In this document: positions 1 to 64,000 of the stretch, in pieces
Position numbering within the stretch: position 1 is the first letter of the stretch
How the letters are laid out: every line of letters starts with the position of its first letter
NCBI GenBank assembly: GCA_977020255.1
Contig: CDROCS010005962.1
Span: forward strand, 62,001 to 126,000
Reading direction: 5' to 3'
Length of the DNA: 64,000 bases
From: Obrimoposthia wandeli
Lineage: Eukaryota
Made by a program: the position numbers and the translations under genes
The notes under the pieces: model-generated
The model's database searches: none
Told to the model about the DNA's origin: nothing
Seen by the model: only the letters and a program-made list of their open reading frames with translations

Positions 1-1
1 A

Positions 2-606
2 AGGCTTAATCGTTATCTAACTGAAATTAGCGATTTAGTCGCTTTAAACCCCGACGCCAAAGTCATTGATAGTACTTATTGGGAGTATATGGGAACTTCG
101 GACAGTGATGGCAATAGCCATATAACCATATTACACTTATTTAATAAACGTTGTTATGATGAATCCAAAAGCGCATTTTCGTACAATTTACGAAGCTGCT
201 GATACGCCATGCCTAGGTACTAAATTTGGGTATAAAACGAAAGAAGCCCAAATGTCAAATAAGCTTTAACCAACCACCTGTAGAAATCGAGTGTTACCCA
301 GAATCTTTATTGACCAATAAACGAGAGATATTTGAAATTACAGGGGTTGAGATTGATAAATATAAAGAAACAGTACCATTGGAAGTGTATAAGTACTTCG
401 AAATTGAGTATTTAACTTCACTAAAAACTGAATTAGCAGACGTTGTTTCGAGTGTGGAGGTTTTAGAGAGCCGAATGATGCAAGATTACTTAAAATTGGC
501 AGGTGTCCATTTTCAGGTATCTTTGATCTACTTAAAGGTTAAGCCATATAAAATCATGGATGTAGTACAAGCTTCTCTAAATACCCAAACTAAAAAGCAA
601 CTATAA
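2..606 (+). pseudogene. Hypothetical gene-cassette ORF(s), apparently broken (open 2-202 and 217/226-606)
   Basis: An open frame runs from the window edge to TGA 200-202, and a second frame runs 226-606. The stop codon of the second frame lies in the left end of the attC-like site, as is typical of integron cassettes. No family recognised. Confidence 0.35.
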
Positions 607-696
607 GTCATTTAAAAGGACAAAAAACAGTTGGCTTTTGCTCCTTCGTCGCTTATTTTAGCTAACAATTTTTTGTCTCTTATTTAGGCGTTGAGG
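602..696 (+). mobile_element. Degenerate integron attC-like recombination site
   Basis: Imperfect palindrome of ~95 bp (GACAAAAAACAGTTGGCT / AGCTAACAATTTTTTGTC) ending in GCGTTGAGG (GTTRRR core at 690-696). It starts at the stop codon of the upstream ORF. The left core reads TATAAG rather than TAAC. Confidence 0.7.
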
Positions 697-721
697 CTGT
701 ATAATTTATTCAAAGTGGAAA

Positions 722-838
722 ATGACGGATGAAATTTATGTTCGAAGAGCCTGTAAAAGTCATTTTATAGTAGAATATTGCCTCAGATTTCACGTAGAAA
801 TTACACAGACACCCATTCTAAAATTAATCCTTCCTTAA
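722..838 (+). pseudogene. Probable truncated next cassette ORF (MTDEIYVRRA...)
   Basis: ATG 722, 25 nt after the attC core, with GTGGAA upstream. The 38-codon frame runs through the GACACCCATTCTAAAA motif (808-823) and stops shortly after it. Confidence 0.35.
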
Positions 839-958
839 TTCCTCGTCAAAATAAGCGACATAGGAGAAAAAACTAACTGTTGTTTGTCCTTTCAAGTGAC
901 TTGTTATATTTTTTATACCATAATATATTATATCTAGGTACTTATGAGGTTTTATATT

Positions 959-1198
959 ATGGCTAAAAATACAAGCGTAACATTAGGCGATCACTTTGAT
1001 CAGTTTATAAACCAACAACTTAACACTGGCCGTTATGGCTCAGCAAGTGAAATTGTTAGAGCTGGATTAAGAGCTTTGGAAGACCAAGAGGCTAAGCTAT
1101 TAAATTTACGTAATATGCTAGTCCAAGGTGAACAAAGCGGTGTTGCCGAGTACAGCTATGAAAACCTATTAACAGAATTAGATAAAGATAACCATTAA
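959..1198 (+). CDS. parD: ParD-family (RHH) antitoxin
   Basis: MAKNTSVTLGDHFDQFI...GRYGSASEIVRAGLRALE is a typical ParD sequence. RBS GAGGT precedes ATG 959; the stop overlaps the toxin start. Confidence 0.92.
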   Translation: MAKNTSVTLGDHFDQFINQQLNTGRYGSASEIVRAGLRALEDQEAKLLNLRNMLVQGEQSGVAEYSYENLLTELDKDNH

Positions 1199-1491
1199 TG
1201 GAAAAGTTTGTATTATCTTCGAAAGCAAAAACAGACTTAATAAAAATAGCTAAATATACTCAAATAACGTGGGGACTTTCCCAGCGAAATGATTACCTTA
1301 AAGTATTAGATAATACGTTTCATTTATTGTCGGGTGATCCCGAGCTAGGCATTAACTGTGATTACATTAGAGAAGGCTATAGTAAATATCCGCAAGCTAG
1401 TCATGTAATTTATTACAAAGAATATAAGAACAACCAGATATTTATAGTGCGGATATTGCATAAAAGCATGGATGTTAACTCCGGACTCTAA
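1198..1491 (+). CDS. parE: ParE-family toxin
   Basis: LSSKAKTDLIKIAKYTQITWG...HVIYY...IVRILHKSMD pattern; translationally coupled to parD. Confidence 0.92.
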   Translation: MEKFVLSSKAKTDLIKIAKYTQITWGLSQRNDYLKVLDNTFHLLSGDPELGINCDYIREGYSKYPQASHVIYYKEYKNNQIFIVRILHKSMDVNSGL

Positions 1492-1659
1492 TAAAAATAT
1501 CAACTTTTATCAGGCCACCCATAATAACTTACCTATATTTCACCCCGTGTATTTACCATGGGTGGCAAAGTAAATGAATGAAGTAAATGATGTAAATGCC
1601 GCCAACCGTTAGCAGTAAAATCAAAGCTCACGGTTAACATCGGCTTTGATAAGGTAAAA

Positions 1660-1691
1660 AAAAGTGAGCACGGTTTAGGCGCTCACTTTTT
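1660..1691. terminator. Bidirectional intrinsic terminator
   Basis: AAAAGTGAGC-N-GCTCACTTTT hairpin with A and T tracts between convergent genes. Confidence 0.75.
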
Positions 1692-1788
1692 ATGACATTT
1701 TTACGATGGTTAATAATCTTACTTTAACAAAATCGTGCGATAGCCATTAAGCCGCTCTAAAACGGCTTATTAAGCTGATTATCAACGA

Positions 1789-2481
1789 CTATAAAGACAA
1801 TACCATTTTCGAATCAAGTTCGATGGCAGCATCTAGTGCGATTAAGATGTCTTTTCTTTCTTTTAACTTAGTGCCGTGATGCGCTTTCATATTCAATGTT
1901 AGCATTTGTTTAGCAACACTTTTCGCAGTTTCCATCAATTGCTCAGGTTCAACTAGCGTATCTAAAAACCCAGCTACAGCGGCTGTTTCAGGTGAGAATA
2001 ATTCGGCATTGATCACTGAACGGCTTAAATAGTTAATCGGTAGACGATTACGTGCAATCTCAATACCTGCTTGGTGCATGGTCATGCCAATAGCGACTTC
2101 GTTTAAGCCAATTTTAAACTGTCCTAAGCTGCCAATACGATGGTCACAACTTAATAACAAGAATGCGCCTTTAGCTATCGCGTGGCCAGTACATGCGCCA
2201 ATAATAGGGAAAGGAAATGACAACATACGACGTGATAATGTTGAACCGGCAGTAACCAAAGCTACCGCTGAATCTGAACTTTCTTTCATGGTTTTTAAGT
2301 CAAAACCACCAGAAAATATGCCCGGTTGGCCCGTTAAAATAACCACGGCACTAGCTGCTTCGGCTTGATCTAATGCGTCGTTTATTTCTGCAATTACCTG
2401 ATGAGAAATAGCGTTAACCTTGCCATTTTTAAGAGTGATTGTTGCAATTTGTTCGTTAATATCTAAATCGATTAATTCCAC
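1789..2481 (-). CDS. Crotonase/enoyl-CoA hydratase family protein
   Basis: GKVNAIS, FSGGFDL, GHAIAKGAFLLLSCDHRIG, IGLNEVAIG motifs; GTG start. Confidence 0.9.
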   Translation of the reverse strand: MELIDLDINEQIATITLKNGKVNAISHQVIAEINDALDQAEAASAVVILTGQPGIFSGGFDLKTMKESSDSAVALVTAGSTLSRRMLSFPFPIIGACTGHAIAKGAFLLLSCDHRIGSLGQFKIGLNEVAIGMTMHQAGIEIARNRLPINYLSRSVINAELFSPETAAVAGFLDTLVEPEQLMETAKSVAKQMLTLNMKAHHGTKLKERKDILIALDAAIELDSKMVLSL

Positions 2482-2520
2482 GGTAATTCCTAGTGTTATC
2501 TAATTTGTTTGAAATGGTTA

Positions 2521-3129
2521 CTAGCCTAAACTCGCTGCTTTTTGATAAGCAGGTCGCTGCTTAACATTCGCAAGGTAGGCTTTGGTGCTTGTTCTGTTTT
2601 CTAACAGGCCAAGACTGCCAGCTATTTCTAATAATATTGTCATCATAATATCAGCGGCACTAAAAGAATCACCAGCAAAATATGTACGTTGGCTTAAAAT
2701 ACTTTCAATATACGAAAAATCGAGCTGTATTTCTTTTGCGATATAGCCATCAAGAGGTTTTGTGCCGTCACGTGTTTCCATTGACATTAATAAGCTGCTG
2801 ATGATGGGTAAACTCAATGATCCTTCAGCAAAGTGTAACCATTCTAAATATTGATAATACTGCGGGCTATCAAGCTTAGGTCTTAATGTTTGATCACCGG
2901 CTTGATTAAGCAGGTATTCCATTATTGCGCCTGATTCACACAAGGTGATCTCGTTATCAACAATAACAGGAGCCTTAGCTAGCGGATGTACTTGCTTTAA
3001 ACTTTCAGGCGCTAAGTTTGTGACCGGATCTCGTTGATGGTTCACTACGTTATAAGGCGTATTAAGCTCTTCTAGTAACCAAATAACACGCGTTGAACGG
3101 GACTTATTTAAATGATGTATCGTTAGCAT
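2521..3129 (-). CDS. Glutathione S-transferase family protein
   Basis: SRSTRVIWLLEEL, HPLAKAPVI, ESGAIMEYL, FSAADI motifs. Confidence 0.93.
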   Translation of the reverse strand: MLTIHHLNKSRSTRVIWLLEELNTPYNVVNHQRDPVTNLAPESLKQVHPLAKAPVIVDNEITLCESGAIMEYLLNQAGDQTLRPKLDSPQYYQYLEWLHFAEGSLSLPIISSLLMSMETRDGTKPLDGYIAKEIQLDFSYIESILSQRTYFAGDSFSAADIMMTILLEIAGSLGLLENRTSTKAYLANVKQRPAYQKAASLG

Positions 3130-3245
3130 AATAATTCGGTGCCTTTTATGTTTTCTACCAATGTGTGTATTGACAATATAACTGACTACTCAGCTTAAAA
3201 TAACTTAAAAATAGTTATAATTTGTTGCCATGTTAATCAATAAAG

Positions 3246-4181
3246 CTAAGCAAGGTCAACGATACTGTCTTGTTTTTTATCTTTTTGTTTTAATTCGCTA
3301 CTTACTTTAGCGCGTAAAAAACGGACCAATATGCCGGCAGTAAATAGCATCACTAAAGTATAAATAGCCGGAGTGAACGACATTTTATAGTTTGCCAGTA
3401 AGGTAAGTGCCATAAACATGGATAACGTACTGTTTTGTAAACCAACTTCAATCGTAACCGAGGTAGTTTGCGCAGCATTTAAACCGAACCAACGGCTTGA
3501 ATAATAACCTAAAGCCATGGTGGAAATATTAAGAATAAGTGACACCGGACCTGCAGCGATAAATGCCGCAACCACAATATCTTGTTGAATATACGTTAAG
3601 AATATAATCAATAGCGTTAAAAATAATATACCAAAGCGTGAGACATGAATTTGTGTACTTTCGGCAAATTTAGGTGCATAAAACTTCACTAACATACCAA
3701 TAGCAATTGGCACTATGGTGAGTGTCATTAAACTGATCATCGTTTTGATTATCGGTAATTGAAATTCATTACCTGCACCCATGAAATGATGTAATGATAA
3801 ATTTAAGACCACCGGAATAGTAAATACAGTTACTAAGCTGGCAACAGCCGTCATAGTGACTGACAGTGCAACATCGCCTTTTGCTAAATGCGAAAACATA
3901 TTTGACGTTGTACCGCCTGGGCATAGTACTAATAACATAATACCAACAGCATATTCTGGCTCTAATTGCATAATATTAGCTAATGCAAAACCGATAACCG
4001 GTAGCAAGATCAGCTGGTTGAGTAATCCTACTGAGACTGCTTTTGGGTATTTAAGAACACGTTTAAAATCATTAGGCTTGAGAGAAAGCCCCATGCCCAT
4101 CATAATTAAAAATATGCAAATAGGGACCACTTTTGTATTGATCAAGGTAACTAATTCTGTGCCTTCCATATTCATCTCCAA
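3246..4181 (-). CDS. Bile acid:sodium symporter (BASS/SBF) family transporter
   Basis: MMGMGLSL, CPGGTTSN, KGDVALSV, EVGLQNSTL motifs; multiple TM helices. The start could be ATG 4169. Confidence 0.92.
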   Translation of the reverse strand: MEMNMEGTELVTLINTKVVPICIFLIMMGMGLSLKPNDFKRVLKYPKAVSVGLLNQLILLPVIGFALANIMQLEPEYAVGIMLLVLCPGGTTSNMFSHLAKGDVALSVTMTAVASLVTVFTIPVVLNLSLHHFMGAGNEFQLPIIKTMISLMTLTIVPIAIGMLVKFYAPKFAESTQIHVSRFGILFLTLLIIFLTYIQQDIVVAAFIAAGPVSLILNISTMALGYYSSRWFGLNAAQTTSVTIEVGLQNSTLSMFMALTLLANYKMSFTPAIYTLVMLFTAGILVRFLRAKVSSELKQKDKKQDSIVDLA

Positions 4182-4208
4182 TCATTTAATGTGTTAACTA
4201 ATAGCCGT

Positions 4209-5408
4209 CTATAAAGAAATTATTTGACCGGTATTAGCGTCAGAGTTGCCTGACAACACGCGTTGATAAATAGCGTCTATCTCGTGGCTATGGGGTGTGT
4301 GTTCTATTGTGATACTGCTTTGACAAAATTTAATGTAATTGAGCAAAGACAAACCTATTTGTTTCATTATTTCGTTTGTGCCCCAATCATCCATACGCTT
4401 TTTAAGTTGTGTTGGTGCAAAAAAAAACGTTGGCGTAGCGCCAGGTAATATTGGACTTTTGCTTAATTCATTTTGCGCTAATTCATTTTGTATTAAATCA
4501 TCATGGTGGGTAACACCGATACGGCATGAGTAACGCAGTTGCTCAGCAAAGTGATGATGTATAGTTGATAAAATACTTTGGCTGCCTGCCATATCAACCA
4601 CAATGGAGGCAATATTTGCATCTAAGGACGCTATCTCGTCATAACTGATAACTTGATCATAACAACCTAAACCGGCAACAAATTTACGATTAGCGGCTGA
4701 CGTTATGCCAACAGCAGGCATTACTCCTCGCTGCTTAATGGCGAAGGCGAGGGCGATACTGGTTTTACTTGATGCACTAGTGATTAAATACTGCGAGGCG
4801 CCAAAGTATTGATTCTCATCCATAAAGTCATCGACAAGCCAAGATGTAGTAAATAAACCACGTACGAGTATGTCAAAGTCTTCATTTTTGACAGAGTAAA
4901 AAGGATTCGCACTGACACGTTCAAATACTGAATAAAGTGGAGCAAGACCTTTTCGATAAGGACTTACATCAGAAAAACCATTGCTATTAACACGACCTGC
5001 TAGAATTTTTACGTGCGATGCCATTGGCATGAAGCCCCAAACTCTTTCTCCAATGTTAACTTGATCATTATTTGATGCGATCACATCAGCAAAGCCCATA
5101 ACGGGTAAACGTCCCCATTGATTATCACTTGCTGCTTCGGTTGGAAAAAAACGCCAATAACCTAAACTGTCACCGGCAACGCCATAACTGATGTTATTAG
5201 CCGTAAGGGCAAATTTATCTACTTTAAGCACTACCTCATTTTCAGACAATGTTTGTGTCAGGGGATATGTGGTTAAGCGTGTTTTTTGTAAGTTAGCTTT
5301 TTCAACTTCAAAAACCTGAACTTGTAATGGCTGATTATTGGTTATTGATGGTGTCGCTATCGATGCTGTAGTGATTGAAGCTGCAGTTAATTCCGTTTCA
5401 TTTGACAT
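4209..5408 (-). CDS. DUF2855-like protein (MDR-like oxidoreductase fold suspected)
   Basis: DKFALTANNISY, WGRLPVMGFA, LFTTSWL, ITSASSKT, FFFAP motifs recalled for DUF2855. Confidence 0.75.
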   Translation of the reverse strand: MSNETELTAASITTASIATPSITNNQPLQVQVFEVEKANLQKTRLTTYPLTQTLSENEVVLKVDKFALTANNISYGVAGDSLGYWRFFPTEAASDNQWGRLPVMGFADVIASNNDQVNIGERVWGFMPMASHVKILAGRVNSNGFSDVSPYRKGLAPLYSVFERVSANPFYSVKNEDFDILVRGLFTTSWLVDDFMDENQYFGASQYLITSASSKTSIALAFAIKQRGVMPAVGITSAANRKFVAGLGCYDQVISYDEIASLDANIASIVVDMAGSQSILSTIHHHFAEQLRYSCRIGVTHHDDLIQNELAQNELSKSPILPGATPTFFFAPTQLKKRMDDWGTNEIMKQIGLSLLNYIKFCQSSITIEHTPHSHEIDAIYQRVLSGNSDANTGQIISL

Positions 5409-5525
5409 TGCTTTGTCCTATTTACGTTATTGTTATTATATTGTCGTTTTTTATCTTGGCTTAACTTCTATAAAATCATCATATATCAAACGGTATTAGT
5501 GTTACTTTACACCGCCATATCCCCA

Positions 5526-6497
5526 TTAAGATCCGATGAATTGTTCAATAGCTTGGTTAATCTCGGGGGATTTTTCATGCATCAGCCAGTGGCTAGCATC
5601 ACTAAAGCGTTGAGTGCGACAATCAGGCACATATTGTTCAATACCGTTTAGATTGTCATTAACAAACGCTTGGTCATGTTCGCCCCATAAAATTAGTGTC
5701 GGCACATGTATTCTTATATTAGGAATTCTCATTTTGCTGAGATCGGAGACTTGAGCTAGGGTGTTTTTATTGTCGCCATCTTCTACATGGGCTGAGGCGT
5801 CATTACCAACAGCGAGTTGCGGCATAGCACGATAATATTGCAACATGCCGTTAATGGCATTCGGTTGTTGCCATACTTGCTGGTATCTCAGGATTTTTTC
5901 AACATCAAAAATATCAGCGTTTTCCGGCATCAACATTTTATCACTGAGATATTGATAATTATTCTGCGTTAATAAATTTTCCGCATCGGCGCTAATTAAC
6001 TGGTGAATATACTCACTCTTTTTCCGCTGAATTGGATTGTTAATCATTTCGCGGGTAAAAGTGCTTGGGTGTGCGGCATTTAAGATGACAAGCTTCGCAA
6101 TATACTGCGGGTAAAAAGCGGCTAGTGGCCAAGCTATTGCTCCACCCCAATCATGCGCGACTAAGTAGACTTTTTTTGTCGGGCTCACTGTTTGGATAAA
6201 TTTAGCAAAAAACTCGATTAAATGCGGAACTTGATAAAAGGCAATGTCTTCTGGCTTATCACTTAAGTTATAGCCGGGTAAATCAGGGGCAATAACATGA
6301 TGATCACGACAAAAGTAATCCAGCTGCGCTTGCCATGTTTGCCAGTACTCAGGAAAACCGTGCAGAAATAGAAAAGTAGGACCAAGCGTTTTCTTTGCTG
6401 AATTTGCGCCAGCTGATGTTGGCCCACCTGAAATATAATGAATATTAACATTATCAATCAGGGCATATTTGCTTTCAAATTCCATTGTGAGCACCAT
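5526..6497 (-). CDS. Alpha/beta hydrolase, epoxide hydrolase-like
   Basis: HGFPE oxyanion motif, HDWGG nucleophile Asp, YYRA, and C-terminal SHW His. Confidence 0.88.
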   Translation of the reverse strand: MVLTMEFESKYALIDNVNIHYISGGPTSAGANSAKKTLGPTFLFLHGFPEYWQTWQAQLDYFCRDHHVIAPDLPGYNLSDKPEDIAFYQVPHLIEFFAKFIQTVSPTKKVYLVAHDWGGAIAWPLAAFYPQYIAKLVILNAAHPSTFTREMINNPIQRKKSEYIHQLISADAENLLTQNNYQYLSDKMLMPENADIFDVEKILRYQQVWQQPNAINGMLQYYRAMPQLAVGNDASAHVEDGDNKNTLAQVSDLSKMRIPNIRIHVPTLILWGEHDQAFVNDNLNGIEQYVPDCRTQRFSDASHWLMHEKSPEINQAIEQFIGS

Positions 6498-6602
6498 CTT
6501 TAAGTGTGATTTTGAGTCATTAGTTATAAGCGCTATTGTTTTGGTCGAGCGTTAAGGTTAAATGTTAGGAGTCGCCTTAATGTAGACTACTCCACGATAA
6601 AG

Positions 6603-7265
6603 CTAACTAAAAAAGGCAACCGAATTTTCAAGTGTTTCGCGTTCCGTTCGGGTGTTATTGACGGCGGCATTTTCATCGGCGTAACCAAATGACATACCAA
6701 ACAAAATGCCGCGCTGCTCTGGTAAATTCAGTGCTTTTTTTACCGGATCAGGGAATTGTCCTAGTGCGCCTTGCATACAGCATGACAGTCCGTGTTCGGC
6801 CAGTATTAACGACAGAGTTTGCGCATATATACCCAGGTCGACGGCGCCCATAATGTCTAAATACTTATCCATAGTGAAAAAAGCAACGTGGGGAGCATCA
6901 AAGAACTGCCAATTACGTATCATCGCCATTTGACGGCCTTGTTTGTCTTCTCGGCTTACACCAATCGAACGGTAAAGCGCATTTGCTGAGCCAAATTGAC
7001 GATCACGATGTACGCCTTCATATTTAGGTAACCAATTAAAATCAGGGTTAGGCTTAGCGCCTTTCATTACCGTAGCGATTAAATCCGACTTTAATTGCTC
7101 TTTTTTCTCACCTGAAACAACACAAGTTTGCCAAGGTTGTACATTACAATTTGACGGTGCTTGCTGTGCTTGACTAAAAATAGTCTCCAATAACGCTTGA
7201 GGTACTGGTTTATCCAAATAAGCACGCACGGAATAACGTTTTTCTAATAGAGCAATCACTGACAT
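6603..7265 (-). CDS. Nitroreductase family protein
   Basis: RYSVRAY, APSNCNVQPW, FFDAP motifs. Confidence 0.9.
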   Translation of the reverse strand: MSVIALLEKRYSVRAYLDKPVPQALLETIFSQAQQAPSNCNVQPWQTCVVSGEKKEQLKSDLIATVMKGAKPNPDFNWLPKYEGVHRDRQFGSANALYRSIGVSREDKQGRQMAMIRNWQFFDAPHVAFFTMDKYLDIMGAVDLGIYAQTLSLILAEHGLSCCMQGALGQFPDPVKKALNLPEQRGILFGMSFGYADENAAVNNTRTERETLENSVAFFS

Positions 7266-7888
7266 AAGAAGACCTTTATAATTTATGAAATAAGTACGGC
7301 TAACGATTAATACCTTTGAAACGACTTTTTTAGTAAAACTGATGATGCTAGTTAAAGATCAAAAGTGAGTAGTAAAGTCAATATCAAAGCTAACCTAAAA
7401 GTAATAATTAAAACTATTAGTAACAGTAGCTTAAGTAAAAGTGTGTGTAATTTAATATAAGACTTATGCTAAAGCCGATATTTTTATAAGACCAATGAAT
7501 AATTATAATGGCTTCGTATTCGTAGAACATATAGTTATGCGTACAGTAAAGCGAAAGAGTTACCCCTTTTATAACTGTTTCGTTTGAAAATGCGGGTTTA
7601 AGCCTGTAGAGAAAGGGGGGAGCTGTTGTTAAAGTAGGACATAAGTCAGTAATAACGCTTGATTGTTTTGATAACTCATATACTTATACCTTTGCGTTAG
7701 ATCGTGCATCTTTGAAAAAAAAGATGCCTAAATTGCAGGCATAAACATTAAATTTAACGATACCCTATTTGACCATACGCCCGCAATAAAAGACTGTTCG
7801 CAGCATTCTTCTACGCTAACGTAACTCTGATCACTGAAATCTTATGGTTGATATCGAACCACCATAGGCATTTAAAAAGCCAACAACA

Positions 7889-7950
7889 TCTTGACGATGG
7901 TCAAATAAAGAGAAGATCTATCTTGACAGTAGTCAAATTATAGATATATT
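7889..7950 (+). promoter_or_regulatory. Tandem palindromic operators TCTTGAC-N4-GTCAAAT overlapping a sigma70-like promoter
   Basis: Copies at 7889-7906 and 7921-7938. The second contains TTGACA (7923-7928), with TATATT at 7945-7950 after a 16-bp spacer. Confidence 0.6.
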
Positions 7951-8309
7951 TGTTGTGCTCGCTGTATACGAATATGTAATAGAGTGTGATAAAAAATATT
8001 CATTTGTTTTATATCTCGCCGATGATTAGCATAGGATTATGTGATTTTACAACGATGAATCAACAACGACGGTTGAATTATCCGCATGAAGCATTACGCT
8101 CATTAAAGCGTGTTTAATCGTCATGTGTGTTTTGTATCATCAAAATTATTAATAATAAGTAATCCCGAACGTTCAGCAGACCGTACTGATAATTGAACTA
8201 GGTGAAAATATGTTTCAAGTAGTTCAGTTATAAAAATACTGATGATGTTAATCGGTATTAATAAAAGCTTAAAAAATGTTTGTCTAAAAAAATAATGTGG
8301 AGAGAGAAA

Positions 8310-10106
8310 ATGCCTGAGTACAAAGCCCCGATTAGAGATATAAAGTTTGTCATGAAAGAGTTGTTAGACTGCGACAAACATTATCAACAACTCGGTTACA
8401 CTGATGCCACTGAAGACATGGTAGATGCTATTCTTAGCGAAGCCGCTAAATTTACCGAGCAAGTTATCGCACCGATTAACCAAATTGGCGACCAACAAGG
8501 TTGTACATGGAAAGATGGCGTAGTAACTACACCTGATGGCTTTAAAGATGCCTACAAACAGTATGTTGATGGCGGCTGGCCGACGTTATCACAAAGCGTA
8601 GAGTTTGGCGGACAAGGCTTACCACACTCATTAAATGGCGCGATCAGCGAAATGATGTCAGCAGCTAACCATAGTTTTGCTATGTATCCTGGTTTAAGCC
8701 ATGGCGCATTAGCAACTATTGAAGCGCATGGCACAGAAACACAAAAACAACAGTTCATGCCTAACCTTGTTGAAGGTAGCTGGACAGGTACTATGTGTTT
8801 AACAGAGCCACATTGTGGTACTGATTTAGGCATGCTACGTACGAAAGCAGAAATAAATGATGATGGCAGTTATTCATTAACCGGTACCAAAATATTTATT
8901 TCAGCCGGTGAACATGATTTATCAGATAATATCGTTCACATAGTAATCGCACGAATTCCTGGCTCGCCTGAAGGCAGCAAAGGTATTTCTCTTTTCATCG
9001 TACCAAAATTCAATGTTAATGATGACGGCACTATTGCTGACAGAAACGGCGTTAGCTGTGGCTCTATTGAACACAAAATGGGCATCAACGCGAATGCGAC
9101 CTGTGTTATTAATTTTGATAGCGCTAAAGGTTACCTGATTGGTGAAGTTAATCGTGGTTTAAATTGCATGTTTACCTTTATGAATGCGGCACGTTTAGGC
9201 GTAGCACTTGAAGGTACGGCAGCAACTGAAGCATCTTTTCAAGGTGCATTAGCTTACGCAAAAGATCGTTTGCAAATGCGTTCAATTAGCGGTGTTAAAA
9301 ACCCTGACGGTCCAGCTGATCCTATTATTGTTCATCCTGATGTACGTCGTATGTTATTAACGCAAAAATCTATTGCGGAAGGTGGCCGAGCGCTTATCGG
9401 TTACTTATCACAGTTGGTTGATATAACACATGTTGAAAAAGACGAGGCTAAAAGAGCTCAAGCAGATACAACACTTGCCTTATTAACACCGATAGCAAAA
9501 GCGTTGTTAAGTGAACTAGGTTTTGAATGTACTAGTCACGGTGTACAAATTTTCGGTGGCCACGGCTTTATTAAAGAGTGGGGCATGGAACAATTAATGC
9601 GTGATACTAAAATCAGTTGTTTATATGAAGGCACTACGGGTATTCAAGCATTAGATTTACTTGCACGTAAAGTGTTAGGTAGCAAAGGCACTATATTACA
9701 ACCGTTCATGATGGATGTTGGCGCATTCTGCCAAGAAAATGCCGGTAATCCAGCCATGGCACAGCATGTACAAGCATTAGGCGCTTATTGTCAGCAGTGG
9801 CAAAAAATAACTGCTGATGTTGGTAAAAAAGCGATGAGCAATGCTGATGAAATTGGTGGCGCTTCAGTTGATTACTTAATGTTTGCGGGTTACGTTACAT
9901 TAGCTTACTTCTGGGCGAAAATGGCAGCGGTGGCACTTAAAAAATTAGAAAGCGATACTGAAGATAAAGCTTTCTATCAAGCAAAACTTCACACTTGTGA
10001 GTTTTACTTTAAACGCATACTGCCACGTGCTCAAGGGCATGCCGCTTGTATCGAAGGTGGTGTTGATTCAATGATGGCACTATCGAGTGATGATTTTTCT
10101 TTTTAA
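8310..10106 (+). CDS. Acyl-CoA dehydrogenase (long type with C-terminal domain)
   Basis: MPEYKAPIRD start after GGAGAG; MCLTEPHCGTDL, GTKIFIS, EHKMGI, FGGHGFIKEWG, YEGTTGIQ motifs. Confidence 0.95.
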   Translation: MPEYKAPIRDIKFVMKELLDCDKHYQQLGYTDATEDMVDAILSEAAKFTEQVIAPINQIGDQQGCTWKDGVVTTPDGFKDAYKQYVDGGWPTLSQSVEFGGQGLPHSLNGAISEMMSAANHSFAMYPGLSHGALATIEAHGTETQKQQFMPNLVEGSWTGTMCLTEPHCGTDLGMLRTKAEINDDGSYSLTGTKIFISAGEHDLSDNIVHIVIARIPGSPEGSKGISLFIVPKFNVNDDGTIADRNGVSCGSIEHKMGINANATCVINFDSAKGYLIGEVNRGLNCMFTFMNAARLGVALEGTAATEASFQGALAYAKDRLQMRSISGVKNPDGPADPIIVHPDVRRMLLTQKSIAEGGRALIGYLSQLVDITHVEKDEAKRAQADTTLALLTPIAKALLSELGFECTSHGVQIFGGHGFIKEWGMEQLMRDTKISCLYEGTTGIQALDLLARKVLGSKGTILQPFMMDVGAFCQENAGNPAMAQHVQALGAYCQQWQKITADVGKKAMSNADEIGGASVDYLMFAGYVTLAYFWAKMAAVALKKLESDTEDKAFYQAKLHTCEFYFKRILPRAQGHAACIEGGVDSMMALSSDDFSF

Positions 10107-10167
10107 TGGTTATGACTTCAAGCTTAAGTATTAGCTTTGAGATTTAGCTTTAAAAGTTAAATATTTA

Positions 10168-10219
10168 GAATAAAAGTAAAGGCGATGTATTACTAATTTT
10201 GTAATGCATCGCCTTTTTA
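10168..10219 (+). terminator. Intrinsic terminator after acyl-CoA dehydrogenase
   Basis: AAAGGCGATG...CATCGCCTTTTT hairpin followed by a T run. Confidence 0.7.
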
Positions 10220-10557
10220 TTTCTGGCGAGCAAAACTTTGCTCAGTATCGTTTCATATTTGATTGACAGTCTATAAAATTCACTTATTATGTTGTGCACA
10301 AGTTAATTTTGAGCGATATGATGTTAATGCAACACTTTTGGGTAAATGTATTGGCGCTGTAAGGCTTTATTCGCCGCTTAACGTTAATCATTTTGCTGAG
10401 TTGATAAAAATTGTTGACTAAAAATAGTTGAGCAACAAGTTAACGGCTAAATTGATGACGACATAAAGCTTTAGGCGTTTCGATCATTGTTAGCAAATTT
10501 ATAAATTTTTCAAATAGAGTGTATTTACAGATCGCTCTTAAATTAAAAGGTTTTACT

Positions 10558-11037
10558 ATGTCATTATTAAATAAAAAAATGCCGTTACTCTCCGGTGAAA
10601 TACAAGATTTAGCCGAGTACGAAGGCAAAGTGGTTTTAATCGTTAATACCGCCAGTAAATGTGGCTTTACTAAACAATATGAAGGTTTAGAAGCACTATA
10701 TGCTAAATATAAATCTCAAGGATTAGTCATTTTAGGTTTTCCGTGTAATCAATTTGGCGAACAAGAAAAGGGTGACGACAATGAGATTGCTAGCTTTTGC
10801 CAAAAAAATTATGGCGTAAGCTTTCCTATGTTTTCTAAAATTGATGTTAACGGCGATAATACCGCGCCTTTATACCAAGAACTTAAAGCTAAAGCGCCTG
10901 GTATTATGGGGACACAAAAAGTTAAATGGAATTTCACTAAGTTTCTTGTTAACAAACAAGGAGAAGTGGTGACACGTTTTGCATCAGTAACTAAGCCAGA
11001 GAAGCTAGCCAAAGATATTGAAGGCGCATTAGCGTAA
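10558..11037 (+). CDS. Glutathione peroxidase (Cys type)
   Basis: VNTASKCGFT, GFPCNQFG, KWNFTKFL motifs; the catalytic codon is TGT (Cys). Confidence 0.95.
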   Translation: MSLLNKKMPLLSGEIQDLAEYEGKVVLIVNTASKCGFTKQYEGLEALYAKYKSQGLVILGFPCNQFGEQEKGDDNEIASFCQKNYGVSFPMFSKIDVNGDNTAPLYQELKAKAPGIMGTQKVKWNFTKFLVNKQGEVVTRFASVTKPEKLAKDIEGALA

Positions 11038-11043
11038 TCTGTT

Positions 11044-11511
11044 ATGAAAAAAATTGACAAAGAGTTGGAATTTTTTCCAGCTCTGCATTTAGACAATCAG
11101 TTTTGTTTTAGTTTATATAGCTTGTCTCGCCGAGTTACCCAAGGCTACACACCTTTGCTAAAACCGCTAGATCTCACCTATCCACAATATTTAGTTTTAT
11201 TGGTTTTATGGCAAGCCTATGAAGATAACCAAAAATCAATTTCGGTAAGTCAATTAAGTTATAAGCTTAAACTCGATACAGGTACTGTAACTCCTTTACT
11301 AAAACGTATGCAGAGCAAAACTTTACTAAGTCGTACGCGAAGTACTGAAGACGAACGCATTGTTATGATCGCATTAACAGAGAAAGGGCTTTTATTACGC
11401 CAACAGGCAAAAGCGATCCCACAGGCCTTACTTTGCCAATCTAACACTGAACAGCAAGACATTATTGCCCTTAGAGAACAATTACAAAAAATGTTGAAAT
11501 TTTTGGACTAG
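11044..11511 (+). CDS. MarR-family regulator, OhrR-like
   Basis: LDNQFCFSLY (conserved N-terminal Cys), LTYPQYLVLLVLW, LDTGTVTPLLKR, RSTEDER motifs. Confidence 0.88.
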   Translation: MKKIDKELEFFPALHLDNQFCFSLYSLSRRVTQGYTPLLKPLDLTYPQYLVLLVLWQAYEDNQKSISVSQLSYKLKLDTGTVTPLLKRMQSKTLLSRTRSTEDERIVMIALTEKGLLLRQQAKAIPQALLCQSNTEQQDIIALREQLQKMLKFLD

Positions 11512-12010
11512 TGTTCAATTTTTAAAATTGAATGTTTGTTGTTTTTTCCTTTTGCTCCATATGCCTTTAGCATAAATAAATTAACAGCCTATTTTTCGAT
11601 GATACTTAGAAGATTAAATATAAAGCTATATATTACAATCCGTTAGGCTGTCATAGTGTCATGTAAACTTCAACGTGACTAGTGCTGTAAATTATAGTTT
11701 ATATAGGTGTATAAACCACCGTATCGATATTTTTTACTGTATGTAAAATAAGGGAATGTAACGTTTTTGTCTCCGTAAGCATTGTTTTTGTTTACACTCG
11801 CTTATGATTACTTTATAAAAAGGTTTTAATGATCGTAACCAAAACTTTTTTGTGAAAAAGTATTGTTCTAAGGAGATAAATCAAACAATGGCCTAAAACT
11901 AGCTTTGTTCACTAAATGCTTATCTGTGAACTAAACTAGTTATACTACCCTTAGCTTTACTAAGAAATAAGATTAGCTCAATTGTGATTAATCTAATTGT
12001 TGGAGAAAAC

Positions 12011-13882
12011 ATGAAATTTGTACATAAAATAGCAGCAGCATCATCCGCTTTACTGCTTGTTACTGTTAGTTTGCTCAATACCACCCAATACTTAAATGTA
12101 AAGTCTGAATTAAATAAGACGATTGAAGAAAGCATCACTGATATCGTACAAGGTGTTGCTAATACTGTTTCCTCTGAGCTCGATGGCAAGAAGACTATGG
12201 TGGGCTATATCGCCTCAGTAGTTAGCGACAACCCAGATAAAGATTACATCACTCAAATTATTAGCCAAAAAGATGCAAAAGATGCTTTTTTACTCATTGG
12301 TGGTGGTTTTGATGCCACAGGAGTGAGCTTTAAAAATGATCCTAACTGGGATCCAGGTGCCAATTGGGATCCAAGACAGCGTCCATGGTACAAAGCAAGC
12401 AAAGCACAAAATGACCTTATTATTACCGAACCGTATACTGATGCTGGTAGCGGAAAAATTTTAGTCTCAATTGCGACACCTATTACAAAAGACAGACGAT
12501 TTTTTGGTTCAATATTCTTCGATGTTAGTTTATCTAGCCTCTCTGATTTAGTTAACAGTGTGAACTTGTTTGATGCAGGTTATCTTTTTATTGTCACAGA
12601 CAAAGGTGTAGTTATTGCGCATCCTGAGTCAAAGTATAATGGTAAGGATATGAGCACATTTTTACCGAACTCCCGTATTGCCCCAAATACCATGACCAAT
12701 GTTACGTTAAATAACATTGAATATAATCTTCGCTTTAAAAAAGTACCCTCACAAGATTGGTATGTTGCGGTTTTAATTGATGAAAAAATTGCTTATCAGT
12801 CAATCTATAGCATGCGTGATAATGCGATTATTTATAGCATAGTCGCATTGGTTATCAGTATATTAACGTTATTATTTTTAATGCGTAGATTGCTTTTGCC
12901 ATTAGATGAACTTAATGATGCAATACAAGACGTTGCTTCAGGTAACGGCGATTTAACAAAACGACTTAATACCGATACCGACCAAGAATTTGCTGAGTTG
13001 GCTACGGGTTTTAATACCTTTACTGCTAATTTACAAAACCAAGTCAAACAGTTGAAAATATATGGTGTTGAAATATTAAACGGTGCGGTAGTGATGAGCA
13101 GCGGCTCGGTGCAATCAGCTGAAGCGATGGACACACAGCTACAAGAAATTGAATTGTTAGCGACCGCAATGAATGAAATGGCCACAACAGCGGCAAATGT
13201 AGCCTCTAATGCTCAAAGTGCAGCGACAGCAGCACAAGAGGCAGAAGACGCTACTACTGTTGGCTCAGAAGTGGTTCATACCACAACAACATCAATTGAT
13301 GTTTTATCGACACGTATTGAAACAGCCGTTAAAGACGTTGTTGTGCTAGAAGAAGCAACCAGTAATATTGCAACGGTCCTGCAAGTGATTAACGATATTG
13401 CCGATCAAACCAACTTACTGGCACTAAATGCTGCTATTGAAGCCGCCCGAGCAGGCGAACAAGGTCGAGGTTTTGCGGTTGTTGCTGATGAAGTCAGAAC
13501 GTTGGCACTTCGCACGCAACAGTCTACTACCGAAATACGCACCTTAATTGATAAACTTCAATCAGGCGCCACTGCGGTTTCTCTAGCGATGAATGCCAGC
13601 CAAGAAGCGGCTCAAGGTACGGTAGAGCAAGCGAAGAAAACCGGTGATGCATTAGATCAAATTTACGATGCAATTAAACGTATCAATGATATGAATATTC
13701 AAATTGCCTCGGCCGCAGAAGAGCAAAGTCTTGTTGCAGAAGAAATTAATTCTAATACGGTGAAAATAAAAGATTTATCTGTGCAAGTTTCACAGGCGGC
13801 ACAACAAACCAATAGAGCCACTGAAGAGCAAACACGTAGTGTTAAAGATCAAAACGTAATTTTAGATAAATTTATCGTTTAG
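12011..13882 (+). CDS. Methyl-accepting chemotaxis protein (Cache-type sensor, HAMP, MA domain)
   Basis: Two TM segments, DPRQRPWY and EPYTD Cache motifs, [34 protein letters not shown] hairpin. Confidence 0.95.
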
Positions 13883-13940
13883 TACATTTTATTAAGCCTG
13901 TTGTAATAATCATGTTTTATTAATCAGGTAACTCGAGATA

Positions 13941-13974
13941 AAAAGGGGGCATTACACAAGTAATGACCCCTTTT
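13941..13974. terminator. Intrinsic terminator after MCP
   Basis: AAAAGGGGGCATTAC-ACAA-GTAATGACCCCTTTT hairpin. Confidence 0.75.
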
Positions 13975-14169
13975 CTATATTCAGAGTGCTTATATTCTAA
14001 AATTGAGTGGTTATAAACTCTTACCTGACGAGAGTCACTTGTCAGAAGCTGCCTACGAGTACTACTTATTAAAGCTACTTATTGAAGTAGCTGAGTGAGA
14101 GCTAAGGAGTGAGAGATACTATTAAGAATTTCGTACCGAGAGTTCAGTCTAATAATGACCAACCGCTAA

Positions 14170-14910
14170 TTACGATTTTGGTTGATCATGCGCCGCGATA
14201 ATTTTTTTCATTTCAGTGCCCGACAATAATAAAAAAATCACGGCAGAAAGTATCGATGAAGCAAAAATCATACACATCACAATCACTTGATAACGGGCAG
14301 CAATTAAAGGCGAAACGCCTGAGAGTATTTGTCCTGTCATCATGCCGGGTAATGACACCAAACCAACAGCAAATAAAGAATTAATCACCGGAATAGTCGC
14401 GGCATTAAGTGCCATTTTACGCGCTATTGGATAAGGCGTTTTATTGTTGATTTCAGCAAATATACGCTCTGCAGATAAACTAATGCTATTCATCGAGGTC
14501 GCGAATATCATGCCCGCCAATGGAATAATAACTTGTGGTTGGTACCAAGGTGTTACAGACATGGCCCCTTGGCTGATCACCAACAAAGTAAAGCCACCAC
14601 CAACTAGGGTCGCGATAAAACCATATTTGAACAGCACTAAACGATATTGGGGCAGAGTACGTAACGCTATCCAACATGACATGGCGATCATGGCCAATAA
14701 AATACAGCTAATTAACCAAACGTTGTCAGAATAAAAAATATAACTGAGCACGTAACCTATAAGTAATAGCTGAATTAACATACGCGATAGCGCATATCCT
14801 GCTTGTTTTACATTTATCGACCATAAATATAAAAATCCAAGTGCGATAATTACCGGAATAAAAGCAATAGACAGATCAGTTAAACTGATAACGGGCAAGG
14901 TATTGTTCAT
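14170..14910 (-). CDS. ABC transporter permease, UPF0014/FetB(YbbM)-like
   Basis: RMLIQLLLIGYVL, IPLAGMI, VGLVSLPGMMTGQILSGVSPLIAARYQ motifs. Confidence 0.85.
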   Translation of the reverse strand: MNNTLPVISLTDLSIAFIPVIIALGFLYLWSINVKQAGYALSRMLIQLLLIGYVLSYIFYSDNVWLISCILLAMIAMSCWIALRTLPQYRLVLFKYGFIATLVGGGFTLLVISQGAMSVTPWYQPQVIIPLAGMIFATSMNSISLSAERIFAEINNKTPYPIARKMALNAATIPVINSLFAVGLVSLPGMMTGQILSGVSPLIAARYQVIVMCMIFASSILSAVIFLLLSGTEMKKIIAAHDQPKS

Positions 14911-15302
14911 AAGTTTTGTTAATAATCATGCAATAATGTTATTTAGATGTAGCCATTATTTATTATTTTTGTCGATGGGTATACCTCATTAAACGCTGAG
15001 CATCGCTATTAGTTTAATATTCTTGCGCTATTGTTACGTCGTTTTGCTTTATATTAGTGCTTTTAGTCACTTTTATTGCCTTTTCGAGCCTGCATAGTGT
15101 AAAACGGTCTGATAAAATCAGCTCAGTAGTTAATTAGATATAGGTTTGAATCGATACAGCGTTAGGCGGCATTATAATTTTTTCTAGTGTTATAAAACGA
15201 TGAAAACCTAAACGCTATTAAAAATAACGGCTGTCGGTAACAATTGATGAATAGTAATAACAAGAAATTTCACCTTAGCACCACCGACAACAAGGATAAT
15301 TA

Positions 15303-16085
15303 GTGAGTAAAACAGTTAGCAAGTCACTTAACCGCTTAAGTAGACAAGCACTTAATCAAACAGTTAGCAAAGCACTGAATACAACAAGTAAAACAACAAA
15401 TAACACAACAATGTTTTTTGTGTTTATCATGGCTTTATTCACATCGTTTTCAAGCATTGCGCATGGAGTAGACGATGCTACAAAACAGTTTTTAGAATCA
15501 ATTGAAGGCGTGGCGATATTACCGTTCATTTATATCGGCGCAAAACACATGCTAACCGGTTACGACCACTTATTGTTTTTACTTGGTGTGGTATTCTTTT
15601 TATTTCGAGGCAAAGATGTACTCTTATACGTTAGCTTATTTACACTTGGTCATAGTTTAACCTTACTTTACGGCGTGTTTAGCAATATTAATGTGAACCC
15701 TTACATTATTGATGCCATTATCGGTTTGTCAGTAGTTTACAAAGGTTTTGATAATTTAGGCGGCTTTCAACGACTCTTTAATTGTCAACCTAACACTAAG
15801 GTTGCGGTCAGCATTTTTGGCTTATTTCATGGTTTAGGTTTAGCCACCAAAATACAAGAATTTCAATTACCGAGTAACGGTTTAATAACCAATATTATTT
15901 CGTTTAATGTCGGTGTTGAAATCGGTCAATTTTTAGCACTAGCCATGGTATTAATTGTGCTAAATTTTTGGCGTAAACATCGCAGCTATTTAGCTTTTGC
16001 GACATTAACCAATACCGCAATAATGAGTGCGGGCTTTATGTTAATTGGTTGGCAATTAACGGGATATTTTATTGCTTCCTCATAA
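15303..16085 (+). CDS. HupE/UreJ-family membrane protein
   Basis: GAKHMLTGYDHLLFL, FTLGHSLTL, FGLFHGLG, FNVGVEIGQ motifs. The true start may lie downstream. Confidence 0.85.
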   Translation: MSKTVSKSLNRLSRQALNQTVSKALNTTSKTTNNTTMFFVFIMALFTSFSSIAHGVDDATKQFLESIEGVAILPFIYIGAKHMLTGYDHLLFLLGVVFFLFRGKDVLLYVSLFTLGHSLTLLYGVFSNINVNPYIIDAIIGLSVVYKGFDNLGGFQRLFNCQPNTKVAVSIFGLFHGLGLATKIQEFQLPSNGLITNIISFNVGVEIGQFLALAMVLIVLNFWRKHRSYLAFATLTNTAIMSAGFMLIGWQLTGYFIASS

Positions 16086-16087
16086 CT

Positions 16088-16300
16088 TATACCAAATGTA
16101 ATCAGTTATTGACCAATTTTAAGCGAGGATAAATTGTTCAAGAGTACATGTTTATTGTTTCAGACTAAACATAAGTACCTGCATCCATGCAGGCAAGGCG
16201 TTTGATTGAGTAATAGCGTGCGTGTGTGATTGAAAACAAAGCAGTTATTGACGATTTAAACGGCCTTAAAATGATCGGTTATTTATTTCAATTGCTATTA
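16088..16300. repeat. MITE-like interspersed element (~210 bp)
   Basis: Imperfect long terminal inverted repeats (ATACCAAATGTAAT...ATTTTAAG / CTTAAAAT...ATTGCTAT) and internal palindromes (CCTGCAT-CC-ATGCAGG). It begins just after a stop codon and is non-coding. Confidence 0.6.
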
Positions 16301-16480
16301 TATCAAGTGAATAAGCGCAACTGATTTAATGAAGTACAAACAATTGACGGTCGATATACTCACCGTTGATAAAGTACATTGAAAAATACGCTAACGAAGT
16401 GTTTTTTAAGTGCTAACAATAATAACAGTAATAACACTCAAGTATTTTATAGCAAATATACAGATAATTTAGGATTTAAT

Positions 16481-17017
16481 ATGAATGAATTTACCGTACC
16501 TGTTCACTCAACTCGTACATTGGTTAAAGCAGGGAGTATTGCGCTATTAGTCGCGATATTACTGCTTGTAACCTGCATTTTACCCGCAGAATATAATATT
16601 GACCCGACCGGTATCGGTGAAAAACTAGGGCTAACAGCCATTGCTCAAACATCAGAAAAATCACCTACTTTGGTGATTAACCGTGGTCAACAAAGTGATG
16701 TTTTTCGCAGTGATAGCATTGAAATCGTCATTCCTGCGGGAAAAGGGCTAGAATATAAACTGTACGTAGAAAAATACGGCCATGTTAGTTATGAATGGCA
16801 AACCGATGGTGGCGCACTGTATTTTGATTTTCATGGTGAACCCGCAGGCGATACTACTGGATATTTCGAAAGTTTTGCAATAACCACCTCAAGTAATATG
16901 AAAGGCTCACTAACAGCACCTTTTAAAGGCTCTCATGGTTGGTATTGGAAAAATCAAAGTCAAAAAGACATTACCGTTACGCTCACTATGCAGGGTTATT
17001 ACACTATAAAAGGTTAA
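16481..17017 (+). CDS. Transmembrane-anchored hypothetical protein often paired with HupE/UreJ genes
   Basis: ATG 16481 after AGGA; one TM helix, LPAEYNIDPTGIG and YFDFHGEP motifs. Confidence 0.75.
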   Translation: MNEFTVPVHSTRTLVKAGSIALLVAILLLVTCILPAEYNIDPTGIGEKLGLTAIAQTSEKSPTLVINRGQQSDVFRSDSIEIVIPAGKGLEYKLYVEKYGHVSYEWQTDGGALYFDFHGEPAGDTTGYFESFAITTSSNMKGSLTAPFKGSHGWYWKNQSQKDITVTLTMQGYYTIKG

Positions 17018-17204
17018 GTGTTTAGTCGGCTTATCATGTGTTTACTATGTATTTACTGCGCGTTAGCAGTGCGCTAAATTTTCGTTCAACGTCATGAATA
17101 AATTTACTGCAAAATGATATTGTCAATTTTGAAAAAAGGTCTACTATCTCCGCTTTATTTAACCTAGTTCTTATGAGTTAGGAGCTTTTACAAAGGAAAC
17201 CATT

Positions 17205-19073
17205 TTGTTGTCACGTGTTTATAATTTTATGCCTGGGTTGAACACTTTATTCAACTACGAGCGTAAATGGTTAGCTGATGATGCTAAAGCCGCATTATCA
17301 GTTGCAGCAGTTGCTTTACCCGTTGCTATCGCTTATGCACAGCTGACCGGCGTCAATGCCGTTGTTGGCTTATATTCTTGTGTGCTACCTATGATAATTT
17401 ACGCGCTATTTGGTACCTCTAAGCAATTAATTGTTGGGCCAGATGCAGCAACGTGTGCGGTTATTGCGGCGGTTGTTACACCGTTAGCGGCGGGGGATAT
17501 TGTCAAACATTGGCAATTGGTGATCACCATGACCGCCATGACCGGTTTTTGGTGTATTATTGCTAGTCGCTTTAAACTCGGGGTACTGGCCGACTTTCTA
17601 TCTAAACCTATTTTAATGGGACTAATAAATGGTGTCGCTATTACCATTATTGTTGGCCAGTTCTCAAAAGTGTTTGGCTTCACCTTTGACGAAAGACACC
17701 TACTTGAGCGATTAGGTGGTGTACCTGAATACCTATCACAAGCACATATTCCAACATTACTTATGGCCGTGTTTACTGTCAGCATTTATTTTGTTATTAA
17801 GCGTATCAGGCCTACTTGGCCAGCCTCAATGTTTGCCATTGCATTTGGTGCAACCTTTGTTTGGTTTTTTAATTTAGAGCAATTTAACATCAAAACCATT
17901 GGTATTGTTGATGGTGGCTTACCTCTATTTAAAGCACCTGAATTTAACGTCGGTATTATCCGTGAACTGGTTATGCCAGCACTTAACCTGGCAGTAGTCA
18001 GCTTTGTTAGCATGATGCTAACAGCACGCAGCTTTGCCGCCAAAAATGGTTATGATATTGACCCAGACAAAGAGTTTATGGCGCTGGGCATGGCAAACTT
18101 TGCCTCTGCTTTATCACAAGGTTTCGCAGTTAGTGGCGCAGACTCACGTACTGCGGTAAATGACGCCAATGGCGGTCAAACTCAACTTGTTTCGATTATT
18201 GCTGCGATTATCATTGCGATTATAGCGGTGTTTTTAACCACACCACTTGAATTTATTCCAACTGCAGCACTAGGTGTGGTGTTGATCATTGCTTCAATTC
18301 ATCTGATAGATTTAAAAGCGGTTTGGAAATTAAGACTAAAAGACCGACAAGCTTTTTATCTTACGTTAACCACATTATTTGCAGTGCTATTTATTGGTGT
18401 TATTCCCGGCATTACCTTGTCAGTATTGTTGGGGTTATTTCAATTTATTCGAACTGTTATGCGACCAACCGATCATATATTAGGTGTCGATATCAATGGC
18501 GTAGTGAGAAGTTTAGACACTAGCGATAAAGCAAAAGCGGTAGATGGTATTTTCATTTACCGCTTTAATTCACCGTTAACTTATTTTAATTCAAGTTTCT
18601 TTAAACGCAGATTATTAGAGCAATACGCGCGACAAAAGGATGATATTGAATGTGTCATTATCGATGCTGTGCCGTGCTTTACGCATTTAGATTTAAGCGT
18701 AATGGCCATGCTAGATGATTTGAACACCATTTTTACCAAACGTGGGGTTCGCTTAGAATTAGCGGGCAGAAAGCGCCAAATGCTAGCATGGTTTGAAAAA
18801 GCCGATATAAAATCAGGTGTCGACGGTATATACGTTCACTCGGATTTATATTTAGCTTTGCGTATCAATCAAAGTAAGCAATTAGCGGCACAACAAAGCG
18901 CAGAGAACATTGTAGAGAATACGGCAAAGAGCACAGCAGACAATACAGTAGAAGATACAGATAACGTGATTTCTCAAGATGAAAGTAAAAATGCTGAAGA
19001 AACTAGCAGTGAAAGCACTAACGAAAAAATAGTGACAAACTCAGGGTTAAATAAAGTATTAAAGCCGAGTTAG
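17205..19073 (+). CDS. SulP-family anion permease with STAS domain
   Basis: PVAIAYAQL, VGPDAATCAV, DFLSKPILMG, SGADSRTAVN motifs, STAS region, and an acidic low-complexity tail. Confidence 0.93.
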   Translation: MLSRVYNFMPGLNTLFNYERKWLADDAKAALSVAAVALPVAIAYAQLTGVNAVVGLYSCVLPMIIYALFGTSKQLIVGPDAATCAVIAAVVTPLAAGDIVKHWQLVITMTAMTGFWCIIASRFKLGVLADFLSKPILMGLINGVAITIIVGQFSKVFGFTFDERHLLERLGGVPEYLSQAHIPTLLMAVFTVSIYFVIKRIRPTWPASMFAIAFGATFVWFFNLEQFNIKTIGIVDGGLPLFKAPEFNVGIIRELVMPALNLAVVSFVSMMLTARSFAAKNGYDIDPDKEFMALGMANFASALSQGFAVSGADSRTAVNDANGGQTQLVSIIAAIIIAIIAVFLTTPLEFIPTAALGVVLIIASIHLIDLKAVWKLRLKDRQAFYLTLTTLFAVLFIGVIPGITLSVLLGLFQFIRTVMRPTDHILGVDINGVVRSLDTSDKAKAVDGIFIYRFNSPLTYFNSSFFKRRLLEQYARQKDDIECVIIDAVPCFTHLDLSVMAMLDDLNTIFTKRGVRLELAGRKRQMLAWFEKADIKSGVDGIYVHSDLYLALRINQSKQLAAQQSAENIVENTAKSTADNTVEDTDNVISQDESKNAEETSSESTNEKIVTNSGLNKVLKPS

Positions 19074-19399
19074 CCGCTCTATTGTTAAGCTTGGATGTTA
19101 TTGCTAGAACAGCGCAGTATTTAGCTATGAGTCATAGACATAGTTGACTGGACTTAACGGCAAACACCGCGGAAACGGAAACTGAAAGCACAGTATAAAG
19201 TTCGAGGATAAATTCAATCATAAACTCCTCGAACTTTACTGATAATTTCAACAGCGAGCCTTCAATAATGACTTTATGATCTACTTTTTGTCACAAAGAT
19301 TAGTCACGAATATTAGTCATAAGTGTTAGAAACAAGTCTTAAACACTAACCGTGCATTGTAGCGATGAATAGCAATACCACTGATACTCTGCTAAATAA

Positions 19400-20866
19400 T
19401 CACTTTGGCGCTGCTAATGACGGCTTTTCTGCAGATTCTTGCTCGAAAGCATCATGGCAATCGTTTGCTTCTTGGCTATCAACACATTCATTGAGAGTAG
19501 GGTGCTGCAAAGGCACTTCATCAGCATACACACCTTTACTTCGCCATTTTCCTGTATTCCAACGCTTTAAAGCAATAATGCCGCGTATAAATTCATCTAA
19601 ACTCGTTGCCAACCAAATACCCACCAAGCCATAAGCAAAATGAAGACCTAACAACCACGCTAAAGGCAGGGCGACAAACCACATCAGTACAAAACCAACC
19701 ACTGACACATATCGAGCGTCACCTGAAGCGCGCAGCGACGAGCCAACAATCAAATTAAAACTGCGACCAAACTCACCAATAATGGCTACCCAGAGAATTA
19801 ATTTACCCAAAGCCCAAATTTCAACATTATCAGTGAAAATAGCAAATAACTGCTCAGACAAGGTTAATAAAGTAAAAACGAAGAACATGGCGCCAGCAAC
19901 ACCAAGTTTTAAACCTAATATAAGTTGCTTATGCGCGTCATCAAAACGTTTAGCACCAATAAAGTGCGAAACCTTAATTTGCACACCTGAGCTAATAGCA
20001 AAACCATAGAGAATAGCCGTAAAAAGTAAATTAAAAGTATAAATACGCGTTGCTAAGGCTAGCTCTCCCATGGTTACAATCATCACAGTCATAAATATTT
20101 GTGTGAATTGCCATGACATAGGCTCTAACACAGACGGTAGGGCTATTTTTAAAACAGGCGCGCTATCTTTTTTAAATATGGCCCAATGACGGGGTATGGT
20201 AACTTTTATACGCAGATGCTTAATAATAATGAAAAGCGTAAAACAAAGGCTGGTTATCCAAGCGATAACTGACGCATAAGCAACACCTTGCACGCCCAGG
20301 GCAGGAAACCCAAACTTACCGTCAATAAGCAGATAATTAAAGACGATATTAACAATAGTCATCACAAATGTTGACCACATATTCCAATGTGTTTTACCTT
20401 GCGAGGTTAACACCGAGGCAGCAGCAAAACGCATCGCTAATACCCAAGTACCCATACCAATAGTGCTTAAATAAATACTCGACATAGCAGCCATATCATC
20501 AGTTAATCCCATCCATTGGGTAAAGGTTGATGAGAACGACATCATGATAATGGTTAATAAAATGCCGCTAAGGGCGAATATAACAAAAATAGCGCCGTAA
20601 GTTGTCGCCAACTTTGTATGATCACCTGCACCAATTCGCTGTGATGCAACACTACTTCCGCCTTGATGCAAGGTACTATATAAAGCAAAGGCAATACCTA
20701 GAATTGGCATAATGGCACCAATTGAAGCGGCAGCCGTATCCGAAATACGACTTAAAAACCAAGCATCGGTAACATTAATCATAAAAATGAAAAATAAATC
20801 GATAAAAATAGGCCAAGTTAAGCTTAAAAGGCTTCGCTCAGCAACAGATGGGTTAGATTTAGGCAC
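19400..20866 (-). CDS. MATE-family efflux transporter
   Basis: Probable GTG start at 20866 after GGAG; LTWPIFID, NIVFNYLLIDG, IALPSVLE, LRASGDA motifs. Confidence 0.9.
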   Translation of the reverse strand: MPKSNPSVAERSLLSLTWPIFIDLFFIFMINVTDAWFLSRISDTAAASIGAIMPILGIAFALYSTLHQGGSSVASQRIGAGDHTKLATTYGAIFVIFALSGILLTIIMMSFSSTFTQWMGLTDDMAAMSSIYLSTIGMGTWVLAMRFAAASVLTSQGKTHWNMWSTFVMTIVNIVFNYLLIDGKFGFPALGVQGVAYASVIAWITSLCFTLFIIIKHLRIKVTIPRHWAIFKKDSAPVLKIALPSVLEPMSWQFTQIFMTVMIVTMGELALATRIYTFNLLFTAILYGFAISSGVQIKVSHFIGAKRFDDAHKQLILGLKLGVAGAMFFVFTLLTLSEQLFAIFTDNVEIWALGKLILWVAIIGEFGRSFNLIVGSSLRASGDARYVSVVGFVLMWFVALPLAWLLGLHFAYGLVGIWLATSLDEFIRGIIALKRWNTGKWRSKGVYADEVPLQHPTLNECVDSQEANDCHDAFEQESAEKPSLAAPK

Positions 20867-21074
20867 AAACGACTCCGATAAAAATGCAATAACATAGTAT
20901 AACAGTCGAATAGTTAAACATAGATGAATACGTGTGTTACAAATCGTACTGATAAATATCAACAACGTATGAGCAAAATATAAACAAAATAGACGAGAGT
21001 TGTTGATTTTTGATGGTTTATTCAGCACTTAGTAAAAAGAATGCAAAAAAATGACAAATAAGCGAAATTAGCAC

Positions 21075-21110
21075 TTTACAAAGCAGCGCAAGGTATTTAT
21101 TATTCGCCTC
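21075..21110 (+). promoter_or_regulatory. Sigma70 promoter of tRNA-Ser
   Basis: TTTACA (21075-21080), 17-bp spacer, TATTAT (21098-21103), then a GC-rich discriminator TCGCCTC. Confidence 0.7.
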
Positions 21111-21140
21111 GTTCTGAAGCAGCAATGCTTTATAACTTCA

Positions 21141-21231
21141 GGTGAGATGGCTGAGTGGTCGAAAGCACCGGTCTTGAAAACCGGCAAGGGTTTGTAGCCC
21201 TTCTAGAGTTCAAATCTCTATCTCACCGCCA
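21141..21231 (+). tRNA. tRNA-Ser (anticodon TGA)
   Basis: GGTGAGA/TCTCACC acceptor stem, CCGGT-CTTGAAA-ACCGG anticodon arm, long variable arm, GTTCAAAT T-loop, GCCA end. Confidence 0.97.
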
Positions 21232-21240
21232 CATTAAGAG

Positions 21241-21273
21241 AAACCCGCTAATCGAAAGATTAGCGGGTTTTTT
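21241..21273 (+). terminator. tRNA-Ser terminator
   Basis: AAACCCGCTAATC-GAAA-GATTAGCGGGTTT followed by a T tract. Confidence 0.9.
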
Positions 21274-21291
21274 GCTTTTCTGGGTTTAAAA

Positions 21292-21474
21292 AAAGTTTGT
21301 AGCGCTAAACCTTCGAGTAGTGTTCAAATATCTATCTCGCCGCCACATTAAGAGAAACCCGCTAATTCGTATGAGTTAGCGGGCTTTTTGCTTTTTGAGC
21401 ATGAATAAAAAAGTTTGGTGCTTTGAAGTAATGGAACAAAGTTTGTAGCACTAAATCTTCGAGTAGAGTTCAAA
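21292..21474 (+). repeat. Degenerate direct repeats of the tRNA-Ser 3' half plus terminator
   Basis: 21323-21366 matches 21209-21252 at 42/44 nt, and 21438-21474 matches 21292-21328 at 34/37 nt. Confidence 0.85.
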
Positions 21475-21822
21475 CATCGACTTCAGCACTATAGTCCAAT
21501 TAAACTTCTGATTCTTTGCGTTTTTTATCTACATTTTATCTAATCTGTTGTAGTCTAGGGATAATGTTATTTGCTTGGAACTGCTTCTATTTAAATGGAT
21601 TTTTCGTCTGCCTGAAGTTAATGATGAGCCACGTTTGGTATTTAATGGCTAAGTTTGTATGTGCTTTCGTCATAACAATTGTGGAAAATAGCGTCGACAA
21701 GAAGTTAACATTACACTCGCTTTATGCTTAAAACGGCTCTGACCCTTTTTATCCTTGGATTAGAGATAAACGAAGAGCAAATAACGTAAATTAATAAAGT
21801 AATATAAAGGGACGTAAGAAGG

Positions 21823-23660
21823 ATGCTAGGAAACTGTTCATTTGACTATTTAGTCTCTCAAATCTTGAATAAAAGATGTGTTCCTGTAGCCGGAGCTGGA
21901 ATTTCACTATCTAGTAAAGACCCCGATAACGAAAATGTCCACAATGTTAGTTGGATGGTAGATACCTTAAAAAAAGAATTAACAAAAAAAAGGTTGGCAC
22001 GCTATGATGAATCTCTCCATGGAAACGTTTGCAAATGGGGATGTGCGAAAGAGCTTTCTAAATTTAATTTTGTAATATCTGAACAAAATTCATGTCGCTC
22101 TAATTGTTTTTTTTGTGATGTTTTTACGGCAGGAAAGTCCAACAAACTAGGTCATTTGTGTGAACTTTTTTTGTGGGAATTTGATTCATTAGAAGATGCA
22201 TATCAGAGTTTAGTCAAAATATTAAAAATTTCAAAATATAAAAATTTACTACCTACTCCTGCTCATATTTATATTGCAAAACTTGCCAGAGAAGGTTTGT
22301 TATCGGAAATTTTAACAACTAACTATGATTGTAATTTTGAAAGAGCTTATGACCTTATCACTTCCGGAAAAAATACAGATGTTATAACTAGCTTAGATGA
22401 TTATCGAAGAAGAGGTGTTCAATCAGATAACCTAAATCGTTTACAAGTTTATAAGATTAACGGCTGCTCAAACAATCTAGGCGATGCAAGTGATCCTAAA
22501 AAATGTGAATTAATACTATTAACTGAGCGACAACTCCAGAAATGGCGAAATAGGCAGTGGGCTGCGGATCTATTTCGAGACAGGTTACGTAGTAACTCAT
22601 TACTATTTATTGGATTCGGAAGTGATGAACCTCAGGTCCACCATACACTTCAAACTGTACTTGATGAGTATACTGATGATCCTATAAAGAATGGGCTAAG
22701 AGTACTGGATACGTTGAATGCACCAATAGTTGCGACTTTTGATCCCCAACCTAGTTTTCATCAACAGCAAATTGTTAAAACTTATGCTCAGCACCATAAT
22801 CAACCCGCCAAACAGGGAGATGAGCTAATAATTCGTCACCCTGAATCGAATAAAAACCTTTCTGCTGATTTATTATGGCAACTCCTCTATGAACGTATCA
22901 TAAGAACAAAAGTGATTGAAGCTCTAAGATCTAGTGCGCAATCTGCAAATGCTAGTTTCACATCCATCATTCCATTCTCATCAACTATTTTGACTCAAGC
23001 ACTCACTTGGTTTGAACGTGTGAAAAAAAGTGACAAGGACTTTGTTTCTAAATCTCCAAGTTGGTTAGAAAACTTTTTCAGTGAGTCATTTCCTGAAAAA
23101 AATAATACTAATCAATTTGAAATGTTAGTTCGATGCCTTTCTCAATTGAAAGGAAATACTTCTGATTATTATGAACCAGTTATCAATAATCAGGCATTAA
23201 TATCTGAATTTATTTTATTAATTTTTTTATTAAAAGGCTATATCTCTACAGAGATAAAAGGAGACCCTGAACGAGGGTTACTCCTAAATTTAAGTCAAAA
23301 AATTTAGTAAAAAAAGAACTTTATTTAAATGATCTTCCAATAAAAAGTACAGGTATGGAAAGAGTAAATAAAGTAATGGGTAATACCCACTTAATACTAA
23401 AACTTGGACTGGCAAGAGTTAACTCTATTCCTGATATTGAAAGAATAAAAAACGTTAATAATGAGACTGGGGCTTTAACACTAGAAACAATTATTACTCT
23501 GAATTGGAAACATATATTCACCGGGAATCATATTGCCACGAGGTAATATGGAGACCGTAACACTACCATCAAAGATGCAATAGAATCCCCAACAAACTAT
23601 TACTTTTCCAACCAACCTAGTATAAAAAAACGTACTTTTTTAAGAGAAATAACAGCATGA
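21823..23660 (+). pseudogene. SIR2-domain putative NADase effector, interrupted (main ORF 21823-23307)
   Basis: GAGIS, TTNYD, YKINGC and FIGFGSDE motifs. Adding one A to the A6 run (23297-23302) joins the 23355 ORF. After TAA 23544-23546 the same frame stays open to TGA 23658-23660, which overlaps the next ATG (ATGA). Confidence 0.8.
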
Positions 23661-24286
23661 ATAATCTTTTAGATATTGAACTACCTCAACTTGAGAATAG
23701 TACAAAAAAAATTATACCAATTTCAGTTCACTCTCGATCGGTCTGCAATTTATTAATTTTTAAGTCGCTGATTCAATCGAATGAAAAAATTGATTGGAAT
23801 AATATCAAAATAGCATTTGCTAGATTAATCGATAGACTGTCAGATTTATTAAGTGATTATCAACAGTTTGCACCTCTCATTATTCTTGTAGAAATTGAGC
23901 ACCAAAGAAATGAATGGAATCAACTTATGGGTGATCAAGATTGGCATCGAGGACGCTTTGTGATGCAGGAAGTTAAACTTTATAAAGGTCAAACTACAGC
24001 CGAAATAAAACAAAGATGGCTCTCTCCATTAAAAACAGGCGGTTATAATCCAGTTAAAATCACAGCCGAAGATTTATCTAAATTAGTTAAAGAGGCATTA
24101 GTTTATTCAAATCCACCTAAAGGCTCCTCTTCACAAATGTTTGGCAGGTATGTTGCAAATATTGTATTGCTATTAGAAATGGATGAAGCATGGCAGTTTT
24201 CTTTGAGTTGGCGAGATGAGTTACTAGAGGACATAAATAATGTTCTTGGTTATGACCTACTTGAGGAGCATGATTTTGCGAAATAA
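23657..24286 (+). CDS. Hypothetical protein; putative middle component (LmuC/ABC-3C MC-like by position)
   Basis: Intact 209-aa ORF coupled to both neighbours by overlaps. No motif recognised; the role is inferred from position. Confidence 0.6.
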   Translation: MNNLLDIELPQLENSTKKIIPISVHSRSVCNLLIFKSLIQSNEKIDWNNIKIAFARLIDRLSDLLSDYQQFAPLIILVEIEHQRNEWNQLMGDQDWHRGRFVMQEVKLYKGQTTAEIKQRWLSPLKTGGYNPVKITAEDLSKLVKEALVYSNPPKGSSSQMFGRYVANIVLLLEMDEAWQFSLSWRDELLEDINNVLGYDLLEEHDFAK

Positions 24287-26461
24287 TATTGAATTTATCA
24301 GAGAAATAGAACTAAAAAACTATAAAGGTTATCGTCAATCAGAAAAAGGTGTACCTAGAGTTTTTGACTTAAATGCCGACCTAATACTTATCACAGGAAA
24401 AAATGGTGTAGGTAAAACAACGCTACTTGAAGCACTTGATTGGGTACTTAATCATCCAGAGACTAATAATGGTGATGCTATTACGTCAGGTGAGGAAAAT
24501 GGATTTATCAGAATAAATGGAGAAGAATTTCCTGTTACTGGCAAGGGGACAGTAGATCGACATAATTTAAAGACAGTGTCTTCGTTTTTTTACCAAGAAA
24601 ATGTACAAGCATTAGCCTGTAATGAAGTCATTCAATTATTAGAGCCACAGAGCAATCCATCCGTTGAAATTAAGCAAGGTTTGAAAGAAATACAGCAAGA
24701 GTTAAAGCATTGGCAAAACCAATTAAATACTTTGAAATATAAGAAAGATTATGAAAAGTTTCGAAAGTTTTCAGCTGGTAAAATAAGTGAAATAGTAGAG
24801 CAACTACCTGATGAATCTGAGATAAAGCTAAGATTGAAAGAGAGAACCTTTATTATAAGTAATGGTAATTTATCAAGCGGTTGGATTTCTCAAGTAAATA
24901 ATCTAGCTGAGTCAATTGGTGAAATTAGTAATCGTGTTGAACCAGTAGGAGCAAAACTAGCTGAAAAGTTTATACACATAGGTACTTGTTTGCTTGAGTT
25001 CAAAAATTCTAAGCAAGATAATTTAGATAGAGATGAAAAACCGGTTCAATTGAATCAGAAATTACTTAAACATTTACAGCTTCTTCCGATTAACTTTTCT
25101 TTCAAAAGACAATCTAAAAAAGATAATAAAGTGCTTGGAACATGAATTATGTCTGAATATATAACACTGTCTGAAAGTACTATGCTAAAGGTCATTTAAC
25201 TTCAATTGATAATATTAATGCTTATTCGCCACGTATAAAGCATCTTGAGCAAGAACAAGAAAAGTTAAGGAAAGATTACCGACATTCATCTGAACAAAAA
25301 TTAATTATTTCAGATGAAAACTTATCAGTAATTGATTGGATTGACAGCTTCAAAGGGAATGTAGATAAGTGGTTACATGCATGGGATAACCATTCGGATA
25401 AAGAAAACGTATCATCTATTCAACGAAAGCTTAAAATGGAATTAAATGAATTGATGACGCTTTCTGTTAAACGAAATAAGGAAATTAAAACTGAGTTATT
25501 AAATATTGAATCTAAAGGAAAAAAAGTATCAGAAGAGCTGAACCTTCTTGTACGTGCCTTTAATGTGTTGAGAGATATTGAAGAAAATTCGAAGCAGTTA
25601 TTACCAATATTAGAAAAAGAATCTTTTTCGTTAAGTGAGCTACAAAATTTTGTAGAGAACCTACTCACTAAATCACAGGTGAAAGCTGTAAATGAAGTAT
25701 CAAATGAAATTGCTCTTGTTAAGGAGCTAGGTTACATATTTCAAAAGTGGGGGGATCTCGAAAAAGAAAAAGAATATGATGAAAAGAATGCTACAGATTT
25801 AGAGAAAATAGAGATGGTTGAATCAATGATTTCTAGTGCAAGTATCATTTGTAAATCAGAAGTTAGCTCGAAAAGTCAGTTTCTTTCACTAATAGGCACT
25901 ATACCTAAAGTAGAGTTGGAGTTACTTGTTGCAAATATGAATCAACTATTAGCTAGTTTTCATTTCCCAGATGACTTTTTACCTATTAGTTTAGAAAATA
26001 ATGGCAGAGGAGTTAACTGGGGGTTTAGAACAAACTCTGGTGTTAGGTTTGATGATTTATCTACAGGGCAAAAATCTCAACTAGCTATTTGTTGGACAAT
26101 AAATCTAAATTTGGTACTTACAGAGCGATTAGGTCACAAAGTAATTGGTTTTGATGATTTTACGACTTCACTAGATATGAATCAGATGATTCCAGCTTCA
26201 GTATTACTCAGAAAATTAGCTTATGCCAATGATAATGACACATCAAAAAGGCAGGTTATTATCACCAGTCACCACGAAGATCTTACTAATCGTTTTTTGG
26301 ACTTTCTTCTCCCGCCAGAGGGTAAAACGATGAAGGTTATTCAATTTGAAGACTGGTCTGTAAGTAATGGACCTAGTTATAAGTGTTATGATGTTAATAT
26401 GAATGAAGTAGATCAAGTCGGCCTAAAAGACGCAATAATAGGTGTAATGAGTACTGATTAG
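24270..26461 (+). pseudogene. SMC/Rad50-like coiled-coil ABC ATPase, split at ~25143-25176
   Basis: ATG 24270 after GAGGAG. The N-part has Walker A GKNGVGKT and Q-loop FFYQE. The C-part (frame open from 25175) has signature LSTGQ, Walker B GFDD and H-loop TSHH, with a Glu/Lys/Leu-rich coiled-coil-like middle. Confidence 0.82.
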
Positions 26462-26600
26462 TCTTATAAAAGTTGAGATAAGTACGAGTTTCATAAAAAA
26501 TTAACAGGGACACCCACTCAAATCCAGTCTGCTAAATAGCCTTACAAAGGATTAAACAGGCACAATGGTCGTGTTTTACACGAGCTAACTTATAACTAAA

Positions 26601-26671
26601 AAGTCAGATGCCGTAGTTCCGCACGACCGGTTCTGTAGGTGGACCCTAGTAATAGGACCCTCCACCTCGAT
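26601..26671 (+). mobile_element. Degenerate group II intron domain 5-domain 6 remnant
   Basis: AAGTCAGATGCCGTAGTTCCGCACGACCGGTTC resembles D5 consensus (GAGCCGGATGCG...CGCACGTCCGGTTC). It is followed by a GGTGGA/TCCACC hairpin with a CCTA-GTAA-TAGG GNRA loop and ends in CCACCTCGAT (AY end). Confidence 0.5.
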
Positions 26672-26686
26672 ACATATGAGGGTATT

Positions 26687-26788
26687 ATGAGTAAAGTTCT
26701 ACCTTTGGTGTTATTAACAACCTTTTTTTCAGGTTGTGCTATTTTTCCGCAGACTGAAAAATTAACAGGGACACCCACTCTAATTTGA
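26687..26788 (+). pseudogene. Truncated lipoprotein gene (signal peptide only)
   Basis: RBS GAGGG, then MSKVLPLVLLTTFFSG-C lipobox. The reading frame is fused to the 24-bp repeat after 24 codons. Confidence 0.55.
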
Positions 26789-27119
26789 ACAAGCTTTGTC
26801 TGTGTACTTAGGCATTTTTAGAATGGGTGTATTACTCAATTGATCTTAATACACTGTATTGCTTTACCAATCCGCAGGCTTGTTGTCGTATTTTTCGGTC
26901 TAAAACGTGTTTTGCCTTGAACCCACACATCCACATCATGAAACTTGATATTTCATGTAAATGTAGTTTTTTCATTTTCGATTATGTTAAAGCACTTGTA
27001 CTTCCTCTCATTGTTGGATATGCCTTGAATGGTTTAGTCAAGTAAAAGCAATTTATAATGAACTATCTTGAATATTCGCTCAAATGCTTTCGCCTATTAA
27101 CTGTGCTGCTGTTTAGTGA

Positions 27120-28193
27120 TTAACTTTGACGTTGTGCGGTCAATGCTAAAATATTCTCTTGAGCTCGTATTAAGCTTTCACAGACACCTTGTTGATGCAT
27201 TACTGCCGTTTGCAATGCTACGTGGGCAATGGCGTTGTTCTGCTCTGCTATCATCATATTGGTCTTGCCAGCGATTAATGCTTGTATCGCAGCAACCCCC
27301 ATTTTAGTTGCTAATATTCTGTCTTTTGCCACCGGTGAGCCACCACGTTGTATATGACCAAGGATACAGGCAGTGCAATCGATATTGGCGAGTGTTTGTA
27401 ATTGTTGAGCTAAGGCAGAGGCACCACCTTGCCAGATATTTTCAGCCATCACGATAATATAACTTTCGTGTCGATTGGCTTGAGCAATTTTAATTTCTTG
27501 TGCTAATGAAAGCAGTTTTTGTTGTTCATCTTGGTGTTGATTTTTATGCTGTGTTTCATATTCTGCTTCGTTGGTAATCTGAGCAAAATTTTCAAAAGAA
27601 ATAATTTGTTCAGCCGCACAAGCAATGCCGGCGTTAAACGCGATATGACCGCTATGTCGGCCCATTAACTCAACAATAAATATGCGTTCAAAAGCATCTG
27701 CGGTATCACGTATTTTGTCTATTGCTTCAATGGCGGTATTAATTGCGGTAGAAAAGCCGATGGTAAAGTCAGTGCCGTCTATATCGTTGTCAATGGTTCC
27801 TGGAATACCTATCACTTGACCTGACCATTGCTCCTGCAAAGCAAGTAAGCCATTAAATGAGCCATCACCACCGATGACAATTAAGGCATCTATTTTTTCT
27901 TTCATTAACGTACTGCTTGCCTGTTGAATACCTAACGGGGTTTGCATAGCAGGGCAGCGGGCACTTTTTAAGATGGTGCCGCCTTTATGAATGATATGAC
28001 TGACCGTTTTTACGGTAAGTGGTACTGATGTGTCGTCAATTAAGCCGTTAAAGCCCGAATAAAAGCCGATGACGGTCATTTGATAATGTTGCGCGGCCAG
28101 CACAACGGCTCTAATGGCGGCATTCATTCCTGGTGCGTCACCCCCGCTAGTCAAAATGGCAATTCTTTTAATAGGCTTAATGTGTTCAGACAA
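27120..28193 (-). CDS. pfkA: ATP-dependent 6-phosphofructokinase
   Basis: LTSGGDAPGMN, GGTILKSAR, GGDGS, PGTIDND, ELMGRHSG, LGHIQRGG motifs; probable TTG start after GAGG. Confidence 0.95.
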   Translation of the reverse strand: MSEHIKPIKRIAILTSGGDAPGMNAAIRAVVLAAQHYQMTVIGFYSGFNGLIDDTSVPLTVKTVSHIIHKGGTILKSARCPAMQTPLGIQQASSTLMKEKIDALIVIGGDGSFNGLLALQEQWSGQVIGIPGTIDNDIDGTDFTIGFSTAINTAIEAIDKIRDTADAFERIFIVELMGRHSGHIAFNAGIACAAEQIISFENFAQITNEAEYETQHKNQHQDEQQKLLSLAQEIKIAQANRHESYIIVMAENIWQGGASALAQQLQTLANIDCTACILGHIQRGGSPVAKDRILATKMGVAAIQALIAGKTNMMIAEQNNAIAHVALQTAVMHQQGVCESLIRAQENILALTAQRQS

Positions 28194-28574
28194 TATTTTT
28201 CCTCGCGTTATTAGTAAGTGCATTATTAGATTGAGATTTTATGCTTTCTTTCTCATTGACTTAAATTAACAGTACCTACGGTAAAAATGAAATTGTGTTG
28301 CATTAAAATAAGCATAGTTTACTGTAGATCAATATTTACTATGATGGTGTTGTACCAGTTATATTAATTAAGTGATCATTTAAGGCCACCTAAATATCGA
28401 ATGCCTTTTTTTTCAATCACAATAGTCAGTTATTACTCAATCAAGCGGTATTAATAACCCGTATAAACTGTCATTGGCTGATGATGTCACTTGATCTAAT
28501 CACGCTAGACAATGAAAAGCGCTAGAGCTCAGATACTATAGTATTAAATACACCTAAAAACGGAACCGTATTAA

Positions 28575-29423
28575 ATGATAAAAATAAAATCAACGCTGAC
28601 TTTCCTCTTGTTAGCGCTATTCGTCTCTGGCTGTGGATTTCGATTTGTTTATAATCACTTAGATTGGTGGACTAATTGGTACCTCGATGATTATGTCACT
28701 TTGGATAAACAACAACAAAAAACCTTTGATATTGAATTTGAACAATTACATTTATGGCACCGAGAAACACAGCTGCCCGCTTATGCTGAGCAAATAAAGC
28801 GGCTTAAAGTCGCTATTAATCAGCAAATAAATGAACAACAAGTTCGCAATAATTTGACGCAATTTGTTCAGCATTGGCAAAACTTTCTGATTGCTGCTGA
28901 GCCAAAACTACAGCCCTTAGTCTATAGTTTGACGAATGAGCAAAAACAGCAACTTCTGACGGCTATTAAAGAGCAAAATCAAGAACGTCTTGACGATGAT
29001 GAAGGCTTTACTGAGCAAGAATGGTTAGCAGAGCGTGCAGATGATCAAAAAGATCAACTTAAAGACTGGTTTGGTAAGCTTAGTGCTGAGCAAAAAGCGC
29101 AAGTCACCTTACTGAGTAAACATTACCAACGCACATTTACCGCAAGAATGGCCTACCGACAACGTTGGACCCACCAGTTTGCTGATCTTTTAAATGGTGA
29201 TTTGCCCGATCATCAATACAAGTTTGAGTTTTATCGCTTGTTTGTTAATGGCAGTAGCCTGCGCGATGAAGCTCTTAACGCCGTTATTGATCATAATAGC
29301 CAGGTATTCGCCAGTATCTTCGTTTACATGGTTACAACGGCGAACGATAAACAACGTAAGCGTATTAATAAGAAACTCAACAAAGTGATTGGTGATTTAG
29401 AATATTTGATTGCTGATGATTAA
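28575..29423 (+). CDS. DUF6279-like lipoprotein
   Basis: Lipobox VSGC followed by FRFVYNHLDWWTNWYLDDYVTL. Confidence 0.75.
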   Translation: MIKIKSTLTFLLLALFVSGCGFRFVYNHLDWWTNWYLDDYVTLDKQQQKTFDIEFEQLHLWHRETQLPAYAEQIKRLKVAINQQINEQQVRNNLTQFVQHWQNFLIAAEPKLQPLVYSLTNEQKQQLLTAIKEQNQERLDDDEGFTEQEWLAERADDQKDQLKDWFGKLSAEQKAQVTLLSKHYQRTFTARMAYRQRWTHQFADLLNGDLPDHQYKFEFYRLFVNGSSLRDEALNAVIDHNSQVFASIFVYMVTTANDKQRKRINKKLNKVIGDLEYLIADD

Positions 29424-29498
29424 TTGTTTCAATTGAAAGAAATATTAGTGCGGTGTGGGTAATGCGTTGATAACTATTGCATGGGCAGTAATAGGCGA

Positions 29499-29530
29499 TA
29501 AAAAAGGTAGCGCTTAGGCTACCTTTTTTA
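29499..29530. terminator. Bidirectional terminator
   Basis: AAAAAAGGTAGC-GCTTAG-GCTACCTTTTTT between convergent genes. Confidence 0.8.
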
Positions 29531-29618
29531 TTAGTAGTGAAAAGTCCGTGATATACGACTTTTTCCTAGTTGCCCAATATCTGTGAGATATGAGTTAACT
29601 AAAATTAAAACAAAGGTG

Positions 29619-31073
29619 TTAAACAAAGTTCTTTTTAGTAAGGGTTAATACTTTTAAGGTATTTGTAGCCCCAACAGTTTCCATTAAATCACCGTGGGTT
29701 AGTATTACTTTATCGCCAATGGCAAGTTCAGTGCCTTTAACGACAGCTGTTAATACGTCTTGGGCCATTTTTTCAGCATTGTCTGCGTCTGTTGAATCAT
29801 AAGATACTGGGTAAACACCACGATAAATAGCTGTTTTAGTCAACGTTTTTCTATGACGAGACAATGAGTAAATTGGCAAACCAGAAGAAATACGTGACAT
29901 TATTTTTGTTGTATGACCTGATTCTGTTAAGGCAATTATTGCTTTAACGCCATCTAAATGATTCGCTGCATACATGGCTGACAAAGCAATAGTTTCAGAA
30001 ACTTCAGTAAATACCATTTCAACACGATGTCTTGAAGTAGTCACCGAGCTTTCTTTTTCAGCGCCAATACACACACTCGCCATCGCTTTAACCGTTTCGA
30101 TAGGGTATTTGCCTGCTGCGGTTTCAGCTGAAAGCATAACGGCATCAGTACCATCAAGTACGGCATTGGCAACATCCATAACCTCAGCACGTGTCGGCAT
30201 TGGATTTTCAATCATGGTTTCCATCATTTGCGTTGCGGTAATAACCACACGGTTTAACTGACGGCTTCGGGCAATAATGTGTTTTTGTTTGCCAACTAAT
30301 GCCGCATCGCCAATTTCAACACCTAAATCGCCACGGGCAACCATAACAACATCAGAGGCTAATATAATACCGTCTAACACTTTATCGTCGTTTACCGCTT
30401 CAGCACGCTCAATTTTTGAGACTAAACGAGCATCACAACCCGCTTCTTGTGCTAATAAACGCGCTTCGCGCATATCAGCTGCGTCACGAGGAAAAGATAC
30501 CGCCAGAAAATCAACATCGATTTTAGCGGCAAGTTTAATGTCTTCTTTATCTTTATCTGTCAATGCTGGCGCTGTAAGGCCACCCCCTTGACGGTTAATA
30601 CCTTTATTGTTTGATAAAGGACCACCAACAGTAACCTCAGTAAAAACGGATTGACCTTTGGTTTCAAGTACACGCAGTTGTACACGGCCATCATCAAGTA
30701 ATAAAATATCACCAGCAACAACATCTTGCGGAAGTTTTTTGTAATCAATACCAACTTTTTCTTGGCAACCTTCACCTTTAGCAAGCGAAGCATCTAATTC
30801 AAACTTATCACCAATAGCGAGTTTGATTGGGCCATTTTTAAAAGTAGACACGCGAATTTTAGGGCCTTGTAAGTCGCCTAAAATGCCAACATAAATACCA
30901 AGCTCTTTTGACAATTCACGCACAGTGTTTGCGCGGTCGATGTGATCTTGTGGAATACCGTGAGAGAAATTTAATCTGACAACATTAACACCCGCAGCTA
31001 GTACTTGTTTTAATACTGTTCTATCGTCTGTTGCCGGACCTAATGTCGCGACAATTTTTGTTCTTCTAGGCAT
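29619..31073 (-). CDS. pykA: Pyruvate kinase II
   Basis: [47 protein letters not shown] motifs. Confidence 0.97.
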
Positions 31074-31140
31074 CGTAATCCTTAAATTTATGAAATGTTC
31101 TGTGTATATAATGGTTATCGGTTTTTACACCGACATTAAC

Positions 31141-31989
31141 TTAATCTTTACGTTCAAAGCGCGAGCTTCGTAAGCTGTCTTTAACTTTCTTTAAGTTGTC
31201 TCTAAATTTTGTACCGCGGCGCAGGGTAAAGCCGGTAGCTAAACAATCAATTAATGTTAACTGGGCAATGCGTGATGCCATTGGCATATATAAGTCGGTG
31301 TCTTCTGCAACATCTACTGAAAGTACAATGTTACATTCTTTAGCTAACGGGGTGCCGGCGGTTGTAATTCCAATAACCGTCGCATCATTTTCGCGAGCTA
31401 AACTTGCCACATCAACTAAAGATTTTGTTCTACCCGTATGAGAAATAACCACTACCACATCACCTTGCCGACTATTTATAGCACTCATACGTTGCATTAA
31501 TATGTCATCAAAATAGACAACAGGCACATTGAAGCGAAAAAATTTATTTTGCGCGTCATGTGCAACGACGGCAGAAGCACCTAAGCCAAAAAACGAAATT
31601 TTATTTGCTTGAGTAAGTAGGTCTACTGAACGGTTGATTGTTGATGTGTCTAAACTTTTGCGGGCGAGTTCTAAATTTGCCATGGTTGATTCAAAAATTT
31701 TTGATGTATATTCTTCAGCCGAATCATTTTCATCTACATGACGATTTACGTAGGGTGTACCATTGGCTAAGCTTTGCGCTAAATGGAGTTTAAAGTCCGG
31801 ATAACCTTTAGTATCGAGTCGTCGGCAAAATCGATTTACGGTGGGCTCACTTATGTTAGCTTGTTTGGCTAAGGCAGCAATGCTGGCATGTATAACAGTA
31901 CCTGGTGATGATAATATAACTTCTGCAACTTTACGTTCAGACTTGCTAAAAGTATCTAACTCGTTGGCGATCTTTTCTAATATATTCAT
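31141..31989 (-). CDS. hexR: RpiR-family regulator HexR
   Basis: SKSERKVAEVIL, SEPTVNRFCR HTH plus SIS domain; divergent from zwf. Confidence 0.93.
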   Translation of the reverse strand: MNILEKIANELDTFSKSERKVAEVILSSPGTVIHASIAALAKQANISEPTVNRFCRRLDTKGYPDFKLHLAQSLANGTPYVNRHVDENDSAEEYTSKIFESTMANLELARKSLDTSTINRSVDLLTQANKISFFGLGASAVVAHDAQNKFFRFNVPVVYFDDILMQRMSAINSRQGDVVVVISHTGRTKSLVDVASLARENDATVIGITTAGTPLAKECNIVLSVDVAEDTDLYMPMASRIAQLTLIDCLATGFTLRRGTKFRDNLKKVKDSLRSSRFERKD

Positions 31990-32214
31990 TGCTTTTAAGC
32001 CTTAGCGTGTTACTTAATTGGTCATATTATTGGTTTATGCTTACCAATTGTAGGGTAACTGTAGTTTATTTTCTGTTTTCAAAACAGAATTTATGAAAAT
32101 TTATTTCACAATTTAGACTAATATAATGCAAAAGTGCTAAAACTTGCAAACCTTTAATCTTTTTTCGTAACAAAGTTGCCTTAGAGGCGTTATTCTTAAA
32201 TGAAAATCAAATAA

Positions 32215-32229
32215 TGTAATAATATTACA
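32215..32229. promoter_or_regulatory. HexR operator
   Basis: TGTAAT-AAT-ATTACA palindrome in the hexR-zwf intergenic region, matching the known HexR motif. Confidence 0.8.
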
Positions 32230-32303
32230 AAAAGAGCTTTACTGATGAAGCTATAGCAGATAAATTAGCTTTAAATGTACTTTAGTTACAATAAAATAAA
32301 TAA

Positions 32304-33788
32304 TTGAGAACACATGCTATGAAAAACATAGATTGCCCTTTAGCAAGCGAAATTGTTATTTTTGGAGCGTTAGGTGATTTGTCACGCCGCAAACTTTTAC
32401 CTTCTTTATATCAATTAGAGCTTGCGGGCTTATTGAGTGACGATACTCGTATTATTGCGGTAGCTCGAAATGAGTTGAACATCGAACAATTTAGCAAGCA
32501 GGTTGAAGATAGCTTAGAGGAATTTATTTCTGAAGCCTTAGTCCCTGATACGGTGAGCAAGTTTCTAGCAAAATTGGTTTATCAACAACTCGATTTTAAA
32601 GAAACTAAGTCTTACAGTAAATTAGCTAAAACTTTATCAGAGGCAGACGGGGCACGTGTTTACTATTACTCTACACCACCAGCCATTTATGGTGATATTA
32701 GTGAAGGTTTAAAAGCCGCTAAGTTAATTAATAATAGTGACAGGGTCGTCATGGAAAAACCAATCGGTCATTGCCTTGAGTCATCTAAAGTGATTAATGA
32801 TCAGGTTTCTCGTTTCTTTAAGGAAAATCAAATTTACCGTATCGACCATTATTTAGGTAAAGAAACGGTATTAAACCTTCTAGTGCTACGTTTTGCGAAT
32901 ACACTTTTTACCAATAACTGGGATAGAAACTGCATTGATCATGTGCAAATAACGGTTGCTGAAAGTGTTGGCATTGAAGGGCGTTGGGGCTTTTATGATG
33001 AAGCCGGACAAATGCGAGATATGGTGCAAAACCATTTACTACAAGTGCTGTCATTATTAGCCATGGAGCCACCCGCAAATTTAAGTGCTGATAGTGTTCG
33101 TGATGAAAAGTTAAAAGTAATCAAAGCGCTTAAACCGATCACCCGTCAAAATGTTAAAGATAAAACCGTGCGCGGCCAATATGCTGATGGCTATTTAAAT
33201 GGTGTTGCTGTTCCTGGTTATTTGAACGAAGAAGGTGCTAAAACCAATAGCTCAACAGAGACTTTTGTCGCTATTAAAGCTGAAATTGATAACTGGCGTT
33301 GGGCTGGTGTGCCATTTTATTTGCGTACAGGTAAACGTATGCCGCAAAAACACAGCGAAATTGTCGTGCACTTCAAACAACAAGCTCATAATATTTTTAG
33401 TGAAAGCTATGCTGATTTACCATCAAATAAATTAACGATTCGTCTGCAACCCGATGAAGGTGTTGAGCTTGAGATGATGAATAAAATTCCGGGTATTGCT
33501 TCGCAAATGCAAATTCACGAAAACAAACTCGATTTAAGCTTTTCTCAAGCGTATGACAATCAGCGTGTTGTTGACGCTTACGAGCGCTTGTTACTTGAGG
33601 TGATTAAAGGAGATCAATCTTTATTCGTTCGTCGTGATGAAGTTGAAGCAGCATGGGAATGGGCTGATAGTATTATTGCTGCTTGGCAATCAACCCATGA
33701 AGCGCCAAAACCTTATGCTGCTGGCTCATGGGGACCGGTGTCTTCTATTTCTCTAATCGCACGCGATGATCGACAGTGGGTAGAATAA
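32304..33788 (+). CDS. zwf: Glucose-6-phosphate 1-dehydrogenase
   Basis: GALGDLSRRKL, RIDHYLGKE, YLRTGKR motifs. The start could be ATG 32319. Confidence 0.97.
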   Translation: MRTHAMKNIDCPLASEIVIFGALGDLSRRKLLPSLYQLELAGLLSDDTRIIAVARNELNIEQFSKQVEDSLEEFISEALVPDTVSKFLAKLVYQQLDFKETKSYSKLAKTLSEADGARVYYYSTPPAIYGDISEGLKAAKLINNSDRVVMEKPIGHCLESSKVINDQVSRFFKENQIYRIDHYLGKETVLNLLVLRFANTLFTNNWDRNCIDHVQITVAESVGIEGRWGFYDEAGQMRDMVQNHLLQVLSLLAMEPPANLSADSVRDEKLKVIKALKPITRQNVKDKTVRGQYADGYLNGVAVPGYLNEEGAKTNSSTETFVAIKAEIDNWRWAGVPFYLRTGKRMPQKHSEIVVHFKQQAHNIFSESYADLPSNKLTIRLQPDEGVELEMMNKIPGIASQMQIHENKLDLSFSQAYDNQRVVDAYERLLLEVIKGDQSLFVRRDEVEAAWEWADSIIAAWQSTHEAPKPYAAGSWGPVSSISLIARDDRQWVE

Positions 33789-34480
33789 TGTATCAAATTA
33801 ATGAATTCGAACAACGTAAAATATTAGATGAAGCACTTGCCGATAACGTTGCGGCAATATTAACCGCTGCGGTTAATACCAAGGGTAGCGCAAGTATTGC
33901 GGTTTCTGGTGGCTCTACACCGAAAGGCTTTTTCCATGCCTTGTCAAAGAAAAAACTGGCATGGCAAGCGATCACGGTTACCTTGGCAGATGAGCGCTGG
34001 GTAGCGATTGATTCAAGCGAAAGTAATACTAAGCTAGTCTATGAAAACCTGTTACAAAACGAAGCGGTTAATGCCAAATTTTTTCACTTGAAACAGGGTG
34101 AAACACTCGGCGATGAAACTTTAGATGATTTAAATTTAGCGGCACACCAGCAATTGTTACCTTTGGATGTGCTCATTTTAGGCATGGGTGAAGATGGCCA
34201 TACCGCTTCGTTATTTCCATGCAGTGATCAAATAGCGTCTTGTTTATCACTCAATAGTCCGGCTTTATTAAAAGTTGTGCCGACAACGGCGCCACATCAA
34301 CGAATTACCTTTAGCTTTGCGGCATTAGCAAAAAGTAAAAATACTTTTTTACACATCAGTGGCGTAAGTAAAAAACAAGTATTAGCGAAAGCGATTGCCG
34401 GACAAGAATGTAAAGAAATGCCGATCAGAGCATTTTTACAAGCGCCAGACGTTAACACACAAGTATATTGGGCAGAATAA
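33788..34480 (+). CDS. pgl: 6-phosphogluconolactonase
   Basis: SGGSTP, DERWV, LGMGEDGHTASLFP motifs; ATG overlaps the zwf stop. Confidence 0.95.
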   Translation: MYQINEFEQRKILDEALADNVAAILTAAVNTKGSASIAVSGGSTPKGFFHALSKKKLAWQAITVTLADERWVAIDSSESNTKLVYENLLQNEAVNAKFFHLKQGETLGDETLDDLNLAAHQQLLPLDVLILGMGEDGHTASLFPCSDQIASCLSLNSPALLKVVPTTAPHQRITFSFAALAKSKNTFLHISGVSKKQVLAKAIAGQECKEMPIRAFLQAPDVNTQVYWAE

Positions 34481-36330
34481 TGATGAATAAATATGTTATG
34501 AACAAAAATGTTTTAAAAATTACCCAGCGAATTATTGATCGCAGCAAAACAAGCCGTAGCGCTTACCTAGAAAAAATAGCGGGTGAAAAATCAACCACTG
34601 TCCACCGAGCTAGCTTATCTTGTGGCAACTTAGCGCATGGTTTTGCCGCTTGTGGTAAAGATGATAAAGCAACTTTACGTGGTGTTAATCACTCTGATGT
34701 TGCTATTATTTCAGCTTACAATGATATGCTTTCAGCGCATCAACCTTACCAAACTTATCCTGAAATCATCAAAGCAGCGGTAAAAGAAACTGGCGGGGTA
34801 GCACAATTTGCTGGTGGTGTTCCTGCGATGTGTGATGGTGTTACACAGGGTCAACCAGGTATGGATTTAAGCCTGATGAGCCGTGATGTTATTGCAATGT
34901 CGACCGCTGTAGCCTTATCTCATAATATGTTTGATGGCGCATTGATGTTAGGCATTTGCGACAAAATAGTACCCGGTTTGATGATCGCTAGTATGACCTT
35001 TGGTCATTTACCGACGGTATTTGTTCCTGCTGGTCCAATGCCTTCAGGCTTACCAAATAAAGATAAAGCCCGTGTTCGTCAGCAATATGCTCAAGGCGAA
35101 GTGGGCGAAGAAGAATTATTGGAAGCCGAGTCGGCGTCTTATCATAGCGCAGGTACTTGTACGTTTTTTGGTACCGCTAATTCTAATCAATTAGTCGTTG
35201 AGGTAATGGGCTTACATTTGCCAGGGGCATCTTTTGTTGCGCCAAACACCCAATTACGTGAAGAGCTAACTAAAGCGGCAGCGCGACAAGTGACGCGTTT
35301 GACTCAGCAATCAGGCAATTATATGCCAATAGGCAAAATGGTTGATGAACGCTCAATTGTGAATGCCATTGTTGCTTTATTAGCAACGGGCGGTTCAACT
35401 AACCTAACCATGCACATTATCGCTTTCGCTAAAGCGGCAGGTATCATTATTAACTTCCAAGATTTTAATGATTTATCTGATGCCGTGCCATTACTAACTC
35501 GTATTTATCCGAATGGTCATGCTGATATTAACCAATTTCAAGAAGCGGGTGGCATGGCCTTGTTGTTTAAAGAATTGATTGAATCTGGCTTGGTCCATGA
35601 AGATGTTGAAACTATTTGTGGCCGCGGTTTAACACGTTATACCCAGCGTCCGGTCATGGAAAATGGCAAATTAGTTTGGATCGACGGAGCGACGAGCTCA
35701 GGTGATGCCGAAATTATTGCCACTGTTGAAAAACCTTTTAGTAGTCATGGTGGCTTACAAGTTATGAAAGGTAACTTAGGTATTTCAGTGCTGAAAACTT
35801 CATCACTTCGTGAAGGCAGCTTTGTTATTAAAGCACCTGCGGTAGTTTTTGAAGATCAACATGAGCTAGATATTGCTTTTAATGCCGGTGAATTAGAAAA
35901 AGACTTTATTGCTGTTGTTCGCTTTCAAGGGCCCAAAGCTCGCGGTATGCCTGAATTACACAAATTAACGCCACCGTTAGGCGTGTTACAAGACAAGGGT
36001 TTTAAAGTGGCTTTAGTGACTGATGGCAGAATGTCAGGCGCGTCTGGTAAAGTACCAGCAGCTATTCATTTATGCCCAGAAGCATTAGACGGCGGCTTAA
36101 TATCTAAGATTAAAACTGGTGATATGATCTTACTTGACGGTGAAAGTGGTGAGTTAACCTTATTAGTTGATGAAAGTGAGCTAGCAGCACGTGAAAACGC
36201 ATTGTTTAAAGTGAATGGTCATCATCAAGGAATGGGACGTGAACTATTTGGCTTTATGCGTCGAAACTTAAGCTCTGCTGAAACGGGTGCATGCTCATTG
36301 TTTGATGACAATATTGTTGGTGGTGCTTAA
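34480..36330 (+). CDS. edd: Phosphogluconate dehydratase
   Basis: [37 protein letters not shown] motifs. Confidence 0.97.
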
Positions 36331-36332
36331 GC

Positions 36333-37331
36333 ATGCTCAATAATGAGATAAACATTATTGCTGATATTGGTGGCACCAATATGCGCGTTGCACAAATAAA
36401 TGAGCAAGGTGACATTGTTAACATCACCATTTATTTGTGTGCTGATTATGTTGGTTTGGCCGAGGTTCTAGCAAACTACATTAGTACTCAGCAGTTAGAA
36501 AACCAACATATTAATGCATGTTTAGCGATTGCTTGTCCGGTAGATAAAGACCTCATTGTGATGACCAACTTACCATGGCAATTTTCCATGACTGAGTTGA
36601 AAGCACAGTTAGGGCTGAGTGAATTGGTGTTAATTAATGACTTTACCGCGATAGCACATGCTATTCCGCAGTTAAGCGCTCAGCAAAAGGTGCAAGTAGG
36701 TAACGGAAACGTTATTGCAAACAAACCTATTTCTATTTGCGGACCAGGCACAGGTTTAGGGGTCGCTAATTTAATATCAATAAATTCTGCTTGGCATAGC
36801 TTAAGCGGTGAAGGTGGGCATGTAGATTTTGCGCCTATTGATCAACAAGAAATCGCTATTTTAAACTTTTTGTTAACTAAATATGACCATGTTTCTTATG
36901 AACAACTGCTGTCAGGTCTTGGTATTGAACAAATTTACCAAGCGCTGAGTTATGCAAAAAATGGCCTTGCTAGCCCATTATCTGCGAAAGAAATTACGGC
37001 CAGTGCATTGTCAAATAATTGCCCGTTGGCCGTTGAGACTTTGGCGCAATTTTGTCGGATTTTAGGCAGCTTTGCCGGTAACCTAGCATTAACGCTAGGA
37101 AGTTATGGCGGAGTGTATATTGCGGGAGGCATTGTTCCACGTTTTATCGAATTTTTCACTGCAAGTGAATTTAGAAAACGCTTCGATGAAAAAGGGCGTT
37201 TATCTAGTTTTAATCATCCTATTGCGACATTTATTGTAACGGAAGAGCAGCCTGGATTGCTTGGTGCTTCGGCATATCTTAAACAGTTGATGTCAGAAAA
37301 AAATACAACTAATCATACTACTAATAGTTAA
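36333..37331 (+). CDS. glk: Glucokinase
   Basis: DIGGTN, INDFTA, GPGTGLG, GEGGH, GVYIAGGI motifs. Confidence 0.95.
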   Translation: MLNNEINIIADIGGTNMRVAQINEQGDIVNITIYLCADYVGLAEVLANYISTQQLENQHINACLAIACPVDKDLIVMTNLPWQFSMTELKAQLGLSELVLINDFTAIAHAIPQLSAQQKVQVGNGNVIANKPISICGPGTGLGVANLISINSAWHSLSGEGGHVDFAPIDQQEIAILNFLLTKYDHVSYEQLLSGLGIEQIYQALSYAKNGLASPLSAKEITASALSNNCPLAVETLAQFCRILGSFAGNLALTLGSYGGVYIAGGIVPRFIEFFTASEFRKRFDEKGRLSSFNHPIATFIVTEEQPGLLGASAYLKQLMSEKNTTNHTTNS

Positions 37332-37339
37332 GAGGAATT

Positions 37340-37987
37340 ATGACGTTATCAAATAATTGGCAGTTGCAGCCAAAGGAACTATTTGCAATGGGCCCGATAG
37401 TTCCCGTGTTGGTGATCGACAATGTTGAAGATGCGCTACCTATCGCAGAAGCATTGCTCGCCGCCGACATTAAAGTACTAGAAGTAACATTGCGCACCCC
37501 TGCAGCATTAGATGTGATCAGTATTATCGCTAAACATCTTCCTCAAGCTATTGTTGGCTCAGGGACAGTAACAAACCGAGATTTGCTACAAAAATCTTAT
37601 GATGCCGGTGCAAAGTTTGCTATTAGCCCAGGTTTAACGAAAGATTTATTACAAGCGGGTAAAGCGGGTGAGCTAGCATTAATTCCTGGTATATCTTCAA
37701 TTTCAGAATTAATGGATGGTATTGATTGCGGTTATGATCATTTGAAATTTTTTCCAGCAGAAGCCTCCGGAGGAGTGAAAGCACTTCAATCAATTGGTGG
37801 ACCATTTCCAGATATTAAATTCTGTCCAACCGGTGGTATTAATTTCAATAATGTTCGTGATTATTTGGCTTTGCCGAATGTTTCATGTTGTGGTGGCTCT
37901 TGGTTGGTCTCTAATGAGATAATTAAACAACGTAATTGGCAAGAAATCACACGTTTAGCTAAACAAGCATTAGCGCATGTAAAATAG
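37340..37987 (+). CDS. eda: KDPG aldolase
   Basis: LEVTLRT, LKFFPAE, FCPTGGI motifs. Confidence 0.96.
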   Translation: MTLSNNWQLQPKELFAMGPIVPVLVIDNVEDALPIAEALLAADIKVLEVTLRTPAALDVISIIAKHLPQAIVGSGTVTNRDLLQKSYDAGAKFAISPGLTKDLLQAGKAGELALIPGISSISELMDGIDCGYDHLKFFPAEASGGVKALQSIGGPFPDIKFCPTGGINFNNVRDYLALPNVSCCGGSWLVSNEIIKQRNWQEITRLAKQALAHVK

Positions 37988-38008
37988 TACGTGATTATTC
38001 TCACTCTT

Positions 38009-38032
38009 AACCAGGTTTTACCTGGTTTTTTT
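38009..38032 (+). terminator. Terminator of the ED operon
   Basis: AACCAGG-TTTTA-CCTGGTT followed by a T run. Confidence 0.7.
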
Positions 38033-38377
38033 ATGCTTAAATACTTTCAATAATCATTATATATAATAAGGCAGGTGCCTCTTTATGATTCATGTGTAGA
38101 CAATATTATATTTAGGGTTAAGATATTTGAAATTATGCTACACTTGTTAAAGGCTGTGTTAATTTAGTCATTTATTTTTAATGGTTCTGTATTAAGTTTG
38201 TAACTTTAATTCAATTTTTATTGTACTCTTTAATAAGAGTTGTCATTAAAATAAACGTATCAGTACGTGCTAGAAGTAAAAAATGGTAGAGCTTTATTTG
38301 TCATACTTTTTAACAGTATACATATTTTAATTTTATTTTTTTATTTTAATGCTTGAATTTAAAGGGTTATATATTTT

Positions 38378-38393
38378 TGGTATTGATTTTGCA
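38378..38393 (+). promoter_or_regulatory. Putative sigma54 (-24/-12) promoter
   Basis: TGGTATTGATTTTGCA (GG-N10-GC) ~75 bp upstream of a PEP-CTERM gene. Confidence 0.5.
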
Positions 38394-38468
38394 TCTACAT
38401 TGAGTAGTAGCTATATATGTTTTTTACAAGATAAAGTTAATGACCCGTTAAGGGCTTAAGGAAGTAGT

Positions 38469-39035
38469 ATGAGTTCTAAAATCATAAATATTATTGCAGT
38501 TTGTATGCTATCCCTTTTTGTTGTGGATAGAGCTAATGCTGGATTAATGGTTGGTGACATTTATTCAGATGATGCAGGTATTCAATGGCAATATGTGGGT
38601 CTGTTTGATCTGGCGAATGGCGAACACTACACCAAAAATGGCATTGTACAAAATGTTCAAACATACAACGGCATTGAAGCTGCAGAGTTAAACTTTGGCC
38701 CCCTTACCGGCGATGAAATTTATGCATTAAGTTCAAATAAATACGATGAATTTGTGTTTGAGTTTGGTGGCATTGACGGTTTTGTTAACCATAAGGCATA
38801 TTACGACAGCTTTAATGGTTCTATTAAACAGTCTGCTGAAAACATATCAACTAATAATGCTGGTGGTTTTGGTTATGATGCAGTAGGTGACCTATCAGCA
38901 TTTGTATATGATAGAAGCACACTAGGGCAGTATGAAAATCATGTGTTCAAATCAATCTCTGTTCCAGAGCCTTCTACAATTGCTATATTTGCACTAGCAC
39001 TAGCTGGAATAGTGGTTCGTCGTTTACAAAAATAA
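38469..39035 (+). CDS. PEP-CTERM sorting-domain protein
   Basis: N-terminal signal peptide and C-terminal VPEPSTIAIFALALAGIVVRRLQK. Confidence 0.92.
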   Translation: MSSKIINIIAVCMLSLFVVDRANAGLMVGDIYSDDAGIQWQYVGLFDLANGEHYTKNGIVQNVQTYNGIEAAELNFGPLTGDEIYALSSNKYDEFVFEFGGIDGFVNHKAYYDSFNGSIKQSAENISTNNAGGFGYDAVGDLSAFVYDRSTLGQYENHVFKSISVPEPSTIAIFALALAGIVVRRLQK

Positions 39036-39381
39036 TAATGTTGTTTTTAAGATATTGGCGGTGTCATTTGATACCGTCAATACTAGTGAACAACAGTTGT
39101 TTTCATATTCAGTTTTATCTCTAAAACTATAGATCTCAATTTATAAATAACCTTTATTTCCCCATCATTATTTGAGTCTCAGACTTTTACTTTTTTATTC
39201 AATAAAATAAATTAATTTAGTTATCAATAATTTCATAAAAGTACTATATAAAAAGACGTTGTTTTTAGTCTAAATACTTGTAGTATGTCTATCTATTAGT
39301 ATATTTAAAGTTATCAATCAGCTACAGAATTTCTAGCTTGTTTAGAGTATGTAATTGGCCGAACCATTAGGAATGTTGTTT

Positions 39382-42300
39382 ATGGAAAACTATACAAACC
39401 CAAAAAATGCGAAAATCATTAATGTTAAAGGTGAAATTCATACGGGACAGGCCGAAAATCCTCTTTTACAAGTCGGCGATAATATTAAGGTAGGTGCTGT
39501 ACTTAATCTCGTTGAAGGAAGTGAAGTTATACTAGCTTTCGAAGATGGAAGTCAACATCGAATTTATAGTACTGAAAACGGTTTGATCAATGAAACTCTA
39601 ACCGATGTTGCTGGAAATTTTGCTATAGAAGCTATTGATAGCAGTGACACGAATAGTATTGAAGATGAAATATCTGCTATTCAGGATTTAATTGATTCTG
39701 GAGACGATGTTGATCTTCCTGAAACTGCTGCTGGTTTGGTTAATAATGAAGGAACAAGTTTTGTCACCCTTAATCGAACGGGCGATGAAACATTAGCACA
39801 AGCAGGATACGATACGACAGAACAAAATATCCCCCCGGCTTTAGAAAATGATTTCTTAGCAAATGCTAATAGAGATACTCTTCTTGAAATCAATGACGAA
39901 ATACAACCGGTGAATTCAACATTATCAGATAATAATGAAATAGTTATTACTGCAGAAGATACTGAAATTTCTGGGAATGTGCTTGATAACGGTACTAGTA
40001 ATACTGGCCCATTAGTAATCACGAATTTTACGGTTGAAGGCAATACGTACAATGCCGGTGATACCGTCACGGTTACAGGTGGTGAGCTAACTATCAATGC
40101 GGACGGTACTTATACCTTCACACCAAATGATAATTTCAATGGTGCTGTGCCCGTTATTTCTTATACGGTTACAGACGGTGCCGGTGATACCGACATTTCG
40201 ACCTTAACGATTGCTGTGACACCCACGTCAGATCTAACAGACGGCGATGAGTCGGTAACGACGACAGAAGATACGCCTGTTTCAGGTAATGTGTTGGTGA
40301 ACGCAAATACCGCTGATGGCCCGCTAACGGTGACGAACTTTACGGTTGAAGGTAATACTTATGCTGCAGGTGATACCGTATCGGTCACGGGTGGTGAGTT
40401 AACCATTAATGCGGATGGTACTTATACCTTTACACCAAATGATAACTTTAATGGTGCTGTCCCAGTGATTTCTTATACGGTGACTGATGGTGCCGGTGAT
40501 ACTGACATTTCTACGTTAACCATTGCCGTGACACCTGTTTCCGATCTAACTGATGGTAATGAGTCTGTCACCACGACAGAAGATACGCCTGTTGCAGGCA
40601 ATGTATTGGCAAACGCAAATACCGCTGATGGCCCGCTAACGGTGACGAACTTTACCGTTGAAGGCAATACTTATGCTGCAGGTGATACCGTATCGGTCAC
40701 GGGTGGTGAGCTAACTATCAACGCGGACGGTACTTATACCTTCACACCAAGCGATAATTTCAATGGCACGGTCCCAGTGATTTCTTATACGGTGACTGAT
40801 GGTGCCGGTGATACTGACATTTCCACATTAACGATTGCCGTGACGCCTGTATCTGATCTTACGGATGGCAATGAGTCAGTTACCACGACAGAAGATAATC
40901 CTGTTTCAGGGGAACGTGTTGGCGAAACGCAAATACCGCTGATAACGGTGATGAACTGTTGAAGGAATACTTATGCTGCAGGTGATACCGTATCGGTCAC
41001 GGGTGGTGAGTTAACCATCAATGCCGATGGTACTTATACATTTACACCTAATGATAACTTTAATGGTGCTGTGCCCGTTATTTCTTACACAGTTACCGAT
41101 GGGGCTGGTGATACTGACATTTCTACATTAACGATTGCCGTGACACCTGTTTCCGATCTAACTGATGGAGATGAATCTGTCACCACGACAGAAGATAATC
41201 CTGTTTCAGGTAATGTCTTAGCGAATGCAAACACGGTTGATGGTCCATTAACAGTGACGAACTTTACCGTCGAAGGTAATACTTACAATGCCGGTGATAC
41301 CGTCACGGTTACAGGTGGTGAGCTAACTATTAATGCGGATGGTACTTATACCTTCACACCAAATGATAATTTCAATGGTGCTGTGCCCGTTATTTCTTAT
41401 ACGGTGACTGATGGTGCGGGTGATACCGACATTTCGACCTTAACGATTGCTGTGACACCCACGTCAGATCTAACAGACGGCGATGAGTCGGTAACGACGA
41501 CAGAAGATACGCCTGTTTCAGGTAATGTGTTGGCAAACGCAAATACCGCTGATGGCCCGCTAACGGTGACGAACTTTACGGTTGAAGGTAATACTTATGC
41601 TGCAGGTGATACCGTATCGGTCACGGGTGGTGAGTTAACCATTAATGCGGATGGTACTTATACCTTCACTCCTAATGATAATTTTAATGGCACGGTCCCA
41701 GTGATTTCTTATACGGTTACAGACGGTGCCGGTGATACCGACACTTCTACGTTAACCATTGCCGTGACACCTGTTTCCGATCTAACTGATGGTAATGAGT
41801 CTGTCACCACGACAGAAGATACGCCTGTTGCAGGTAATATATTAACAAATGCAAATACCGCTGATGGTCCATTAACGGTGACTAACTTTACGGTTGAAGG
41901 GAATACTTACAATGCCGGTGACACCGTCACGGTTACGGGTGGTGAGCTAACTATCAACGCGGATGGTACATATACCTTTACACCAAATGATAATTTTAAT
42001 GGTGCTGTGCCCGTTATTTCTTATACGGTGACTGATGGTGCGGGTGATACCGACATTTCGACCTTAACGATTGCCGTGACACCTGTTTCCGATCTAACAG
42101 ACGGCGATGAGTCGGTAACGACGACAGAAGATACGCCTGTTTCAGGTAATATATTAACAAATGCAAATACCGCTGATGGTCCATTAACGGTGACGAACTT
42201 TACGGTTGAAGGCAATGCTTACAATGCCGGTGATACCGTATCGGTCACGGGTGGTGAGTTAACCATTAATGCTGATGGTACTTATACCTTTACACCAAAC

Positions 42301-45300
42301 GATAATTTCAATGGTGCTGTGCCCGTTATTTCTTACACAGTTACCGATGGGGCTGGTGATACTGACATTTCTACATTAACGATTGCCGTGACACCTGTAT
42401 CTGATCTTACTGATGATACAGAAGATAACCTGTTTCAGGAACGTGTTGGCAAACGCAAATACCGCTGAAACGGTGACGAACTTTACCGTTGAAAGCAATA
42501 GCTGCAGGTGATACCGTATCGGTCACCCATTAATGCGGATGGTACTTATACATTCACTCCTAATGATAATTTCAATGGCACGATCCCAGTGATTTCCTAC
42601 ACGGTTACCGATGGGGCTGGTGATACTGACATTTCTACATTAACGATTGCCGTGACACCTGTATCTGATCTTACTGATGGCAATGAGTCAGTTACCACGA
42701 CAGAAGATAATCCTGTTTCAGGGAACGTGTTGGTAAACGCAAATACCGCTGATGGTCCGCTAACGAACTTTACGGTTGAAGGTAATACACAATGCCGGTA
42801 GGTTACGAATTAACGCGGATGGTAGTTATACACACCAAGCGATAATTTCAATGGTGCTGTGCCCGTTATTGGTTGACGGTGCCGGTGATACTGACATACG
42901 TTAACCATTGCCGTGACACCTGGATTCTAACTGATGGCGATGAGTCTGTCACGACGACAGAAGATAATCCTGTTTCAGGAATGTCTTAGCGAATGGGTTG
43001 ATGGTGGTGACCAACTTTACAGCACGGTTACAGGTGGTGAATTAACCGGATGGTACTTATACCTTCGGTATGGCGCTTGGTGACTGATGATACCGATTTC
43101 GACCTTAACGATTGCAGGATCGGTTACGCCTGTTGCAGGCAATGCATTGGCAAACGCAAATACCGCTGATGGTCTATTACCTTTAAAGGAATACTGGTGG
43201 TGATACCGTATCGGTCACCGCTGGTGAGTTAACCATCAATGCCGATGGTGCGGGTGATACCGACATTTCGACCTTAACGATTGCCGTGACACCTGTATCT
43301 GATCTTACTGATGGCAATGAGTCAGTTACCACGACAGAAGATAATCCTGTTTCAGGGAACGTGTTGGCAAACGCAAATACCGCTGATGGCCCGCTAACGG
43401 TGACGAACTTTACGGTTGAAGGCAATACTTATGCTGCAGGTGATACCGTATCAGTCACGGGTGGTGAATTAACCATTAATGCGGATGGTAGTTATACCTT
43501 TACACCAAATGATAACTTTAATGGTGCTGTGCCAGTGATTTCTTACACGGTTACCGACGGTGCCAGGTGATACACATTTCTACGTTAACCATTGCCGTGA
43601 CACCAGTATCTGATCTTATAATGAGTCAGTTACCACGACAGACCTGTTTCAGGAACGTGTTGGCGAACGCAAATACCGATGGCGCTAGGTGACGAACTTT
43701 ACCGTTGAAGGCAATACTTATGTGCAGGTGATACCGTATCGGTTACGGGTGGTGAGCTAACTATCAACGCGGACGGTGATAGGTGCTGTGCCAGTGATTT
43801 CTTACACAGTTACCGATGGTGCTGGTGATACTGACATTTCTACGTTAACGATTGCGGTGACACCAGTATCTGATCTTACGGATGGCAATGAGTCAGTTAC
43901 TGTTTCTGTTGGTAAATGCAAATTATGACGAACGCAAGTGTTACTTATCCCAGTGACTTATGCAGAATACTGACAACGAACCATTGCTGTGACACCCACG
44001 TCAGATCTAACAGACGGCGATGAGTCAGTAACACGACAGAAGATACGCCTCGGTTGCCACGGTCAAGGTAATGACAGCTATCAATGCCTTATACCTGGTG
44101 ATATATACTGACGAATTGCCGTGTTACGGGCGGTAATAAAGTCACCACGACAGAAGATAATCCTGTTTCAGGTAATGTAGCGAATGCTTCTAACCTTTTA
44201 CAAGGTGCTGGTACTGGTGATACCAAACAATATGGTACTTATACCTTCACACCAAACAATAATTTCAATGGCACGGTTCCTGTTATTTCTTATACCGTTA
44301 CAGACGGTGCCGATGATACTGATATTTCAACTTTATCGATAACCGTAGAACCTGTAAATGCTCCACCTGTTGCAGCTAATGATAGCTTCTTTGTTGAAGA
44401 AGGCGGCACAATCAGTGGCAATATCATCACACATGATGATGGTGATGGAATAGTTGATTTCGATGGCGGTGATGGTGCGGCACTTGTAGTTACACATATT
44501 AATGGTCAAGAACTTGTCTTTAATACAGCCGGCTTTGCCATTATAAATGTCGACGGCGGAACTCTAAGTGTGAATGCCAATGGTGATTTCACTTATCAAA
44601 ATAGTGATGGTTTTGTTCTAGGTACAGACTATCCAAGCTTTGAATACACGCTAAGTGATGGTATCGATAGTGATAATGCCACTGTTACCATTGCTGTAGA
44701 TGACTCAGCTCCTGATGCTATCGATGATAACAACTCCATTACCTATAGGGTGATCAGAGGTATCACAACGAGTGCTTTTGCTTCAGGGAATATCATAAGC
44801 GATGGCAGTAGTGGTGATGGGGCAGATGAACCAGGAGACGGTAATATTACCCTGACTCAGTTCGTGCTTGGTGGTGTAGTTTATTTATTTGATAGTAGTA
44901 CTACATCTTATGAAATAGATACTGGTTATGGTATTTTTAAGATGGATAATACCGGATTATATAGCTTTAAATTGCCATTTATGACTGATGCTAATAGTGT
45001 CCCTCCGTCATTAGAAGTTTCTTACACTATTCAAGATGATGATGCTGTTAATCCTGAAACAGATAATGCCACTTTAACGATCACCTTTAATAATACTACT
45101 GTTACAACAACCTCGAGCTTATCAGATGGTGAACTTATTGATTTATCTTATAGCGAGGCAGCGACGGAGATAAATTCAATTGATGAATATGTTAACCCTG
45201 CAATGGAATATAACTTGAGTGATCTTTTAGTGGATAACAACAATGAAAGTTTTGAAGACTCCATATTGTTCAATGAACTTTCACAAGAAACAGAGTTTAC

Positions 45301-45478
45301 CGACGTGGTTATCGATGAAAGTTTAAGCTTAGAGAGTATTGAACAAGTTGATGCAGCACAGTCTAATGAAACAGTAGTGAATAATAGTTTCTTAGACAAG
45401 GGAGTAACATTGATCAGTGATGCATCAGCAGAGGTTGTACCACTGCCTATTGAACTCGACTCTACAGACCATATATAG
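39382..45478 (+). CDS. LapA/BpfA-type large repetitive T1SS adhesin (frame broken in repeat array)
   Basis: N-terminal retention-module-like region with PETAAG, ~15 Ig/cadherin-like 104-aa repeats, and an acidic C-terminal segment open from ~44230; directly upstream of T1SS genes. Confidence 0.88.
39940..44350 (+). repeat. Tandem 312-bp (104-aa) coding repeat array
   Basis: Equivalent GAT codons at 40231, 40543, 40855, 41155, 41467, 41779, 42091, 42403, then at irregular spacing (42667, ~42923, 43301, 43612, 43872, 44004). Confidence 0.95.
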
Positions 45479-45576
45479 TTAGTCCGATAAAGTTTGTAAT
45501 AATTACAATAATCTAATGATGTAGTATTTATATATTCATCATTAGACCGTCGTTTGTTTAAGGGATCAAATATTTC

Positions 45577-47751
45577 GTGCAACCAACAGAACAACAATCA
45601 ACACAATGGACAATTAACGCTGGGCAAAAGTTAAGTTCAGACCCTTTATTAGATAGCTTGGTGTTACTTACTGAGCATTTTGGTAATCCTTGCTCTGCTG
45701 ATGCGCTTTCTGCTGGATTGCCGCTAACCGGAGCAAACTTAACACCCGAGTTATTACCTCAAGCAGCTTCTCGTGCAGGATTGAGCGCAAAGTTAGTACG
45801 TAAGGGCTTGAACGAATTACCGTCAATGCTATTGCCTTGCATACTGATGTTAAAAAATAAAAAAGCTTTAGTATTACAAGAACTTGATATTGAAAATAAT
45901 AAAGCCATCGTTTCTTTACCTGAAACTGGCGGAGAAGAACAACTGTCGATAGAAGAGCTAGAATCAAATTTTGTTGGTTATTTGTTTTTAATAAAGCAGC
46001 AATATCGAGGTGACAGAAATTTTGACGTTCATCTTGATAATGCTAAAGAGCATTGGTTATGGCAGAAAATTAAGAATACTTCTTCTATTTACAGAGATGT
46101 TATTATTGCCTCAGTAATGATCAATATTTTTGCACTAGTCTCACCACTTTTTGTCATGAATATTTATGACAAGGTTGTACCTAACCTAGCCTTTGAATCA
46201 CTATGGGTACTTGCGATAGGCGCAGGAATTGCGTACATATTTGATTTAATATTAAAGCAACTGCGTGGTTACTTGATTGATGTCGCGGGTAAAAAAATTG
46301 ATATCGAAGTTTCTTCAAAACTTTTTGCTAAAGTCATTGGTATGCCATTAGAAAAACGTTCGCCAAGTGTTGGTGGTATGGCAAAGCAGCTTGGTGAATT
46401 TGATAGTATCAGAGAATTTTTGTCATCGGCAACCATCAGTGCTTTAGTTGATTTACCTTTTGCGATACTTTTTATGTTTTGTATTTGGCTTGTGGCCGGT
46501 GATCTCGTTATTTTTCCCATTATTGCCTCAATACTTATCATTAGTTATACGCTGTTAAATCAATCTAAATTACGCAAAGCCATTGAAGAAAGTAACAAAT
46601 TTTCAAGTTTAAGGCACGGTCATTTAATTGAATGCTTAAGCGCGTTAGAGTCAATTAAAGCTAATGGCGCGGAAGGTGTTGTGCAAAACGCATGGCAACA
46701 AATGGTAGGTCACACCTCTACATGGCTACTCAAGTCTAAAGTTATTACTAATTCCGTATTAAATTTTGCCAACTTCATCGTACAAATATCGGTAGTTGCT
46801 GTTGTGGTATTAGGGGTTTATCGCGTATCAGATAACTTAATTTCTATGGGTGGAATTATTGCTGCGGTCATGCTAACAGGCCGTGCTATTTCTCCTATTG
46901 CCAAGCTTGCGGGCTTAATGACACGATCTAATCAAACGCTAAGTGCGTTAAAACAACTCGATACCTTAATGGAGCAAGAAGGTGAGTTTGAAGATAAAGC
47001 TCATTTAGCCAGTAGAACAAAATTATCGGGAAGTATATATGCCGATAACATCAGTTTTAGATACCCTAATGCTAGTGCCGACTCTTTGCAGCCAATGTCA
47101 GTTAATATCAAACAAGGCGAAAGGATCGCTATTGTCGGTCATAATGGCTCCGGTAAAACCACACTCGCAAAATTATTACTTGGTCTTTATCAACCAAGCA
47201 AAGGCAACATACAATTTGATGGTTTGAATCATCAACAAATTCACCCAAGTGATTTGCGAAAAAATATTGGTTATCTCCCACAAGATATTATTTTATTTCA
47301 TGGTACTATCCGTGACAATATTCTTTTTGGTACTCGACAAGTTACTGAATATCAACTTATTAGAGCGGTTCAGCTTTCTGGTGTTAGTGCTTTTACAGAT
47401 CATAATAGTCAAGGACTGGATCAACAAGTAGGTGAAAGTGGTAGTGCATTATCCCGTGGTCAAAGGCAATCTATCGTTTTAGCTCGCGCAATACTGAATT
47501 CACCACAAATATTACTATTAGATGAACCAACGGCAAGTCTTGATGCGCGTGCTGAAAAGCAATTTATTGCCTCAATTAATGCGACAGCGAAAGATCGTAC
47601 TATGTTATTAATTACCCATAAAATGGATTTATTAAAGTTGGTTGATCGTATTCTGGTATTAGATAAAGGTAAATTAATTATCGATGGTCCAAAAGATAAA
47701 GTGCTAGCGCAATTAAAAGGTGGAAAATTTAATCAAGAGACAAGTTCATGA
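45577..47751 (+). CDS. Type I secretion permease/ATPase (LapB/LssB family, C39-like N-domain)
   Basis: FALVSPLFVMNIYDKV, GHNGSGKT, LSRGQRQ, LLLDEPT motifs. Confidence 0.95.
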   Translation: MQPTEQQSTQWTINAGQKLSSDPLLDSLVLLTEHFGNPCSADALSAGLPLTGANLTPELLPQAASRAGLSAKLVRKGLNELPSMLLPCILMLKNKKALVLQELDIENNKAIVSLPETGGEEQLSIEELESNFVGYLFLIKQQYRGDRNFDVHLDNAKEHWLWQKIKNTSSIYRDVIIASVMINIFALVSPLFVMNIYDKVVPNLAFESLWVLAIGAGIAYIFDLILKQLRGYLIDVAGKKIDIEVSSKLFAKVIGMPLEKRSPSVGGMAKQLGEFDSIREFLSSATISALVDLPFAILFMFCIWLVAGDLVIFPIIASILIISYTLLNQSKLRKAIEESNKFSSLRHGHLIECLSALESIKANGAEGVVQNAWQQMVGHTSTWLLKSKVITNSVLNFANFIVQISVVAVVVLGVYRVSDNLISMGGIIAAVMLTGRAISPIAKLAGLMTRSNQTLSALKQLDTLMEQEGEFEDKAHLASRTKLSGSIYADNISFRYPNASADSLQPMSVNIKQGERIAIVGHNGSGKTTLAKLLLGLYQPSKGNIQFDGLNHQQIHPSDLRKNIGYLPQDIILFHGTIRDNILFGTRQVTEYQLIRAVQLSGVSAFTDHNSQGLDQQVGESGSALSRGQRQSIVLARAILNSPQILLLDEPTASLDARAEKQFIASINATAKDRTMLLITHKMDLLKLVDRILVLDKGKLIIDGPKDKVLAQLKGGKFNQETSS

Positions 47752-49121
47752 AAGTTAGTCAACAAGACCTAGAAATGGCCGATGATGTTTATGGTGCCAT
47801 GTTAACCGAAGTACCTAGTTTACATCGATTAACTATTTGGGCAATGGCCGGATTACTTTTTTGTTTTCTTGTTTGGTCTTATTTTGCTGCCTTACAACAA
47901 GTTACTTCTGGTATGGGGAAAGTCATTCCCTCTACTCAGGTACAAATTATTCAAAGTTTAGATGGTGGTGTCTTACAAAAATTATTTGTTCAAGAAGGAA
48001 TGCAAGTTGTTAAAGGTCAGCCAATTGCCAGTATTGATGACACACGTTTTAGATCTGACTTTGCAGAACAAAAACAAGAGGTTAGTAGTCTTAGAGCAAA
48101 TGTCATTCGTTTAAGAGCCGAACTCTCAAGTATTTTGATCGGTAGTAACGAACAATGGCAACGTCAGATAGAAATTAATAAGAAAGTGCCTATTTATCCT
48201 GAAGATCTTCAAATAAATGCGCAATTTATGGTTGAAAGACAGCAAGAAGAATATGCCGGACGATTAGAAAATCTGATTAACCAACTTGCCATTCAGGGAC
48301 AACAAATTCAGCAAAGAGAGCAAGAAGTTGCTGAATTAGACTCGAAAATAAACACGTTAAAAATAAGTTATCAAATAGCAAACAAAGAGCTCGACCTGAC
48401 ATTGCCACTTGCAGAAAAAAATATTGTTTCTAAAATAGAACTCTACAAATTGGAGCGCAGTGTAAATGAACTCAAAGGTGAGTTAAGTGCAGTACGATTA
48501 TTACTGCCTAAGTTGAAGTCCGCCTTACAAGAGTCAATATTAAATCGTCGAGAAACCGCACTTGCCTATAGAACAGAAGCAAGATCAGAGCTTAACGAAT
48601 TACAAAATAAGCTCTCACGTATTAATGAATCACAGGTTGGCGCGCAAGACAAAGTCACTAAAGCGCTTATATTATCGCCCGTCGTAGGCACTATAAAAAC
48701 CATACATATTAATACCTTGGGTGGTGTAGTAAAACCAGGGGAAACAATAGCTGAAATTGTGCCAACAGAAGATAAACTGATGGTCGAAGCAAAAATAAAA
48801 CCAAGAGACATCGCTTTTATTTATCCTGGCTTACCTGCAATTGTCAAAATAACCGCCTACGACTTTACACGTTATGGTGGGCTCACTGGGAAAGTTGAAC
48901 ATATTAGTGCAGATACAACGCAAGACGAAGACGGAAATAGTTTTTATCTTATTCGAGTACGCACCGATGACTCTAGCATTAAAAATAAAAATGGACAGGA
49001 AATGCCGATTATTCCCGGAATGCTAACAGAAGTTGATGTTATCACGGGTAAACGCACCATTTTAGAATATATATTAAACCCGATATTACGGGCGAATGAA
49101 GCTGCACTCAGGGAAAGATAA
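47748..49121 (+). CDS. HlyD-family T1SS membrane fusion protein
   Basis: GKVIPSTQVQIIQSLDGG, SPVVGTIK, AYDFTRYGGL, IIPGM motifs. Confidence 0.95.
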   Translation: MKVSQQDLEMADDVYGAMLTEVPSLHRLTIWAMAGLLFCFLVWSYFAALQQVTSGMGKVIPSTQVQIIQSLDGGVLQKLFVQEGMQVVKGQPIASIDDTRFRSDFAEQKQEVSSLRANVIRLRAELSSILIGSNEQWQRQIEINKKVPIYPEDLQINAQFMVERQQEEYAGRLENLINQLAIQGQQIQQREQEVAELDSKINTLKISYQIANKELDLTLPLAEKNIVSKIELYKLERSVNELKGELSAVRLLLPKLKSALQESILNRRETALAYRTEARSELNELQNKLSRINESQVGAQDKVTKALILSPVVGTIKTIHINTLGGVVKPGETIAEIVPTEDKLMVEAKIKPRDIAFIYPGLPAIVKITAYDFTRYGGLTGKVEHISADTTQDEDGNSFYLIRVRTDDSSIKNKNGQEMPIIPGMLTEVDVITGKRTILEYILNPILRANEAALRER

Positions 49122-49163
49122 AGCCTTGTTAATAATAACAAATAATAGCAACATGGAATTTTT

Positions 49164-50570
49164 ATGAATAATATTATGTTTAACTTAAATAAAATAACAA
49201 TAGTTGGACTTTTAGGTTTATCTACATTGCACTCGGCTCATAGTCATGCTCAAAGTTTAGAAGCTGCAGTAGCACAAGCGCTTGATACTCATCCTAATAT
49301 TCGTCAAGCATTTGCGCGCTTTAAATCTAAAGAAGAAGATGTTAATCGTGCTTCAGCTGGATATTTACCGACGGTGGATTTAACCGCGGGTTATGGTTAT
49401 GAATATACAGATACGCCGGGCAATCGAAGAAATGCAATTAATGGCGATGACGGCGAAACTGAATTAGCGCGTGGTGAGTTTGGTATTAGTATTAAACAAA
49501 TTCTTTTCGATGGCATGTACACTAGTAATGAAATTGATAGAACTAAGTTTGAAGCAAGTGCTGAACAATGGACACTAATTGCCAGCGCTGAAGATTTAGC
49601 TTTAGAAGTGGCGAAAGCCTATCTTAATTTTATAAAAACAGCGGAGCTTGTAACATTATCTGAAAAAAATATTGAATCGCATCGTGCTATATATTTGCAA
49701 ATAAAAGAACGTACCGATTCTGGCTTAGGTAATATTGCTGACTTGTCTCAAGTTACAGGACGACTAGCGCGTGCACAGTCAAACATGATTTCAGCACGTA
49801 ATAATCACCTCGATGCTAGAACGCAATTTATTCGTTTAACAAATACTCAGCCTGATGATTTAGTATTACCAGTGCCAGACGCTAATATGCTACCTAAAGA
49901 TAAACAGGTCGGATTAAGTTTAGCTATAGAAAGCCACCCAGTTATAAGGTCTGCTCAACAAGATATAAAAGCAGCACGTTCATTTAAAAAATCTACCAAA
50001 GCTAGTTATTACCCAACACTGTCGTTAGAATTAGCGGCAAACTCTGATAATGATATTGCCGGGGAAAGTGGTCTTAACCGCTTAGGTGCTAATGTAGGTG
50101 GTCATCGAAATGACGCAACGGCTATGTTGCGCCTGCGTTATAACTTTTTCTCTGGTGGCAAAGACATCGCTTCAGAAAAAAGTGCGGCGTATAAAGTATC
50201 TGAAGCGCAAGAAATTAATTACAATGCCCATCGTCAAGTTACCGAAAGTTATGGACTTGCCTGGAATGCGTTTGAAATGCTTGCCTTACAGAAAACGTAT
50301 ATAAAGCAGCACATTATTACTTCTAAAGATACACAAACCGCTTACAAACAGCAATTTGACATTGGTCAGAGAAACTTACTTGATTTACTCGATACCGAAA
50401 ACGAACTGTTTCAAGCCCGTAAAGATTATCTCGATGCAGATTTTAATGAATTGAGCGCCCAATACCGTTTATTAAATGTGACAGGGCAGTTGCTTGACTC
50501 ATTAAGAGTTACACGTTCAAGTGCTTGGCAAGGTGAACATGAATATGAAGAAGGAGCTTACAATGAATAA
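49164..50570 (+). CDS. TolC-family T1SS outer membrane protein (LapE/AggA-like)
   Basis: Signal peptide, AGYLPTVDL, QQFDIGQRNLLDLLDTENE motifs. Confidence 0.93.
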   Translation: MNNIMFNLNKITIVGLLGLSTLHSAHSHAQSLEAAVAQALDTHPNIRQAFARFKSKEEDVNRASAGYLPTVDLTAGYGYEYTDTPGNRRNAINGDDGETELARGEFGISIKQILFDGMYTSNEIDRTKFEASAEQWTLIASAEDLALEVAKAYLNFIKTAELVTLSEKNIESHRAIYLQIKERTDSGLGNIADLSQVTGRLARAQSNMISARNNHLDARTQFIRLTNTQPDDLVLPVPDANMLPKDKQVGLSLAIESHPVIRSAQQDIKAARSFKKSTKASYYPTLSLELAANSDNDIAGESGLNRLGANVGGHRNDATAMLRLRYNFFSGGKDIASEKSAAYKVSEAQEINYNAHRQVTESYGLAWNAFEMLALQKTYIKQHIITSKDTQTAYKQQFDIGQRNLLDLLDTENELFQARKDYLDADFNELSAQYRLLNVTGQLLDSLRVTRSSAWQGEHEYEEGAYNE

Positions 50571-51201
50571 ATCATCTGGTTTTGTTCTCGTCCCTGCGAT
50601 TAAGTACCTATTGGTTACCGCAGGTGTTTTATTAATGACGGCTTGTGCAGATAGTCGTATTGTTACATTAGAAACTTCTGTAAAACAGTTACAAAATTTG
50701 AGCGATAATGATCGTGACGGTGTCGTCAAAGCGCGTGAAAAATGTGAAAAAACGACGTTTGGTGCTGCTATCGATAACGATGGCTGTGGCACGCAAACCT
50801 CTGTTATAAAGCCATTTAAGATAAAAGTAAATTTTGAAAACAACTCCGCTGAAGTGCCACTTACCGCCATCACCGAAATTCAAGCATTAGCAGAATTTCT
50901 TGCAATGTATCCTGAAATTACGCTCGTGATTGAAGGGCACAGCAGCACAATAGGCTCGGCTAAGTTCAATAAAAAACTGTCAAGTGAGCGTGCTAAGTCA
51001 GTAGCCTCTATGCTAGTTAACGACTTTCATATTGATCAAAGCCGTATATCTTCTATTGGTTATGGCTTTGAACGTTTGGCCGTTACAGGTGAAAGCGAGC
51101 AAGCACATGCAAAAAACCGTCGTATAGTAGCCGAGATATCGCATACCGAGAACATTGATGATCTCAAATGGACCATTTACACCGTAGATCTAACTAATTA
51201 G
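50563..51201 (+). CDS. OmpA-family lipoprotein
   Basis: AAGGAG RBS, lipobox MTAC, DNDRDGV, IEGHS, LSSERA, GYG, NRR motifs. Confidence 0.88.
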   Translation: MNKSSGFVLVPAIKYLLVTAGVLLMTACADSRIVTLETSVKQLQNLSDNDRDGVVKAREKCEKTTFGAAIDNDGCGTQTSVIKPFKIKVNFENNSAEVPLTAITEIQALAEFLAMYPEITLVIEGHSSTIGSAKFNKKLSSERAKSVASMLVNDFHIDQSRISSIGYGFERLAVTGESEQAHAKNRRIVAEISHTENIDDLKWTIYTVDLTN

Positions 51202-51207
51202 CGGTTT

Positions 51208-51924
51208 ATGAGTAGCATTAAAAAAAATATTTTTTTTCGGTGGTTTATAACAAAAGCCACGCAAATACTACTCATCAGTTTATTGTGTTTATCTGCTATT
51301 TTTGCACAATCTTTGTTACCGCTAGATGAAAAAAAAATCATCAGCTCACTTGAAGAAAGTTATGGTCAAAGAGCAGGGCAAAGAGGTAAAGCATGGTTCA
51401 AGTTAATGCAACCCAAAATAGAACATTCTGAACTAGAAAAATTAAAACAAGTTAATCAGTTCTTTAATACCTTTAGGTTTATTGATGACAGTAAGCTTTG
51501 GGGGGTTAGCAATTATTGGGCGACCCCACTTGAATTTATCGGTGTTAACGGTGGAGATTGTGAAGATTATTCTATTGCAAAATATTTTACGTTACTTGAA
51601 CTGGGTATCACGGATGAAAAATTGAGGATCACTATGGTTAAAGCGGTCACATTGAATCAATATCATATGGTACTTGCTTATTACGATACTCCCAGTGCTA
51701 TGCCGCTGATACTGGATAATCTTGACGGTGTTATAAAACCTGCCAGTGAGCGTAATGATCTCATTCCCGTTTATAGTTTTAATGCCAGCCAGTTGTGGCT
51801 TAATAAAGAGAAAGGGCGAGGAATTTTGAGTGGAAACTCATCAAAGCTTAAACTTTGGCGTGACTTAAGACAACGTATAACGACTTCAAAACTTAAACAA
51901 CCTAAAATAAAAATGGAGTTTTAA
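51208..51924 (+). CDS. lapG: LapG periplasmic cysteine protease (transglutaminase-like)
   Basis: YWATPLEF, GDCEDYSIAKY, HMVLAYY, LILDNL (Cys-His-Asp triad). Confidence 0.92.
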   Translation: MSSIKKNIFFRWFITKATQILLISLLCLSAIFAQSLLPLDEKKIISSLEESYGQRAGQRGKAWFKLMQPKIEHSELEKLKQVNQFFNTFRFIDDSKLWGVSNYWATPLEFIGVNGGDCEDYSIAKYFTLLELGITDEKLRITMVKAVTLNQYHMVLAYYDTPSAMPLILDNLDGVIKPASERNDLIPVYSFNASQLWLNKEKGRGILSGNSSKLKLWRDLRQRITTSKLKQPKIKMEF

Positions 51925-51928
51925 GAAC

Positions 51929-53869
51929 ATGACCCTATTTAGAGAAATAAACTCACTGCTGTTCGGCCTATTCTTATTGGTGATGTCAGTTTTAGTTTAT
52001 TTTCAATTTACACAAACACGTGATTTTATGAGTCAGCAAATGGAATCTGACTTAAATAATACTATTACCTCCTTAGGGCTTATGTTGAAGCCACATATTG
52101 AAACAGGTGATATCGCGACAGCTGAAACGTTAGTGAATGTGATATTCGAGGGAGGCTTCTATCGTAAAGTGACGCTTAAATGGTTAGTCGATGGAAAAGA
52201 ACAAGTTTGGGAAAACCCTATTGTTATTCAAGGTGTTCCGCAGTGGTTTGTTGATTTAAATTTGTTTAAGAAACAAAAAAAAGACACCTTAATTACTTCG
52301 GGGTGGATGCAACTAGCCACTATTGAGATCGAAGGACATCCGGCACTTGGCTACCAAGAACTCTGGCGGGTAATGAATGACACTGTCATGATTTTATCTT
52401 TACTGTTTATTCTTTCTATTTTTGCCTTAAGGATCAGGCTTAATCGTATTTTAAAACCGTTGCATAATATTGCGATACAAGCGCGAGATATTTCACAGCG
52501 TAAATTCGGTCAAGACATTGAGTTGCCAAAAACTACAGAGTTGAAAGATGTTGTTGGCGCTATTAACTCAATGTCAGGCCAGCTTAAACAAATTTTTTCT
52601 ACCTTAGACCATGAAGTTAATGAATTAAAAGAAGATAAACTTGTAGATCAAGTGTCGAATTTACCTAATCGCCAATATTTGTCTGCGCAAATTAATAACT
52701 GGCTGAACGAGCCAGGTTTTGGTGGCCTTATTTTAGCAAAGTTTGACTGGCTTGAAGATATTCATAGCAAATATGGTTATCAAGGTCGTGATGAAATCAT
52801 TAAAGTTATCTCAAATAGAATGCAGAGTGAGTTACCTAAGGTTACTGAGAGTATTATCGCCCGTATTTCCAATACAGAATTTGCATTTTTAATCACGAAA
52901 GCAGAAAAAAGTACTATTGAAGTTTATCTACAATCGTTGATCCGACTCATTAATCAAGAGATCACTAAAGCCGGTTGCACACCGAATACTCGTTTTGCCT
53001 TAGGGGTTAGTCAGCGTATAGAAAATATGCAATCTGCCGATTTATTATCTCAATCAGATAATGCTCTGCAACAAGCCCAACGTGATAGTAAAGTAAGTCA
53101 CTGGATAGATGCTGATCAACCGCAAAAATACAGTAGGGCGCAATGGCGTACTAAGTTAGTCGATGCTATTAATAACAATGACTTTATTTTTCAATGGCAG
53201 CCCATTTTAAGTATGAGTACAGCACAAGTTATTCAACGTGAAATTTATTGTCGTTTGAATATAGACCAAAATATTGTTACTGCTGCTGAATTTATGCCGT
53301 TTATTGAGCTATTGTCGCTAGGCGCCGAGCTTGATAAATGTTTATTACAATCAATTGAGCAACAAAATATTTTGGCGTTAACCGAAGAAGGTGTTGCCAT
53401 TAATCTTACTCATGACAGCATTCAAGACCCTGAATTTACACTATGGCTAGCAAACTATCTTGAACAGTCGACTTATGCTGAACGTATTCTATTTGAAATA
53501 CCTGAGTCAGCGGCGATTAGTGCCTTTGATCAAAGTGCTAAGTTGTTTGAAATAATTAGAGCCTCAGGAGCTAAAATAGGTATTGATCAATGTGGACGTA
53601 AGATTGGCTCTTTAGAATATTTACAGAAACTACAACCAGATTATATAAAGCTAGATTTGTCTTTCGCTTACTATGAGAAGTTAAATCAAAACAAAGAAGT
53701 TTGTCGAGCATTGGTTAATGTCGCGAAAGGCTTAAATATTGCTGTGATTATTACTGGAATTGAAGATGCAGAGCAACTAAGTCATTTCCATCCATTAAAA
53801 GCAACGGGGTATCAAGGATACATTTCACCTGTTGAAGATGTGGTTTCCAATCATGGAACTTTGAAATAA
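51929..53869 (+). CDS. lapD: LapD c-di-GMP receptor (periplasmic domain, HAMP, degenerate GGDEF, EAL)
   Basis: MTLFREI start, VPQWF and GWMQLA periplasmic motifs, degenerate GGDEF (ARISNTEF), EAL-like domain with REI. Confidence 0.92.
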   Translation: MTLFREINSLLFGLFLLVMSVLVYFQFTQTRDFMSQQMESDLNNTITSLGLMLKPHIETGDIATAETLVNVIFEGGFYRKVTLKWLVDGKEQVWENPIVIQGVPQWFVDLNLFKKQKKDTLITSGWMQLATIEIEGHPALGYQELWRVMNDTVMILSLLFILSIFALRIRLNRILKPLHNIAIQARDISQRKFGQDIELPKTTELKDVVGAINSMSGQLKQIFSTLDHEVNELKEDKLVDQVSNLPNRQYLSAQINNWLNEPGFGGLILAKFDWLEDIHSKYGYQGRDEIIKVISNRMQSELPKVTESIIARISNTEFAFLITKAEKSTIEVYLQSLIRLINQEITKAGCTPNTRFALGVSQRIENMQSADLLSQSDNALQQAQRDSKVSHWIDADQPQKYSRAQWRTKLVDAINNNDFIFQWQPILSMSTAQVIQREIYCRLNIDQNIVTAAEFMPFIELLSLGAELDKCLLQSIEQQNILALTEEGVAINLTHDSIQDPEFTLWLANYLEQSTYAERILFEIPESAAISAFDQSAKLFEIIRASGAKIGIDQCGRKIGSLEYLQKLQPDYIKLDLSFAYYEKLNQNKEVCRALVNVAKGLNIAVIITGIEDAEQLSHFHPLKATGYQGYISPVEDVVSNHGTLK

Positions 53870-53918
53870 CACTACATTTCTTAATGGTTAACATGCTATT
53901 AAAAGCTATAAAAATTGT

Positions 53919-53948
53919 GCAGCTGTTTATTCAAAATTAAACAGCTGC
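53919..53948. terminator. Hairpin after lapD
   Basis: Perfect 11-bp inverted repeat GCAGCTGTTTA / TAAACAGCTGC. Confidence 0.55.
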
Positions 53949-54211
53949 TTTAATTGACCGTTATATAGTAAATGATTGGGTATATAGCACTAAAAGTACC
54001 AATTTATTATCTAAACCTTCCCCTCAAAGCAACTAAAGGTGCCCTCACTATGACGTTATCTTATGTTAAACAACGTTAATTTATAGCATATGTTTTTGGT
54101 TTAAAATACATCAAGGTAAAATGAGATGAGCACTACAGAGTGATAATTTTTTTCTCATTTGTTTGATCTCTTGATAGAATATACTTTCTCGATTTAGGTA
54201 AGGAATTACGT

Positions 54212-55867
54212 GTGTTTACTGGTCGCTTTCAGGATATAAATTTTAAAGGTGATATGTTCGGTGGTGTTACCACTGCTATTATTTCATTACCTTTGGCGCT
54301 TGCTTTCGGTGTTGCCTCTGGCGCGGGTGCAGAGGCAGGGCTTTGGGGCGCTATTTTAGTCGGTTTATTCGCGGCATTATTTGGTGGTTCAACATCACTG
54401 ATTTCTGAGCCCACAGGACCCATGACCGTAATTATGACGGCTGTACTGACAAGTATGATGGCTAAATATCCTGAATCGGGTATGGCTATGGCTTTCACTG
54501 TCGTTATGATGGCAGGAGCATTTCAAATACTGATTGGTACCCTCAAGCTTGGCAAATATATCACCTTAATGCCCTATAGTGTTATCTCCGGTTTCATGTC
54601 GGGCATCGGTGTTATTTTAATCATTTTACAACTTTCTCCGCTATTGGGACAAGCTGCTCCTCCAGGTGGAGTGCTAGGTACGATATCCGCACTACCAGAA
54701 ATTATCACTAACATTAATTTTGGTGAGCTAATACTGGGTATATTAACATTGTTAGTATTGTTTTTTTTCCCACTAAAATATCGAAAATATGTCCCCGCAC
54801 AACTTGTGGCTTTAGTGGTCGTAACGTTGTTTTCTATACTGATTTTTGATACAGATAGCATTAGACGCATCGGCGAAATCCCAGCGGGCTTGCCGTCATT
54901 AGTTATGCCACATTTTAACGCTGATATGTTTATGACCATGGTTGTCGATGCTCTTGTGTTGGGGACATTAGGCTGTATCGATACCTTACTGACTGCTGTT
55001 ATTGGTGATTCTTTGACGCGTACTGAGCATGATTCTGACAAAGAATTACGTGGCCAAGGGCTTGCTAATATGATCTCTGGCTTATTTGGTGCCTTACCTG
55101 GTGCTGGGGCAACAATGGGCACAGTGACGAATATTCAAGTGGGAGCACGTTCGCCATTGTCAGGAATTGTTCGAGCGTTAATGTTGGCATTGGTTGTACT
55201 CATTGCCGGAGGGCTCACAGAGCCTATTCCCATGGCAGTATTAGCAGGTATTGCTGTCTACGTTGGTTTTAATATTTTAGATTGGAGTTTTATTCAGCGC
55301 GCCCATAAAGTGAGTTTACAAGGCATGATGATCATGTACGGGGTAATGCTACTCACTGTATTTGTTGATTTGATTGTTGCTGTTGGTCTTGGGGTGTTTA
55401 TTTCTAATATTCTTATTATTGAACAACTAAGTAGAGCACAAGCACAACAGGTAAAAGCCATTAGTGATAATGATCAGGATGTAGTGCCACTAAGTGATAG
55501 CGAAAGGCTCTTACTAAATCGTGCCAATGGTAATGTACTATTTTTTTATCTATCAGGGCCGATGATTTTTAGTGTTTCTAAAGCCATTGCTCGTCAACAT
55601 AGCAGTGTTGGTGATTATCAAGCGATGATCTTAGATTTAACTGACGTCCCTATGATTGATGTTACCGTCGGCCTAGCACTTGAGAATGCGATTAAAGATG
55701 CTCAAGAAGCTAAATGCGAAATTTTTTTACTTTGCCCTAATGTGAACACACGACAGCAATTGGCAAAATTTGCATTATTAGACCGACTACTTAAAGATAA
55801 TGCTTATAGCAATCGTCATGATGCATTACAAGCTTCTGTAGATTATGTTGAACGTCAATTAATCTAG
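54212..55867 (+). CDS. SulP-family anion transporter (BicA-like)
   Basis: GDMFGGVTTAIISLPLALAFG, SEPTGPM, GAGATMGT motifs plus STAS. Confidence 0.93.
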   Translation: MFTGRFQDINFKGDMFGGVTTAIISLPLALAFGVASGAGAEAGLWGAILVGLFAALFGGSTSLISEPTGPMTVIMTAVLTSMMAKYPESGMAMAFTVVMMAGAFQILIGTLKLGKYITLMPYSVISGFMSGIGVILIILQLSPLLGQAAPPGGVLGTISALPEIITNINFGELILGILTLLVLFFFPLKYRKYVPAQLVALVVVTLFSILIFDTDSIRRIGEIPAGLPSLVMPHFNADMFMTMVVDALVLGTLGCIDTLLTAVIGDSLTRTEHDSDKELRGQGLANMISGLFGALPGAGATMGTVTNIQVGARSPLSGIVRALMLALVVLIAGGLTEPIPMAVLAGIAVYVGFNILDWSFIQRAHKVSLQGMMIMYGVMLLTVFVDLIVAVGLGVFISNILIIEQLSRAQAQQVKAISDNDQDVVPLSDSERLLLNRANGNVLFFYLSGPMIFSVSKAIARQHSSVGDYQAMILDLTDVPMIDVTVGLALENAIKDAQEAKCEIFLLCPNVNTRQQLAKFALLDRLLKDNAYSNRHDALQASVDYVERQLI

Positions 55868-55908
55868 TGGCTATATTTTATGTTTTAGAAAATATAGCCA
55901 CTAAAAAA
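55865..55908 (+). terminator. Hairpin terminator
   Basis: TAGTGGCTATATTTT / AAAATATAGCCACTA perfect 15-bp inverted repeat. Confidence 0.65.
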
Positions 55909-56394
55909 CGCCAACATATTAAATATTTATAAACCTAATTACCGCAAATATATCTGGATACTAGTTAGGTTCACGGTAAAGCTAGAAGAGTCATTTTAAG
56001 GCCTTCTTTCTGACGCGGACTTTTATTACCTGTTTGCTGTCATAAAGCTTCGTCTTGTGGTTTTATTCTATAACCTTGTCATTCATATTTATCGACACAC
56101 CAATGGCTTTATCTCTCATCGGCAATAGGCAATGTCAAAGCACATGCCAGATTAGTCGCCCATATTCACTCATTAATTGCCGTTGATGGTATGCTAAGTC
56201 CTACAAAAAGTAATCTTGACTAAAAGGGCAGATCCCCTCAATAAGTGTCTTTTTTTTAATCATAATGGTGCCATCATGCTGATGATTAAAAATTGTTACA
56301 CAAATTAAGCTAAAAATTTCGCTAAACAGTAGCATTTTGCCTCACTTTAGATTAAGTTTGCCGCCTTATTTACTACAGTTAACAAGAGCGCCTT

Positions 56395-56625
56395 ATGCTA
56401 GAAAATACTCTCCCTCAACTCGAACAACTGATTGAACTGATCATTGATAAAAATAACAAGCTAAAAAGTCAAGTAGCCCAACTGGAACAGCAAAAGTCAA
56501 CGCTCATGGATGAGAACGAAATATTGCAACTTGAAGTGCTTGAAGGTGAAGAAAAACAGAAACAAACGAACAGTGTTTTAACTAATCTTTTAGATAAATT
56601 GCAAAGTGTAGAAGAGCTTAGTTAA
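56395..56625 (+). CDS. zapB: Cell division protein ZapB-like coiled coil
   Basis: 76-aa coiled coil (QLEQLIELII...LLDKL), coupled to zapA. Confidence 0.7.
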   Translation: MLENTLPQLEQLIELIIDKNNKLKSQVAQLEQQKSTLMDENEILQLEVLEGEEKQKQTNSVLTNLLDKLQSVEELS

Positions 56626-56906
56626 TGTTTGCTGAAGACTCTAAGGGTATCAGCATAGAAATTATGGGCAAACAACACCAGTTTTCATGCTCAGCAGAAC
56701 AAGCTGAGGATTTAAAACAAGCAGCGAGTGATCTTGCTGCTATGTGTCATGATATCAAGCAACAAAAAGGTACGGCGAGCAGTGAGCGAGCTTTATTGGT
56801 TGCTTCACTTAATTTAAGTTATTCACTGCTTAAAGCAAATAATAAAATTAAGTGTTATCAACATGGTCAAGATACTTTGATTACTAAGCTGAAAAAAGCA
56901 TTATAA
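56625..56906 (+). CDS. zapA: Cell division protein ZapA
   Basis: ISIEIMGKQHQFSC, ERALLVASLNLSY motifs. Confidence 0.82.
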   Translation: MFAEDSKGISIEIMGKQHQFSCSAEQAEDLKQAASDLAAMCHDIKQQKGTASSERALLVASLNLSYSLLKANNKIKCYQHGQDTLITKLKKAL

Positions 56907-56920
56907 ATACTTTCACTTTT

Positions 56921-56960
56921 AATATTACCGTTATCTATTTGATAAGATAACGGTAATATT
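56921..56960. terminator. Long hairpin between zapA and minC
   Basis: Perfect 16-bp inverted repeat AATATTACCGTTATCT / AGATAACGGTAATATT. Confidence 0.6.
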
Positions 56961-57055
56961 TGCAACTTAATTGCTAGTTTCATTATGATTAGTTGCATTA
57001 ATCAGGTAAATTACAGTAGATATATTGAGTTGTTTTATTTAGGAATACTTTCATT

Positions 57056-57781
57056 ATGGCTGATGCCAGCATTGAATTTAAAGGGTCAAGTTTTACCCTG
57101 TCAGTTTTACATTTAAGAACGTCAGATTTAACTGACATTCGTGCCGATTTAATAAAAAAAGTTGCTCAAGCTCCTGACTTTTTTTACCTCGTCCCTGTGG
57201 TCGTTAATATTGAACTATTAACTTGTTCAATTGATTACCAAGCAGTCAAAGAATTAATTGAAACATTAAAATTTACTTTTGTCGGTTTCACTGGCTTGAT
57301 AGAAAAAGAACAGCGTGTACTCATTCGTCAATTAGGTTTTTCTTTTGTTAATACCCCTAAAGCTAGTGCGGCACCCAAAAGACCTGTTAGCCAGAACAAT
57401 GTGGTTACTGAGGCTGAAGTAAAAACAACAGCGGTGGCTGCTGAGTGTCATTTGTATACAGATAAAGTGTACAGAGGTCAAATTCGCTCTGGTCAGCAAG
57501 TCTATGCGAAAGATCAAAATTTAGTGGTGATTGGCTCTGTTTCTGCAGGAGCTGAGGTCATCGCTGATGGTAATATTCATGTTTATGGTTCATTACGTGG
57601 CAGGGCAATAGCCGGTGCTAAAGGGCACCATAAAGCACAAATATATTGTCAAAAGCTTGAAGCAGAACTGGTTTCAATTAATGGTAACTATTGGCTTAGT
57701 GAGTCAATGGAGCAAGACTGGGGTTCACCCGCCTATATACATTTGACTGATAGTGAATTAACGTCATCAAAACTTATTTAA
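57056..57781 (+). CDS. minC: Septum site-determining protein MinC
   Basis: FKGSSFTLSVL, IRSGQQVYA, VSAGAEVIADGNIHVYGSLRGRAIAG motifs. Confidence 0.96.
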   Translation: MADASIEFKGSSFTLSVLHLRTSDLTDIRADLIKKVAQAPDFFYLVPVVVNIELLTCSIDYQAVKELIETLKFTFVGFTGLIEKEQRVLIRQLGFSFVNTPKASAAPKRPVSQNNVVTEAEVKTTAVAAECHLYTDKVYRGQIRSGQQVYAKDQNLVVIGSVSAGAEVIADGNIHVYGSLRGRAIAGAKGHHKAQIYCQKLEAELVSINGNYWLSESMEQDWGSPAYIHLTDSELTSSKLI

Positions 57782-57816
57782 TTTTTAATTTATAATTTAT
57801 AAAGGATATTCGGTTT

Positions 57817-58626
57817 ATGGCACGGATAATAGTAGTTACATCAGGCAAAGGTGGTGTTGGTAAAACAACATCAAGTGCTGCCATTGGACTTGGCTTAGCA
57901 TTAAAAGGTCATAAAGTTGTCTTAATAGATTTTGATATAGGCTTGCGTAACCTAGATTTAATCATGGGTTGTGAACGTCGTGTTGTTTATGATTTCGTTA
58001 ATGTTATCAATGGCGAAGCGACATTAAATCAAGCACTTATTAAAGACAAGCGCGTTAGTAGTTTGTCAATATTACCGGCTTCTCAAACGCGTGATAAAGA
58101 TGCTCTGAATAAAGAAAATGTCGGTAGGGTCCTAGAAGAACTTGGTAAAACTTACGACTATATTATCTGTGACTCACCTGCGGGGATTGAAGCCGGAGCT
58201 ATGATGGCGCTTTATTATGCTGATGAAGCGATAGTGACGACCAATCCAGAAGTTTCCTCGGTGCGTGATTCCGATCGAATTTTAGGCATGCTAGCTAGCC
58301 GTTCACGCAGAGCTGAGCTTGGCCTAGAGCCGATTAAAGAACACTTGCTCTTAACACGCTACTCACCTAAACGCGTAGAAGAAGGTGAAATGTTAAGCGT
58401 TCAAGATGTTGAAGATATTCTTTCAATACCTTTATTGGGTGTAATACCAGAATCACAAGCGGTACTTAAAGCATCAAATGCGGGTGAACCCGTCATTTTG
58501 GATACAGAAAGTGACGCAGGTAAAGCTTATCAAGACGTCATCGATCGTTTGTTAGGTGAAACAGTAGAGTTTAGATTTATACATGCTGAGAAAAAAGGCA
58601 TTCTCAGTCGTTTATTTGGAGGTTAA
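57817..58626 (+). CDS. minD: Septum site-determining ATPase MinD
   Basis: SGKGGVGKTT, DFDIGLRNLD, DSPAGIE motifs. Confidence 0.97.
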   Translation: MARIIVVTSGKGGVGKTTSSAAIGLGLALKGHKVVLIDFDIGLRNLDLIMGCERRVVYDFVNVINGEATLNQALIKDKRVSSLSILPASQTRDKDALNKENVGRVLEELGKTYDYIICDSPAGIEAGAMMALYYADEAIVTTNPEVSSVRDSDRILGMLASRSRRAELGLEPIKEHLLLTRYSPKRVEEGEMLSVQDVEDILSIPLLGVIPESQAVLKASNAGEPVILDTESDAGKAYQDVIDRLLGETVEFRFIHAEKKGILSRLFGG

Positions 58627-58627
58627 C

Positions 58628-58906
58628 ATGGCATTGCTTGATTATTTTTTACGGAAAAAAGAAAAGCAGGTTACAACGGCTTGTAAAGCCAAAGAACGTT
58701 TACAGATTATTGTTGCGCATGAGCGTAACAGTCGAAATAAACAACCTGATTATTTACCACAGTTGACTGAAGACATTCTGCAAGTGTTACGTAAATACAT
58801 TAAAGTATCAGATGAAAGTTTTTCAATAAATTTAGATAAAAAAGACGGCGATTTAAATGTCTTAGAACTAAATATAGAATTGCATGACGACAATACTACT
58901 GCTTAG
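58628..58906 (+). CDS. minE: Topological specificity factor MinE
   Basis: MALLDYF...AKERLQIIVAHER, PDYLPQL, VLELNIEL motifs. Confidence 0.96.
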   Translation: MALLDYFLRKKEKQVTTACKAKERLQIIVAHERNSRNKQPDYLPQLTEDILQVLRKYIKVSDESFSINLDKKDGDLNVLELNIELHDDNTTA

Positions 58907-58979
58907 ATATGATTAACTGTTGCTAGGTCAGTTGCCAATCAATGCTGACCCGGGCAAGTCATTGTCTACTCATTTATAG

Positions 58980-59241
58980 ATACCCAAGCCACTTGAAGAT
59001 ACAGGATTGGGCAAGTCAAAAAAGGGTTAGCTAAGGCATTGATTGAAGGGAATAGTCATTCTATTATCGAGAACAATAACGCTGGAGATGACTTGTTATC
59101 AGATTGCCCGTAAGGAACTAAGCTAGAAAAGCATTACTGCGTTGCCATACTTGATAAGGGAGTGACCATTATCAAGTATGGCGCTTTGATCTGAATTCCT
59201 AGCTTAGCTCGACACTGTATCTTGAAGTGGAACAGGTTTAT
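58980..59241. repeat. MITE-like element (~260 bp) with nested hairpins
   Basis: Terminal IR CCACTTGAAGATACAG / CTGTATCTTGAAGTGG (15/16). Internal perfect IRs GCCATACTTGATAA (59144-59157) / TTATCAAGTATGGC (59169-59182) and CTAAGCTAG / CTAGCTTAG. Confidence 0.7.
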
Positions 59242-59431
59242 ATGTTAGCAATAGCCTTTTTTAAATGAGAAATTAATTTTTACTTTCTACAAACTTTACT
59301 CGACACACTAAGCCGCTGATGGAACGAAAAAATATACATATTGAGTGATGTTTTTTTACTTATTAGTGAATAATAAAATGACTTATCAGGTCTACTTCAC
59401 TATTGGGTAAACTTTTCAGGAAGTCACAATT

Positions 59432-59917
59432 TTGTTGCGCAGTATCATAATACAAACGGTAGTTTTTTTATTCATCTTTAATGTCGTAGCGATGTTACGA
59501 GAAACTAGCATGCTGTCAGATAGTGACGATGTTGTGCCTGCTCGCCACCAACTAAAAACCATTATGAGTGACGATATTGTGTTACAGGCTAATGGTAAAA
59601 AAACCATCATCTACTTTTTTGCACCTTGGTGTCAGGTGTGTAATTTAAGTATTGAAAATTTGCAAAATGTTTACCAAAAAACACCAGATTTAAATGTTAT
59701 TGCTGTCGCATTAGACTTTGTTGATGTTGCAGAAGTGAAAAAATTTACCATGAATCACCAATTAACCTTTCCAGTAGCATTAGGAAATGAATCGGTTAAA
59801 GCCGATTATAAAGTCATGGGTTATCCCAGTTATTATGTTTTAGATGAAGAAAATACCATTATTGCGCGTTCTCTTGGCTATTCATCAGAAATAGGACTGT
59901 ATTTAAGGAGTTTTTAG
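59432..59917 (+). CDS. TlpA/redoxin-family thiol-disulfide oxidoreductase
   Basis: N-terminal TM anchor, FFAPWCQVC (CxxC), cis-Pro YPSYY. Confidence 0.85.
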   Translation: MLRSIIIQTVVFLFIFNVVAMLRETSMLSDSDDVVPARHQLKTIMSDDIVLQANGKKTIIYFFAPWCQVCNLSIENLQNVYQKTPDLNVIAVALDFVDVAEVKKFTMNHQLTFPVALGNESVKADYKVMGYPSYYVLDEENTIIARSLGYSSEIGLYLRSF

Positions 59918-59981
59918 TCTTCTGATCTTTTGCGGGTTTGTGTACACTAAGGCAATCAAAAATTAATGAGCAGAATGCCTT

Positions 59982-61109
59982 ATGCAAATTTCAGCAAACT
60001 TCGACTCCGGTAATATCGATGTTATCTCAGCGCAAAACCCAAGCAATATTCAACTAGCCATTAAAAAAGACCATCAATCAGAATTTTATCAATGGTTTCA
60101 TTTTAAACTTCACAATACAGAACGTACTGAGCATGTGATGCATTTAACTAATGCGGGTAAATCAGCTTATGTTGAAGGATGGCAGGATTATCAAGCTGTT
60201 GCTTCATATGATCGTCAGCACTGGTTTCGCGTACCAACAGAATTTGATGGTGAAAACCTTACGATTAAATTCACCCCAGAATATGATTCAACTTATTTTG
60301 CCTATTTTGCGCCTTATAGCTACGAGCGTCATCAAGACTTGATCCATAGCGCTCAACTTGATATCGATTGTCAATTGCAAGTACTTGGCCAAACACATGA
60401 TGGCCGTGATATGTCGTTATTAAAAGTGGGAGAAGAGGGCGAAGGCAAAAAAGTTATTTGGATCACTGCGCGTCAGCATCCAGGTGAAACCATGGCCGAA
60501 TGGTTTATGGAAGGCTTTATCGACAGATTATTAGATGAAGATGATGGTGTCGCGCGCTCATTACTTAACAGTGCCGTATTTTATTTAGTACCTAATATGA
60601 ACCCCGACGGTTCAGCACGCGGCCATCTTCGTACCAATGCCAAAGGTGTTAATTTAAATCGCGAATGGCTAACACCAACAATGGAAAATAGCCCTGAGGT
60701 ATATTTAGTACGAGAAAAAATGCTTGCCACAGGCGTTGATATGCATTTAGATATTCATGGCGATGAAGCATTACCTTTTAACTTTGTTGCTGGTAGTGAA
60801 GGTACTCCGTCATATAACGATCGCATTAAAGGTCTTGAAGAAAAATTCAAAAATGTACTTTTAGCTATTACACCTGAATTTCAAGATGACAAAGGCTATG
60901 ATAAGGACGAACCAGGTCAAGCGAACTTAACGGTTGCTTCTAACTGGGTTGGCGAGCAGTTTAAATGCTTAGCTTATACAGTAGAAATGCCATTTAAAGA
61001 CAACGACTTATTGCCTGATTACAGCGTTGGTTGGTCAGATGAACGTAGTAGTTTATTTGGTCGTGATTTTCTAACCGCTATTTATCATGTGGTTGGCGAT
61101 TTACGCTAG
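59982..61109 (+). CDS. M14-family zinc carboxypeptidase (cytosolic-CP-like)
   Basis: ISANFDSGNI, ARQHPGE, MNPDG, NLNR, LDIHGD, TVEMPF motifs. Confidence 0.92.
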   Translation: MQISANFDSGNIDVISAQNPSNIQLAIKKDHQSEFYQWFHFKLHNTERTEHVMHLTNAGKSAYVEGWQDYQAVASYDRQHWFRVPTEFDGENLTIKFTPEYDSTYFAYFAPYSYERHQDLIHSAQLDIDCQLQVLGQTHDGRDMSLLKVGEEGEGKKVIWITARQHPGETMAEWFMEGFIDRLLDEDDGVARSLLNSAVFYLVPNMNPDGSARGHLRTNAKGVNLNREWLTPTMENSPEVYLVREKMLATGVDMHLDIHGDEALPFNFVAGSEGTPSYNDRIKGLEEKFKNVLLAITPEFQDDKGYDKDEPGQANLTVASNWVGEQFKCLAYTVEMPFKDNDLLPDYSVGWSDERSSLFGRDFLTAIYHVVGDLR

Positions 61110-61190
61110 TTTATAAGTACGCTCTTTTAAGAACAGTTTGTTTTACAACGCAAAATTAACTTTAAAAATAATAATAATTAGGAGTCTATA

Positions 61191-62687
61191 GTGCAAGAAT
61201 TTGTAAATACATTGAATAATATTATCTGGAGTCCAGCATTGATTTATCTTTGCTTAGGTACTGGATTATTTTTCTCTATTATTACCCGATTTGTTCAAGT
61301 TAGACACTTTCGAGAAATGTGGCGACTGCTACTCTCAGGGAAAAGTTCAGAAAAGGGTATTTCATCATTCCAAGCGCTAGCGGTTTCGTTATCAGGCAGA
61401 GTGGGTACTGGTAATATTGCTGGTGTCGCTGCTGCTATTGGTTTTGGTGGTCCTGGTGCGGTATTTTGGATGTGGGTTGTTGCATTTTTTGGTGCCGCAA
61501 CCGCTTATATCGAATCGACTAATGCGCAAATCTATAAAGAAGAGCAAGACGGTTTATACCGAGGTGGTCCAGCTTATTACATAGAAAAAGCCATGGGACA
61601 AAAATGGTATGCTTGGATATTTGCTATTGCGACGATTATAGCTTGTGGTGCGTTATTACCTACCGTGCAATCTAATAGTATTGGCGAAGCCGTGACCATG
61701 GTTTTTGGTACTGGCAATATTGTTGATACAGCGCTTGGCCCTATTGGTATGACGAAACTCTACACCGCGGTATTTATTGTACTCATTTTAGGTTTCATCA
61801 TTTTTGGTGGTGTTAAGCGTATTGCTAACTTTACCCAAGTTGTTGTTCCTTTTATGGCGCTTGCTTACATTATTATCGCTTGTGTGATGATATTTTTACA
61901 TATTGACCGTCTACCTGATGTGTTTATGTTAATCATTAGTGATGCCTTTACGCCTATGGCAGGTGTTGGTGCAGCGATTGGTTGGGGTGTTAAACGTGGT
62001 GTTTACTCTAATGAAGCGGGTCAAGGTACCGGACCACATGCAGCGGCTGCTGCAGAAGTTGATCATCCAGCGCAACAAGGGTTAGTACAAGCGTTTTCGG
62101 TTTACATTGATACGCTATTTGTCTGTACGGCCACGGCGTTTATGATCTTAATTACTCAGTCATATAACGTTCAATTGCAAGGCTCTGGTAGTTTTATCGT
62201 ACAAAACATCGCCGGTGATATCGCTGCTAATAGCCCTGCGTATACGCAGATAGCTGTTGAGAGTATGCTAACGGGATTTGGTAAGCCATTTATCGCTATA
62301 GCATTGTTTTTCTTTGCTTTTACGACAATATTGGCTTATTACTTTATTGCGGAAAATAACGTTTTATACATAAAACGTACCTTTAACTTCCCCGCATTAA
62401 CGTTTTTATTAAAAATGTTAATTATGACCGCTACTTTTTACGGCACGGTAAAAGCCGCTGATATAGCGTGGGGCATGGGTGATGTGGGTGTTGGTATGAT
62501 GGCTTGGTTAAATATCATTGGCATTATTATCATTTTCTTTATGGCAAAACCTGCTGTTAAAGCATTAAAAGATTATGAAAGACAGCAAAAAGAAGGTGTA
62601 GAAAATTACACTTTTGATCCTAAAAGTCTTGAAATTGAAAATGCTGACTTCTGGGAAAAGCGTTTAGAAGAAAATAATAACAAATAA
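61191..62687 (+). CDS. Alanine/glycine:cation symporter (AGCS)
   Basis: RVGTGNIAGVA, GPGAVFWMW, GGPAYY, SNEAGQG motifs. Confidence 0.94.
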   Translation: MQEFVNTLNNIIWSPALIYLCLGTGLFFSIITRFVQVRHFREMWRLLLSGKSSEKGISSFQALAVSLSGRVGTGNIAGVAAAIGFGGPGAVFWMWVVAFFGAATAYIESTNAQIYKEEQDGLYRGGPAYYIEKAMGQKWYAWIFAIATIIACGALLPTVQSNSIGEAVTMVFGTGNIVDTALGPIGMTKLYTAVFIVLILGFIIFGGVKRIANFTQVVVPFMALAYIIIACVMIFLHIDRLPDVFMLIISDAFTPMAGVGAAIGWGVKRGVYSNEAGQGTGPHAAAAAEVDHPAQQGLVQAFSVYIDTLFVCTATAFMILITQSYNVQLQGSGSFIVQNIAGDIAANSPAYTQIAVESMLTGFGKPFIAIALFFFAFTTILAYYFIAENNVLYIKRTFNFPALTFLLKMLIMTATFYGTVKAADIAWGMGDVGVGMMAWLNIIGIIIIFFMAKPAVKALKDYERQQKEGVENYTFDPKSLEIENADFWEKRLEENNNK

Positions 62688-62702
62688 ATGTTATTTACCG
62701 TA

Positions 62703-62731
62703 AAAAAACGCCCGCAAGGGCGTTTTTTTTA
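62703..62731 (+). terminator. Intrinsic terminator
   Basis: AAAAAACGCCC-GCAA-GGGCGTTTTTTT. Confidence 0.88.
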
Positions 62732-62764
62732 GGTAAAATAAAGCATCGAAAAAGAGGTAGTCAT

Positions 62765-63094
62765 ATGGCCGTTATAAATTGTCCCAGTTGTAAGAAGAAA
62801 ATTTCCGATAAAGCAAAATCTTGTCAGCACTGTCAGCTAGACCTAACCGCATTAGACGCTGATAAAATTGACAGCATCAAACGTGTTAGCGCTGTAGCAA
62901 AATCACAACAATTGATGAATCATTCCTTTATCGCCATGCTGCTATTTTGTGGTGGCTTTTTGTTTCTTTATTCTCAAAATGCTCAACCGGGCACATGGCA
63001 ATATGTTGTTGCTATCACCAGTACTATTTTGGGCTTTATCTTATACCTAGTTACGCGCGTTAGACTGCTATTAACAAAACGTAATCGCAAATAA
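62765..63094 (+). CDS. Zinc-ribbon membrane protein, hypothetical
   Basis: CPSC...CQHC at the N-terminus, two TM helices; GAGG RBS. Confidence 0.75.
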   Translation: MAVINCPSCKKKISDKAKSCQHCQLDLTALDADKIDSIKRVSAVAKSQQLMNHSFIAMLLFCGGFLFLYSQNAQPGTWQYVVAITSTILGFILYLVTRVRLLLTKRNRK

Positions 63095-63118
63095 TTAAAT
63101 TACTTAAAAGAGATTTTC

Positions 63119-63403
63119 ATGGATATCATTGAATTAGTCGACACTATGTCAGAAGAAATGTATTTACGTTTGAAATGCGCTGCCGAAACCGGCAAGTGGC
63201 CAGAAGGTACGGCTGTTGATAAAGAACAGCAACTGAGTGCGTTGCAAATAACCATGGCTTATCAATCTAAACATTTAAACTCAGATCAAACACTTTCTAT
63301 TGGCCCTAAGGGTGAGATGATCATTAAAAGCAAAAGTGAACTACGTTCAGATTTTCCTACACCGAAAGATAGCAATGATATTGCTAGGTTCTCAAATCTA
63401 TGA
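63119..63403 (+). CDS. yeaC: YeaC/DUF1315 family protein
   Basis: MSEEMYLRLKCAAETGKWPEG pattern. Confidence 0.8.
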   Translation: MDIIELVDTMSEEMYLRLKCAAETGKWPEGTAVDKEQQLSALQITMAYQSKHLNSDQTLSIGPKGEMIIKSKSELRSDFPTPKDSNDIARFSNL

Positions 63404-64000
63404 TTTTCTCAAAATTTTTAAAAAAGAAATGGCAACATAAAGACAGTACTGTTCGTGTTGAAGCAATTAATAGTAGTTTATCGATAGAAGATACACAGCA
63501 ACGCGAAATTATCATGGCGTTAGCCAAAGATGACGAACACGAAAATGTTCGTCGTGCTGCGCTGATAAAACTTGCCGACTTTCAATCTTGGTTAACTCAC
63601 AGCCAAGAAAACACTATGCCTAAGGTTAAGCAATACGCAGAAAAAAAAGTAGCCTCAATTTTAACTGATCAAGATAACATTAAACTTTCTGAACAAGAGC
63701 AGCTTGCTTATATTGCTGCGCATAATGACACGAGTTTGTATGAGCATTGGTTAAAAGTAACAGACAACGCCAAACTGATTATTACCCTGTTTGAAAAAAT
63801 AGCGAATAAGAATGTAAGTCGAGACAATCAAACTAAGCCGGCATTAAAACCTCAATTATTGATCAGCCTGTTTGCTCAAAAACAAAATATAACAGTACAA
63901 CAATACATTGTTGAAAAAATTGCTGATATCGAGTCATTAGAAAAGTTAAAGAAAAAATCACAACATACAGAAATTACGCAACAACTCACAGAGAAAATTG
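63400..64000 (+). CDS. Probable DUF349-domain protein, 5' partial (runs off the window)
   Basis: ATG 63400 overlaps the yeaC stop; MIFSKFLKKKWQHKDSTVRVEAI...VRRAALIKL; frame open to the window end. Confidence 0.65.
   Translation, partial: MIFSKFLKKKWQHKDSTVRVEAINSSLSIEDTQQREIIMALAKDDEHENVRRAALIKLADFQSWLTHSQENTMPKVKQYAEKKVASILTDQDNIKLSEQEQLAYIAAHNDTSLYEHWLKVTDNAKLIITLFEKIANKNVSRDNQTKPALKPQLLISLFAQKQNITVQQYIVEKIADIESLEKLKKKSQHTEITQQLTEKI

Follow-up and report, generated by a model that had tools for sequence, protein, structure and literature searches.

Gene Content and Borders of the Locus

The window analyzed in this study comprises 64,000 nucleotides of contig CDROCS010005962.1 from the Obrimoposthia wandeli assembly GCA_977020255.1. 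Downstream of a tRNA-Ser gene it carries a block of three genes on the + strand (21823-26461), whose open reading frames follow the order Sir2, middle component, ATPase. The first is a Sir2 effector pseudogene (LmuA-like, 21823..23660, +), identified by its open reading frames, a match to Pfam SIR2_2 (E 4.8e-16), tblastn and DNA alignment. The middle-component gene (23657..24286, +) is an intact open reading frame of 209 aa. The third is an SMC/Rad50-like ABC ATPase pseudogene (LmuB-like, 24270..26461, +), recognized by its open reading frames and by matches to Pfam AAA_15, AAA_23 and SMC_N. The start of the middle gene overlaps the stop of the Sir2 gene in the sequence ATGA (23657-23660), and the middle and ATPase genes share 17 nt (24270-24286). 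An earlier sequence-only reading had described this block past the tRNA-Ser gene with both overlaps, and the reading frames and the sequence confirmed it. The gene sizes given there were right for the middle protein (209 aa); the values of ~610 and ~730 aa for the other two proteins are those of intact homologues and not of reading frames in the window. The block is also AT-rich as described, with a GC content of mostly 0.29-0.35 against ~0.36-0.41 in the flanks, apart from a single interval of 0.39 (22500-22999).

The tRNA-Ser gene with the anticodon TGA (21141..21231, +) was detected by ARAGORN and by the Rfam tRNA model (61 bits). It is followed by a terminator (21238-21273) found by terminator scan. 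The 3' part of the gene recurs in degenerate form, together with its terminator, at 21295..21392 (+), as revealed by the direct-repeat families D1-D3. This second copy shows 94% identity over 49 nt; a 28-mer matches with 3 mismatches, where 0 such matches were expected by chance, and the terminator scan placed its terminator at 21358-21383. It looks like the att-type scar of an earlier integration. A third copy of this part, which has decayed further (21441..21512, +; 61-77% identity), was recognized from the repeats D1 and D2 and by reading the sequence. Since three tRNA-Ser 3' ends stand in tandem and the GC content of the cassette is below that of its flanks, the tRNA-Ser gene to its left is an integration hotspot.

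The right edge of the cassette is marked by repeat family D5 (26496..26784, +). Two 28-nt direct repeats (26496-26523 and 26757-26784), which are 96% identical, enclose 233 nt at a start-to-start spacing of 261 nt; pattern searches gave 2 matches versus 0.02-0.08 expected. The enclosed segment overlaps most of a 49-aa lipoprotein-like frame from the list of open reading frames (26639-26788). The next gene beyond this edge is the housekeeping gene PFK (27120-28223, - strand; Pfam PFK). Six flanking housekeeping genes were found at full length; sulfate permease, MatE, PFK, pyruvate kinase and RpiR near the cassette are all full length compared to their Pfam models.

The Sir2 Effector and the Middle Protein

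The N-terminal SIR2_2 domain of the effector contains the motif GAGIS, a Cys-rich insert, the motif TTNYD and the sequence K-I-N-G. Pfam SIR2_2 was matched by all 43 Sir2 members of the family, and the residues G24, G26, S28, N167 and D169 are invariant in their alignment. An insert with four Cys residues is found in the proteobacterial branch of the family. The intact Sir2 homologue in locus L001 has 611 aa. Modelled with AF2 (pLDDT 84.9), the intact homologue showed the Sir2 domain (~1-340) followed by a folded C-terminal domain (~345-611) of ~270 aa, which consists of helices and a beta-sheet. Foldseek matched the Sir2 fold to ThsA, KomC, DSR2 and Avs5 with a probability of 1.00 and E-values down to 1e-8. 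The long C-terminal half, which had been noticed as unassigned, indeed falls into no Pfam C-terminal-domain family in any of the 43 proteins.

The active site and the insert had been called atypical as well, and the family members bear this out for both the Cys-rich insert and the active site. N213 replaces the catalytic His of sirtuins and is invariant in the 43 aligned sequences and in 4 further loci. The motif at this position is K-I-N-G, or K-V-N-G in Azospirillum, where sirtuins have K-L-H-G. N213 was placed by motif order and spacing and by the secondary structure of the model, not by residue-level structural superposition. Since every member carries Asn instead of the catalytic His, NADase activity of the family Sir2 is not assured.

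The middle protein shows 81-84% identity to homologues of 209 aa. Across the loci it is encoded between effector and ATPase and its length varies from 194 to 233 aa. The family motif GDQDWHRGxF reads GDQDWHRGRF in the window, and D63, D93, D95 and H97 are nearly invariant in the alignment. The AF2 model (pLDDT 80) consists of an alpha/beta N-terminal domain and a C-terminal helical bundle. Sequence searches of Pfam, PADLOC, NCBIfam and the PDB gave no match for this protein, and the LmuC, MComp, DUF6521 and Pfam ABC-3C middle-component HMMs matched 0 of 21 middle proteins. Neither Foldseek nor VIA-align found a solved LmuC-like structure, the best Z of 7.3 being in the noise range. A weak neighbour of the N-terminal domain is ABC-3C Middle Component 1 (Pfam MComp1 cluster models, TM 0.38/0.43), the second of the ten matches listed. 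The structural matches also included ERCC1, EME1, nicking endonucleases and McrC-like proteins, all in the noise range (Z <=7.3, TM <0.45).

It is rather improbable, on these data, that the Sir2 domain is not a NADase but an NAD+/ADP-ribose-binding or ADP-ribosylating module, with the lethal or DNA-directed activity residing in another component such as the middle protein. Besides the invariant Asn at the His position, this idea draws on a KomC H146N variant in the PDB, the title of which mentions 'NAD fragments', and on the His-to-Ala variants of DSR2 that served for NAD+-bound structures. It would also agree with the resemblance of the middle-protein N-terminal domain to restriction-endonuclease/ERCC1-like folds and with the invariant acidic motif GDQDWHRG. 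However, every structural match behind this resemblance lies in the noise. The NAD-binding motif GAGIS and the Asn and Asp of TTNYD are invariant, as expected for an active enzyme, and the invariant residues H148, H274 and E269 could provide the missing base. Moreover, in Lamassu the effector part of LmuA is its N-terminal domain.

The ATPase

The ATPase contains a Walker A motif (GKNGVGKT), a Q-loop (FFYQEN), a signature motif (LSTGQK), a Walker B motif (VIGFDD) and an H-loop (TSHH). All motifs named in the sequence-only reading (GAGIS, TTNYD, GKNGVGKT, LSTGQ, GFDD, TSHH) are therefore present. The stretch between profile positions 228 and 492 matches coiled-coil chains of the PDB. The intact homologue in L001 has 728 aa, with family lengths of 675-760 aa. 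As noticed before, the zinc hook is absent: none of the 20 aligned members has a CxxC, nor has any of 4 further loci. Walker B takes the forms VIGFDD, VIMFDD and IMLFDD (hhhFDD) and also VILLDD, and D627 and D628 are invariant.

PADLOC model LmuB PDLC03859 was the top family for 20 of 20 ATPases (best E 1.1e-21, ~74 bits) and matched both halves of the window ATPase. For some members the generic ABC model mad3 nearly equals LmuB (E 4.3e-19). A profile search of the PDB found the N-termini of Rad50 and PtuA, with Rad50 closest (E 4e-6); a solved LmuB chain was absent from the best 60 matches.

Decay of the Window Copy

The open frame of the Sir2 gene in the window encodes 494 aa (21823-23307), and a change of frame is needed near 23290. 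Compared to the intact L001 gene, 1 nt is missing at ~23290 and indels of -1, +5 and -1 are found at 23528-23562. This misframed patch holds a TAA (23544-23546); the gene terminates with the TGA contained in the ATGA overlap. Against the intact Colwellia psychrerythraea homologue, the Sir2 lesions amount to four small indels, one of which makes a stop. In the ATPase gene the open frames are split into 24270-25145 and 25190/25436-26461. The lesions are +1 nt at 25144, creating a TGA (25143-25145), -1 at 25154 and -1 at 25190; these three indels and the stop amount to a net frame change of -1 versus the intact homologue.

Altogether, DNA alignment with an intact homologue of 88% identity revealed seven small indels in 4.6 kb. 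The dN/dS is 0.15-0.25 in all segments of the cassette. Low dN/dS and intact neighbour genes indicate that the decay is both recent and real. Judged by its sequence, the window copy is a pseudogenised remnant with broken Sir2 and ATPase genes, in which the middle gene alone is intact. Since both the effector and the sensor gene have acquired frameshifts and stops, the system in this Obrimoposthia wandeli window is most likely dead.

Could the genes be intact in the organism, with the frameshifts as assembly or sequencing errors and a working system present? The first Sir2 break falls in an A-rich homopolymer stretch, all indels are of 1 nt except one of 5 nt, which is the typical error type of long reads, and contigs in public runs end short of each break site. 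Yet the seven indels are crowded into 4.6 kb beside neighbour genes that are full length, and several lie outside homopolymers (25144, 25154, 23534-23538). In addition, an Alteromonadaceae population carries a homologous cassette with a broken ATPase in several independent assemblies. We regard such errors as an improbable source of the frameshifts. The Alteromonadaceae assemblies also indicate that decay of the cassette recurs.

Distribution in Other Genomes

The order Sir2 / middle / ATPase with gene overlaps was found at more than 13 loci in distant genomes of four phyla (Pseudomonadota, Thermotogota, Bacillota and Spirochaetota), so that the gene order proposed from the window is indeed kept. 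The cassette is present in Colwellia, an Alteromonadaceae MAG, V. cholerae, Burkholderia, Thiodiazotropha, Gilvimarinus, Vreelandella, Aliidiomarina, Leucothrix, Thermosipho, a Spirochaetales MAG and a Clostridiaceae MAG. A distant copy lies within a type III-B CRISPR-Cas locus on the Azospirillum plasmid AZO_p2. The Burkholderia cassette has HipBA and ImmA-type genes as neighbours, and tRNA hotspots are among the contexts. Occurrence among the phyla is patchy, and the insertion sites vary between genomes. We propose that the three genes travel together into variable sites of the chromosome.

Pandemic V. cholerae carries an intact copy on its chromosome 2 (UniRef entries Q9KLL3_VIBCH and Q9KLL4_VIBCH); the index of the collection lists this cluster in more than 5,000 blocks. 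No mention of it was found in the consulted reviews of V. cholerae defence, and a literature search found no experimental phage-defence or NAD+ results for any family member. The intact copies, including that of pandemic Vibrio cholerae, are apparently unstudied candidate defence cassettes in many bacteria.

In public annotations the ATPase appears as 'recombinase RecF' or 'SbcCD ATPase subunit', and the label of the Sir2 protein is 'NAD-dependent protein deacylase'. These names would suit a housekeeping DNA-repair/protein-deacylase module of a RecF/SbcC/RecN-type ATPase and a sirtuin. The NCBIfam scores, however, are far below the cut-offs (RecF 30.6 versus 172, SbcC 20-21 versus 478.5, CobB 19 versus 320), so that the ATPase stays outside the housekeeping families against which it was to be checked, and the RecN model gave no match to it. 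The patchy occurrence, the differing insertion sites, the copy embedded in a CRISPR locus and the repeated decay also make a housekeeping role highly improbable.

Relationship to Lamassu and Other Systems

Effector, middle component and coiled-coil ABC ATPase are the layout of Lamassu, alias ABC-3C (PMC10586767, PMC12663957). Based on this gene layout and on LmuB as the best ATPase HMM, we assign the cassette to Lamassu/ABC-3C. With a probability of roughly 0.68, the window cassette is a recently inactivated compact three-gene anti-phage cassette with a Sir2 effector that belongs to this superfamily by architecture. The Walker A and the signature/Walker B halves of the ATPase are parted by a coiled coil, a feature of the superfamily. 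By architecture, the effector combines an N-terminal Sir2 domain with a C-terminal domain, and LmuA proteins possess such a docking domain. The operon order A-C-B is kept across genomes, with a patchy mobile distribution and defence neighbourhoods. The candidate anti-phage system of the sequence-only reading stands as a Lamassu-like layout, but not as a working system in the window. PADLOC ranked LmuB first for the ATPase, with mad3 close behind in some members, and gave no match for the middle protein, and LmuA model PDLC03856 gave weak matches in only 2 of 43 Sir2 proteins (E 3.6e-5).

Sir2-effector long Lamassu was reportedly predicted by Millman et al. in 2022. Sir2-bearing Lamassu subtypes, both long and short, are already published, the long type as LmuA-Sir2 / LmuC / LmuB (Haudiquet et al., PNAS 2025, PMC12663957). 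The family resembles long Sir2 Lamassu in its three genes ordered effector-CTD, small protein and SMC/Rad50-like ATPase, in the N-terminal Sir2, in the helices and beta-sheet of the effector C-terminal domain and in its location in variable or defence regions. The long-Lamassu Walker B consensus hhhhDD (PMC12663957) is also shared. In contrast to long LmuB (~800 aa, 'consistently' one CxxC), the family ATPase of 675-760 aa is hook-less and does not fit the long definition. The middle protein and the C-terminal domain have no HMM link to long Sir2 Lamassu, and the Sir2 lacks the catalytic His.

Short (type II) Lamassu, DdmABC of Vibrio cholerae, shares the three-part layout and gene order, and its ATPase can lack the zinc hook. 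Its cryo-EM structures of 2025 offer a mechanistic template in which an A1B2C1 complex senses DNA ends and the effector is released and oligomerises. The short definition does not fit either, as its LmuB has ~600 aa and a Walker B of D[Q/S/T/E] (PMC12663957) against the larger family ATPase with its invariant second Asp. Furthermore, the DdmABC effector is a Cap4 nuclease, its LmuC is a DUF6521 protein and its C-terminal domain a helical bundle; HMM and fold searches matched the proteins studied here to none of these families.

The Sir2 proteins ThsA (Thoeris), DSR2, KomC (Kongming), Avs5 and SPARSA share the Sir2 fold and the motifs GAGxS and TxNYD with the family. By analogy, the common output would be NAD+-depleting abortive infection activated by oligomerisation. 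Unlike the family, these defence NADases keep the catalytic His (DSR2 H171, KomC H146), and they differ from it in the four-Cys insert of the proteobacterial branch and in entirely different partners and sensors. With Rad50/SbcC-Mre11/SbcD, from which Lamassu has been proposed to derive, the ATPase shares the coiled-coil ABC architecture, and its N-terminus is nearest to Rad50 in the PDB. It is, however, hook-less and much shorter, has DD instead of DE and lacks a phosphoesterase partner.

An independent Sir2 and ABC-ATPase defence system that converged on the Lamassu layout, with a middle protein and C-terminal domain unrelated to their LmuC and LmuA counterparts, is unlikely. The missing HMM links of these two parts would fit convergence, and so would the modest similarity to LmuB (74 bits) with mad3 close behind and the lack of any solved Lamassu chain among the structural matches, the best 60 PDB profile matches holding Rad50 and PtuA N-termini. 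But LmuB is the top family for every ATPase, the DD Walker B is that of long LmuB (PMC12663957) and the order effector-CTD, small protein, ATPase is identical to that of ABC-3C. Moreover, sequence methods are known to fail on LmuC and the LmuA C-terminal domain because of their divergence, and the fold of the middle protein weakly resembles Middle Component 1.

Within the preferred Lamassu/ABC-3C assignment, these cassettes probably form a clade of Lamassu-like Sir2 cassettes that is undescribed so far. More tentatively, and with considerable doubt, the family may be a separate, unrecognised Lamassu-like branch, which is hook-less and of intermediate size, with a DD Walker B, a His-less Sir2 and new middle-protein and C-terminal-domain families. 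If so, its Sir2 effector would be active despite lacking the canonical catalytic His. As a side aspect of such a branch, middle protein and effector C-terminal domain possibly are restriction-endonuclease-like folds that pair as in XPF-ERCC1.

Proposed Mechanism in Intact Relatives

By analogy with the solved Lamassu mechanism, on which each step is modelled, a complex of the hook-less Rad50-like ATPase dimer, the middle protein and the Sir2 C-terminal domain would keep the Sir2 domain inactive. The ATPase heads may sense phage DNA ends or replication intermediates. The Sir2 protein would then be freed, oligomerise and use up NAD+, which would abort the infection. In the window the cassette presumably settled in the tRNA-Ser spot with its att-like scars, and its effector and sensor genes have each been frameshifted.

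The Cassette and the tRNA-Ser Site

The forward-strand block of the window that carries the Sir2, middle and ATPase genes (21823-26461) lies beside a tRNA-Ser(TGA) gene (21141-21231), which is followed by its terminator. The GC content of the block is mostly 0.29-0.35 with a single value of 0.39, compared to about 0.36-0.41 in the surroundings. The sequence-only reading had described three translationally coupled genes. The block is real, and the ATGA overlap at 23657-23660, the 17-nt overlap at 24270-24286 and the motifs GAGIS, TTNYD, GKNGVGKT, LSTGQ, GFDD and TSHH were all found in it. However, the ORF list does not contain three open genes, as the Sir2 and ATPase genes are broken. On the forward strand it gives a Sir2 open piece of 494 aa (21823-23307), a 63-aa fragment (23355-23546), the intact middle gene of 209 aa (23657-24286) and an ATPase gene in an N-terminal part (24240/24270-25145) and a C-terminal part (25436-26461).

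Between the tRNA gene and the cassette, a degenerate copy of the tRNA-Ser 3' part together with the tRNA terminator was found at 21295-21392, followed by a second, more degenerate copy of the 3' part at 21441-21512. These tandem copies look like scars of repeated site-specific integrations. The right side of the cassette carries neither a copy of the tRNA 3' end nor an integrase gene; thus, no intact att pair and no integrase now define a mobile island. Two 28-nt direct repeats (AAAAATTAACAGGGACACCCACTC.AAT, 96% identical) are located at 26496-26523 and 26757-26784 with a start-to-start spacing of 261 nt. The 233 nt between them cover most of a 49-aa ORF (26639-26788) that has a lipoprotein-like signal. 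The 12-mer of these repeats is confined to the two positions within the window. The tRNA is the sole Rfam hit above threshold at the locus. A sub-threshold match to the sRNA sX4 (21132-21264; 47.8 bits versus a gathering score of 70) most likely represents the tRNA itself, because it overlaps tRNA-Ser and its terminator.

Decay of the Window Copy and Disruption of Related Copies

Colwellia psychrerythraea GAB14E carries an intact homologous operon (L001, contig JQEC01000045), where the Sir2, middle and ATPase proteins comprise 611, 209 and 728 aa, respectively. Over 4.6 kb, the window shares 88% DNA identity with this operon, and the two are distinguished by seven small indels. The Sir2 gene has one base fewer in an A-rich run at about 23290, and changes of -1, +5 and -1 at 23528-23562 produce a misframed patch with a TAA stop at 23544-23546. 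In the ATPase gene an additional base at 25144 creates a TGA stop (25143-25145), and single bases missing at 25154 and 25190 leave a net frameshift. Judged from the sequence, two of the three cassette genes in the window are pseudogenes.

Six housekeeping neighbours span their Pfam models end to end, and therefore a general assembly error is an unlikely cause of the breaks. Public contigs, probably from the same sample, match the window perfectly wherever they align; they are short pieces with a depth of about 3-4x, and none of those listed bridges a break site. The dN/dS values against the intact homologue are 0.15-0.25 in all four clean segments. Therefore, the cassette genes were under constraint until recently. 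The window copy is most likely non-functional, and consequently the biological consequence for the window itself is small. The interest lies in the cassette family and not in this locus.

Disruption of the ATPase gene was also observed in an Alteromonadaceae population (TARA assemblies and a MAG). There, the homologous gene is split into parts of 114 and 499 aa (L003, 8617-10787; also L004 and L006), and at a further locus of this population (L005) no ATPase gene was called. The frame is lost at a T-run within the conserved SFFYQEN codons of the Q-loop. The split means either that the system decays recurrently or that it is switched on and off through a homopolymer. Repeated decay of ATPase and effector genes fits the idea that abortive-infection systems are costly and readily lost.

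Gene Order and Distribution of the Family

The sequence-only reading had proposed the gene order among homologues as a check on the system. In every locus examined the order Sir2, middle protein, ATPase is kept with the genes adjacent or overlapping: in Colwellia, the Alteromonadaceae MAG, Vibrio cholerae, Burkholderia cepacia, Thiodiazotropha, Gilvimarinus, Vreelandella, Aliidiomarina, Leucothrix and Thermosipho as well as in a Spirochaetales and a Clostridiaceae MAG. A distant triad (L021; Sir2, 217-aa protein and 675-aa ATPase) is found on plasmid AZO_p2 of Azospirillum lipoferum 4B (record 65415-69801). It lies within a type III-B CRISPR-Cas (Cmr) locus, with a RAMP gene on one side and cmr1-cas10-cmr3-cmr4 on the other. 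Its proteins carry KVNG, GADQGWHRGAF and VILLDD and are devoid of CxxC.

The insertion sites vary, from tRNA-Ser in the window to the vicinity of tRNA-Met and rpoD in Colwellia GAB14E and positions between housekeeping genes elsewhere. Since the sites differ between genomes, the cassette behaves as a mobile unit. Only one distant copy was found on plasmids and none among the IMG/VR viral contigs.

Relatives of the middle protein are few. A word-seeded search yielded 11, and 16 were obtained when 1.84 billion representatives were searched exhaustively with a profile, none of them a named protein. Therefore, the middle-protein family is small. The other two proteins reach wider, with 182 hits for Sir2 and 78 for the ATPase. 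In Candidatus Thiodiazotropha endolucinida (L012) an 821-aa HD-CE and HATPase_c_3 (MORC-like) gene (8710-11175) begins 4 nt ahead of the cassette ATPase stop; it may represent a neighbouring defence gene or an additional, fourth component specific to this lineage.

Conserved Signatures and Predicted Structures

In 43 Sir2 sequences, down to 26% identity, G24, G26 and S28 (GAGIS), T166-N167-Y168-D169 (TTNYD) and K211-x-N213-G214 are invariant; the same signatures are present in the Thermosipho, Clostridiaceae, Spirochaetales and Azospirillum copies. Motif order and spacing, together with the strand end in the structural model, place N213 at the position of the catalytic His of sirtuins and defence Sir2 NADases. 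A four-Cys insert is found in the Sir2 proteins of the proteobacterial branch. The middle protein is marked by GDQDWHRGxF (GADQGWHRGAF in Azospirillum), and the ATPases share Walker A, the Q-loop, LSTGQK, a Walker B of the form hhhFDD and TSHH. The zinc hook reported missing from the window ATPase is also missing from the family, as CxxC occurs in none of the 24 ATPase sequences checked.

AF2 modelled the intact Sir2 protein (pLDDT 84.9, pTM 0.88) as a Sir2 domain and a C-terminal domain (residues about 345-611) that consists of helices, a region with a six-stranded sheet and further helices at its end. The top Foldseek matches of this model in the PDB were ThsA, KomC, DSR2, Avs5 and the SPARSA Sir2 (probability 1.00). 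The middle protein (pLDDT 80) is predicted to begin with an alpha/beta domain and to end in a helical bundle, and Foldseek against the PDB gave no significant match. VIA-align returned ERCC1, EME1, nicking-endonuclease and RPB5-type folds at middling Z values (up to 7.3) and the Mre11 capping region at Z 6. In the Atlas shape search the ABC-3C Middle Component 1 (Pfam MComp1) appeared in row 2 of 10 (TM 0.38/0.43), a likeness of the modelled shape that we regard as a lead and not as proof.

Sequence comparison of the intact homologues with PDB chains gave nothing useful (best E values 0.045 for the ATPase and 0.9 for Sir2, no match for the middle protein). A Sir2 family profile found only the archaeal sirtuin 1ma3, across the NAD-binding motifs. 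The Atlas language-model search gave only sub-threshold scores for the middle protein and the Sir2 C-terminal domain. An AFDB cluster search led to unnamed proteins for the middle protein and exclusively to Sir2-domain matches for the Sir2 model.

Relation to Lamassu and Proposed Mechanism

Lamassu systems are among the commonest bacterial immune systems. To our knowledge, solved structures and in-depth tests exist only for short versions with a nuclease, and the literature searched yielded no functional data for Sir2-bearing Lamassu. In the literature, Lamassu is equated with ABC-3C and consists of LmuA with an N-terminal effector and a C-terminal docking domain, the small 'middle component' LmuC and the SMC/Rad50-like LmuB; the known effector domains include Sir2 (PMC10586767; Millman et al. 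2022). In long Lamassu, LmuB has about 800 aa, a Walker B hhhhDD and always one CxxC, and in short Lamassu about 600 aa, hhhhD[Q/S/T/E] and 0-2 CxxC; Sir2 effectors occur in both, and LmuC and the LmuA C-terminal domain have diverged too far for sequence methods (Haudiquet et al., PMC12663957). The cassette-family ATPase resembles that of long Lamassu in its DD Walker B but differs in its length of 675-760 aa and in the lack of a zinc hook. Thus, the family fully meets neither definition.

The PADLOC LmuB model PDLC03859 was the best defence family for 20 of 20 ATPases (E values down to 1e-21), with a generic ABC model scoring near it for some of them. RecF and SbcC NCBIfam scores were far below the cut-offs, which removes a housekeeping reading. 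LmuA models matched only 2 of the 43 Sir2 proteins, and weakly. None of the LmuC, MComp, DUF6521 and CTD models matched the middle protein or the Sir2 C-terminal domain. Architecture and ATPase affinity support the proposed assignment to Lamassu/ABC-3C, but two of the three components are covered by none of the available family models.

On the pattern of the solved short Lamassu, the effector would be kept as an inactive monomer by the middle protein, the ATPase dimer and the C-terminal domain of the Sir2 protein. The ATPase would sense phage DNA ends or replication intermediates, and the freed Sir2 protein would oligomerise and consume NAD+, so that the infection aborts. The main uncertainty of this mechanism is the Asn in place of the His: the enzyme may rely on a different base, may be an ADP-ribosyltransferase or may do no more than bind NAD+.

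No paper describing the clade, its motifs or the V. cholerae locus was found in the literature searched, and we provisionally call the clade undescribed. Its intact three-gene cassettes, drawn from several phyla, form a clean set whose signatures are sharply conserved. Without a zinc hook, with new adaptor proteins and with a Sir2 lacking the catalytic His, the clade probes how much drift the Lamassu design allows.

The Vibrio cholerae Copy

On chromosome 2 of V. cholerae an intact triad of 609, 207 and 723 aa was found (L007, 9001-13620), flanked by a BOF-domain gene towards luxQ and by a CobQ-like gene towards the HMG-CoA reductase gene. The cluster of this triad is listed in 5,471 blocks of the collection. 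The UniRef entries Q9KLL3_VIBCH and Q9KLL4_VIBCH, whose mnemonic we take to denote strain N16961, are cassette proteins present on at least 1,000 contigs each. The clade draws attention to a candidate defence locus, so far unstudied, in the core genome of pandemic V. cholerae. An exact-motif scan of the genome contigs returned no V. cholerae locus; masking of the stretch or a different representative genome may account for this. Nezha (SIR2-HerA), a system of classical V. cholerae, was considered but rejected, as it consists of two genes and has a HerA helicase. In a 2026 preprint (DefenseFinder v1.2.0) the Lamassu share of O1 defence instances is similar to that of systems known to occur once in the pandemic strain, each 7 to 8%. 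This share is indirectly compatible with only DdmABC being called there.
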